A model generated the notes under the pieces. It did no database searches and was not told where the DNA came from. It saw nothing but the letters and a program-made list of their open reading frames with translations. Below are positions 1 to 32,000 of a stretch of 32,000 nt of DNA, one piece after another. Source of the DNA: Guillardia theta nucleomorph (lineage: Eukaryota > Protista > Cryptophyta); the NCBI GenBank assembly GCA_000002975.1, contig AJ010592.2, positions 120,001 to 152,000 of the forward strand. The letters run 5' to 3'. Numbering within the stretch: position 1 is the first letter of the stretch; the number at the start of each line of letters is the position of its first letter. The translations under genes and the position numbers were made by a program.

Positions 1-57
1 TGTGAACATTTAAGGAAATCATATCGATAGATGTGTGTTTGTTAAGATTTAAACCAT

Positions 58-1842
<1,785 letters not shown>

Positions 1843-1882
1843 TTATTTTTATACAATATATACATAACAATCAAATAAAATT

Positions 1883-2363
1883 TCATGGTGTCAAAATACA
1901 GTAGCCGCCTGCTTTTTTAATTTTTTTAACGGCAACTTTACTAAATGAATTAGCTTTAATAACAAATGGTTTTTGAACCATTCTTCCTCTTCCTAATACT
2001 TTTGACATACCAATCAAAGATAAATCGAATGAATCTGACGAATTTTTTGTATGGAGATGCATATTTTTTACGAGTTTGTCAGAAATTTTGTCTAGATTAA
2101 TGCTTTTGTTAAAATTATTTTGTTTCAATTTTCTATAATATCTCATTCCAGTTTTACCAAAATGTTTTTTGTGATATTTTTCGAAAAATATTTTATGATG
2201 ATGTTGTCCTCCAGAATTTCCTCTACCTCCAGGATGTTTCCTGTGCTTTCCTACTCTTCCATGACCAGATGAAACATGCCCTCTTTTTTTTCTACTTCTT
2301 CTAATATCAGTTGGCTAAATCTATTAATAGGTAAAAAAAATTTTTTAAATCAAAACTTACCAT
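1883..2363 (-). CDS. rpl27A: 60S ribosomal protein L27a (uL15), spliced: exon 1 = ATG only (2363-2361), exon 2 = 2314-1883, 144 aa
   Basis: The spliced product reads MPTDIRRSRKKRGHVSSGHGRVGKHRKHPGGRGNSGGQHHHKIFFEKYHKKHFGKTGMRYY and continues in frame into the 87 aa ORF of the track (KVLGRG, IKKAGG). Confidence 0.96.
2315..2360 (-). other. 46-nt spliceosomal intron in rpl27A, directly after the start codon
   Basis: ATG|GTAAGTTTTG...TTAATAGATTTAG|CCA. Removing it restores the canonical MP- start of L27a. Confidence 0.93.
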
Positions 2364-2397
2364 TTTAGATAGTTTAATAGATACACCTGTCTTCAAT

Positions 2398-3675
2398 ATG
2401 AAAAAAAGTAAACTTTATAGATTGGGAACTGAAACTTGTATAGATATATTTCGAGGGACGGAAAAGAGATCTTTTGCTGATTGCTCAATAATTGATCAGG
2501 TCTTAATTTTAGATATTATTCAAAAAAAAAAAAATAATCAATTTGACAAAATTAAAAATGAAAAAAAAAAAATATTTAATCATAATAGATCGACTCTTAA
2601 TCAGTTGATAACTTTAAAAACAAAAAAGACTAATTATTATGAATTTTTAATTCAAAAGCTAATTAGAACATTCAAATTTTTTTTAGGTTTTTTATCCAAC
2701 TTTTTTACTAATTTTTTACACAATAGTAACTTTTTTTTTTCCAATTCAAACTCTTCAAGAGTAGAATTTTCAAGGGTTAATTTTTCATTGAATAATAAAA
2801 AAAAAACAAATCATGTTGAATTATTAAAAAATTTGAGAATTGTTGACTATAAAAGAGGTGTAAAAGTATCTGGGAATCGTGCATATTATTTAATAGGTCC
2901 AGGAGTATCTCTAAACCTCGCTCTAATACAATATGGATTAGATTTTATGCTGAAAAGAAATTTTATTAGTATACAAACTCCTTTTTATATGAACGAAAAG
3001 ATATTAAAATGTTGCGTTCAACTTCAAGATTTCATAGAACAATTATATTCAATGGGTAAAAATGATAAAAAATTTCTAATTGCAACATCGGAACAGACTA
3101 TATGTGCTTTTCACTTTAAAGAAAAAATTCATGCAGAATATTTGCCATTAAAATATGTTGGTATAAGTACTTGTTTTCGAAAAGAAAGCGGAAGTCATGG
3201 AAAAGATACAAATGGAATTTTTAGAGTACATCAATTTGAAAAAATAGAACAATTCATTATATGCAATTCTGATAAGTATGAGTCGTGGAAATTTTTTGAA
3301 ATTTTAATTAGCAATTCCAAAGAATTTTACAAATCTCTTCAAATACCATTTATATGTATTAACATTCCAACAATAGATCTCAATAAAACTGCATCCAGGA
3401 AAACAGATTTACTAGGATGGTTTCCCTCTGGTAGTAACTACAAAGAACTTGTTTCATGCTCAAATTGCTTGGAGTATCAATCCGAAAATCTTTACATTGA
3501 AACGTATAAAAATGGAATTTTGCCTCAAAAATCATACTTACATATGCTTAATTCAACATTATGTGCTACAACAAGAACAATATGTTGTATAGCTGAGAAT
3601 TACTCAGAAAACAATGGACTGACAATTCCAAACGCACTAAGAGATTATTTAGGATTTTCATTTATTTATTTTTAA
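2398..3675 (+). CDS. sys1: Seryl-tRNA synthetase, eukaryotic cytosolic type
   Basis: LIATSEQ, motif 2 TCFRKESGSHGKDTNGIFRVHQFEKIEQF, ELVSCSNC, motif 3 HMLNSTLCATTRTICCIAENY. Confidence 0.96.
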   Translation: MKKSKLYRLGTETCIDIFRGTEKRSFADCSIIDQVLILDIIQKKKNNQFDKIKNEKKKIFNHNRSTLNQLITLKTKKTNYYEFLIQKLIRTFKFFLGFLSNFFTNFLHNSNFFFSNSNSSRVEFSRVNFSLNNKKKTNHVELLKNLRIVDYKRGVKVSGNRAYYLIGPGVSLNLALIQYGLDFMLKRNFISIQTPFYMNEKILKCCVQLQDFIEQLYSMGKNDKKFLIATSEQTICAFHFKEKIHAEYLPLKYVGISTCFRKESGSHGKDTNGIFRVHQFEKIEQFIICNSDKYESWKFFEILISNSKEFYKSLQIPFICINIPTIDLNKTASRKTDLLGWFPSGSNYKELVSCSNCLEYQSENLYIETYKNGILPQKSYLHMLNSTLCATTRTICCIAENYSENNGLTIPNALRDYLGFSFIYF

Positions 3676-3682
3676 TACATTT

Positions 3683-5632
3683 TTAATTCTTGAACTTGTA
3701 TTTTTCAACAATAATTAGCAATATATGAAGATCAGATGAACTTATTCCACCAATACAAGTTGCCTCCCTTAAAGTCTTAGGTCTAATTTTTGAAAGTTTT
3801 TCACGTCCTTCTTTTGAAATTTGATTAACATCCATAAAATTGAAATTTTTATCAATTTTTAAATCCAATGATCTTTCCAAGCTTAATATTTGATTATTTT
3901 GTCTAGTAATATAATTTTGATATTTAATTTCAGTTTCTAATATTCTTAACTTTTCAATGTTTTTTGAATTAATAATTCCTATATTTATCAAAGAATCAAA
4001 AGATACATTTGGCCTTGATATCATTGAAGCCAAACTTAAATCTTTCTTTAATATTACGTTTAGTTCATTTTCAATTATGCCAGATATATTTGAATTAATT
4101 TTAATAATGGTATTATTAAGAATCAAACTTTTGTTTTTAATATCTCGGACTTTTTTTTTAAAATTTATCCATGAAATATCATCAACAAGACCATATTTTC
4201 TTCCTAAAGGTTTGAGTCTAATATCTGCATTATCGCCTCTTAATAACATTCTATATTCTGATCTAGAAGTAAGAACTCTATAAGGTTCATTTAATGATCT
4301 TGTTACTAGATCATCAATCATTGTACCAATGAAGGATCCTTGTCGTGAAATTGTTAACAATGATTTTTTTTGTGCATATAGAGACGCGTTTAGACCAGTA
4401 ACAATGCCTTGAGCAGAAGCTTCTTCGTAACCAGTCGTCCCACAAACTTGTCCTGCAAAAAATAATCCTTCTATGGACGACATAAGGGTTTTTTCTAGTT
4501 GAGTTGCAGGTAAAAAATCATAATCAACAGAATATGCCGGTCTTAAAATTCTACAACTATGAAGTCCTTCGATTGTTCTAATAAGATTTTCTTGTAAATT
4601 TTCAGGAAAGCCCGTTGAAAAACCCTGTAGATAAATTTCGTTAATATTTCTTCCTTCTGGTTCAAGGAAAATTTGATGCTCGTCTTTATTACTAAACCTC
4701 ACTATCTTATCCTCTATTGAAGGACAATATCTTGGACCAGTACTTCTCATGAAACCACCGTACTTTGGGGATAGGTGTAGGTTTTGTTTTATAATATTTT
4801 TAGTTTCAATTGTAGTTTTAGTCAAATAGCACGGAAGAGTTTCCCTTGAATTCCATTCCCTAGTATCAAAACTAAACCATAATTCGTTTTGATCGCTCAA
4901 TTGAATTTCTAATTTACTATAATCAATCGTTCTAGAATCGATTCTGGGAGGAGTTCCTGTTTTTAGTCTACCAAATTTAATGTTACTTTTTATTAAATTT
5001 TCAGTTAAACCAATACTAGCCATTTCTCCTGACCTTCCGGCAGAAAGTTTTTTTGGACCAACCCAAATTGTACCTCCTAAAAATGTTCCAGTTGTAAGCA
5101 CAACTGAACGGCATCGGTAAAATCCTCCAAAATGTGTTCCAATTCCAATTATCTTTTTGTTATTATCAAGAAAAATTTGTGTCACCATTCCTTCCTGAAT
5201 AGATAAGTTTTCTTCAGAATCTATAAACTTTTTCATTTCCTCTGAATATTCTCTTTTATCAGTCTGGGCTCTTAATGCCCAGACAGCTGGACCTTTTGAG
5301 ATATTTAAAAGTTTTTTATGTAAATAAGTTCTGTCTGTTATTTTACCGATAATACCTCCTATTGCATCTACCTCATGAACTAGATTTGATTTTGCAGGTC
5401 CACCTATTGAAGGGTTACATGGTTGCCATGCTATTTTGTCTAAATTGAGAGTAATCAATAAAGTTTTACAACCAGATTTACTGCTTGCAACCGCAGCTTC
5501 ACAGCCCGAATGCCCACCGCCTACAACTATAACATCATAGGAATTAATATGTTTATTATAAACCATACTAAATTTTTTTTTCGAAATATTTATTTTTTTA
5601 TTGCATTTAGGACTAATAATATTATTTATCAT
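3683..5632 (-). CDS. gidA: tRNA U34 modification enzyme GidA/MnmG, cyanobacterial type, probably plastid-targeted
   Basis: YDVIVVGGGHSGCEAA, CNPSIGGPAK, RLKTGTPPR, GPRYCPSIEDK, FFAGQVCGTTGYEEA and EPYRVLTSRSEYR, preceded by a ~30 aa basic N-terminal extension. Confidence 0.97.
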   Translation of the reverse strand: MINNIISPKCNKKINISKKKFSMVYNKHINSYDVIVVGGGHSGCEAAVASSKSGCKTLLITLNLDKIAWQPCNPSIGGPAKSNLVHEVDAIGGIIGKITDRTYLHKKLLNISKGPAVWALRAQTDKREYSEEMKKFIDSEENLSIQEGMVTQIFLDNNKKIIGIGTHFGGFYRCRSVVLTTGTFLGGTIWVGPKKLSAGRSGEMASIGLTENLIKSNIKFGRLKTGTPPRIDSRTIDYSKLEIQLSDQNELWFSFDTREWNSRETLPCYLTKTTIETKNIIKQNLHLSPKYGGFMRSTGPRYCPSIEDKIVRFSNKDEHQIFLEPEGRNINEIYLQGFSTGFPENLQENLIRTIEGLHSCRILRPAYSVDYDFLPATQLEKTLMSSIEGLFFAGQVCGTTGYEEASAQGIVTGLNASLYAQKKSLLTISRQGSFIGTMIDDLVTRSLNEPYRVLTSRSEYRMLLRGDNADIRLKPLGRKYGLVDDISWINFKKKVRDIKNKSLILNNTIIKINSNISGIIENELNVILKKDLSLASMISRPNVSFDSLINIGIINSKNIEKLRILETEIKYQNYITRQNNQILSLERSLDLKIDKNFNFMDVNQISKEGREKLSKIRPKTLREATCIGGISSSDLHILLIIVEKYKFKN

Positions 5633-5673
5633 TTAATTATATTGTATCTAATTAATGTAGAAACTATATTATT

Positions 5674-8259
5674 TCAATTTTTATCACCATAAATATATTT
5701 TTTATTACAAATTAAGGTTTTTTTGATTTCAAAACTTTTCCTTAATATTAATTCGTAGCTTGAATCAAATATTCTAAAAATTCCATAACTGATAAATTCT
5801 TCAAAAGAATTTAAATGATCGGAGAAGTTCAATATTAAATTAAAAATTTGTAAGATCAGTAAAACATAGATTTGTTTAAATTTCCTATAAGGCTTATCAG
5901 ATAGAAAATGAGATTTTCCTTTGAGATTTAACAAGCATTGAGCAAAACGAATAAAAAAAAATATTTTTTCAAATTTGTAAATAAAGTCTGTAGAATTTAT
6001 TTTCAAACTTTTAATATAATTTAAATTATTATTGCCTAATTCGAATAAAATTAAATCACTAAAGCATTCTAATGAATTATTAATCTTTTTATTGCCTGAA
6101 CCAGCACCAATCATCCCGAGTGAGAATATTACGATATTAATGATATCTGAATTGTAGTATTTTAAGTTTTTAATAAGACAATTAATTATCGAGGAATTTG
6201 ACCTATGATCTTTAATCAAAGAACTGAAAATCATGGGTAAGACCTTTTGTTCAATCTGAGAATTTTCTATTATAAGCTCAAACATTTTAATTAAATTATT
6301 CGATAAAGATTTGTTTCTAAATAATATAAAAAAAATTCCTATGTATGAAATTTCTAGTCTTAATTTATAAAAAAAATTATTATCAATGTGACTAATACTT
6401 TTAATTTTTCTTATATTAATACATTTATTCTGTTGCTTATATTTTCCTTTATTTGATGTAATACTATCTTTATAGTTAAAAGATTTGATAAAATCAGTTT
6501 CGAAAATAGTTTTGAGAATGAAATTGCATAATTTAGGATTATAATAATTGAAATTTAAAAATATAATAGATGCATAGATTGATATATTTTTTATTATTTT
6601 ATTTTTAATATTAAACACTTCATAAAATTTGGTTTTAAAACATTTTTTGATTACTAGAAAAATTGAACCAGTACTTAATATCATTGCTGATAATGTTTTT
6701 TGAATATTTTCTTCAAATAATATAGATTGAGAAATATTTTCATTAATGTATTTAACTGATTTTTCGATTAAATAGGAATTATTATCATAAAATTTATTTC
6801 TAAAGGAATCAAAAATTATATTGACTTGTAGTTTAATTGAAGATAAAAAATATCTATTAAGATATTTAACAAGAGAAGATTCAAAATTTAAATTACAAAA
6901 AAGAATCACAGAGTTAGAATTAATAATTGAATTGTAAAATTTAAAGATATTCATGAAATCATCTATTTGTATAATGTATTCAGCTGTAGTTAAATTTTTA
7001 CAGATGACTAGGAAATTACACATAATTTTTTTGTAAATTTTATAGTTAAAATATTTTTTAATGATAGAAGAATAGATAGAATTAATCATATAAAAATGTA
7101 TTTTAAAAATATTTTCTGGAAACATATCCGAAAAAAGAATACCAATTACGGAGTAAGAATCTAACTCCGTGGAAGTATTTTTTTTTTTGTTATTTGATCT
7201 AAATGATTCAATAATTTTAGAAATCAATTTGCATATATTTTTGAAACTCATAGACCAAAGGACAATATATTTATCAACTAAAAAATTATAAGAAAAAATT
7301 TGTTCAAAGAATTGAGTTTCATTTTTTTCTATAATATTGTAATTGATAAATTTTAATAAATTTTCTGAAATCTCTTTGGTATTAATTAGTTTTTTCATTG
7401 AATTTAATTCTATTTTATGAATAATTTTGTTTTTATCAAAAGATGTAATGTTTGAAGAATTCGTTCTATATTGATTTATATCCGTGATAGTTTTGATTTT
7501 TATCAATTTTAGTAAAACAAAATTGTGTAAATTTGATTTAAATTTATTGATCCATTTTACTTTATTTTGTATTTCAACATGATTGAGTTGACTTGAGAAA
7601 AGTTTAGTTGAAAAATGCTTTAAATTATGAAAAAGATTTAAAACTTTAATGTTTATACACTTTTTTGATAAAATTGTTTTATTTTTAAACAATAAATTTT
7701 TTTGATTACATTTTTTTTTTAATAGGTATGATATTGGATGAAGCTTATAAGCATCCAAAAATATTTTTATTTTTTTTTCAGCGATAAAATCTAAATTGTC
7801 TTTTAGAATATCCACAATTGAAGCAAAGTTTTCTATCAAAAGAAATGATTTGAAAACAAAAGGATGAAATTTAAATAAGTCAACTGAAAATATTTTAAAA
7901 TACGAGAAGATATTTTTTTTTTTACAAAAATTTTTGTTGTAAATCAGTAAATAATATTTTATTAACGAAAGATCATTAGAAGAAAACTTTTCATTGGATA
8001 AAATAAGATTATTAGATAAAGTATGAGTAAAAGAAATTTCCAGTATTAGTTTAAAATCATTGTGAAGTATGTTATATTGATTAAAACATTTTTTGTGATT
8101 TATTATCATTTTTGTGAAATAATATTCATCAAAATCTTTAACTTTTTTAATATCACAATTTTTTTTTTGTATATATCTAATATTTATCCCACCCATTATA
8201 ACAAAAATAGAATAAAATATATTTTTATTTTTATAAGATTGATTATTTTTAAACAACAT
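5674..8259 (-). CDS. rpn1: Highly divergent 26S proteasome non-ATPase subunit Rpn1 (PSMD2-like)
   Basis: The C-terminal segments NIVIFSLGMIGAGSGNKKI and FFIRFAQCLLNLKGK resemble Rpn1 IFAMGMVGSGTNNAR and FMVRLAQGLTHLGKG. Length is similar to Rpn1; the rest is low complexity. Confidence 0.7.
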   Translation of the reverse strand: MLFKNNQSYKNKNIFYSIFVIMGGINIRYIQKKNCDIKKVKDFDEYYFTKMIINHKKCFNQYNILHNDFKLILEISFTHTLSNNLILSNEKFSSNDLSLIKYYLLIYNKNFCKKKNIFSYFKIFSVDLFKFHPFVFKSFLLIENFASIVDILKDNLDFIAEKKIKIFLDAYKLHPISYLLKKKCNQKNLLFKNKTILSKKCINIKVLNLFHNLKHFSTKLFSSQLNHVEIQNKVKWINKFKSNLHNFVLLKLIKIKTITDINQYRTNSSNITSFDKNKIIHKIELNSMKKLINTKEISENLLKFINYNIIEKNETQFFEQIFSYNFLVDKYIVLWSMSFKNICKLISKIIESFRSNNKKKNTSTELDSYSVIGILFSDMFPENIFKIHFYMINSIYSSIIKKYFNYKIYKKIMCNFLVICKNLTTAEYIIQIDDFMNIFKFYNSIINSNSVILFCNLNFESSLVKYLNRYFLSSIKLQVNIIFDSFRNKFYDNNSYLIEKSVKYINENISQSILFEENIQKTLSAMILSTGSIFLVIKKCFKTKFYEVFNIKNKIIKNISIYASIIFLNFNYYNPKLCNFILKTIFETDFIKSFNYKDSITSNKGKYKQQNKCINIRKIKSISHIDNNFFYKLRLEISYIGIFFILFRNKSLSNNLIKMFELIIENSQIEQKVLPMIFSSLIKDHRSNSSIINCLIKNLKYYNSDIINIVIFSLGMIGAGSGNKKINNSLECFSDLILFELGNNNLNYIKSLKINSTDFIYKFEKIFFFIRFAQCLLNLKGKSHFLSDKPYRKFKQIYVLLILQIFNLILNFSDHLNSFEEFISYGIFRIFDSSYELILRKSFEIKKTLICNKKYIYGDKN

Positions 8260-8452
8260 TAAAATATAAATTATTACTTAGAGTATTTTAAGAAATTAAT
8301 CACAAATTATTCTAGATCATATCAAAAAAATCATACAATCATATCGACAATTCTTAATTGTTGTTAGGAAAACTCAAGCAACAATAGTATGAATTGTTTG
8401 ATAATATCGTCAGAATGTTCCATTCTACAGGTTGTCTTTTTAATTTAACATA

Positions 8453-9265
8453 ATGTCTATATTCAATGCACTGGTAATACCAAAAATATGTAACGCAGTC
8501 TTAAAATCATATCAAAATTCATGGCCGAGAGATTTACTGAAAATTTACACATGTTCTCCTTTAGATTTTCACGCTCAAACCATGAATTGGGACTGTGGCT
8601 ATAGAAATATGCAAACTATGCTGTCTTCTTACTTGAATCACGATTCATCGGTAAGAGATCAATTATTTTCATCAGGAATTATTACGATACCTACATTAAA
8701 AGAACTTCAAAGGTTAATTGAAAGAGCTTGGACAAAAGGATACGATCAAATAGGAGGAATGCAATTAGATTATTCTCTTTATGACACAAATAAATGGATT
8801 GGAGCAACAGAAGTCGTTGCGATGTTACGATCTTGTAAGGTTAGAGCATGTGTTGCAGATTTCGACTTCACTAGCGGTCATTGTGATTTAAATACAATGG
8901 TCAGAGTTGTTTGGGAGTATTTTGAAAGCCGAAATTTATTATCACAAGATGATAATATTTTCATTGCTCCACTATACCTACAGCATCAAGGGCATTCCAG
9001 ACTGATTCTTGGTGTTGAAAAATGGGCGAATGGAGATATTAAACTATTGATATTAGATCCTCAGATGAGAAGAGCAATACAATTTCATCAAAGAGTTGGC
9101 GATGAAGCAAATATTCTCAGACAAGGTGTGAGTACACATGGTTTAAATTCTAAATCAAAATATCAAATTGCATATTTATCCGAAAAAAATATTTATAATC
9201 AAGAGATGGAACACTCGAAGATAATTGTAGATGAATTAAGACACCCTAAGTTAAAATTTATTTAA
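8453..9265 (+). CDS. ZUFSP/ZUP1-Mug105 family (peptidase C78) cysteine protease or deubiquitinase, catalytic domain only
   Basis: WDCGYRNMQ (Cys48), LQRLIERAWTKGYD, KWIGATE, PLYLQHQGHSR (His181), LLILDP (Asp202). Confidence 0.88.
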   Translation: MSIFNALVIPKICNAVLKSYQNSWPRDLLKIYTCSPLDFHAQTMNWDCGYRNMQTMLSSYLNHDSSVRDQLFSSGIITIPTLKELQRLIERAWTKGYDQIGGMQLDYSLYDTNKWIGATEVVAMLRSCKVRACVADFDFTSGHCDLNTMVRVVWEYFESRNLLSQDDNIFIAPLYLQHQGHSRLILGVEKWANGDIKLLILDPQMRRAIQFHQRVGDEANILRQGVSTHGLNSKSKYQIAYLSEKNIYNQEMEHSKIIVDELRHPKLKFI

Positions 9266-9302
9266 TTAAAATTTTTAAATTAATTTTTTTATATAAGACT
9301 GA

Positions 9303-11381
9303 ATGGAATCTTTTAAAAATGAAATTTTAGGCTGGAATTTCTTTTATTCCAAAACAAATGAATTTCTATACCGGCTATTTTTCGTACCAATTGTTTTTGC
9401 AACTTTTTTTCATTTTAAGTATTGTTTTGAACCACTCTATTTCGAAGAATTAAGGTATCAAATAAATAAAAATATAAAAGAAAATTTTGTTACAGATTTA
9501 AAAATTGATGGAATAATTAGATCTACTAAAATAAAATTTGATAAACTTTTTGTTAAAATTAAAATTAAAACTAAAAGTATCGACAAAGTAAAAAACACAA
9601 TAGGAAATTTTTTCATATTAACTATAAAAAATGATAATATTATAGCTAAAAAACATTTTTTTACTTTTTTTGGTAAAGTTGTTAATATAAAAAAAAAAAA
9701 ATTAATTATCATGGAAATAAATCCAATATTTTTTTTAAGAATAAATAAAAAAGATAAAATAATTTTATTTCTTTCCAGATATTTTAGTAAAATTTCATTG
9801 GTCTTAAAAGAATTTGAAACTATAAGAAAATTTAATTACCTTTACAATCCAATTAGAACAATTTTAATGAACCCAGTCAATGAATCAATTATATTAAGAA
9901 ATTCATTTTTTGATGAATGCATAGATAGACATTATAATTTACATTTTAACAAAAATCAGTTAAGTTGTATAAAAGATTTTCAAAATAACCACATCACTTT
10001 GATCCAAGGTCCACCTGGAACAGGTAAGACACGAACAATTTTAGGCATTCTTGCTATATTATTTGAGGAAAAAAAAAAATATGGAATTAAATTGAAAATA
10101 AGTGTAGATAAAAAAAAGCAAAACGATCAAGTCATAATTTGTGCACCTTCGAATGCAGCAATTGATGAAAATTTGTCTAGAATGTTGTTTGGAATACCTT
10201 ATCTTTATCAGAATAATTTAAATAATCCCAGATTATTAAGATTAGGTCCAAACTATAATAAATATCTAGATCATATTTCATTTGAAACACTTTCATTAAT
10301 CAAATTATCAGATATAGATTTTGAAAATAAATTTAAGTTTTCGAACTTTAATATTATAAATCTTAAAAGATCTATCATAAATACAGGCTCGTTAATTTTC
10401 ACGACATTAGCTTGTAGTAATTATCACTTGATTAATAACTTAACAAGTAAACAATACTTAATAATCGACGAGGCAGCACAATCTATTGAATTGTCTTCAT
10501 TAATTCCTATCAAAAAATATACACATAGAATAATTCTTGTAGGAGATATACACCAACTTCCTGCAACAGTTTTTTCAAAAAGTGCAATAGCATTTGGTTA
10601 TAATAGAAGTTTGTTGAAAAGATTTCAATTAAATAGATACCCTACTCTATTTTTAGGAATACAATATAGAATGCATCCTCAGATATCTAGTTTTCCTGCA
10701 AGAAAATTTTACAAAAATAATCTGAAAGATTCATGGAAAGTATCCAAAATATCTAATTTTCACCAATTGAGGTGTTTTAGTCCATTAATTTTTTTCGATA
10801 TCATTGATGGAGTTGAGAACTACCACACTGATAATCATTTTTCATGGTGCAATTTAGACGAAATAAGATTTATTAATTTATATTTTAGATCAATAATATG
10901 TTTAATATCAAACCTAAATGAATTAACAATTGGTTTTATCAGCGGTTATTCGGGACAGATTGAGGAAATGAGAGACATTTTATCTAATTCAAAAATAAAA
11001 CTAAATGAACAGATTAGTACAATAGATAGTTTTCAAGGCAAAGAGAAAGATATTTTATTTTTCTCTTGCGTAAGATCGAAAATAGAAAGAGGAATAGGTT
11101 TTTTGGCCGATGGTAGACGAATAAACGTTGCTTTTACAAGAGCAAAATTAGGTTTTTGGATTTTTGGTAATTCCTTTTCATTACGTAAAGATAGTAATTG
11201 GAATGAAACAGTTTTTGATTTTAAAATTAGAAATAATTATTTTGTTTCTAGAAAACCATATGAAAGGTCTAATAGAAGAGTTATATATTGGGATATCTTA
11301 GATCATGAAAATTATACTTTCGACGGAGAAGTAGAATTTACTAATACTAAAATATTAATTGAATCTTTGTTTGAAAATTAA
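9303..11381 (+). CDS. sen1: Sen1-like SF1B RNA/DNA helicase (helicase module only)
   Basis: LIQGPPGTGKT, CAPSNAAIDE, IIDEAAQ, LVGDIHQLPATV, QYRMHPQI, TIDSFQGKEKD and RRINVAFTRAK. No Upf1 Cys/His domain is present. Confidence 0.85.
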   Translation: MESFKNEILGWNFFYSKTNEFLYRLFFVPIVFATFFHFKYCFEPLYFEELRYQINKNIKENFVTDLKIDGIIRSTKIKFDKLFVKIKIKTKSIDKVKNTIGNFFILTIKNDNIIAKKHFFTFFGKVVNIKKKKLIIMEINPIFFLRINKKDKIILFLSRYFSKISLVLKEFETIRKFNYLYNPIRTILMNPVNESIILRNSFFDECIDRHYNLHFNKNQLSCIKDFQNNHITLIQGPPGTGKTRTILGILAILFEEKKKYGIKLKISVDKKKQNDQVIICAPSNAAIDENLSRMLFGIPYLYQNNLNNPRLLRLGPNYNKYLDHISFETLSLIKLSDIDFENKFKFSNFNIINLKRSIINTGSLIFTTLACSNYHLINNLTSKQYLIIDEAAQSIELSSLIPIKKYTHRIILVGDIHQLPATVFSKSAIAFGYNRSLLKRFQLNRYPTLFLGIQYRMHPQISSFPARKFYKNNLKDSWKVSKISNFHQLRCFSPLIFFDIIDGVENYHTDNHFSWCNLDEIRFINLYFRSIICLISNLNELTIGFISGYSGQIEEMRDILSNSKIKLNEQISTIDSFQGKEKDILFFSCVRSKIERGIGFLADGRRINVAFTRAKLGFWIFGNSFSLRKDSNWNETVFDFKIRNNYFVSRKPYERSNRRVIYWDILDHENYTFDGEVEFTNTKILIESLFEN

Positions 11382-11400
11382 TAAAGTAATTTTATTTTAC

Positions 11401-12288
11401 TTAAAAAAAAGAATAAAAAAATTTCAATGCCTCAGTTGATTTTAATCTTTTTTTAGGATCATAAACAAGAATCTTCTGTAGTAAAAATATTAAATTTTTG
11501 TTTGTTTTTGACTCGAGTTTTAAGTTTAATTTATTGTAAGGTTGTATAGGAAAAACTATGTTTTTAGTAAATTTTAAAGTATGTAAATTTAACCAAATTT
11601 CTGTGGTAGGAGTTCCAATAGTCTGAAAAATTTTATTTAATTGATCTAACTCAGATTTGCCTTGAAATAAAATTTCTCCTGTAATCAATTCTCCTATAAC
11701 ACAACCAAATGACCACATATCTACTGAATAATCATAAAAATGTTGACCTAATAATATTTCTGGAGCTCTGTACCATAATGTGACGATTTTATCAGATAGA
11801 CATATTTTTTTACTACATAAGAAGGTTCCCATCCCAAAGTCACATATTTTTACGATTCCTAATCTATTAATCAATATATTGCTCGATTTTAAATCTCTAT
11901 GAATTATTTTGTTCAGATGAAGATAAACAATAGAATTTAAAAGTTGCAATCCTATGAATAAAATCTGGTTTGTGGAAATTTTTATTTTATTTTCTATTAG
12001 ATTTCTTAAATTTAATTCACAGAAATCCATAATTAAAGAAATTTTATCTTCATTTTTTGAATATAAGAAGTTTTGCAAGAATATTAAATTTGGATGAAAT
12101 ATATATGATAAAAATCTAACTTCACTTATGTATTCTTTTTTAAGTGAATTATTTGAGTAATAAATTTCAATTTCTTTACAGGCACATTTTTTAATTTTCA
12201 TTTTCATCATTTCAAATACTTTACCATATGTTCCGTAGTCAATTAATTTTTTTTTTATATACTTAATTCCTCTTTCAATTGTAAACAT
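11401..12288 (-). CDS. Cyclin-dependent (cdc2-related) Ser/Thr kinase, most like the CDK10/CDK11 group
   Basis: GTYGKV, HRDLKSSNIL, KICDFG, VTLWYRAPEILLG, DMWSFGC, GKSELDQLNKIF. Confidence 0.88.
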   Translation of the reverse strand: MFTIERGIKYIKKKLIDYGTYGKVFEMMKMKIKKCACKEIEIYYSNNSLKKEYISEVRFLSYIFHPNLIFLQNFLYSKNEDKISLIMDFCELNLRNLIENKIKISTNQILFIGLQLLNSIVYLHLNKIIHRDLKSSNILINRLGIVKICDFGMGTFLCSKKICLSDKIVTLWYRAPEILLGQHFYDYSVDMWSFGCVIGELITGEILFQGKSELDQLNKIFQTIGTPTTEIWLNLHTLKFTKNIVFPIQPYNKLNLKLESKTNKNLIFLLQKILVYDPKKRLKSTEALKFFYSFF

Positions 12289-12564
12289 CCGCGTACCTTG
12301 AATCTGTGTTTAAATTATATATTAAATAATTATGTTATTTAAAAAAAAAATATAAATTCACCTAAATGAGATAGTATGTCATTATTAATAAAAATACTTA
12401 AATCACTTTTTTTTTAATGAAGAATAATTAATGCATGAATTATATTTCTTAAATTATCTACAAATTTTACGATTAAACGACTAGTTTTCGTAATTAATAA
12501 ATTTGAAAATTTTCTTTAAAGTTATTAATGTTAAATTTTTGTTAATTTTTAACTTAATATTTTA

Positions 12565-12908
12565 ATGCATAGATTCAAAATTATTAATATTAGTATTAAT
12601 GGAGAAATTAGTTTATATTACGAGGTAAGTAGTAAATATTTTTTTTTTTATAAATAATGTTAATATAGAACGAAAAGTGTGCAATTTGTAGAAATAATCT
12701 TGAAGACAATGCTCCTGATTTCGAAGAAAGGGTCGGAAAACATTCGAAAAATTTTCTAGATCAAATATCTAAAAATTGTTTTTTAGCATATGGTCGTTGT
12801 GGACATTCTTTTCACTTAATTTGTATAGAAAATTGGATTATTCTTAATAAAAATTGCCCTTTATGTTCTAGAATATGGGTATATGAAAATATTAGGCTAA
12901 GTATTTAA
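12565..12908 (+). CDS. RING-box protein (Rbx1/Apc11 family RING-H2), spliced: exons 12565-12624 and 12669-12908, 99 aa; absent from the ORF track
   Basis: The spliced product is MHRFKIINISINGEISLYYE|NEKCAICRNNL...CFLAYGRCGHSFHLICIENWIILNKNCPLCSRIWVYENIRLSI*. It matches the Rbx1 pattern CAICRN...C-x-H-x-F-H-x-x-C...W...CPL. Confidence 0.9.
12625..12668 (+). other. 44-nt spliceosomal intron in the RING-box gene
   Basis: GAG|GTAAGTAG...T-run...GTTAATATAG|AAC, phase 0. The unspliced frame hits a TAA. Confidence 0.9.
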
Positions 12909-12955
12909 AATAATTTACTATATTAAAATATATTGTGTTCACGTTAAATATTTAA

Positions 12956-13150
12956 ATGAAAAAAATAAATAAAATAATAGAAAAAGAAGAAATTTATACT
13001 TACAGAGAATATAGAGAATTATCATTAACATTCAGGAAAAAAAATAAATATAAATTTAGTGTTAAAAATCTTTTTTTAATTGATTTAAAAACGATTTTTG
13101 TTATTCATTTTGTCTTTCTAAATAATATTTTAATTGAATTTTTTAAATAA
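12956..13150 (+). CDS. Small hypothetical protein (64 aa)
   Basis: ATG-initiated ORF filling the gap between two genes; no recognisable motif. Confidence 0.4.
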   Translation: MKKINKIIEKEEIYTYREYRELSLTFRKKNKYKFSVKNLFLIDLKTIFVIHFVFLNNILIEFFK

Positions 13151-13186
13151 TATTGTTATAAAAAAATTTTTTCCTTTTATTATAAG

Positions 13187-14284
13187 ATGACATTCTCTGA
13201 TACTATGATGTTGATTAAATGTATGGATGGTCACGTAGATTGTATTTCAAAAATAGTATGTAATGAATATAATAATGATGTTTTTTATTCCAGCTCACTC
13301 GATGGAAAAATAAAATTTTGGTGCTTACAAAATGAAAGTTGTTTAAAAACAATAGATGCTTATACTACATCGATTAAAGAGTTATTGGTATATAGTAATG
13401 GAAAATTTTTGGTGAGTTGCTCTGATAACAATGAATTAAAATTATGGGAAAATGAATATTTAAGCAACAAGTGTCTAAATTCAAAAAAAATAAATTTTAA
13501 TGTATCAAGCATTGACCACGGGTCCATTAGTTCAACTTTGGCAGCAGGAGGTAAAGAATTATTATTAGTCGAAAAATTTAGCTTGAAAACGTTGAGAATG
13601 ATTAAAAATAAAAATTCTGAAATCACAAAATTAAAATTTAATCCAGTTGAATATAATATATTGTTATCTGCATTTTCTACAAAAAAAATAAAATTATTTG
13701 ATACTAGATTGAAATTTTACAGCAATATACTAAATATCGGTATTAAGATAACAGATTTGTGTTGGATTCAAAATAGGCCTTTTGAATTTTTATTTTCGGG
13801 TGGTGACTGTAAAATATACCTTTTTGATATAAGAAACACTAGAACATTCAAACAATATTACGAAGGTCATACTAATACTGTACAATCTATCTCTTATGAA
13901 AAAAGGTCAAATACAATTGCATCTGCTTGTTTAGATAATTGTTTAGGATTATTTAATAAAAATTTTCCTTCTAAATACAATCTTTTACATCTTGAAAATA
14001 TGGGAAGAATTAATTCAATTTCATTTTTTAATTCTGGAGAATATTTTGTAACTGGAGGAGAAGATTCTAAAATTAGGATTTGGAAAAATCCTTATTTTAA
14101 TTCAAAAATATACAAATTTGTAAATAACGATAATAGAAAGAATATTTACAATAATCTAAGTGTATTTTTTTTTTTTAAACCAAAAAATACTCCTAAATAT
14201 GTAAAGAGAAAAATTAAATTTAATAAAATGCTGTTATCAAAAATTAAAACAAAAGATAAAAATAATAAATATTTTTTTTATTAA
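13187..14284 (+). CDS. sof1: U3 snoRNP WD40 protein Sof1 (DCAF13)
   Basis: MDGHVDCI at the N-terminus, LKFNPVEYNILLS, IYLFDIRN, YEGHTNTV and VTGGEDSKIRIWK, followed by a basic tail. Confidence 0.82.
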   Translation: MTFSDTMMLIKCMDGHVDCISKIVCNEYNNDVFYSSSLDGKIKFWCLQNESCLKTIDAYTTSIKELLVYSNGKFLVSCSDNNELKLWENEYLSNKCLNSKKINFNVSSIDHGSISSTLAAGGKELLLVEKFSLKTLRMIKNKNSEITKLKFNPVEYNILLSAFSTKKIKLFDTRLKFYSNILNIGIKITDLCWIQNRPFEFLFSGGDCKIYLFDIRNTRTFKQYYEGHTNTVQSISYEKRSNTIASACLDNCLGLFNKNFPSKYNLLHLENMGRINSISFFNSGEYFVTGGEDSKIRIWKNPYFNSKIYKFVNNDNRKNIYNNLSVFFFFKPKNTPKYVKRKIKFNKMLLSKIKTKDKNNKYFFY

Positions 14285-14321
14285 TTTTATGTAATAAAAA
14301 AATTATATCCAATTTAAAATG

Positions 14322-15338
14322 TTAATTTGGGTTTTTTGATAAAAATCTCGAATATATCCCTAAATAATATAATTTACTGAATATACTATTTTTATTTTTA
14401 AATTCTTCTAAAATTTTTTCTTTATTTAGAGGTTTTATTCTAAACTTAAAAGATTTTTTATGATGATTCGAAATACTAAAATCTAAATGCTTTAATTTTG
14501 AAATCGACGAAAAATCTAAAATTTTGTGAATAACTATCGATAATAGTTTTAAATTATCAATTATCAGTTTATTATTATTTAAATAAATTGAAACAATGTA
14601 AAAATACATGAATATTAATTTAATTTCACTCTTTCCCGGATAATATAAACAAATTTTTGAGAAAAATGAATTTATTCTTGAAAAATTTTTTTTCTTGATT
14701 TTTAAATTATCTTTTTTGATGTTTATTTTCCTTTTTTTATATTTATTTAAAATATTTAAATCTCTATTTTTTGTATTCATAATATACTTGTAGGTAACAG
14801 TTCGATATATAATTGTCTTATAGCATTTTAATCTTTTTTTTTTTTGTGAAATTTGAAAATTGCTTAAATTAGTTAGCGATAATAAATTCCTAAATCTTAA
14901 AAATATTTGCATTTTTAATAGATCATTGATCCGAAAAAATTTTTTTAAATATCTCTTAGATTCTTCTTTAAATTTTGCTAAGTTGATAAAACCTGAAAGA
15001 ATAATATGAATAGTTTTTAAGTTTATGTCTAAATAGTTATATAAAGTAAATGAAAAAAAACCTGCAATTGTTGTTAAATATTTAATATTTTTGAAAATTG
15101 ATAAAAATTTAATTGACAATTCATAATATTCGGGATTTTTAATGGTTTTTATTATAAATAGACTTCTTATTAAACTATTTATACTTTTTCCACTATAATA
15201 TTCTATAGTTTTTTCAATTAAATTTTCAAAGTTATTATTTTCCATTTTATCAATATCAAAATTTTTATCAATTATTTTTATTTGAATTAGACAATTCAGA
15301 ATAACATCTTTTTTCAATAATGGGAAAGAAAAATTCAT
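14322..15338 (-). CDS. nuf2: Divergent kinetochore protein Nuf2
   Basis: N-terminal FSFPLL..DVILNCL and ILSGFINLAKFKEE match the two conserved ends of the Nuf2 CH domain. Confidence 0.72.
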   Translation of the reverse strand: MNFSFPLLKKDVILNCLIQIKIIDKNFDIDKMENNNFENLIEKTIEYYSGKSINSLIRSLFIIKTIKNPEYYELSIKFLSIFKNIKYLTTIAGFFSFTLYNYLDINLKTIHIILSGFINLAKFKEESKRYLKKFFRINDLLKMQIFLRFRNLLSLTNLSNFQISQKKKRLKCYKTIIYRTVTYKYIMNTKNRDLNILNKYKKRKINIKKDNLKIKKKNFSRINSFFSKICLYYPGKSEIKLIFMYFYIVSIYLNNNKLIIDNLKLLSIVIHKILDFSSISKLKHLDFSISNHHKKSFKFRIKPLNKEKILEEFKNKNSIFSKLYYLGIYSRFLSKNPN

Positions 15339-15380
15339 TAAATAATTATAAAATTATTTAAATTTTATATTTGATTGCTA

Positions 15381-15758
15381 ATGGATAATAGCAAAATCAT
15401 TACTATAAGAAAAATTATACATTTAGTGAGAAAAATTAACAAAATGAAAATTATCTTTCAAGAAGATAAATTATTTGACAAAATAACAAAAATTATTGAA
15501 AAAAAATTATTAAATTTAGGAATAATTAAAGATAAAGAAAGATTTAAAAATAAAAAACTAAAATACCACGAATTTCAAAAAAGGATGTTTTACAGGGTTT
15601 TAAAAAAAAAAATTCCTAAATTAACGCTAAGTTTATCCATTAAATTAATCTTATGTCGTAAAGTATTAATTAATAATGAAATCATAAATGATCCTTTTGT
15701 TTTAATAAGTAAAAAATTTGAAAACTCCATAAAACTAATTAAATATCCATTTTATTAA
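15381..15758 (+). CDS. imp3: U3 snoRNP protein Imp3 (S4 domain), N-terminally shortened
   Basis: KKLLNLGII and KVLINNEIINDPFVLISKKFENSI resemble Imp3 DKLYAMGVL and [24 protein letters not shown]. ATG is at 15381; the track starts at TTG 15375. Confidence 0.75.
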   Translation: MDNSKIITIRKIIHLVRKINKMKIIFQEDKLFDKITKIIEKKLLNLGIIKDKERFKNKKLKYHEFQKRMFYRVLKKKIPKLTLSLSIKLILCRKVLINNEIINDPFVLISKKFENSIKLIKYPFY

Positions 15759-15769
15759 ATAAATTTAAA

Positions 15770-16693
15770 ATGATTTATAACATTTATAGATATCTTATTA
15801 GCAAAAATAATTTGATCAAAAAAATAAAAAGAAAAATATCAAAATATTTGTGTGTTTTAAATAATTATAATCGATATGATCCTAGACATATTTTACCAAA
15901 ATTTCACATAATAAAACAAAAAAAATTTTTCTTTTTAGAATTAGATGGTTACATCAACAATATTTTTGATTATGTTCTATTATCAGAATATTTAATATTC
16001 AATATAAATTTAAAAAATAACCTAATTTCAAAGAAGATATTTTTATTACTTGAAAAATATTATCCAGAATTTAACAAAATAATACTACTTATAGTTAATC
16101 TTTTTGTTTACGATAATTCATTTAAAAGAAAATTTTATAAATTTTTTATTTCAAAATTTTGTACTTATAGGAATATCATAATCACATTTCTCGATATTAA
16201 AGTTTCTAAAATTGAAAAAAAAGTTTTCAATTCCATTAAAACTAATAAGAATTATTTTAATTTTGAAATTAAACTTAGAAAAATATTTATGATTTTATTT
16301 TGCACATTTTTTAGACATTTTTATATGATTAATTTAAGTGATAAATTATTAATGTTTCTTTCTAGAAAGTTTTTGAGTTTAAACATACATAATATTCTGG
16401 AAAGAATTTTTTCATTGTTTAAAACTTACAATATACTACAACAAAAATCCTTTTTGTTGTTCTCATCGTACCCAACTTTTCTTTCTTATACTTATTTTAG
16501 TGATGTTTTAGGGTTATCTAATTGTATTAATCAATCAATTCATAATATGTTAATTGATTACATTAAAATGGGTTTAAATTGTGTATTTTTTAACTTTAAA
16601 GAACTCAAAAAGTTAAAAAAAATAAAGATGATTAAAGAAAAAAATAAAATAAAAGTGGAAAAAAATTTTAAATTAAATAAATTTTTAATTTAG
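15770..16693 (+). CDS. Hypothetical protein (307 aa ORFan)
   Basis: Long ATG-initiated ORF in AT-rich DNA that tiles tightly between neighbours; no motif recognised. Confidence 0.7.
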   Translation: MIYNIYRYLISKNNLIKKIKRKISKYLCVLNNYNRYDPRHILPKFHIIKQKKFFFLELDGYINNIFDYVLLSEYLIFNINLKNNLISKKIFLLLEKYYPEFNKIILLIVNLFVYDNSFKRKFYKFFISKFCTYRNIIITFLDIKVSKIEKKVFNSIKTNKNYFNFEIKLRKIFMILFCTFFRHFYMINLSDKLLMFLSRKFLSLNIHNILERIFSLFKTYNILQQKSFLLFSSYPTFLSYTYFSDVLGLSNCINQSIHNMLIDYIKMGLNCVFFNFKELKKLKKIKMIKEKNKIKVEKNFKLNKFLI

Positions 16694-17610
16694 TTAATTT
16701 TTTTGAATTTTTTTTTAAATTTATTAATAAAAGGGCCATCGATTGAATATAATATGTCTTTGTAATGATCATAATATAACCTAGGTTTATTTAGATGATG
16801 ATATTTTTTAAAAATTTGATTATAGGATCTTAAATAAAGTTTTGTTTTTTCTAGAATAATTTCGTTAATAAAACCATCGATTGTTGTTATTAAATTTAAA
16901 TTAGGGAACATCATAATGTCTGAAAATTTTTTTACATAGCAATTTAGACTTTTTTCTATAGCACCATCCTTTCTGTAAAAAAAAATTTCATTTTTTGAGA
17001 TTGAAGTAAAATAATTTGAAAAAGGAGAATATTCTATTTTTTTAATCTTTTTTTTGTGATTTTTTAAAATTTTGGTAACTTTATCTGATACAATATCATA
17101 TAAAATTATTGATTTGGTAAAAGAATCATAAATTAAATGAGGACTTTCTTCCTTGAAAATTAGTTCTTTTGAGAATTTGCTAGATTTTTTTAAAATTTTT
17201 ATCGGTTTATTAAGTCTCAAGTCCCATAATTTGATTGTTCCATCAAAAGAATTAGAAACAATAAGATCTAATATAGAATGTTTTTTAATAGAATATATTT
17301 TTGAGGAATGTGCAGAGAATTTTCTCATTAAGCAATTTTTATTTAAATTCCATAACATAAGATCATAGTGTTGTCCTGTCGATATGAGTAAATTATACTT
17401 ACTCAAAAACTCAAAAATATCGTTTGTGAATTCACAATCTAGGTGAGAGATCATTTTAAAATTAATTAAATTGTATATTTTAAGTATGTCTTTATCTTTC
17501 AATAATAAGTAGCTTCTTTTTGATCCCAAAAACATTGCCTCGAATTTTTTTTCATCAATTCTGATAGATTTTTTTTTTTCATAATATGGAATGATAGAGT
17601 AACTATTCAT
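16690..17610 (-). CDS. prl1: Prp46/PLRG1 (PRL1)-like WD40 splicing factor
   Basis: LMRKFSAHSSKIYSIKKHSILDLIVSNSFDGTIKLWDLR and KVTKILKNHKKKIK align with PLRG1 [39 protein letters not shown] and KTRVTLTNHKKSVR. Confidence 0.78.
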   Translation of the reverse strand: MNSYSIIPYYEKKKSIRIDEKKFEAMFLGSKRSYLLLKDKDILKIYNLINFKMISHLDCEFTNDIFEFLSKYNLLISTGQHYDLMLWNLNKNCLMRKFSAHSSKIYSIKKHSILDLIVSNSFDGTIKLWDLRLNKPIKILKKSSKFSKELIFKEESPHLIYDSFTKSIILYDIVSDKVTKILKNHKKKIKKIEYSPFSNYFTSISKNEIFFYRKDGAIEKSLNCYVKKFSDIMMFPNLNLITTIDGFINEIILEKTKLYLRSYNQIFKKYHHLNKPRLYYDHYKDILYSIDGPFINKFKKKFKKIN

Positions 17611-17642
17611 AATATTTAACTTAGGTTAAATTATAAATAAAA

Positions 17643-17903
17643 ATGATAATTTATATAATAAAAAGAGATATAAAATTCAAAACAATAACTTCAATATCGA
17701 GAATAAAATATAAAAAAATTAAAAATAAAATTAAAAATTCAAATACAGATTTTAATCATTTCCTGAAAAAAATCCTATTAAATAAAATAAAGAATTTCAT
17801 ATTAATATATAAATATTCTTATAAAACTAAAGAGTATTTAATGAATAATTTGTTTCAAAAACAACTAGGGGTAAAATATCCACAGTTATATCAATTTCCA
17901 TAA
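17643..17903 (+). CDS. Small basic hypothetical protein (86 aa) with weak resemblance to Nop10
   Basis: ATG-initiated ORF filling the gap; see findings. Confidence 0.5.
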   Translation: MIIYIIKRDIKFKTITSISRIKYKKIKNKIKNSNTDFNHFLKKILLNKIKNFILIYKYSYKTKEYLMNNLFQKQLGVKYPQLYQFP

Positions 17904-17985
17904 AACCAAATTAAAAATTTTAAGCAATTGAAAATAAAAACTATACATAATGTTTACAAGTTCCTTTTTAAAATTAAATTAAAAA

Positions 17986-18957
17986 TTATAATTGTATATT
18001 AATACTTTCATTTAGCAGCCAAAATCCATAAATTTTATTCTCAGGTAAGCCTGACATCACTGATATAAAATGAAATCCGCTATTTAATCTCTTCTGATTT
18101 TCAAATTTAGTACCATCTTGTATTTTTTTAATATCAATTTTGGCAAACAAAAATTTAGTATCTAATGAACAATCTAAAACTATAGAAGATTTTTCTTGGT
18201 CGAAACTAATAGAAAAAACTTCCAATCCATTAATCCAGTTTGCTAATGAATTTGCACGATTACTTAATATTACTATTCCTGGTATTTTATCTATATCGTA
18301 CTTATTTTCATCTATTTTAAAACTATCTTTCATAACTGATTGATCTTTTAAAATTACATTTATCTCTTCTAGAGAAGCTAGTACAAAACTAAAGTTTTCT
18401 CCTAGAAGAATATCCGGCATTCTCTGAGGGAATCTTTTTAAAGATAAGTCTTCTTTATATTCTCTTAAATATGGTTTATAACCAATCATTTCAGGGTATA
18501 TAGTTTTTTCTCTCTCTCTTATTATTTCAAAAAGAGCATATGTTCTTCTACTTGGCTTCACATTTATATCTAAATCTGACAAAGCAATCGAAATCATGTT
18601 AAACATTTGAGCTCTAAAAAATTTAATTACATCAGGCTTTTTTTCTGCAGAGTTTATAATATTTAATAGCTTTCTTCTTAGCTCTTTAGAATTTACCATA
18701 TTGTTTGGTACGGATTCAATTATTTGAAGGCTCTTATCCTTGTTTACAATTATAAGCTCCCAAAGTTTTTTTCCATCATCAAGTATCACTGGCCTAGAGA
18801 AAAAATCTAATTCCCATACTTCATCACTGACCATTTTTAGATTTATAATCTTTCTCTGTTTTGAAAACTTAAAAGTTTTATTACGATTTTTATTCAAACA
18901 TACATTATTACAAACTTTCCTCGTTGGATAAAATAAATTATTAAAAACAAATAACAT
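17986..18957 (-). CDS. tab2: Tab2/ATAB2 (DUF1092) plastid RNA-binding protein
   Basis: VWELDFFSRPV..DGKKLWELII, VNSKELR, FFRAQMFNMI, PSRRTYAL, GFHFISV and GFWLL, preceded by a ~45 aa Phe-starting basic extension. Confidence 0.9.
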   Translation of the reverse strand: MLFVFNNLFYPTRKVCNNVCLNKNRNKTFKFSKQRKIINLKMVSDEVWELDFFSRPVILDDGKKLWELIIVNKDKSLQIIESVPNNMVNSKELRRKLLNIINSAEKKPDVIKFFRAQMFNMISIALSDLDINVKPSRRTYALFEIIREREKTIYPEMIGYKPYLREYKEDLSLKRFPQRMPDILLGENFSFVLASLEEINVILKDQSVMKDSFKIDENKYDIDKIPGIVILSNRANSLANWINGLEVFSISFDQEKSSIVLDCSLDTKFLFAKIDIKKIQDGTKFENQKRLNSGFHFISVMSGLPENKIYGFWLLNESINIQL

Positions 18958-19023
18958 TGTTTTAAATAACTAAACTTAGATGTTATGGACAACCAATGAG
19001 TTGTAGAATTTAATAATTATCAA

Positions 19024-20001
19024 ATGATTGTCTTAAAGGAAATTAAGTTTATTAAAATATCTAAGAATTCAAGAATATTTAAAAATCATAAAGAAAGTTT
19101 TTTAAATTTAATAGAAAGCAAGTATGGAATACCATTCGTGTATAAAAATATTTCCAATAAATTATTTCATAAATTCTATATTTTACAAATTATATTATGC
19201 TTAGGTTTTTGTTTTATAAAATATCATTCTGATTTATTAAAAAAAATTAAGAAATATCATTTTACCTATTTTTGTTTTTTTAATTTTATTTCCAATCTTG
19301 ACGAAAAATTCAAAATAAAAAAAAATATTGAACTAAAAAAATTTATTTTAAAGAAAAATAAAAAGTTAAAATACAAAATTCTTTTTAAAAAATTAAATTT
19401 ATTTTTCAACTGTGTTTTGATAAAAAAAAATATTAAAAAAATCTTTAAGTCTCAAGGTTATATGACAAATAAATTTAACATAATTAATTGCTGTAGTTTA
19501 ATTAAAAATATGAAAATTTTGATTACAAAAATAGATAGAATGATAAATTTTACTTCTAAAAAATTGGTTTTATTATTTAAAATTTTAAAACATGTAATAT
19601 TAACAAATGAAAAAAAATCTAATTCTATGACTACTTTTTTATTTACCATGATTTCTACAAAAAATATAATTTATATATGTAGGATTTTAGTAGCATTTTA
19701 TGATATCAAATTGAAAATAATACAAAACAATAAAAAATTGATTTTTTCAATCAAAACTATTTGGATGATTAACGTATATGCATTGCATTTTTCATCAGAA
19801 TGTCAAAAGATTAATTTAAAAAAGATTTTACCAGAGAAAATTTATTTTAATGATTTTATAATTCTTTTCTGTTTAAAATTTTTAAAATTACGTAAATACA
19901 ATTTAAATAAATTATTTAAAAAAACTAACAATTTTACTCTAAAAAAATTAGTTAAATTATATTACACCTTTACGCTATTAAGAAATGTAAAATATTGTTA
20001 A
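19024..20001 (+). CDS. Hypothetical protein (325 aa, K/F/I/L-rich ORFan)
   Basis: Long ATG-initiated ORF; no motif recognised. Confidence 0.65.
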
Positions 20002-20024
20002 AGTTATTAGATACTGTAGTTTTA

Positions 20025-20219
20025 ATGAAATTTATTGATTATTATAGATTAAGGGGTGGAGCGTTAGACAGCGTTTCGATGAATATAGCGCGTAAAAAGC
20101 TTTGTGAAAAACTAGTATGCAGAAAATGTTACGCAAGAATGCATATAAAGGCACATAATTGCAGGAAAAAAAAATGTGGCCATTCAAATAAACTCAGATT
20201 AAAAAAAAAAATCAAATAA
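20025..20219 (+). CDS. rpl40: 60S ribosomal protein L40 (eL40) with a vestigial 12-aa leader ending in RLRGG instead of ubiquitin
   Basis: [12 protein letters not shown]|[52 protein letters not shown]. The first in-frame ATG is at 20025; the track's start at 19995 is a TTG. Confidence 0.93.
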
Positions 20220-20223
20220 TAAT

Positions 20224-20295
20224 GGCGCTATAGCTTAGTGGTAGAGCGTTGCACTAGTAATGCAAAGGTCATGAGTTCAACTCTCGTTAGTGCCT
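20224..20295 (+). tRNA. trnT(AGT): tRNA-Thr (anticodon AGT, 20256-20258)
   Basis: Acceptor GGCGCTA/TAGTGCC, D loop TAGTGGT, anticodon arm TTGCA-CTAGTAA-TGCAA, T loop TTCAACT. Confidence 0.96.
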
Positions 20296-20298
20296 CCT

Positions 20299-20904
20299 CT
20301 AATTATAATTTCTCATCAACGTGTTAAATAGCATGTAATATTTTGATGTTTTTGATTCTTCAATCGGCATTAATTTAACGAAACTATATTTGAAAAACAT
20401 CAAGAATTTAGATAACCCAACCAGCTTTTCTATTAAACTATCAATAATTCTTGAAAATTTTAAATTAATAATAATCAAATTTCTAAAAGCATTACATAAA
20501 ATGATGTAACTAACCATAGTTTTTTGTATTTGTAAAATACTATCACTACAAGAAGAGAATAGAAAAGTGTGAACTAATTTTTTTTGATAAATCCAATAAT
20601 ATTTTTTATTGATTTGTCTCATTTTTGTCAAGTATCTATTTTCATTAAAACAAAAAGTTACTATTTTACATGATGAATTGATTTTTAGTTTATTAACTAG
20701 ATCGATATTTTCAATATTTTTAATTAAATTAATATACTTAGAATTTAAATTTTCATAATTACAAAAATTCTGACATGGTATAACTTCAATTAATTTTAAA
20801 TTTTTAATTATTTTGCTAATTATATAGAGTTTATTTTTTATGGATAATTTTAAAGATCTTCTTCTTTCTATTGAGTGATAGTTGTTATAAAAACAATAAT
20901 TCAT
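20299..20904 (-). CDS. Hypothetical protein (~201 aa)
   Basis: ORF tiling between the tRNA and rpt5. The first ATG is at 20904; the track uses GTG 20940. Confidence 0.65.
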   Translation of the reverse strand: MNYCFYNNYHSIERRRSLKLSIKNKLYIISKIIKNLKLIEVIPCQNFCNYENLNSKYINLIKNIENIDLVNKLKINSSCKIVTFCFNENRYLTKMRQINKKYYWIYQKKLVHTFLFSSCSDSILQIQKTMVSYIILCNAFRNLIIINLKFSRIIDSLIEKLVGLSKFLMFFKYSFVKLMPIEESKTSKYYMLFNTLMRNYN

Positions 20905-20946
20905 TTTAGTATATAAAAATTTTATTATTTTTAAATTCACAAGTAA

Positions 20947-22140
20947 ATGCCAAATTATAAATATAAATCAAAATTAAGGAATGAATTAGAAAAAAAGTTA
21001 GAAATAATTGAATTGGAAAATAAAAATATTAGAATTTCTAATTCTAATAACAATTATGAGAAGATTAAACTAAAAGACATGAAGAAGGAATTGCAAGAAA
21101 AAATTAAATCTAGTAGTACGTTACCTCATCTTGTTGCAACCATATCGGAAATTATTTATAATCAAAACAGGAAAATTGATGGCATAATATTGAAAACTTC
21201 GAATAGATTAAATATTTTCCTATCAAATGAAGGATTAATCGATAAAAAGAATTTAAATCTCAACTCTATATATGGAGTTAACAAGGATAGTTACTATTTA
21301 ATTAGTAGACTTCCCCCTGAATATGATTTTAGGGTGAGAGCCATGGAAGTTGATGAAAATCCAAATCAAACATATCAAGATATAGGAGGATTGGATAATC
21401 AAATTCAAGAATTAATAGAAGCAATTGTTTTACCGTTAACTCAAATAATTAAATTTAATAAAATAGGAATTATAGCACCTAAAGGTGTATTACTGTATGG
21501 ACCACCAGGAATGGGAAAAACTCTATTGGCAAGAGCCTGTGCTTCTCAAACAAATGCAAAATTTTTTAAAATTGGTGGACCAAATCTAGTTCAAATGTAC
21601 ATCGGTGAAGGTGCAAGTCTTGTTAGAGAAACCTTTAAATATGCGAAAGAAACACAGCCTTCGATTATATTTATTGATGAAATCGATGCTATAGGCATGA
21701 AAAGAAGTATATCTGATAGTAACGGGGATCATGAAGTACAAAGAACTATGTTAGAACTTTTAAACCAATTAGATGGGTTTTCTTTAAATTCCAATGTAAA
21801 AATAATAGCTGCAACAAATAGGATTGATATTCTTGATCCAGCTTTATTGAGATCGGGTAGATTAGATAGAAAAATTGAATTTCCTTATCCAACTTTAGGA
21901 TCAAGACTTAAGATACTCAAGATTCATTGTAGAAAAATTAGAATTTCAGAATATCTTGAATTATTAGAAATAGCAAAAATAACAGAAAATTTCAATGGAG
22001 CTCAATTAAAAGCACTTTGTGTTGAAGCTGGCATCATAGCAATTAGAAAACATAAAAAAATAGTAATTTACGACGATTTCATGGAAGCATTTTTAAAAAT
22101 TAAATACAGAAAAGATGTGCAATTAAAATACATTATTTAA
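20947..22140 (+). CDS. rpt5: 26S proteasome AAA-ATPase Rpt5 (regulatory subunit 6A)
   Basis: LPHLVA, GVNKDSY, LPPEYDFRVRAMEVDE, DIGGLDNQIQELIEAIVLP, Walker A GPPGMGKT, IIFIDEIDAIG, LDPALLRSGRLDRKIEFP, FNGAQLKALCVEAG. Confidence 0.95.
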   Translation: MPNYKYKSKLRNELEKKLEIIELENKNIRISNSNNNYEKIKLKDMKKELQEKIKSSSTLPHLVATISEIIYNQNRKIDGIILKTSNRLNIFLSNEGLIDKKNLNLNSIYGVNKDSYYLISRLPPEYDFRVRAMEVDENPNQTYQDIGGLDNQIQELIEAIVLPLTQIIKFNKIGIIAPKGVLLYGPPGMGKTLLARACASQTNAKFFKIGGPNLVQMYIGEGASLVRETFKYAKETQPSIIFIDEIDAIGMKRSISDSNGDHEVQRTMLELLNQLDGFSLNSNVKIIAATNRIDILDPALLRSGRLDRKIEFPYPTLGSRLKILKIHCRKIRISEYLELLEIAKITENFNGAQLKALCVEAGIIAIRKHKKIVIYDDFMEAFLKIKYRKDVQLKYII

Positions 22141-22169
22141 ATTTAAGTTATATTTCAGAATTAATTTTA

Positions 22170-23354
22170 TCAACTTTTGTTTTTGTAACTTTTAAGAAAT
22201 TCTAGTGGTCTTTCTTTTTGTAACCTTGAAAATATATTTTGTGATTTAAAAAGATTAGTTGCCGACTCCTGCCACAGACTTTCCTTCATGAATATTTCAA
22301 ACGAATTATTTAAATATTTGAAAGAGTCATCTATTCTGAAAAATTTTTTTTTCCTCAAAGAATTTTTACAAATTTTATTATAATTTTTTTTTTTGAAATT
22401 TTTGACTTTATCAGAATTAAAAAAAATTTTTTTTTCATTAATTATTTTTGAATATTTTATTGTAAGTTTTTTTTTATTAATTCTACAAGGGGGATTATTA
22501 TGATCATCATAATTTAGTTCTATGAGAGAATCTTTATTGCCATCATCTCCACCTCCAAAATTTATCTGATTTAAAGTCATCTGAGCCAATGTGGTGTTTT
22601 TTATTTCGTTTATGCGAGATTTAAGTGATAAATGTCCAACCCTGACTATTTTTGATATCTCTTTAGTATCTATGGAAAAACCATACATTCGAGATGCAAT
22701 AAGTAAAGCAACCCCACATAAACTACTCGGCCTTCTGCCTGTACTTAACCAATTTCTTTTCATCCTGGCAATAATTCTTAAAGCACTTGTAATAATTTTT
22801 CCAGATTTTTTACCCAAAAGAAGCCTTGAAGCAAATCTATGAATAAAAATACAAGGATCAATGATAGGAATTTCCATCTTCAGATTTTTTGAAATTTTCA
22901 AAAATTCTACTCCAATCTTATTAGTTCTGATTTGACTAATATCAGAAAAATCTACCAAAAGATGAGGAGTTTTTTCAAATCTAGATATCATATATAGACA
23001 ACTGATTATGTAAAGATCAACTTTTTTATTAATTACAAAATTTATTTCTGAAATTTTCAAATAAAGAGTCATGCTTTTTTCGATATTTATTTGATTTAAA
23101 TTTAACAAATTTCCATAAATATGAAACTTTCTTTTAATTCCAGAATTTAAATTTTGATTATTATTTTTAAAATGATTTATTTTAGTGCTAATGATTTTTC
23201 CTTCTAATTTAGTAGAAGATTTGTTTTCTTTGATAAAATTTAAATCAGGATTTGAAATATCTTCTTTAATTACATACCCACAACAATTACAAATTATTTT
23301 CCCATTTTTGTAATCAAAAAATATCTCTTTATTTTTACATTCATAACATATCAT
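22170..23354 (-). CDS. brf1: TFIIIB subunit Brf1 (TFIIB-related factor)
   Basis: Zn ribbon CYEC...CNCCG, IDPCIFIHRFA, RMKRNWLSTGRRPSSLCGVALLIASRM. Confidence 0.93.
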   Translation of the reverse strand: MICYECKNKEIFFDYKNGKIICNCCGYVIKEDISNPDLNFIKENKSSTKLEGKIISTKINHFKNNNQNLNSGIKRKFHIYGNLLNLNQINIEKSMTLYLKISEINFVINKKVDLYIISCLYMISRFEKTPHLLVDFSDISQIRTNKIGVEFLKISKNLKMEIPIIDPCIFIHRFASRLLLGKKSGKIITSALRIIARMKRNWLSTGRRPSSLCGVALLIASRMYGFSIDTKEISKIVRVGHLSLKSRINEIKNTTLAQMTLNQINFGGGDDGNKDSLIELNYDDHNNPPCRINKKKLTIKYSKIINEKKIFFNSDKVKNFKKKNYNKICKNSLRKKKFFRIDDSFKYLNNSFEIFMKESLWQESATNLFKSQNIFSRLQKERPLEFLKSYKNKS

Positions 23355-23423
23355 TTTTATATTAAAGAATTCTGTTTATTGTGAATAAAATAATAAAAAT
23401 ATCTTCCTATTATTTAAATATTG

Positions 23424-23660
23424 ATGATACAACCAATTAATCAATTGTTTAAATTTTTGAAAGAAAAAAATTTAGTAACAATTATTTTTAAAGGTAGTAA
23501 TGATTATATATTAGAAGGAAATTTAATAGGATTCGATGAATTTATGAATTTAGTAATAGAAAATACAACTGAAAAAAAAGATAGCTTGATTGTTAGAGAT
23601 TTGGGTTATGTATTAATTAAGGGGGATTCTATTCTAACTATATCATCTATTCATTTTTAA
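23424..23660 (+). CDS. snrpE: Small nuclear ribonucleoprotein SmE
   Basis: MIQPINQLFKFL, EGNLIGFDEFMNLVI and LGYVLIKGDSI. ATG is at 23424. Confidence 0.92.
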   Translation: MIQPINQLFKFLKEKNLVTIIFKGSNDYILEGNLIGFDEFMNLVIENTTEKKDSLIVRDLGYVLIKGDSILTISSIHF

Positions 23661-23698
23661 TACAAAAAAAAATTTTATTATAAAGATTTTTGTATTAA
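23657..23698. repeat. 12-bp perfect inverted repeat anchored on the SmE stop codon
   Basis: TTAATACAAAAA (23657-23668) / TTTTTGTATTAA (23687-23698). Confidence 0.6.
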
Positions 23699-23760
23699 TC
23701 TTATTAAAAGTTAATGGTAAATTTTATATACTTAATTTATTTATATATTTTATAAAAGAA

Positions 23761-24498
23761 ATGAAAATTTCTAACATATTACATTTAAATAAATATGCAG
23801 AAATTGTCAAAAATAAAATGATAAAAATTTTAATTTTATCAGGATCTCTTCTTTCTTCTTACACTAATGGTAAAATACCTAAAATCTTGAAGATACTACC
23901 ACATCTAAAATATTTTGAAGAGTTGATTTGGTACACACGTCCTGACAAATGGTCTCTTGTGGCTCTATTCAAAATAACTAGTATTTATGAAAAAAAAATA
24001 GATGAAATCAAATTTTATAGATATCTTAATATGATATTTATTCCAAGAATTATTGAAATGATAATCCAAAAGAAAAAAATTACTCCTCAGATTTTTAATT
24101 TTATAATTAAAATTGCTAATAATCATGATGAAACTTTAGTTTTTATCTTTGCTCTTATGTTGAATGCTAATTCGTTTAATTCAGACAAGATAAAATTTTT
24201 AACAAAATTATTATCTAAGTCAAATTTGAAAAATAAAAGAATAATAATATTAATTCATGTTTTAATTCAAATTCAACCAGATAAGAAGAAACTTATGTTA
24301 CTAAAACTTCTTATAAGAAAAATTAAAATACATTCGTCTAAAACAATAGACTTAGTTCTAGATTATTTTATCAAGCATAAGGATTCATCATGCAGAAAAT
24401 TTATTCAATCAATTATAAAAATATTTTATAATAAATATATTGATAAACTGTCAATAGAGGAAAAAAAAAGCATCAATGGTCTTTTAAATTATAGGTAA
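23761..24498 (+). CDS. Bystin/Enp1, truncated to the conserved domain
   Basis: YTNGKIPKILKILP...EELIWYTRPDKWS matches bystin YRSGKLPKAFKIIP...EQILYVTEPEAWT. Confidence 0.82.
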   Translation: MKISNILHLNKYAEIVKNKMIKILILSGSLLSSYTNGKIPKILKILPHLKYFEELIWYTRPDKWSLVALFKITSIYEKKIDEIKFYRYLNMIFIPRIIEMIIQKKKITPQIFNFIIKIANNHDETLVFIFALMLNANSFNSDKIKFLTKLLSKSNLKNKRIIILIHVLIQIQPDKKKLMLLKLLIRKIKIHSSKTIDLVLDYFIKHKDSSCRKFIQSIIKIFYNKYIDKLSIEEKKSINGLLNYR

Positions 24499-24504
24499 TT
24501 ATAT

Positions 24505-27500
24505 TTATTTAATTATCTTCATAATTACACTAAACTTGTCGGATAAATTCATCAAAATTATATATATTATGCAATAAAATATGAAATAATTAAATTTCCA
24601 ATCAAGATTATTAAATATCGTCAGATTTTGGCTAATCTTAGGATACTTAAAGAGATGACTACTCAGACTTTCATTTTTATTAAATTTGTAATAATTCAAT
24701 TTATTTTTAGTGTTGGTCAAAAATTTTAATATTAATATTATAAGTTTATTAATTGATTGGGTTTTGTTTAAATTTGCTCTAAAAGTGCATGAATTACTTA
24801 ATGAAATTTCACTTGAATATAAATTAATAAATTTTTCTCTTATAATAATAATCTTTGAATTTCTAAAAAAAGCAAGAAATTTTTTCAATTTTTTGATATT
24901 ATAATCATAATATAAAAATCCCGAATAATAAAAATAATTCTGTTTAATGCATATATTAAGTTTTTCATTTAAATACAAATTTTTCCAATTATAAATATAA
25001 AAAATAAATAATAAATAGTTTAAACATTTTTTTTTATCTGACTTATAAAATAAATTTTTATGCAATTTTGTAATTTTAAGAAATTTATCTTCTACTTTAC
25101 TATGTTTAACATTATTAAAATAAAAATTTTTTAATCCAGATTTATTAAATATCAAATAGTTATTGTTTCTTCCATAACGACTAATCTTATTCAGAAAATT
25201 AATTGAAGAAATCAAGTAAAACCTTTTATTTTTAAAAAACAAAAAACGAAAAATATTTTGTTGATTATGCGAATTAAAATTATGAAAAAAATAAATAATA
25301 CTAATATTTATCAATAACAAGAAAGCTTTACTTCGTAAGTACAAATTTATCATATTAAATGATATATTTCTTTCTTTCAGAAAATTTACAAGCCTGTTAA
25401 GATCTATATTGAGAAAAATTCTTATAATCAAATTGAGAACATTTTTGAAATTACCAAAAATCACTTTTTTTTTTTTTTTAGTATAATTATGTGTATAAAA
25501 TAATACATCTAAACATTCATTCGTAAATTTATAGCTTTTTTTGTAATGAATATGAACCAATGATATTTTTTCATTCGATTTAATCATCCTATAAATTAAT
25601 AACATCAATAATTTATTAAAAGATATTATACTTAAAAAAATTATATTCTTTTTTTTTTTTTTAAAAATGTAATTTAAAGTATCGTACTTTAGTACAAAAT
25701 CTTTTAAATTCATTGAAGTTAGTAACTTTTTAGCTTTTAGATTTGAATTCTTCTCAAAATTCTTCAGGTTAAAAACTGGATATCCTAAAAGACTAAAATA
25801 ATTATTCTCAGTAAAAAAAAAAAAACTTGATTTCAAATTATAAGCAAAATCACAATTTATTAAAATCACAATTTCTTTATTAAATAATTCGTAGGTAAAA
25901 ATCAAATCAAAAATCATAGAATTATGTAAATCAAAATTATAAAAACTTCTTAATGGATTCTTGGTTTTAGTGATCTCATAATATAAATTTTTTAAATATT
26001 TTAACCTACATTTACTAAACATAAATTCTTTTAAAATTATACTACCCAAATAACCTTGAAATAATCTATTTATATTACAATTTTTTAATTTTGGTTGAAA
26101 AAGTCTGCAGCTATAAAATTTTTCATAATCAAAGTCTATTCTAGATATTATTGTTATATCATCAGATATTGGTTGCTCGATAAATATCTTAATTAAAATA
26201 AGTTTTGTTGATTTATATTTTAAATTAAATAACATGTATTTATTATTCTCAAACATTTCTCTTTTAGAATTAAGTATGTAATCAAAATAAAAAACATGAT
26301 TTGTTGGCCACCCTTGAATTAATATATAAAAGTTTAAATCGTCAAAAATATATCTTGAATAAATGCTTTTGAGTATATTAAAATAGAAGTATAACTTTAC
26401 TTCTTGGTTATCTTTAATTTCAAAAAAGGTAGTTAAATATTTGGGAAAATCACAATTGAATTTTTCAAAAATACTTAATCTGTTCAATTTAGAAAATTCA
26501 AATTCACTTAAATTGTTTTTTATAACTCTATTATTATAATTGTTTTTTAAAAAAAGAAAATTAGAATATAAGAAATCAGAATTTTTTCTTATATTTTTAT
26601 TTTTGTATTTAACACATCTTTCCATGTATAATATGTTTTCTAAAGTATATAAATATTTGTTAATTTTTGCTATTTCAATCAAAAATTTTAATGCTCTCAA
26701 AGAAGTCTTATATATAAAAATTAACTCTTGTAACAAAATTGGATTTTTGAGATTTATTTTATTTAATATAGCAATCAGCAAAACTGAGACTTTAAATTTA
26801 TTATCTTGATTTAAAAATTGTGATACAAAAATTGAATGTTTTTCAATATTAAATAAATCGACTAGTTCGTTCTTTTTCAAAATTATTTTTTCAAATTCTT
26901 CCAAATTTACTAGTAGATCAAAAATTTTTAAGAATGAAAATTTAGAATTCACTTTAAATAATATATTATATGCAGAATGAAAGTTTATCGAATGTTTTAA
27001 TGCAATTCTTCCAAAATAAGTAATATTAAAAAAATTTTTTTTTTTATAAATAAATCCAGTATTAATCATATACAATAATGTCTTACTAACAAAAAAAAAG
27101 ATTATTTTAAAAAAAAGATATCTATAGTTTTTCTTTAAAAGTTTAATTAGTATTCTTTTCAATCTAATTGAAAAGAATAAATTAGAAATAAATAGTATTA
27201 TCTCAAAAATATATACTTTTTTTCTTATTTGATAAATCAATAATTCATTCAAATTTATTGAAAAATTACAATTTATTGGTTTTAATCCTCGGTCTATTTT
27301 TACTATGTTATTCAAGTTTAGAATAGGACATATTACGACTCCTTCTGATAAATTATTTTCCGTATATTTTCTACATCTACCTAACATTTGTAAAAGATCA
27401 ATTTTTTTTATTTCTATAAAGTTAGATAATTCTTTTGAAAAATAAAAAACATCTTTAATTATGACATGAGTGATTGGTAAATTAACACCACTTGATAATG

Positions 27501-28815
27501 TCGCAGTCGATATCATGATTCTTATATTTTCCTCTAAAATTTTATTTTCACTAATGTTTTTATCTCTTACATTCATTCCACCATGATGAATACATATAAA
27601 AAATTTATTAATTAAATTTTCTGGATTTCTGAAATTATATGTTTCCATTAGATTATTTTCAAAGTAATTTTTATGAAACAATTTTTTAATTATGAAAAGA
27701 GCTAAATTAAAAGTATCCAATCTATTATTAACAAAAATTAAAATTTTATTTTTTTTGTTGTTTACTAATATTTCAATTATTTTTTTTATCAAATACTTAT
27801 TAGAACTAAATTTAAAATTTTTTTGTGTAGATTTTAAATTCATACCAACAAAGGTATTTTTCATGTAATTATTCTTAAAAAAATTAGAAAAATAAAAGAG
27901 TTGATTTCGTGGATCAATATTCAAAAATTTAGATAAGTCAATGAAATTTGGGAAAGTTGCACTTGATGATATAACTCTAAAACTTTTTTTGTTGCAATTT
28001 GATAGGTATTTAAGTTTGTTTAAGATTTTTTCTAAGTTAGATTTTGAATCATTGCTGATCATATGAATCTCATCTATATATACAAGGTTAAAATGAGGAA
28101 TTTTAATAGGTCCAAAGTTATTCAATAAAAGGTCAAATTTTTCCGGTGTCGAGATGATAATATTAGCACTTTTAAATTTATTCTCCAAGAAATAAAAATC
28201 ACTATTAATTTGAATTGTTTTTAAATTATTAAATTTAAATGTCTTCTTAATATCAACTAAAATTTCTTTTATAAGTGATTTATTTGGTATTATGAACAAA
28301 ATTTTGAATTTTATTTTATCAATATAAAATTTTTTCTTGATTTCAAATAAACAATTTATTATAACTCTAAAAATACCAAGTTTCGCTATAAATGTTTTTC
28401 CTGTACCTGTTGGAGAAATTATCGAAAAATTCTTATCATTCCCAAGTATAGTTGGAACTATTTTTTTTTGAATATAATTAAGTTTTTGCAGATTAGATAA
28501 CTTTATAATCCATTTGGGTAAAAAAAATAAAAATTCATTATCGAAGTAGTTAGTTAATAAATTATTAATAAAGTAAACTTCAGTTCTGTTTTTGAATTTC
28601 TTTCTGAAGATATTATTTTTATCTCTCAAAAATGATTTTTTTCCTATACTATTTTTAATTTTTTGATTGAATGGATGTGAATATATAAAATACTTCAGTA
28701 TTATCGAGAATAAGATATTAATAAATTTGAAAATTATAAAAAATTTGAATCTAAATTTAATAGAAAAATAATGACTTTTTAAATTTTTTCTTGATTTGTT
28801 AAAAGCTATAATCAT
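24505..28815 (-). CDS. brr2: Degenerate U5 snRNP 200 kDa Ski2-like helicase Brr2
   Basis: LNYIQ, SPTGTGKT, ISTPEKFD, IDEIH, SSSATFPN, IHHGGM, STATLSSGVNLP and QMLGR, then ITYFGRIA and a Sec63-like region. The C-terminal cassette is unrecognisable. Confidence 0.82.
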   Translation of the reverse strand: MIIAFNKSRKNLKSHYFSIKFRFKFFIIFKFINILFSIILKYFIYSHPFNQKIKNSIGKKSFLRDKNNIFRKKFKNRTEVYFINNLLTNYFDNEFLFFLPKWIIKLSNLQKLNYIQKKIVPTILGNDKNFSIISPTGTGKTFIAKLGIFRVIINCLFEIKKKFYIDKIKFKILFIIPNKSLIKEILVDIKKTFKFNNLKTIQINSDFYFLENKFKSANIIISTPEKFDLLLNNFGPIKIPHFNLVYIDEIHMISNDSKSNLEKILNKLKYLSNCNKKSFRVISSSATFPNFIDLSKFLNIDPRNQLFYFSNFFKNNYMKNTFVGMNLKSTQKNFKFSSNKYLIKKIIEILVNNKKNKILIFVNNRLDTFNLALFIIKKLFHKNYFENNLMETYNFRNPENLINKFFICIHHGGMNVRDKNISENKILEENIRIMISTATLSSGVNLPITHVIIKDVFYFSKELSNFIEIKKIDLLQMLGRCRKYTENNLSEGVVICPILNLNNIVKIDRGLKPINCNFSINLNELLIYQIRKKVYIFEIILFISNLFFSIRLKRILIKLLKKNYRYLFFKIIFFFVSKTLLYMINTGFIYKKKNFFNITYFGRIALKHSINFHSAYNILFKVNSKFSFLKIFDLLVNLEEFEKIILKKNELVDLFNIEKHSIFVSQFLNQDNKFKVSVLLIAILNKINLKNPILLQELIFIYKTSLRALKFLIEIAKINKYLYTLENILYMERCVKYKNKNIRKNSDFLYSNFLFLKNNYNNRVIKNNLSEFEFSKLNRLSIFEKFNCDFPKYLTTFFEIKDNQEVKLYFYFNILKSIYSRYIFDDLNFYILIQGWPTNHVFYFDYILNSKREMFENNKYMLFNLKYKSTKLILIKIFIEQPISDDITIISRIDFDYEKFYSCRLFQPKLKNCNINRLFQGYLGSIILKEFMFSKCRLKYLKNLYYEITKTKNPLRSFYNFDLHNSMIFDLIFTYELFNKEIVILINCDFAYNLKSSFFFFTENNYFSLLGYPVFNLKNFEKNSNLKAKKLLTSMNLKDFVLKYDTLNYIFKKKKKNIIFLSIISFNKLLMLLIYRMIKSNEKISLVHIHYKKSYKFTNECLDVLFYTHNYTKKKKKVIFGNFKNVLNLIIRIFLNIDLNRLVNFLKERNISFNMINLYLRSKAFLLLINISIIYFFHNFNSHNQQNIFRFLFFKNKRFYLISSINFLNKISRYGRNNNYLIFNKSGLKNFYFNNVKHSKVEDKFLKITKLHKNLFYKSDKKKCLNYLLFIFYIYNWKNLYLNEKLNICIKQNYFYYSGFLYYDYNIKKLKKFLAFFRNSKIIIIREKFINLYSSEISLSNSCTFRANLNKTQSINKLIILILKFLTNTKNKLNYYKFNKNESLSSHLFKYPKISQNLTIFNNLDWKFNYFIFYCIIYIILMNLSDKFSVIMKIIK

Positions 28816-28866
28816 CTCGGATTTTTGAAAATAAATTATAACTGAGTATATAAATATATACTTAAA

Positions 28867-31452
28867 ATGAATTTTTCTCTAGAAATGATAATCGAATATT
28901 ATTTTAAGTTATTAGAAAAATCAAATAAAAATGCATTGAATTTTTATTTTTTTTTTCATAATAGAATTAAAAAAATGATTTATATTTCTTTTCATTTAAT
29001 CTTCTGTTCATTATCTAAAAAAAGCATCTTTTCAATATACTTATATTGGGTTATAAAGGAATTATTACTATCAAATATTAACAACAATGAAATTAATAAA
29101 CTCATTTTAATTATAGCTGTAAATATTTCTTTATCAACACATTCAAAATATTTAGAAATTTCAAAAGAATTGATTTCAAAAATATTTTTTAGCTATGAAC
29201 TTTTTGATTATATTATTGGATTAATTAAAAACAGATTATCTCTTAAGTTAAATTCTTCCAATATTTATGAATTTCTTGAGAATATAATAGAATTATTTAA
29301 AATCTGTCTAGAAAAAGTTTTAAAGGAAGATGAAAGATTTTATTTGATAAAAATGGAAGATTTTTTTTTCAAAGTAACAGAAAGGATATTTTTATCAATT
29401 TCTAATATAAGAAAACATTACTTTGGAAAAAACCAAATTTATCTTATAAAAAACTTTTTTTCAATGTTTAAATTGATGAATGCTAATTTTTATTTTTATA
29501 AAGGAAAAATTCTTCATATAATCAAGTTGAAAATGTTATTTTACTTGATTAAAATCTCAGAAAATGTAAACGATTTTAAAAAGAAGGATTTTTTGAAACT
29601 TGAACATACTTTAATTAATTCTATTATTCAGGATAATTATGATAACTCAATTCAATACAAAACTTCAATTATTCTTTTTTTACTTTTTTTAAAGAAAATT
29701 AACGCAAGATCAAAGACAAGCATTAACTATCTAAGATTCATTAATATATTTTTAAGTAATGAAAATCTTATAAAAGCACTTCGTATACCTTTTATTTTAA
29801 ACGAAATGGTCGAAACTTTAAAATTATTTTTATTAAATCCTTATAAAAACAAATATGTTGAATTATTGTATTCATCAGATACAACAAATCTATTTCTAAT
29901 GTTCAAATCTATCCGAGAAATACTACTGATAAAACTATTTGGCAAAATAAGTTTTTTTTCATTTGGAAATAGAGAAATAAAAAATCTACTAGATAGTTTA
30001 CTTTTTTTCCAATTCCCAATATTAAAAGGAAATTCACACAAAACCATTATTAATACTTATCGTAACATTCATCTATCAAAATTGGTATATATGAATCTTG
30101 ATTGCCATATGGAACAATCGTATTCGGAAAAATTTTTATTAGATAATATAGTTATTTTAAGGAATCAACTTTCCCATAAGAATATTAGAATATTTTTCAA
30201 TGATACTTCGAGAAACTTTAGAATTTACGATAAGATTGACAATCATACTGTTAATTTTTTAAGGAAATTCCTATTCTTGAGGGGAAACAATGGCTCGATA
30301 GTTTTAATGGATAGTTATCAAGATAATAATCTGTATAATTTTCTCAGTCTTTTTGTAAAAAAAGGTGTAAAATTAAGTTATCGTTTTTCAGTAAGTTTTT
30401 CACTTTTATTAATATTATCGATTCTTAAAATGCTTGTAACTTATAATTTTAAGGAAACCATCGACTTGAATGTGAAAACAATTTTAAATTTGATGGATTT
30501 TGTTTTAGAACAAATAATCTTATCAAATTCTAGTTTATTGAATTCAAGTTTTTTTGAGTCTTTGTATTTATTAAACAAAATTTATATGCTCAAAAATAAA
30601 AAATCAAGTGAAATTATATTTACAGCTACAAATCTCCTTAATATTAAATTAGAACATCCTTATAAAAGTTTATGGTATAAAATTTTTCATAATTATTCTG
30701 AAATGTTTGAAGAAAAGATTAGTAAAAGTGATTGTTTAAAATTTATTTTAGAAATCGAAAATTGGAATGATTTAAAAATATTAAAAACAATTAGATCTAT
30801 TTTTATTTTTCTAATCAAAAATTTTAGAATGTACTCTAATGAAGAATTCATAAATGTATTAATCTTATTTGAGTATACTTCATTTTATCATAGTGTAGAT
30901 GATGAATTTCTGTATATTGTTCAATGTATTGAAAAAATTTTGTATGATAAAATGAACTTCCAAGCTCGATTTTTTGAAATCATTTTTAAACTATTATTCA
31001 ATATAAATAATTCTGATGTAAGATTGTATTTTAACTTAAAATTATACAAATTATTTTTTTACGCTTTCGGAATGGGTAACAATGAATTTTTAAACTTTTT
31101 TCAAAATGATTTCTTTGTTGCTATTAATAATTTTTTGGTTATTAATATCAAAAATTGTCTTAAAATTAAATTCAATAGTTTTCAATTTCATTTATTTATC
31201 GATGAATGTGAAAATATAAATTTAGATTTTAGCTTTATATATTTGATATTTTATAAGGTAATTAGATTGCTAATCATAAAAATTGTAGATCAATACAAAA
31301 ACAACATTGATGTAAATAACTTTGAGTTTTTTAGAGTCCTATTAAATATTAATCAAGAACACGAATATAATTTAATTAAAATTTTGTTTAAAATTGAAAA
31401 ATTAATGAATAAACTAACATCAGAGAAACCAATCTTTAATTTGATTTTTTAG
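28867..31452 (+). CDS. Large helical protein, possibly very divergent exportin CRM1/Xpo1
   Basis: Collinear weak matches by eye: INTYRNI..KLVYMNLD, MEQSYSEKFLLDNI, EHP, FFEIIFKLLFNINNSD and LLNINQE versus CRM1 INLYKNMRETLVYLTHLD, MHEEDEKRFLVTVI, EYP, YFCDILQHIFSVVTD and LFSLNQD. Confidence 0.5.
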   Translation: MNFSLEMIIEYYFKLLEKSNKNALNFYFFFHNRIKKMIYISFHLIFCSLSKKSIFSIYLYWVIKELLLSNINNNEINKLILIIAVNISLSTHSKYLEISKELISKIFFSYELFDYIIGLIKNRLSLKLNSSNIYEFLENIIELFKICLEKVLKEDERFYLIKMEDFFFKVTERIFLSISNIRKHYFGKNQIYLIKNFFSMFKLMNANFYFYKGKILHIIKLKMLFYLIKISENVNDFKKKDFLKLEHTLINSIIQDNYDNSIQYKTSIILFLLFLKKINARSKTSINYLRFINIFLSNENLIKALRIPFILNEMVETLKLFLLNPYKNKYVELLYSSDTTNLFLMFKSIREILLIKLFGKISFFSFGNREIKNLLDSLLFFQFPILKGNSHKTIINTYRNIHLSKLVYMNLDCHMEQSYSEKFLLDNIVILRNQLSHKNIRIFFNDTSRNFRIYDKIDNHTVNFLRKFLFLRGNNGSIVLMDSYQDNNLYNFLSLFVKKGVKLSYRFSVSFSLLLILSILKMLVTYNFKETIDLNVKTILNLMDFVLEQIILSNSSLLNSSFFESLYLLNKIYMLKNKKSSEIIFTATNLLNIKLEHPYKSLWYKIFHNYSEMFEEKISKSDCLKFILEIENWNDLKILKTIRSIFIFLIKNFRMYSNEEFINVLILFEYTSFYHSVDDEFLYIVQCIEKILYDKMNFQARFFEIIFKLLFNINNSDVRLYFNLKLYKLFFYAFGMGNNEFLNFFQNDFFVAINNFLVINIKNCLKIKFNSFQFHLFIDECENINLDFSFIYLIFYKVIRLLIIKIVDQYKNNIDVNNFEFFRVLLNINQEHEYNLIKILFKIEKLMNKLTSEKPIFNLIF

Positions 31453-31472
31453 TATTTTCATGGAAAATACTA
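31450..31472. repeat. 10-bp perfect hairpin starting at the stop codon of the 861-aa plus-strand gene, followed by T-runs
   Basis: TAGTATTTTC-ATG-GAAAATACTA, then TTTCC and a T-run. Confidence 0.6.
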
Positions 31473-31578
31473 TTTCCTTTTTTTTATTTTTATTTTTAAG
31501 TTTATAAAGTGATGATTTTTTTTTTAAGATTTTCTCAAACCTAGGAACAAATTTTACTAAAGAGTTATTTAACAGAAA

Positions 31579-31649
31579 TGCCATAACCCAGATTCGAACT
31601 GAGGTCTTCACGGCCACAACGTGATATTCTACCACTGAACTATTATGGC
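31579..31649 (-). tRNA. trnH(GTG): tRNA-His (anticodon GTG)
   Basis: GCCATAA TA GTTC AGTGGTA GAAT A TCACG TTGTGGC CGTGA AGAC CTCAG TTCGAAT CTGGG TTATGGC A folds into a 71-nt cloverleaf. Confidence 0.96.
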
Positions 31650-31663
31650 TTTAAAACTAAAAA

Positions 31664-32000
31664 TTAAAAAAAAATTGTATTTTTGTTTTTTGAATATTCG
31701 TAATACTGATATGATAATTTGTTTTTAATTAAAAAATTTGAATCTGTTTTTTTAACAATATATTTAAATTTTCTTCTTTTGTAAAATTTTAAATCTATAC
31801 TAAATATTTCTTTGAAATTTTTTTGTATTATAAATGCAATGTAGTTAGAACTTGATAGTTTTTTGAATAGTTTATTGATTTCTTTACAAAAATAATTAAA
31901 CAATTGTTTTTCTTTAATTTTAAATAATTCTTTAGAAACTTTAATTTTTTTACTTAAATTGTAGTTGTTTTTCAAATTTTTGAAAAATGAAGAAAAATTC
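31664..32000 (-). CDS. 3' part of a hypothetical protein that starts outside the window
   Basis: The frame stays open from the window edge to the stop at 31664. The track's start at 31975 is a TTG. Confidence 0.55.
   Translation of the reverse strand, partial: NFSSFFKNLKNNYNLSKKIKVSKELFKIKEKQLFNYFCKEINKLFKKLSSSNYIAFIIQKNFKEIFSIDLKFYKRRKFKYIVKKTDSNFLIKNKLSYQYYEYSKNKNTIFF

Follow-up and report, generated by a model that had tools for sequence, protein, structure and literature searches.

What does a deubiquitinating-type peptidase do in a nucleomorph genome in which a six-frame search for the ubiquitin domain (PF00240) finds no match? This question is raised by orf270 (Gt2_270) of Guillardia theta. 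The nucleomorph assembly of this organism comprises 551,264 bp in three contigs (196,216, 180,915, and 174,133 bp), and the window analyzed here is the AT-rich (GC 0.16–0.33 per kb) stretch of 32,000 nucleotides at positions 120,001–152,000 of chromosome 2; all coordinates below refer to this window unless a chromosome is named. The family identity of orf270 is not new: Zauner et al. 2019 (PMC6559170) already described it as a ZUFSP homologue and putative deubiquitinating enzyme (DUB) with an orthologue in all four genomes of that study, and left its role open, the machinery that it serves not being predictable. Cryptophyta were also listed among the lineages with ZUFSP members by Hermanns et al. 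2018 (PMC5824887). By contrast, as far as the literature is searchable, the hypothesis developed here, in which orf270 is the enzyme and the leaders of two ribosomal proteins are its substrates, is unpublished, and our literature search returned no paper containing both 'nucleomorph' and 'ZUFSP'. New here are the detection of its family as the sole cysteine DUB family in the genome, its conservation rank, the analysis of eS31 leaders, and a predicted enzyme–leader complex. The gene and the residues on which the argument turns are as follows.

8453..9265, + strand, stop codon included: orf270, an ATG-started open reading frame for a 270-residue, core-only ZUFSP-family cysteine peptidase (Pfam, PDB phmmer, and Foldseek)
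8546..9169, + strand: Peptidase_C78 catalytic domain, residues 32–239 (envelope of Pfam PF07910)
8594..8596, + strand: catalytic Cys48 (codon TGT, in NWDCGYRN), equivalent to Cys360 of human ZUP1 (counted through the HMMER alignment to 6ei1; invariant)
8744..8746, + strand: Asp98 (in KGYDQ), equivalent to ZUP1 Asp406 (shared motif in the alignment; invariant)
8795..8812, + strand: Trp115–Glu120 (WIGATE), with Trp115 equivalent to ZUP1 Trp423 (groove closing) and Glu120 to ZUP1 Glu428 (binding of ubiquitin Arg74); invariant
8987..8995, + strand: Gln179-Gly180-His181 (in HQGH), with Gln179 equivalent to ZUP1 Gln489 and His181, the ZUFSP-type catalytic histidine, to ZUP1 His491 (alignment)
9056..9064, + strand: Asp202-Pro203-Gln204 (in LILDP), with Asp202 as the catalytic aspartate, equivalent to ZUP1 Asp512, and Gln204 at the oxyanion-hole position, where UFSP has a histidine (alignment)

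A Pfam scan of orf270 returned PF07910 Peptidase_C78 as a single domain (E 7.3e-47; bit score 160, cut-off 29.1). Because this family is common to orf270 and the UFM1-specific proteases (UFSPs), and because the annotation of orthologues reads 'zinc finger with UFM1-specific peptidase domain protein', we considered that orf270 might be a protease of the UFSP1/2 type or an inactive relic of one. In a single-sequence phmmer search of the PDB, orf270 matched TcZUP (2.6e-33), human ZUFSP (9.3e-32), and Mug105 (3.9e-21), and no UFSP was matched at E < 1. A 20-sequence profile gave 5e-114 for TcZUP, 1.6e-105 for human ZUFSP, and 6.4e-40 for Mug105 but only 1.8e-4 to 1.8e-2 for UFSPs, i.e. values about 100 orders of magnitude weaker than those for ZUFSP; this profile contains metazoan ZUP1 and is hence tilted towards ZUP1, a bias of which the single-sequence search is free. 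An AlphaFold2 model of orf270 (mean pLDDT 77.7, pTM 0.81; pLDDT over residues 32–239 mostly 82–93, and lower at 41–50 (73), 161–170 (76), and 201–230 (44–68)) had 7oje, 6ei1, and 6fge as its best Foldseek matches (E 1e-18 to 1e-15, TM 0.70–0.74 normalised to the query), followed by Mug105 (7oiy, 8e-13) and then by UFSPs at 6e-9 and weaker. The two branches also differ in the origin of the catalytic histidine, which lies just after the catalytic aspartate (D-P-H) in UFSP and ATG4 and at the start of beta4 in ZUFSP (PMC5824887). In orf270, the UFSP-type histidine is absent (D202-P203-Q204) and the ZUFSP-type His181 is present. Moreover, a six-frame search of the nucleomorph genome with PF03671 gave no match to a UFM1 gene, although an imported UFM1 would escape such a search. 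Based on the PDB searches, the D-P-Q motif, and the missing UFM1 gene, we rejected the UFSP assignment, which we consider exceedingly improbable. A sequence-only reading of this stretch had called orf270 a ZUFSP/Mug105-type enzyme, and the profile searches, the fold, and the position of the histidine all agree with that call and give no placement with UFSP1/2. Sequence, profile, and fold comparisons thus concur, and on every test they support orf270 as a core-only member of the ZUFSP/ZUP1–Mug105 branch with intact catalytic residues.

The Cys48/His181/Asp202 triad and Asp98, Glu120, and Gln179, all named in that reading, lie where it had placed them. Across an alignment of 20 sequences, C48, D98, W115, E120, Q179, and H181 do not vary, and at least 90% of the sequences retain D202. 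The correspondence to C360 was obtained by counting residues in the alignment to 6ei1 (construct 232–578), and the remaining residues were placed through shared motifs in the same alignment. ZUP1 Asp406 binds ubiquitin Arg72, and the oxyanion-hole position was likewise assigned from published work on the family (PMC8776766). Q204 and Q238 are also present in orf270. LDPQ occurs in 11 of the 11 nucleomorph-type sequences of the alignment, so that the oxyanion-hole residue is Gln in this group, Ser in TcZUP, Gly in human ZUP1, and Asp (Asp185) in Mug105. Every catalytic residue is thus retained and identity across genera is 74–83%, and on both grounds we rejected the possibility that orf270 is a pseudoenzyme or relic.

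The second structural property that bears on function is what surrounds the core. Pfam and the alignment to human ZUP1 revealed no zinc finger, MIU, zUBD, or alpha2/3 hairpin in orf270, confirming the earlier observation that zinc-finger and ubiquitin-binding modules are absent and that the catalytic core stands alone. Only 12 residues lie upstream of the start of the alignment with the human catalytic core (query residue 13), and alignment columns 1–260 are empty for all nucleomorph-type sequences except that of C. paramecium, which has a short N-terminal extension. By sequence comparison, the architecture is thus Mug105-like and not of the metazoan ZUP1 type.

Conservation of orf270 was compared with that of its neighbors. 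It is 73.7% identical to its orthologue in C. paramecium, and in the same syntenic block the corresponding values are 77.4% for Cpn60, 60.6% for GidA, 44.9% for a tRNA synthetase, and 39.8% for a helicase; for the 861-residue ORF upstream of orf270, neither similarity to the C. paramecium counterpart nor a Pfam match was detected. Orthologues in other cryptomonads, among them those of the C. paramecium and C. mesostigmatica nucleomorphs and of Cryptomonas curvata, are 54–83% identical to orf270; several orthologues are complete MMETSP transcripts, and the gene is therefore expressed in relatives. Among the 20 ORFs of the window, orf270 ranks first in GC (0.331, with about 0.16–0.19 in the poorest) and last in K+N+I+F+Y fraction (0.27, with values of up to 0.59 elsewhere), in line with the earlier remark that it is less eroded than its neighbors. 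These comparisons indicate that orf270 is under strong purifying selection and is among the most constrained proteins of its neighborhood.

Architecture and neighborhood together bear on the possibility that orf270 acts inside the nucleomorph on chromatin, replication, or repair, trimming ubiquitin chains on DNA-bound proteins as ZUP1 does with RPA. RPA is an interaction partner of human ZUFSP, which is drawn transiently to damaged DNA (PMC5824887), and the downstream neighbor of orf270, conserved in three nucleomorph genomes, is a Upf1/Sen1-type helicase. However, ZUP1 owes its K63 specificity to zinc fingers, MIU, and zUBD, none of which is found in orf270, and because nucleomorph gene order is generally conserved, the neighboring helicase carries no functional weight. 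For the same reason, and because the upstream ORF has neither a Pfam match nor detected similarity to its C. paramecium equivalent, we rejected the gene neighborhood as a whole (a proteasome-like ORF upstream and the helicase downstream) as functional evidence, and we regard a chromatin role as improbable.

The candidate substrates that we favor are ribosomal. The sequence-only reading had described a 'ubiquitin-less' eL40 with an RLRGG stub, and a 12-residue leader ending in RLRGG and followed by an eL40 domain was indeed found in the window.

20025..20219, + strand: eL40 precursor, a 12-residue leader followed by eL40 (ORF; PF01020, E 2.5e-19), the proposed substrate
20046..20060, + strand: codons for R-L-R-G-G, with the proposed cut after Gly12, between 20060 and 20061 (pattern at the eL40 junction)

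This RLRGG-coding site is the only one in the 551-kb genome; because the reversed pattern used as a control had 3 matches, we rejected rarity as evidence, and the RLRGG argument rests on the position of the site at the eL40 junction. In 228 kb (chromosome 1 and the window), no LRGG junction besides that of eL40 was found, and the remaining LRGG-like strings are internal to larger proteins (chaperonin-, proteasome-subunit-, and GTPase-like by flanking sequence) or belong to a duplicated 110-residue ORF. RNA read depth climbs across 19972–20103 (about 6, then 25, then 96), such that depth over the eL40 leader is roughly a quarter of that downstream; no clear 5' end could be called, and the reads are compatible with, but not decisive for, an mRNA that includes the leader and begins shortly before the first ATG. 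An internal Met19 in G. theta eL40 is a possible alternative start. The eL40 of C. mesostigmatica begins MMNLRGG, followed by IIEP.

A second precursor of this kind is encoded on chromosome 3 (C3:46366-46713), where an ORF that is 100% identical to the annotated G. theta nucleomorph 40S ribosomal protein S27A, i.e. eS31, has a 44-residue leader ending in FLRGG and followed by GKKRKKK. This leader aligns loosely with ubiquitin residues 40–76 and is far too short for the ubiquitin fold. We collected all eS31 precursors whose leader has 20 or more residues and no recognizable ubiquitin motif, giving 48 distinct sequences. Three of them belong to the G. theta nucleomorph, that of C. mesostigmatica, and Cryptomonas curvata; similarity to G. 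theta eS31 was the criterion for the others. Glycine occupies P1 and P2 in 48/48 leaders, leucine occupies P4 in 43/48, and P3 is Arg in 35/48, Lys in 3, and Ile in 5, so that some leaders end in L-I-G-G and offer Glu120 no arginine partner; P5 shows almost no preference (entropy 3.3 bits). The eS31 leaders vary from 23 to 93 residues in length in this set, and eL40 and eS31 leaders together from 7 to 93. Mean pairwise identity is 0.11 over leader positions P5–P20 versus 0.66 over the first 40 mature residues. Conservation of nothing but L-R-G-G is what would be left by selection on a cleavage signal that is read through the tail only. Enzyme and leaders are both present in every cryptomonad nucleomorph examined; the co-retention check proposed in the sequence-only reading thus shows joint presence, with no negative case among these nucleomorphs.

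As a further assessment of how the enzyme might fit such a leader, we turned to structure prediction and to the published biochemistry of the family. The predicted complex of orf270 with the 64-residue eL40 precursor had an ipSAE of 0.71 (three runs 0.68, 0.79, and 0.71) versus 0.06 for the best control. Of 78 solved complexes, 51 reach the mark set for this score, as do 2 of 108 mismatched pairs; the test has no calibration for peptides or disordered chains. The runs share at least 75% of contacts, and the pLDDT of the partner is at least 65. In the predicted complex, the RLRGG residues (8–12) lie on W115–E120, Q177–H181, and Q238; the contacts of lowest error are those of Leu9, Arg10, and Gly11 with W115–E120, Q177–G180, and Y236–Q238, and the residues just past the proposed cut are near H181 and D202. 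Specifically, residues 115–120 touch eL40 residues 9–11, with Glu120 and Trp115 both contacting Arg10 (expected errors 0.9–1.5 A). The predicted register matches that of the ubiquitin tail in ZUP1 structures, a likeness and not a demonstration of binding, and the score may reflect memorized ZUFSP–ubiquitin structures. The biochemistry of the family is in line with this register: Hermanns et al. 2022 (PMC8776766) found that RLRGG-AMC is cleaved far more rapidly than Ub-AMC by every ZUFSP enzyme tested, and ZUFSP enzymes, the DUB class reported to be efficient on the bare RLRGG peptide, are also reported to cut truncated ubiquitin. The earlier statement that ZUFSP and Mug105 recognize and cleave RLRGG accordingly finds backing in the literature (PMC8776766, PMC5824887).

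To place orf270 among the ubiquitin-related genes of the nucleomorph, we carried out a census by six-frame family searches of the whole 551-kb genome. One C78 gene and two JAB/MPN genes were found, while no USP (PF00443), UCH, or OTU gene was detected in the genome, these three absences being weaker because the built-in controls were silent for them. The E2 search returned seven matches, and both ribosomal families were likewise recovered; therefore, the search method works in this genome. C78 is thus the only cysteine DUB family detected by these searches. A 2025 SELMA phylogeny, according to which the ubiquitin-like protein used by G. theta is encoded in the nucleus and bears a targeting signal, agrees with the missing nucleomorph ubiquitin gene. 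Because the nucleomorph encodes E2s, MPN proteins, and a proteasome-type AAA ATPase, the last of these in the same window as orf270, we take it that a ubiquitin system operates in the compartment with imported ubiquitin.

The census also bears on the strongest competitor to leader processing, namely that orf270 is solely a conventional periplastid ubiquitin isopeptidase and that the leaders either stay uncut or are removed by a different, imported protease. Such an enzyme would deubiquitinate SELMA-imported preproteins, taking the place of diatom ptDUP, and/or recycle K48 chains at the periplastid 26S proteasome. In keeping with this possibility, ptDUP is absent from cryptophytes, which two papers regard as surprising and unsolved and for which they expect an alternative enzyme (PMC12412216, PMC5756292), the E2s, MPN proteins, and AAA ATPase would provide the matching machinery, and core-only Mug105 cuts K48 chains (PMC5824887). 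Moreover, Asp98 is invariant although the Arg72-equivalent is missing from most eS31 leaders. On the other hand, a role restricted to isopeptidase activity leaves the conservation of L-R-G-G only in leaders that do not fold, as well as the identity of their cutter, unexplained, and the conventional DUB classes that might otherwise be invoked require a folded ubiquitin in the S1 site (PMC8776766). We give this competitor appreciable weight, though clearly less than even. The SELMA or proteasome role in itself fits the data equally well and is compatible with leader processing; indeed, because Asp98 is invariant in the face of the lost arginine, genuine imported ubiquitin, e.g. on SELMA cargo or at the periplastid proteasome, is probably still a substrate of orf270.

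Our working hypothesis is that orf270 processes the ribosomal leaders, with or without a conjugate-trimming role, and we regard the case for this candidate function as evenly balanced. The periplastid compartment is the remnant cytoplasm of the red-algal endosymbiont. Encoded in the nucleomorph and without an N-terminal extension beyond its folded core, orf270 would be translated in and reside in this compartment. Its cleft would hold an extended L-R-G-G tail, with Glu120 pairing with the Arg74-equivalent and Asp98 with the Arg72-equivalent, Trp115 and Gln179 would close over the Gly-Gly, and Cys48/His181/Asp202 would cut after the second glycine. In this manner, the leaders would be trimmed from nucleomorph-encoded eL40 (12 residues, RLRGG) and eS31 (44 residues, FLRGG), freeing the normal N-termini of both proteins for ribosome assembly. 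Because ZUFSP cores need no folded ubiquitin, removal of a decayed leader would be possible for such an enzyme. Compared with the sequence-only reading, which had paired the protease with the eL40 stub alone, the idea is partly supported and has become more plausible through the second LRGG substrate, the leader conservation, the census, the predicted complex, and the family biochemistry. We note that imported nucleus-encoded DUBs could do the same job. Also, because Giardia ribosomes retain an uncleaved ubiquitin-like eS31 (PMC8122580), leader cleavage is not a universal necessity.

Comparison with known systems helps to delimit what is particular to orf270. Mug105 of S. pombe (PDB 7OIY), which cuts RLRGG-AMC and K48 chains (PMC8776766, PMC5824887), shares with it the solitary catalytic domain, the Cys/His/Asp arrangement, the Trp and Gln clamp, and an acidic pair for the R-x-R motif of ubiquitin (D89/E109 in Mug105, D98/E120 in orf270). 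It differs in that orf270 is nearer by sequence to metazoan ZUP1 cores (phmmer 2.6e-33 vs 3.9e-21), has Gln204 instead of Asp185 at the oxyanion position, and is nucleomorph-encoded with an added C-terminal tail common to nucleomorph-type sequences. Human ZUP1/ZUFSP (6EI1, 6FGE) and Tribolium TcZUP (7OJE) are the best sequence and fold matches and have identical GCGYRN, KWIGA.E, LQHQGHS, and LDP motifs, but they own the zinc fingers, MIU, zUBD helix, and alpha2/3 hairpin for ubiquitin binding and K63 specificity that orf270 is without. UFSP1 and UFSP2 (2Z84, 3OQC) have the same papain-like C78 fold with equivalent positions of the catalytic Cys and Asp but take their catalytic histidine from another strand, at which position orf270 has D-P-Q. 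Diatom ptDUP, the proposed SELMA deubiquitinase, would share the compartment and possibly the job of deubiquitinating imported preproteins, yet it is a nucleus-encoded USP/C19 enzyme whereas orf270 is a C78 enzyme, and no USP was found in the nucleomorph. Finally, in the canonical processing of ubiquitin-eL40 and ubiquitin-eS31, the same two ribosomal proteins carry a GG-ended N-terminal extension, and in yeast, uncleaved ubiquitin-eL40 impairs 60S function. Here, by contrast, the extension is no longer ubiquitin and no usable ubiquitin would be released; because the leaders are no longer ubiquitin (7–93 residues, identity 0.11), recognition must rest on the L-R-G-G tail alone.

If leader processing by orf270 is true, this would be the first physiological role assigned to the RLRGG-peptide activity of ZUFSP enzymes. 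Three puzzles converge on this pairing: the preference of ZUFSP enzymes for bare RLRGG, the identity of the cryptophyte SELMA deubiquitinase, and the LRGG-tipped leaders that have outlived ubiquitin, for whose retention in nucleomorph eL40 and eS31 we found no explanation in the literature searched. More tentatively, and considering the scenario in its full form less likely than not, we speculate that the cryptomonad periplastid compartment has arrived at a 'ubiquitin fusion without ubiquitin', in which a ZUFSP core that reads L-R-G-G only, as the sole resident cysteine DUB, let the ubiquitin of eL40 and eS31 decay to unstructured leaders with cleavage persisting at the former junction, the same enzyme being the ptDUP substitute. 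The pairing would then be a clean natural case of the specificity of a last surviving enzyme shaping decay in a shrinking genome.

One further element of orf270 lies outside the catalytic core.

9218..9262, + strand: C-terminal tail K256–I270, KIIVDELRHPKLKFI (alignment; pLDDT < 50 for residues 245–270)

The core of this tail, KIIVDEL(R/K), is present in 11/11 nucleomorph-type sequences and its HP-basic-L end in 8/11. The tail is predicted to be disordered and may be a docking motif.

In orf270, the core-only ZUFSP-family cysteine peptidase of the G. theta nucleomorph, the alignment places a glutamine at the oxyanion-hole position.

Window 9062-9064, + strand: Gln204 of orf270, at the oxyanion-hole position (alignment)

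This residue is Gln in all nucleomorph-type sequences of the alignment (11 of 11), and papain likewise has Gln at its oxyanion-hole position. In ZUP1 and TcZUP, the residue occupying this position (Gly514 and Ser528, respectively) tunes kcat (PMC8776766). Gln at this site may be the mark of a high-turnover enzyme.

The alignment and the predicted model also delimit a C-terminal tail in orf270.

Window 9218-9262, + strand: orf270 C-terminal tail, KIIVDELRHPKLKFI

The KIIVDEL core of the tail is present in all nucleomorph-type ZUFSPs and the tail end in most of them; in the model, the tail has pLDDT <50, i.e. it is predicted to be disordered. The tail resembles a short motif through which a partner might dock. 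Chroomonas-type orthologues continue for ~100 more residues beyond this tail. The gene upstream of orf270 is a large ORF.

Window 5674-8259, - strand: 861-aa ORF

This ORF has no Pfam match at E up to 0.01, and BLAST detects no similarity to its syntenic counterpart in C. paramecium, an ORF of 930 aa.

Stubs resembling the RLRGG leader of eL40, the proposed orf270 substrate, occur in other sequences. The 59-aa protein entered at NCBI as "ubiquitin (nucleomorph) [Chroomonas mesostigmatica]" is not ubiquitin but eL40, with MMNLRGG as a stub of 7 aa; this label may underlie claims that the nucleomorph of this species encodes ubiquitin. Several eS31 proteins recovered by similarity search begin with a 7-aa stub, MLRLRGG, followed immediately by GKKRKKK, and one of them is located on a 498-kb contig. 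Either ubiquitin was cut down to a stub in further lineages or these are truncated gene models. In G. theta, a tRNA gene starts 4 bases past the eL40 stop codon.

Window 20224-20297, + strand: tRNA-Thr (AGT)

Because the two genes probably share one transcript, transcript ends near eL40 are harder to interpret.

Elsewhere in the genome, an E2 gene is present in five identical copies within subtelomeric repeats.

Chromosomes 1, 2 and 3, each 12276-12686; chromosome 2, 168230-168640; chromosome 3, 161448-161858: E2 (UQ_con, 183 bits)

Two more E2 genes occur as single copies, so that the genome is well supplied with conjugation machinery, though ubiquitin itself is not nucleomorph-encoded. A small ORF lies in identical form close to each end of chromosome 1.

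Chromosome 1, 9177-9509 (+ strand) and 186708-187040 (- strand): 110-aa ORF starting MKNIKGGKTRAGKPKK

Follow-up and report, generated by a model that had tools for sequence, protein, structure and literature searches.

Eukaryotic eL40 is normally made as a ubiquitin fusion that is cut after LRLRGG. For the fusion of ubiquitin to eL40 and eS31, found in nearly all eukaryotes, the proposed reasons are a chaperone function, dosage coupling, and a frozen accident. Several departures from this arrangement are described. In FUBI-eS30 (cut by USP36), a nematode ubiquitin-like eS31 fusion, and a divergent Ub-eL40 (P0022), the ubiquitin has decayed but a ubiquitin-like domain of ~75 aa and the junction GG are kept. 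Among our matches, the ubiquitin of the ubiquitin-eL40 fusions in one eukaryote group (P0003, P0022, P0104) is strongly diverged and has MAGG or IAGG as its last residues. In archaea, giant viruses, and the nucleomorph of Cryptomonas paramecium, eL40 stands alone, its Met lying at the junction or beside it, and LxGG is absent; stand-alone eL40 genes are on record (PMC8122580). According to a yeast study, a non-cleavable Ubi1 is lethal as the sole source of eL40, and eL40 without ubiquitin works only at raised gene dosage (PMC6721733).

A short tagged leader in front of eL40

The window is a 32,000-nt stretch of the Guillardia theta nucleomorph (contig AJ010592.2, positions 120,001 to 152,000, forward strand), with 16–33% GC and a dense complement of eukaryotic housekeeping and plastid-related genes. 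In window coordinates, the features around its eL40 gene are:

19024..20001 (+): 325-aa ORF upstream, without a Pfam match, ending 23 nt 5' of the eL40 ATG
20025..20045 (+): leader start codon and 7-aa variable part, in the place of the presumably lost ubiquitin domain and without ubiquitin similarity
20046..20060 (+): RLRGG, equivalent to ubiquitin residues 72–76 (P5–P1), with a predicted cut after 20060; across nucleomorphs, conservation is limited to [LI]xGG
20061..20219 (+): ribosomal protein eL40, 52 aa and stop, zinc-finger cysteines intact
20079..20081 (+): internal in-frame ATG at eL40 residue 7 (Met19 of the ORF), a possible alternative start
20224..20297 (+): tRNA-Thr(AGT), directly 3' of the eL40 gene

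The ORF at 20025–20219 encodes a 12-aa leader ending in RLRGG and then a 52-aa eL40, as a preliminary description of this DNA had read it; the translation and a match to Pfam Ribosomal_L40e (PF01020, E 2.4e-19) bear this out. The leader GG is in register with Gly75-Gly76 before eL40 in normal fusions, and the chance of finding RLRGG at this fixed place is ~1e-7, calculated from the amino-acid frequencies of the window. The first six eL40 residues of G. theta are unusually diverged relative to sister nucleomorphs.

No Pfam ubiquitin match occurs in 20025–20219, and BLAST of ubiquitin against the leaders gave matches limited to their last 4–10 residues. The preliminary description had further claimed that no in-frame ATG lies upstream of 20025 before a stop and that no GT-AG intron restores ubiquitin, and both claims hold. 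The nearest upstream stop is the TAA at 19953–19955, with no in-frame ATG between it and 20025, and enumeration of GT/GC-AG introns of 18–150 nt yielded only fusions to the 325-aa ORF or a 55-aa product. Around the eL40 gene there is no GTAAGT donor, and the 325-aa ORF ends so close to the eL40 ATG (23 nt) that there is no room for a ubiquitin exon.

The RNA data, which the preliminary description had proposed as a check for an upstream exon, contain no joints at eL40, either in raw reads (one run, ~6% of it sampled, 977 short reads aligned) or in three contig sets, and two RNA contigs span the stub unbroken. With the strand taken from neighboring genes, sense RNA depth rises from 0.4 (19778–19911) to 7.3 (19912–20045) and 32.5 (20046–20179), and these bin means give an estimated transcript start roughly 10–30 nt around the ATG. 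We infer that translation begins at 20025. A set of 26 RNA reads has loose ends at 20061–20063, exactly at the junction between GG and eL40. Their mutual agreement is 0.47, with no common sequence, and the ends are probably library tails; as most reads of the run also carry non-matching tails, nothing is drawn from them.

Because the ubiquitin domain was tested for and is absent, the gene falls outside the class of ubiquitin-eL40 fusions, although its processing step is most likely like that of the class. It resembles the Ubi1/Ubi2 (yeast) and UBA52 (human) precursors in gene lineage, in eL40, and in the register of the GG junction, and presumably the same bond is processed. In contrast to these precursors, the nucleomorph leader is 7–34 aa of free sequence without a ubiquitin fold, so neither release of ubiquitin nor a cis-chaperone effect is possible. 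The junction GG is also what it has in common with the decayed fusions above, which retain a ubiquitin-like domain where the stub has none. Stand-alone eL40 likewise has no ubiquitin domain, but in G. theta a tagged leader is kept, the first ATG lying 12 codons upstream of eL40 rather than supplying a Met at the mature N-terminus. By sequence comparison, the stub is real, conserved across cryptophyte nucleomorphs, and unlike both the known stand-alone eL40 genes and the degenerate fusions. We found no description of a leader reduced to its cut site in the literature searched, and an earlier mention is possible.

Conservation of the leaders across nucleomorphs

Relatives were gathered by two homologue searches and cluster look-ups, and removal of near-duplicates left 32 distinct nucleomorph-type leaders, 7–34 aa long, among the matches listed. 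For six metagenomic proteins, a gene order in common with the window or Hemiselmis andersenii showed that their contigs are of nucleomorph type; the remaining metagenomic eL40s were assigned to nucleomorphs by resemblance alone. Since 52 aa carry too little signal for a tree, clade statements are based on names, synteny, and shared sequence. Leaders from named cryptophytes include:

Chroomonas mesostigmatica: 7-aa leader ending in NLRGG
Hemiselmis andersenii: 10-aa leader ending in SLRGG
Cryptomonas curvata: 31-aa leader ending in RLLGG
Cryptomonas sp.: 33-aa leader ending in HLRGG

Both P1 and P2 are Gly, and P4 is Leu or Ile, in all 32 listed leaders. The other two positions of the motif vary: P3 is Arg or Lys in 27 and P5 is Arg in 13, with the full RxRGG in 4/32 and Rx[RK]GG, basic at both positions, in 9/32. 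In 31 of the 32, P3, P5, or both are basic, and a single leader has a basic residue at neither. Four of the five leaders without a basic P3 have Arg at P5, these being related by shared ancestry and not phylogenetically independent. From P6 outward the sequences are close to random (entropy ~3 bits), and a Met never occurs nearer than P6, which sets the minimum leader at Met plus five residues. The filter used for leaders demanded GG; the unfiltered list was also inspected and, among the matches listed, holds no nucleomorph-type leader without it.

In a comparison of two close marine nucleomorphs, pN is 0.23 and pS 0.31 in the leader, compared with 0.01 and 0.35 in eL40, and the LKGG of the same pair shows three silent and zero replacement changes. 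The leader frame stays open throughout and has exactly 28 codons in one group. This is the pattern expected of a translated peptide whose sequence would be free except for a protected end, and the conserved signal is [LI]xGG, usually L[RK]GG, rather than RLRGG. The preliminary description had proposed selection on RLRGG and an alignment of rpl40 leaders across cryptophyte nucleomorphs. Selection on the junction is upheld by the invariant GG and P4 and by the absence of non-synonymous change in L[RK]GG, and the alignment retains [LI]xGG in 32/32. The unit it had named is too wide, with P5 Arg in fewer than half of the listed leaders and RxRGG in only 4/32. Its argument that a GC-rich RLRGG in an AT-drifted genome implies selection is weak alone, since codons for Gly and Arg necessarily contain G/C.

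The retrieved loci, which did not reach the eS31 gene, contain no other short leader tagged with L[RK]GG, such as one on eS31. In databases, the eL40 stub genes of C. mesostigmatica (L001 3001-3180) and C. curvata (P0103) are called 'ubiquitin' without having a ubiquitin domain, and counts of nucleomorph ubiquitin genes may be inflated by stubs so named.

Leaderless eL40 in Cryptomonas paramecium

On rescoring, 11/32 leaders would still reach the top list after replacement of their GG, and leaderless genes would appear in the top 120 in only 3/32. The homologue list is therefore biased against leaderless genes, and for this reason rpl40 of C. paramecium was reached by chromosome walking from other genes, without eL40 as bait. 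The ubc4 bait found it. A walk along one end of C. paramecium chromosome 3 did not meet rpl40, and a metagenome scan baited with Tab2 returned two loci, with eL40 in neither. C. paramecium has rpl40 twice (PMC3017389), and we find both copies bare and subtelomeric:

L022 9026-9178: bare rpl40 copy
L023 9022-9180: bare rpl40 copy

In both, Met stands in place of the P1' Ile, which is the first Ile of eL40, with no GG ahead of it. The chromosome 1 copy ends two residues early, and an LSM-like ORF lies upstream of the rpl40 copy in L027. Set beside the yeast dosage requirement, the presence of two copies in this leaderless species is a single anecdote. Four bare 53-aa eL40 proteins (P0008, P0010, P0013, P0027), one of them named as from a Florenciella giant virus, also have a Met just before the usual cut site.

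Two states of eL40 were seen, either a leader with LxGG or no leader and a start at the cut site, which suggests a propeptide that must be removed. As the bare C. paramecium eL40 begins with Met at the junction, LxGG is no needed part of the mature protein. The stub is thus not universal in cryptophyte nucleomorphs, and a gene whose start codon has shifted to the junction can dispense with the tag.

A candidate processing enzyme

The window also encodes a candidate for the enzyme:

8453..9265 (+): orf270 (Gt2_270), 270 aa, ZUFSP/ZUP1/Mug105-type cysteine protease core, candidate processing enzyme

Zauner et al. 2019 recognized its homology in four nucleomorphs and called the pathway unpredictable (PMC6559170). 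The protein matches Pfam Peptidase_C78 (PF07910, E 7e-47), its closest solved relatives by sequence are beetle ZUP, human ZUP1, and Mug105 (7OJE, 6EI1, 7OIY), and its predicted structure (pLDDT 80) matches ZUP at E 1e-17 versus 5e-9 for UFSP. It shares with these enzymes the fold, an intact triad (C48/H181/D202), the Arg-binding Asp/Glu pair (D98 and E120, matching ZUP1 D406/E428, which bind ubiquitin Arg72/Arg74), and the tunnel tryptophan (W115, matching ZUP1 W423). It has no ubiquitin-binding domains and, like Mug105, lacks the zUBD, MIU, and zinc fingers. The pocket residues are kept in 33 nucleomorph-type homologues (54–100% identity), one truncated sequence lacking the cysteine. Because they are invariant, no co-variation with leader P5/P3 was seen, and as D98/E120 do not vary anywhere in the family, their presence in orf270 is no specific sign of a role in eL40 processing. 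Identity between G. theta and C. paramecium is 74% for orf270, 77% for cpn60, 60% for eL40, and 45% for SerRS; since C. paramecium keeps this orthologue without an eL40 leader, the enzyme has other substrates. Most cryptophyte nucleomorph homologues of orf270 are 73–83% identical, and its 33% GC is far above that of neighboring genes. The C. mesostigmatica copy is more divergent (59%) and longer (373 aa), and proteasome genes are lost in that nucleomorph.

Known substrates of the ZUFSP family are K63/K48 chains and the artificial RLRGG-AMC; in the literature searched we found no natural substrate that is a ubiquitin-free peptide. ZUFSP and Mug105 are highly active on the pentapeptide RLRGG-AMC, whereas USP21 is not and most other DUBs hardly cut it, and in both human ZUP1 and Mug105 the two acidic residues contacting Arg72 and Arg74 are required (PMC5824887, PMC8776766). 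NEDD8 ALRGG is uncut by a ZUFSP enzyme (PMC5824887), and the ZUFSP activities described in the literature searched are those on AMC amides and isopeptide-linked chains (K63, K48, weak K11), not on a linear peptide bond. The pentapeptide has the same size as the five residues after Met in a minimum leader. The G. theta leader fits an R-x-R-G-G substrate rule. It speaks against the link to orf270 that only 4/32 listed leaders are RxRGG and only 9/32 Rx[RK]GG, although 31/32 are basic at P3, P5, or both.

Proposed origin and processing of the leader

We propose that an ancestral ubiquitin-eL40 fusion gene from the red-algal endosymbiont lost the ubiquitin fold, probably before the divergence of the sampled cryptophyte nucleomorphs. 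With the start codon staying upstream, eL40 would still be made with a short disposable leader, and a deubiquitinase-type protease reading only the last 4–5 residues would cut after Gly-Gly to give the normal eL40 N-terminus. The most likely cutter would be the nucleomorph-encoded orf270 because the ZUFSP family cuts the bare RLRGG peptide and typical DUBs need folded ubiquitin. Once recognition is confined to the tail, the precursor would no longer be under pressure to maintain a ubiquitin fold, and the tag would be kept because the extension must be removable. The sole escape seen is that of C. paramecium, where a new Met stands at the junction. We assign this model as a whole (loss of the fold, cleavage after GG, and orf270 as the enzyme) a probability of about one half. 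Cleavage of the leader after GG, which the preliminary description had also held probable, appears quite likely, and if it occurs orf270 is probably responsible.

The leader might instead be cut after GG by a different LxGG-reading protease, either an imported host DUB or another nucleomorph protease, with orf270 acting on ubiquitin chains only. The invariant motif is indeed [LI]xGG, not RxRGG, which fits USP-fold enzymes such as viral papain-like proteases, whose recognition rule is LxGG, and orf270 persists in leaderless C. paramecium. G. theta also seems to draw its periplastid ubiquitin and E1 from the host nucleus by import (PMC12412216), a route that could be open to a DUB as well. The same study reports that ptDUP, the DUB of other red-derived complex plastids, is absent in cryptophytes, which require an alternative enzyme (PMC12412216). 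Considering further that bare peptide is hardly cut by typical DUBs (PMC5824887, PMC8776766) and that a two-acid pocket would favor the distribution of basic residues (P3 or P5 in 31/32, and P5 Arg in 4/5 without a basic P3, not phylogenetically independent), we regard a different protease as unlikely. It is improbable, too, that the leader stays uncut, with LxGG kept in mature eL40 as an N-terminal extension that is flexible or contacts rRNA: the leaders vary from 7 to 34 aa in hydrophobic, AT-drifted, near-neutral sequence, their conserved positions are P4, P2, and P1 of a protease site, and the C. paramecium protein has no LxGG, its start coinciding exactly with the cut site. Many leaders are nevertheless short (6–10 aa) and tolerate non-basic residues at P3 and P5, as such an extension could, and the yeast lethality concerns a 76-aa ubiquitin, so that an extension of 7–12 aa might be tolerated.

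Two other readings dispense with a functional stub. If translation began at the ATG at 20079, the G. theta stub would be a non-functional relic and its codons a decaying 5' UTR, and both the internal Met and the deviation of eL40 residues 4–6 from a pattern common to 31/32 relatives would accord with this. The frame from 20025 is open, however, RLRGG is perfect, and sense RNA depth begins upstream of ~20045; the internal Met is missing in most sister genes, so the leader start must be used there, and a relic is very improbable. A full ubiquitin exon, spliced or trans-spliced onto RLRGG and missed here, we consider scarcely credible. Nucleomorph introns sit at the 5' ends of ribosomal protein genes, and the 26 loose read ends fall at the junction, but those ends are mutually discordant in a run where most reads have non-matching tails, the upstream sequence offers nothing ubiquitin-like and no suitable intron, and neither reads nor contigs contain joints. 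Furthermore, the H. andersenii nucleomorph, which has reportedly lost all introns, carries this stub as well, its ATG immediately preceded by a stop.

If cleavage by orf270 is correct, the stub would be the first natural substrate for the unexplained bare-peptide activity of the ZUFSP family, giving the RLRGG-peptide activity of these enzymes a possible physiological meaning and the nucleomorph protease of unpredictable pathway (PMC6559170) a testable job; orf270 may in that case also fill the place of the periplastid deubiquitinase that is missing from cryptophyte protein import (SELMA). Nucleomorphs provide a series from fusion through stubs of 34, 28, 12, and 7 aa to bare eL40, and along this series the cut site persists longer than ubiquitin, so that the need to remove the extension is separable from the need for ubiquitin. 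We tentatively suggest that nucleomorphs could run a ubiquitin-free processing in which LxGG-tagged ribosomal precursors (eL40, perhaps eS31) are trimmed by a minimal ZUFSP protease.

Neighboring genes

Reads on both strands cover rpl40 and tRNA-Thr at similar depth (20046–20313), and a minus-strand 213-aa ORF (20299–20940) seems to read through into them as antisense. The 325-aa orphan (19024–20001) sits between Tab2 and rpl40. It has positional counterparts of 344–416 aa in Hemiselmis, Cryptomonas, and Chroomonas loci, with similarity undetectable, and is absent from the marine group with the 28-aa leader. In the position of an 86-aa ORF (17643–17903), sister nucleomorphs carry genes of 152–205 aa. 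RNA molecules start near 17559, and the gene may extend beyond this ORF or may be in decay.
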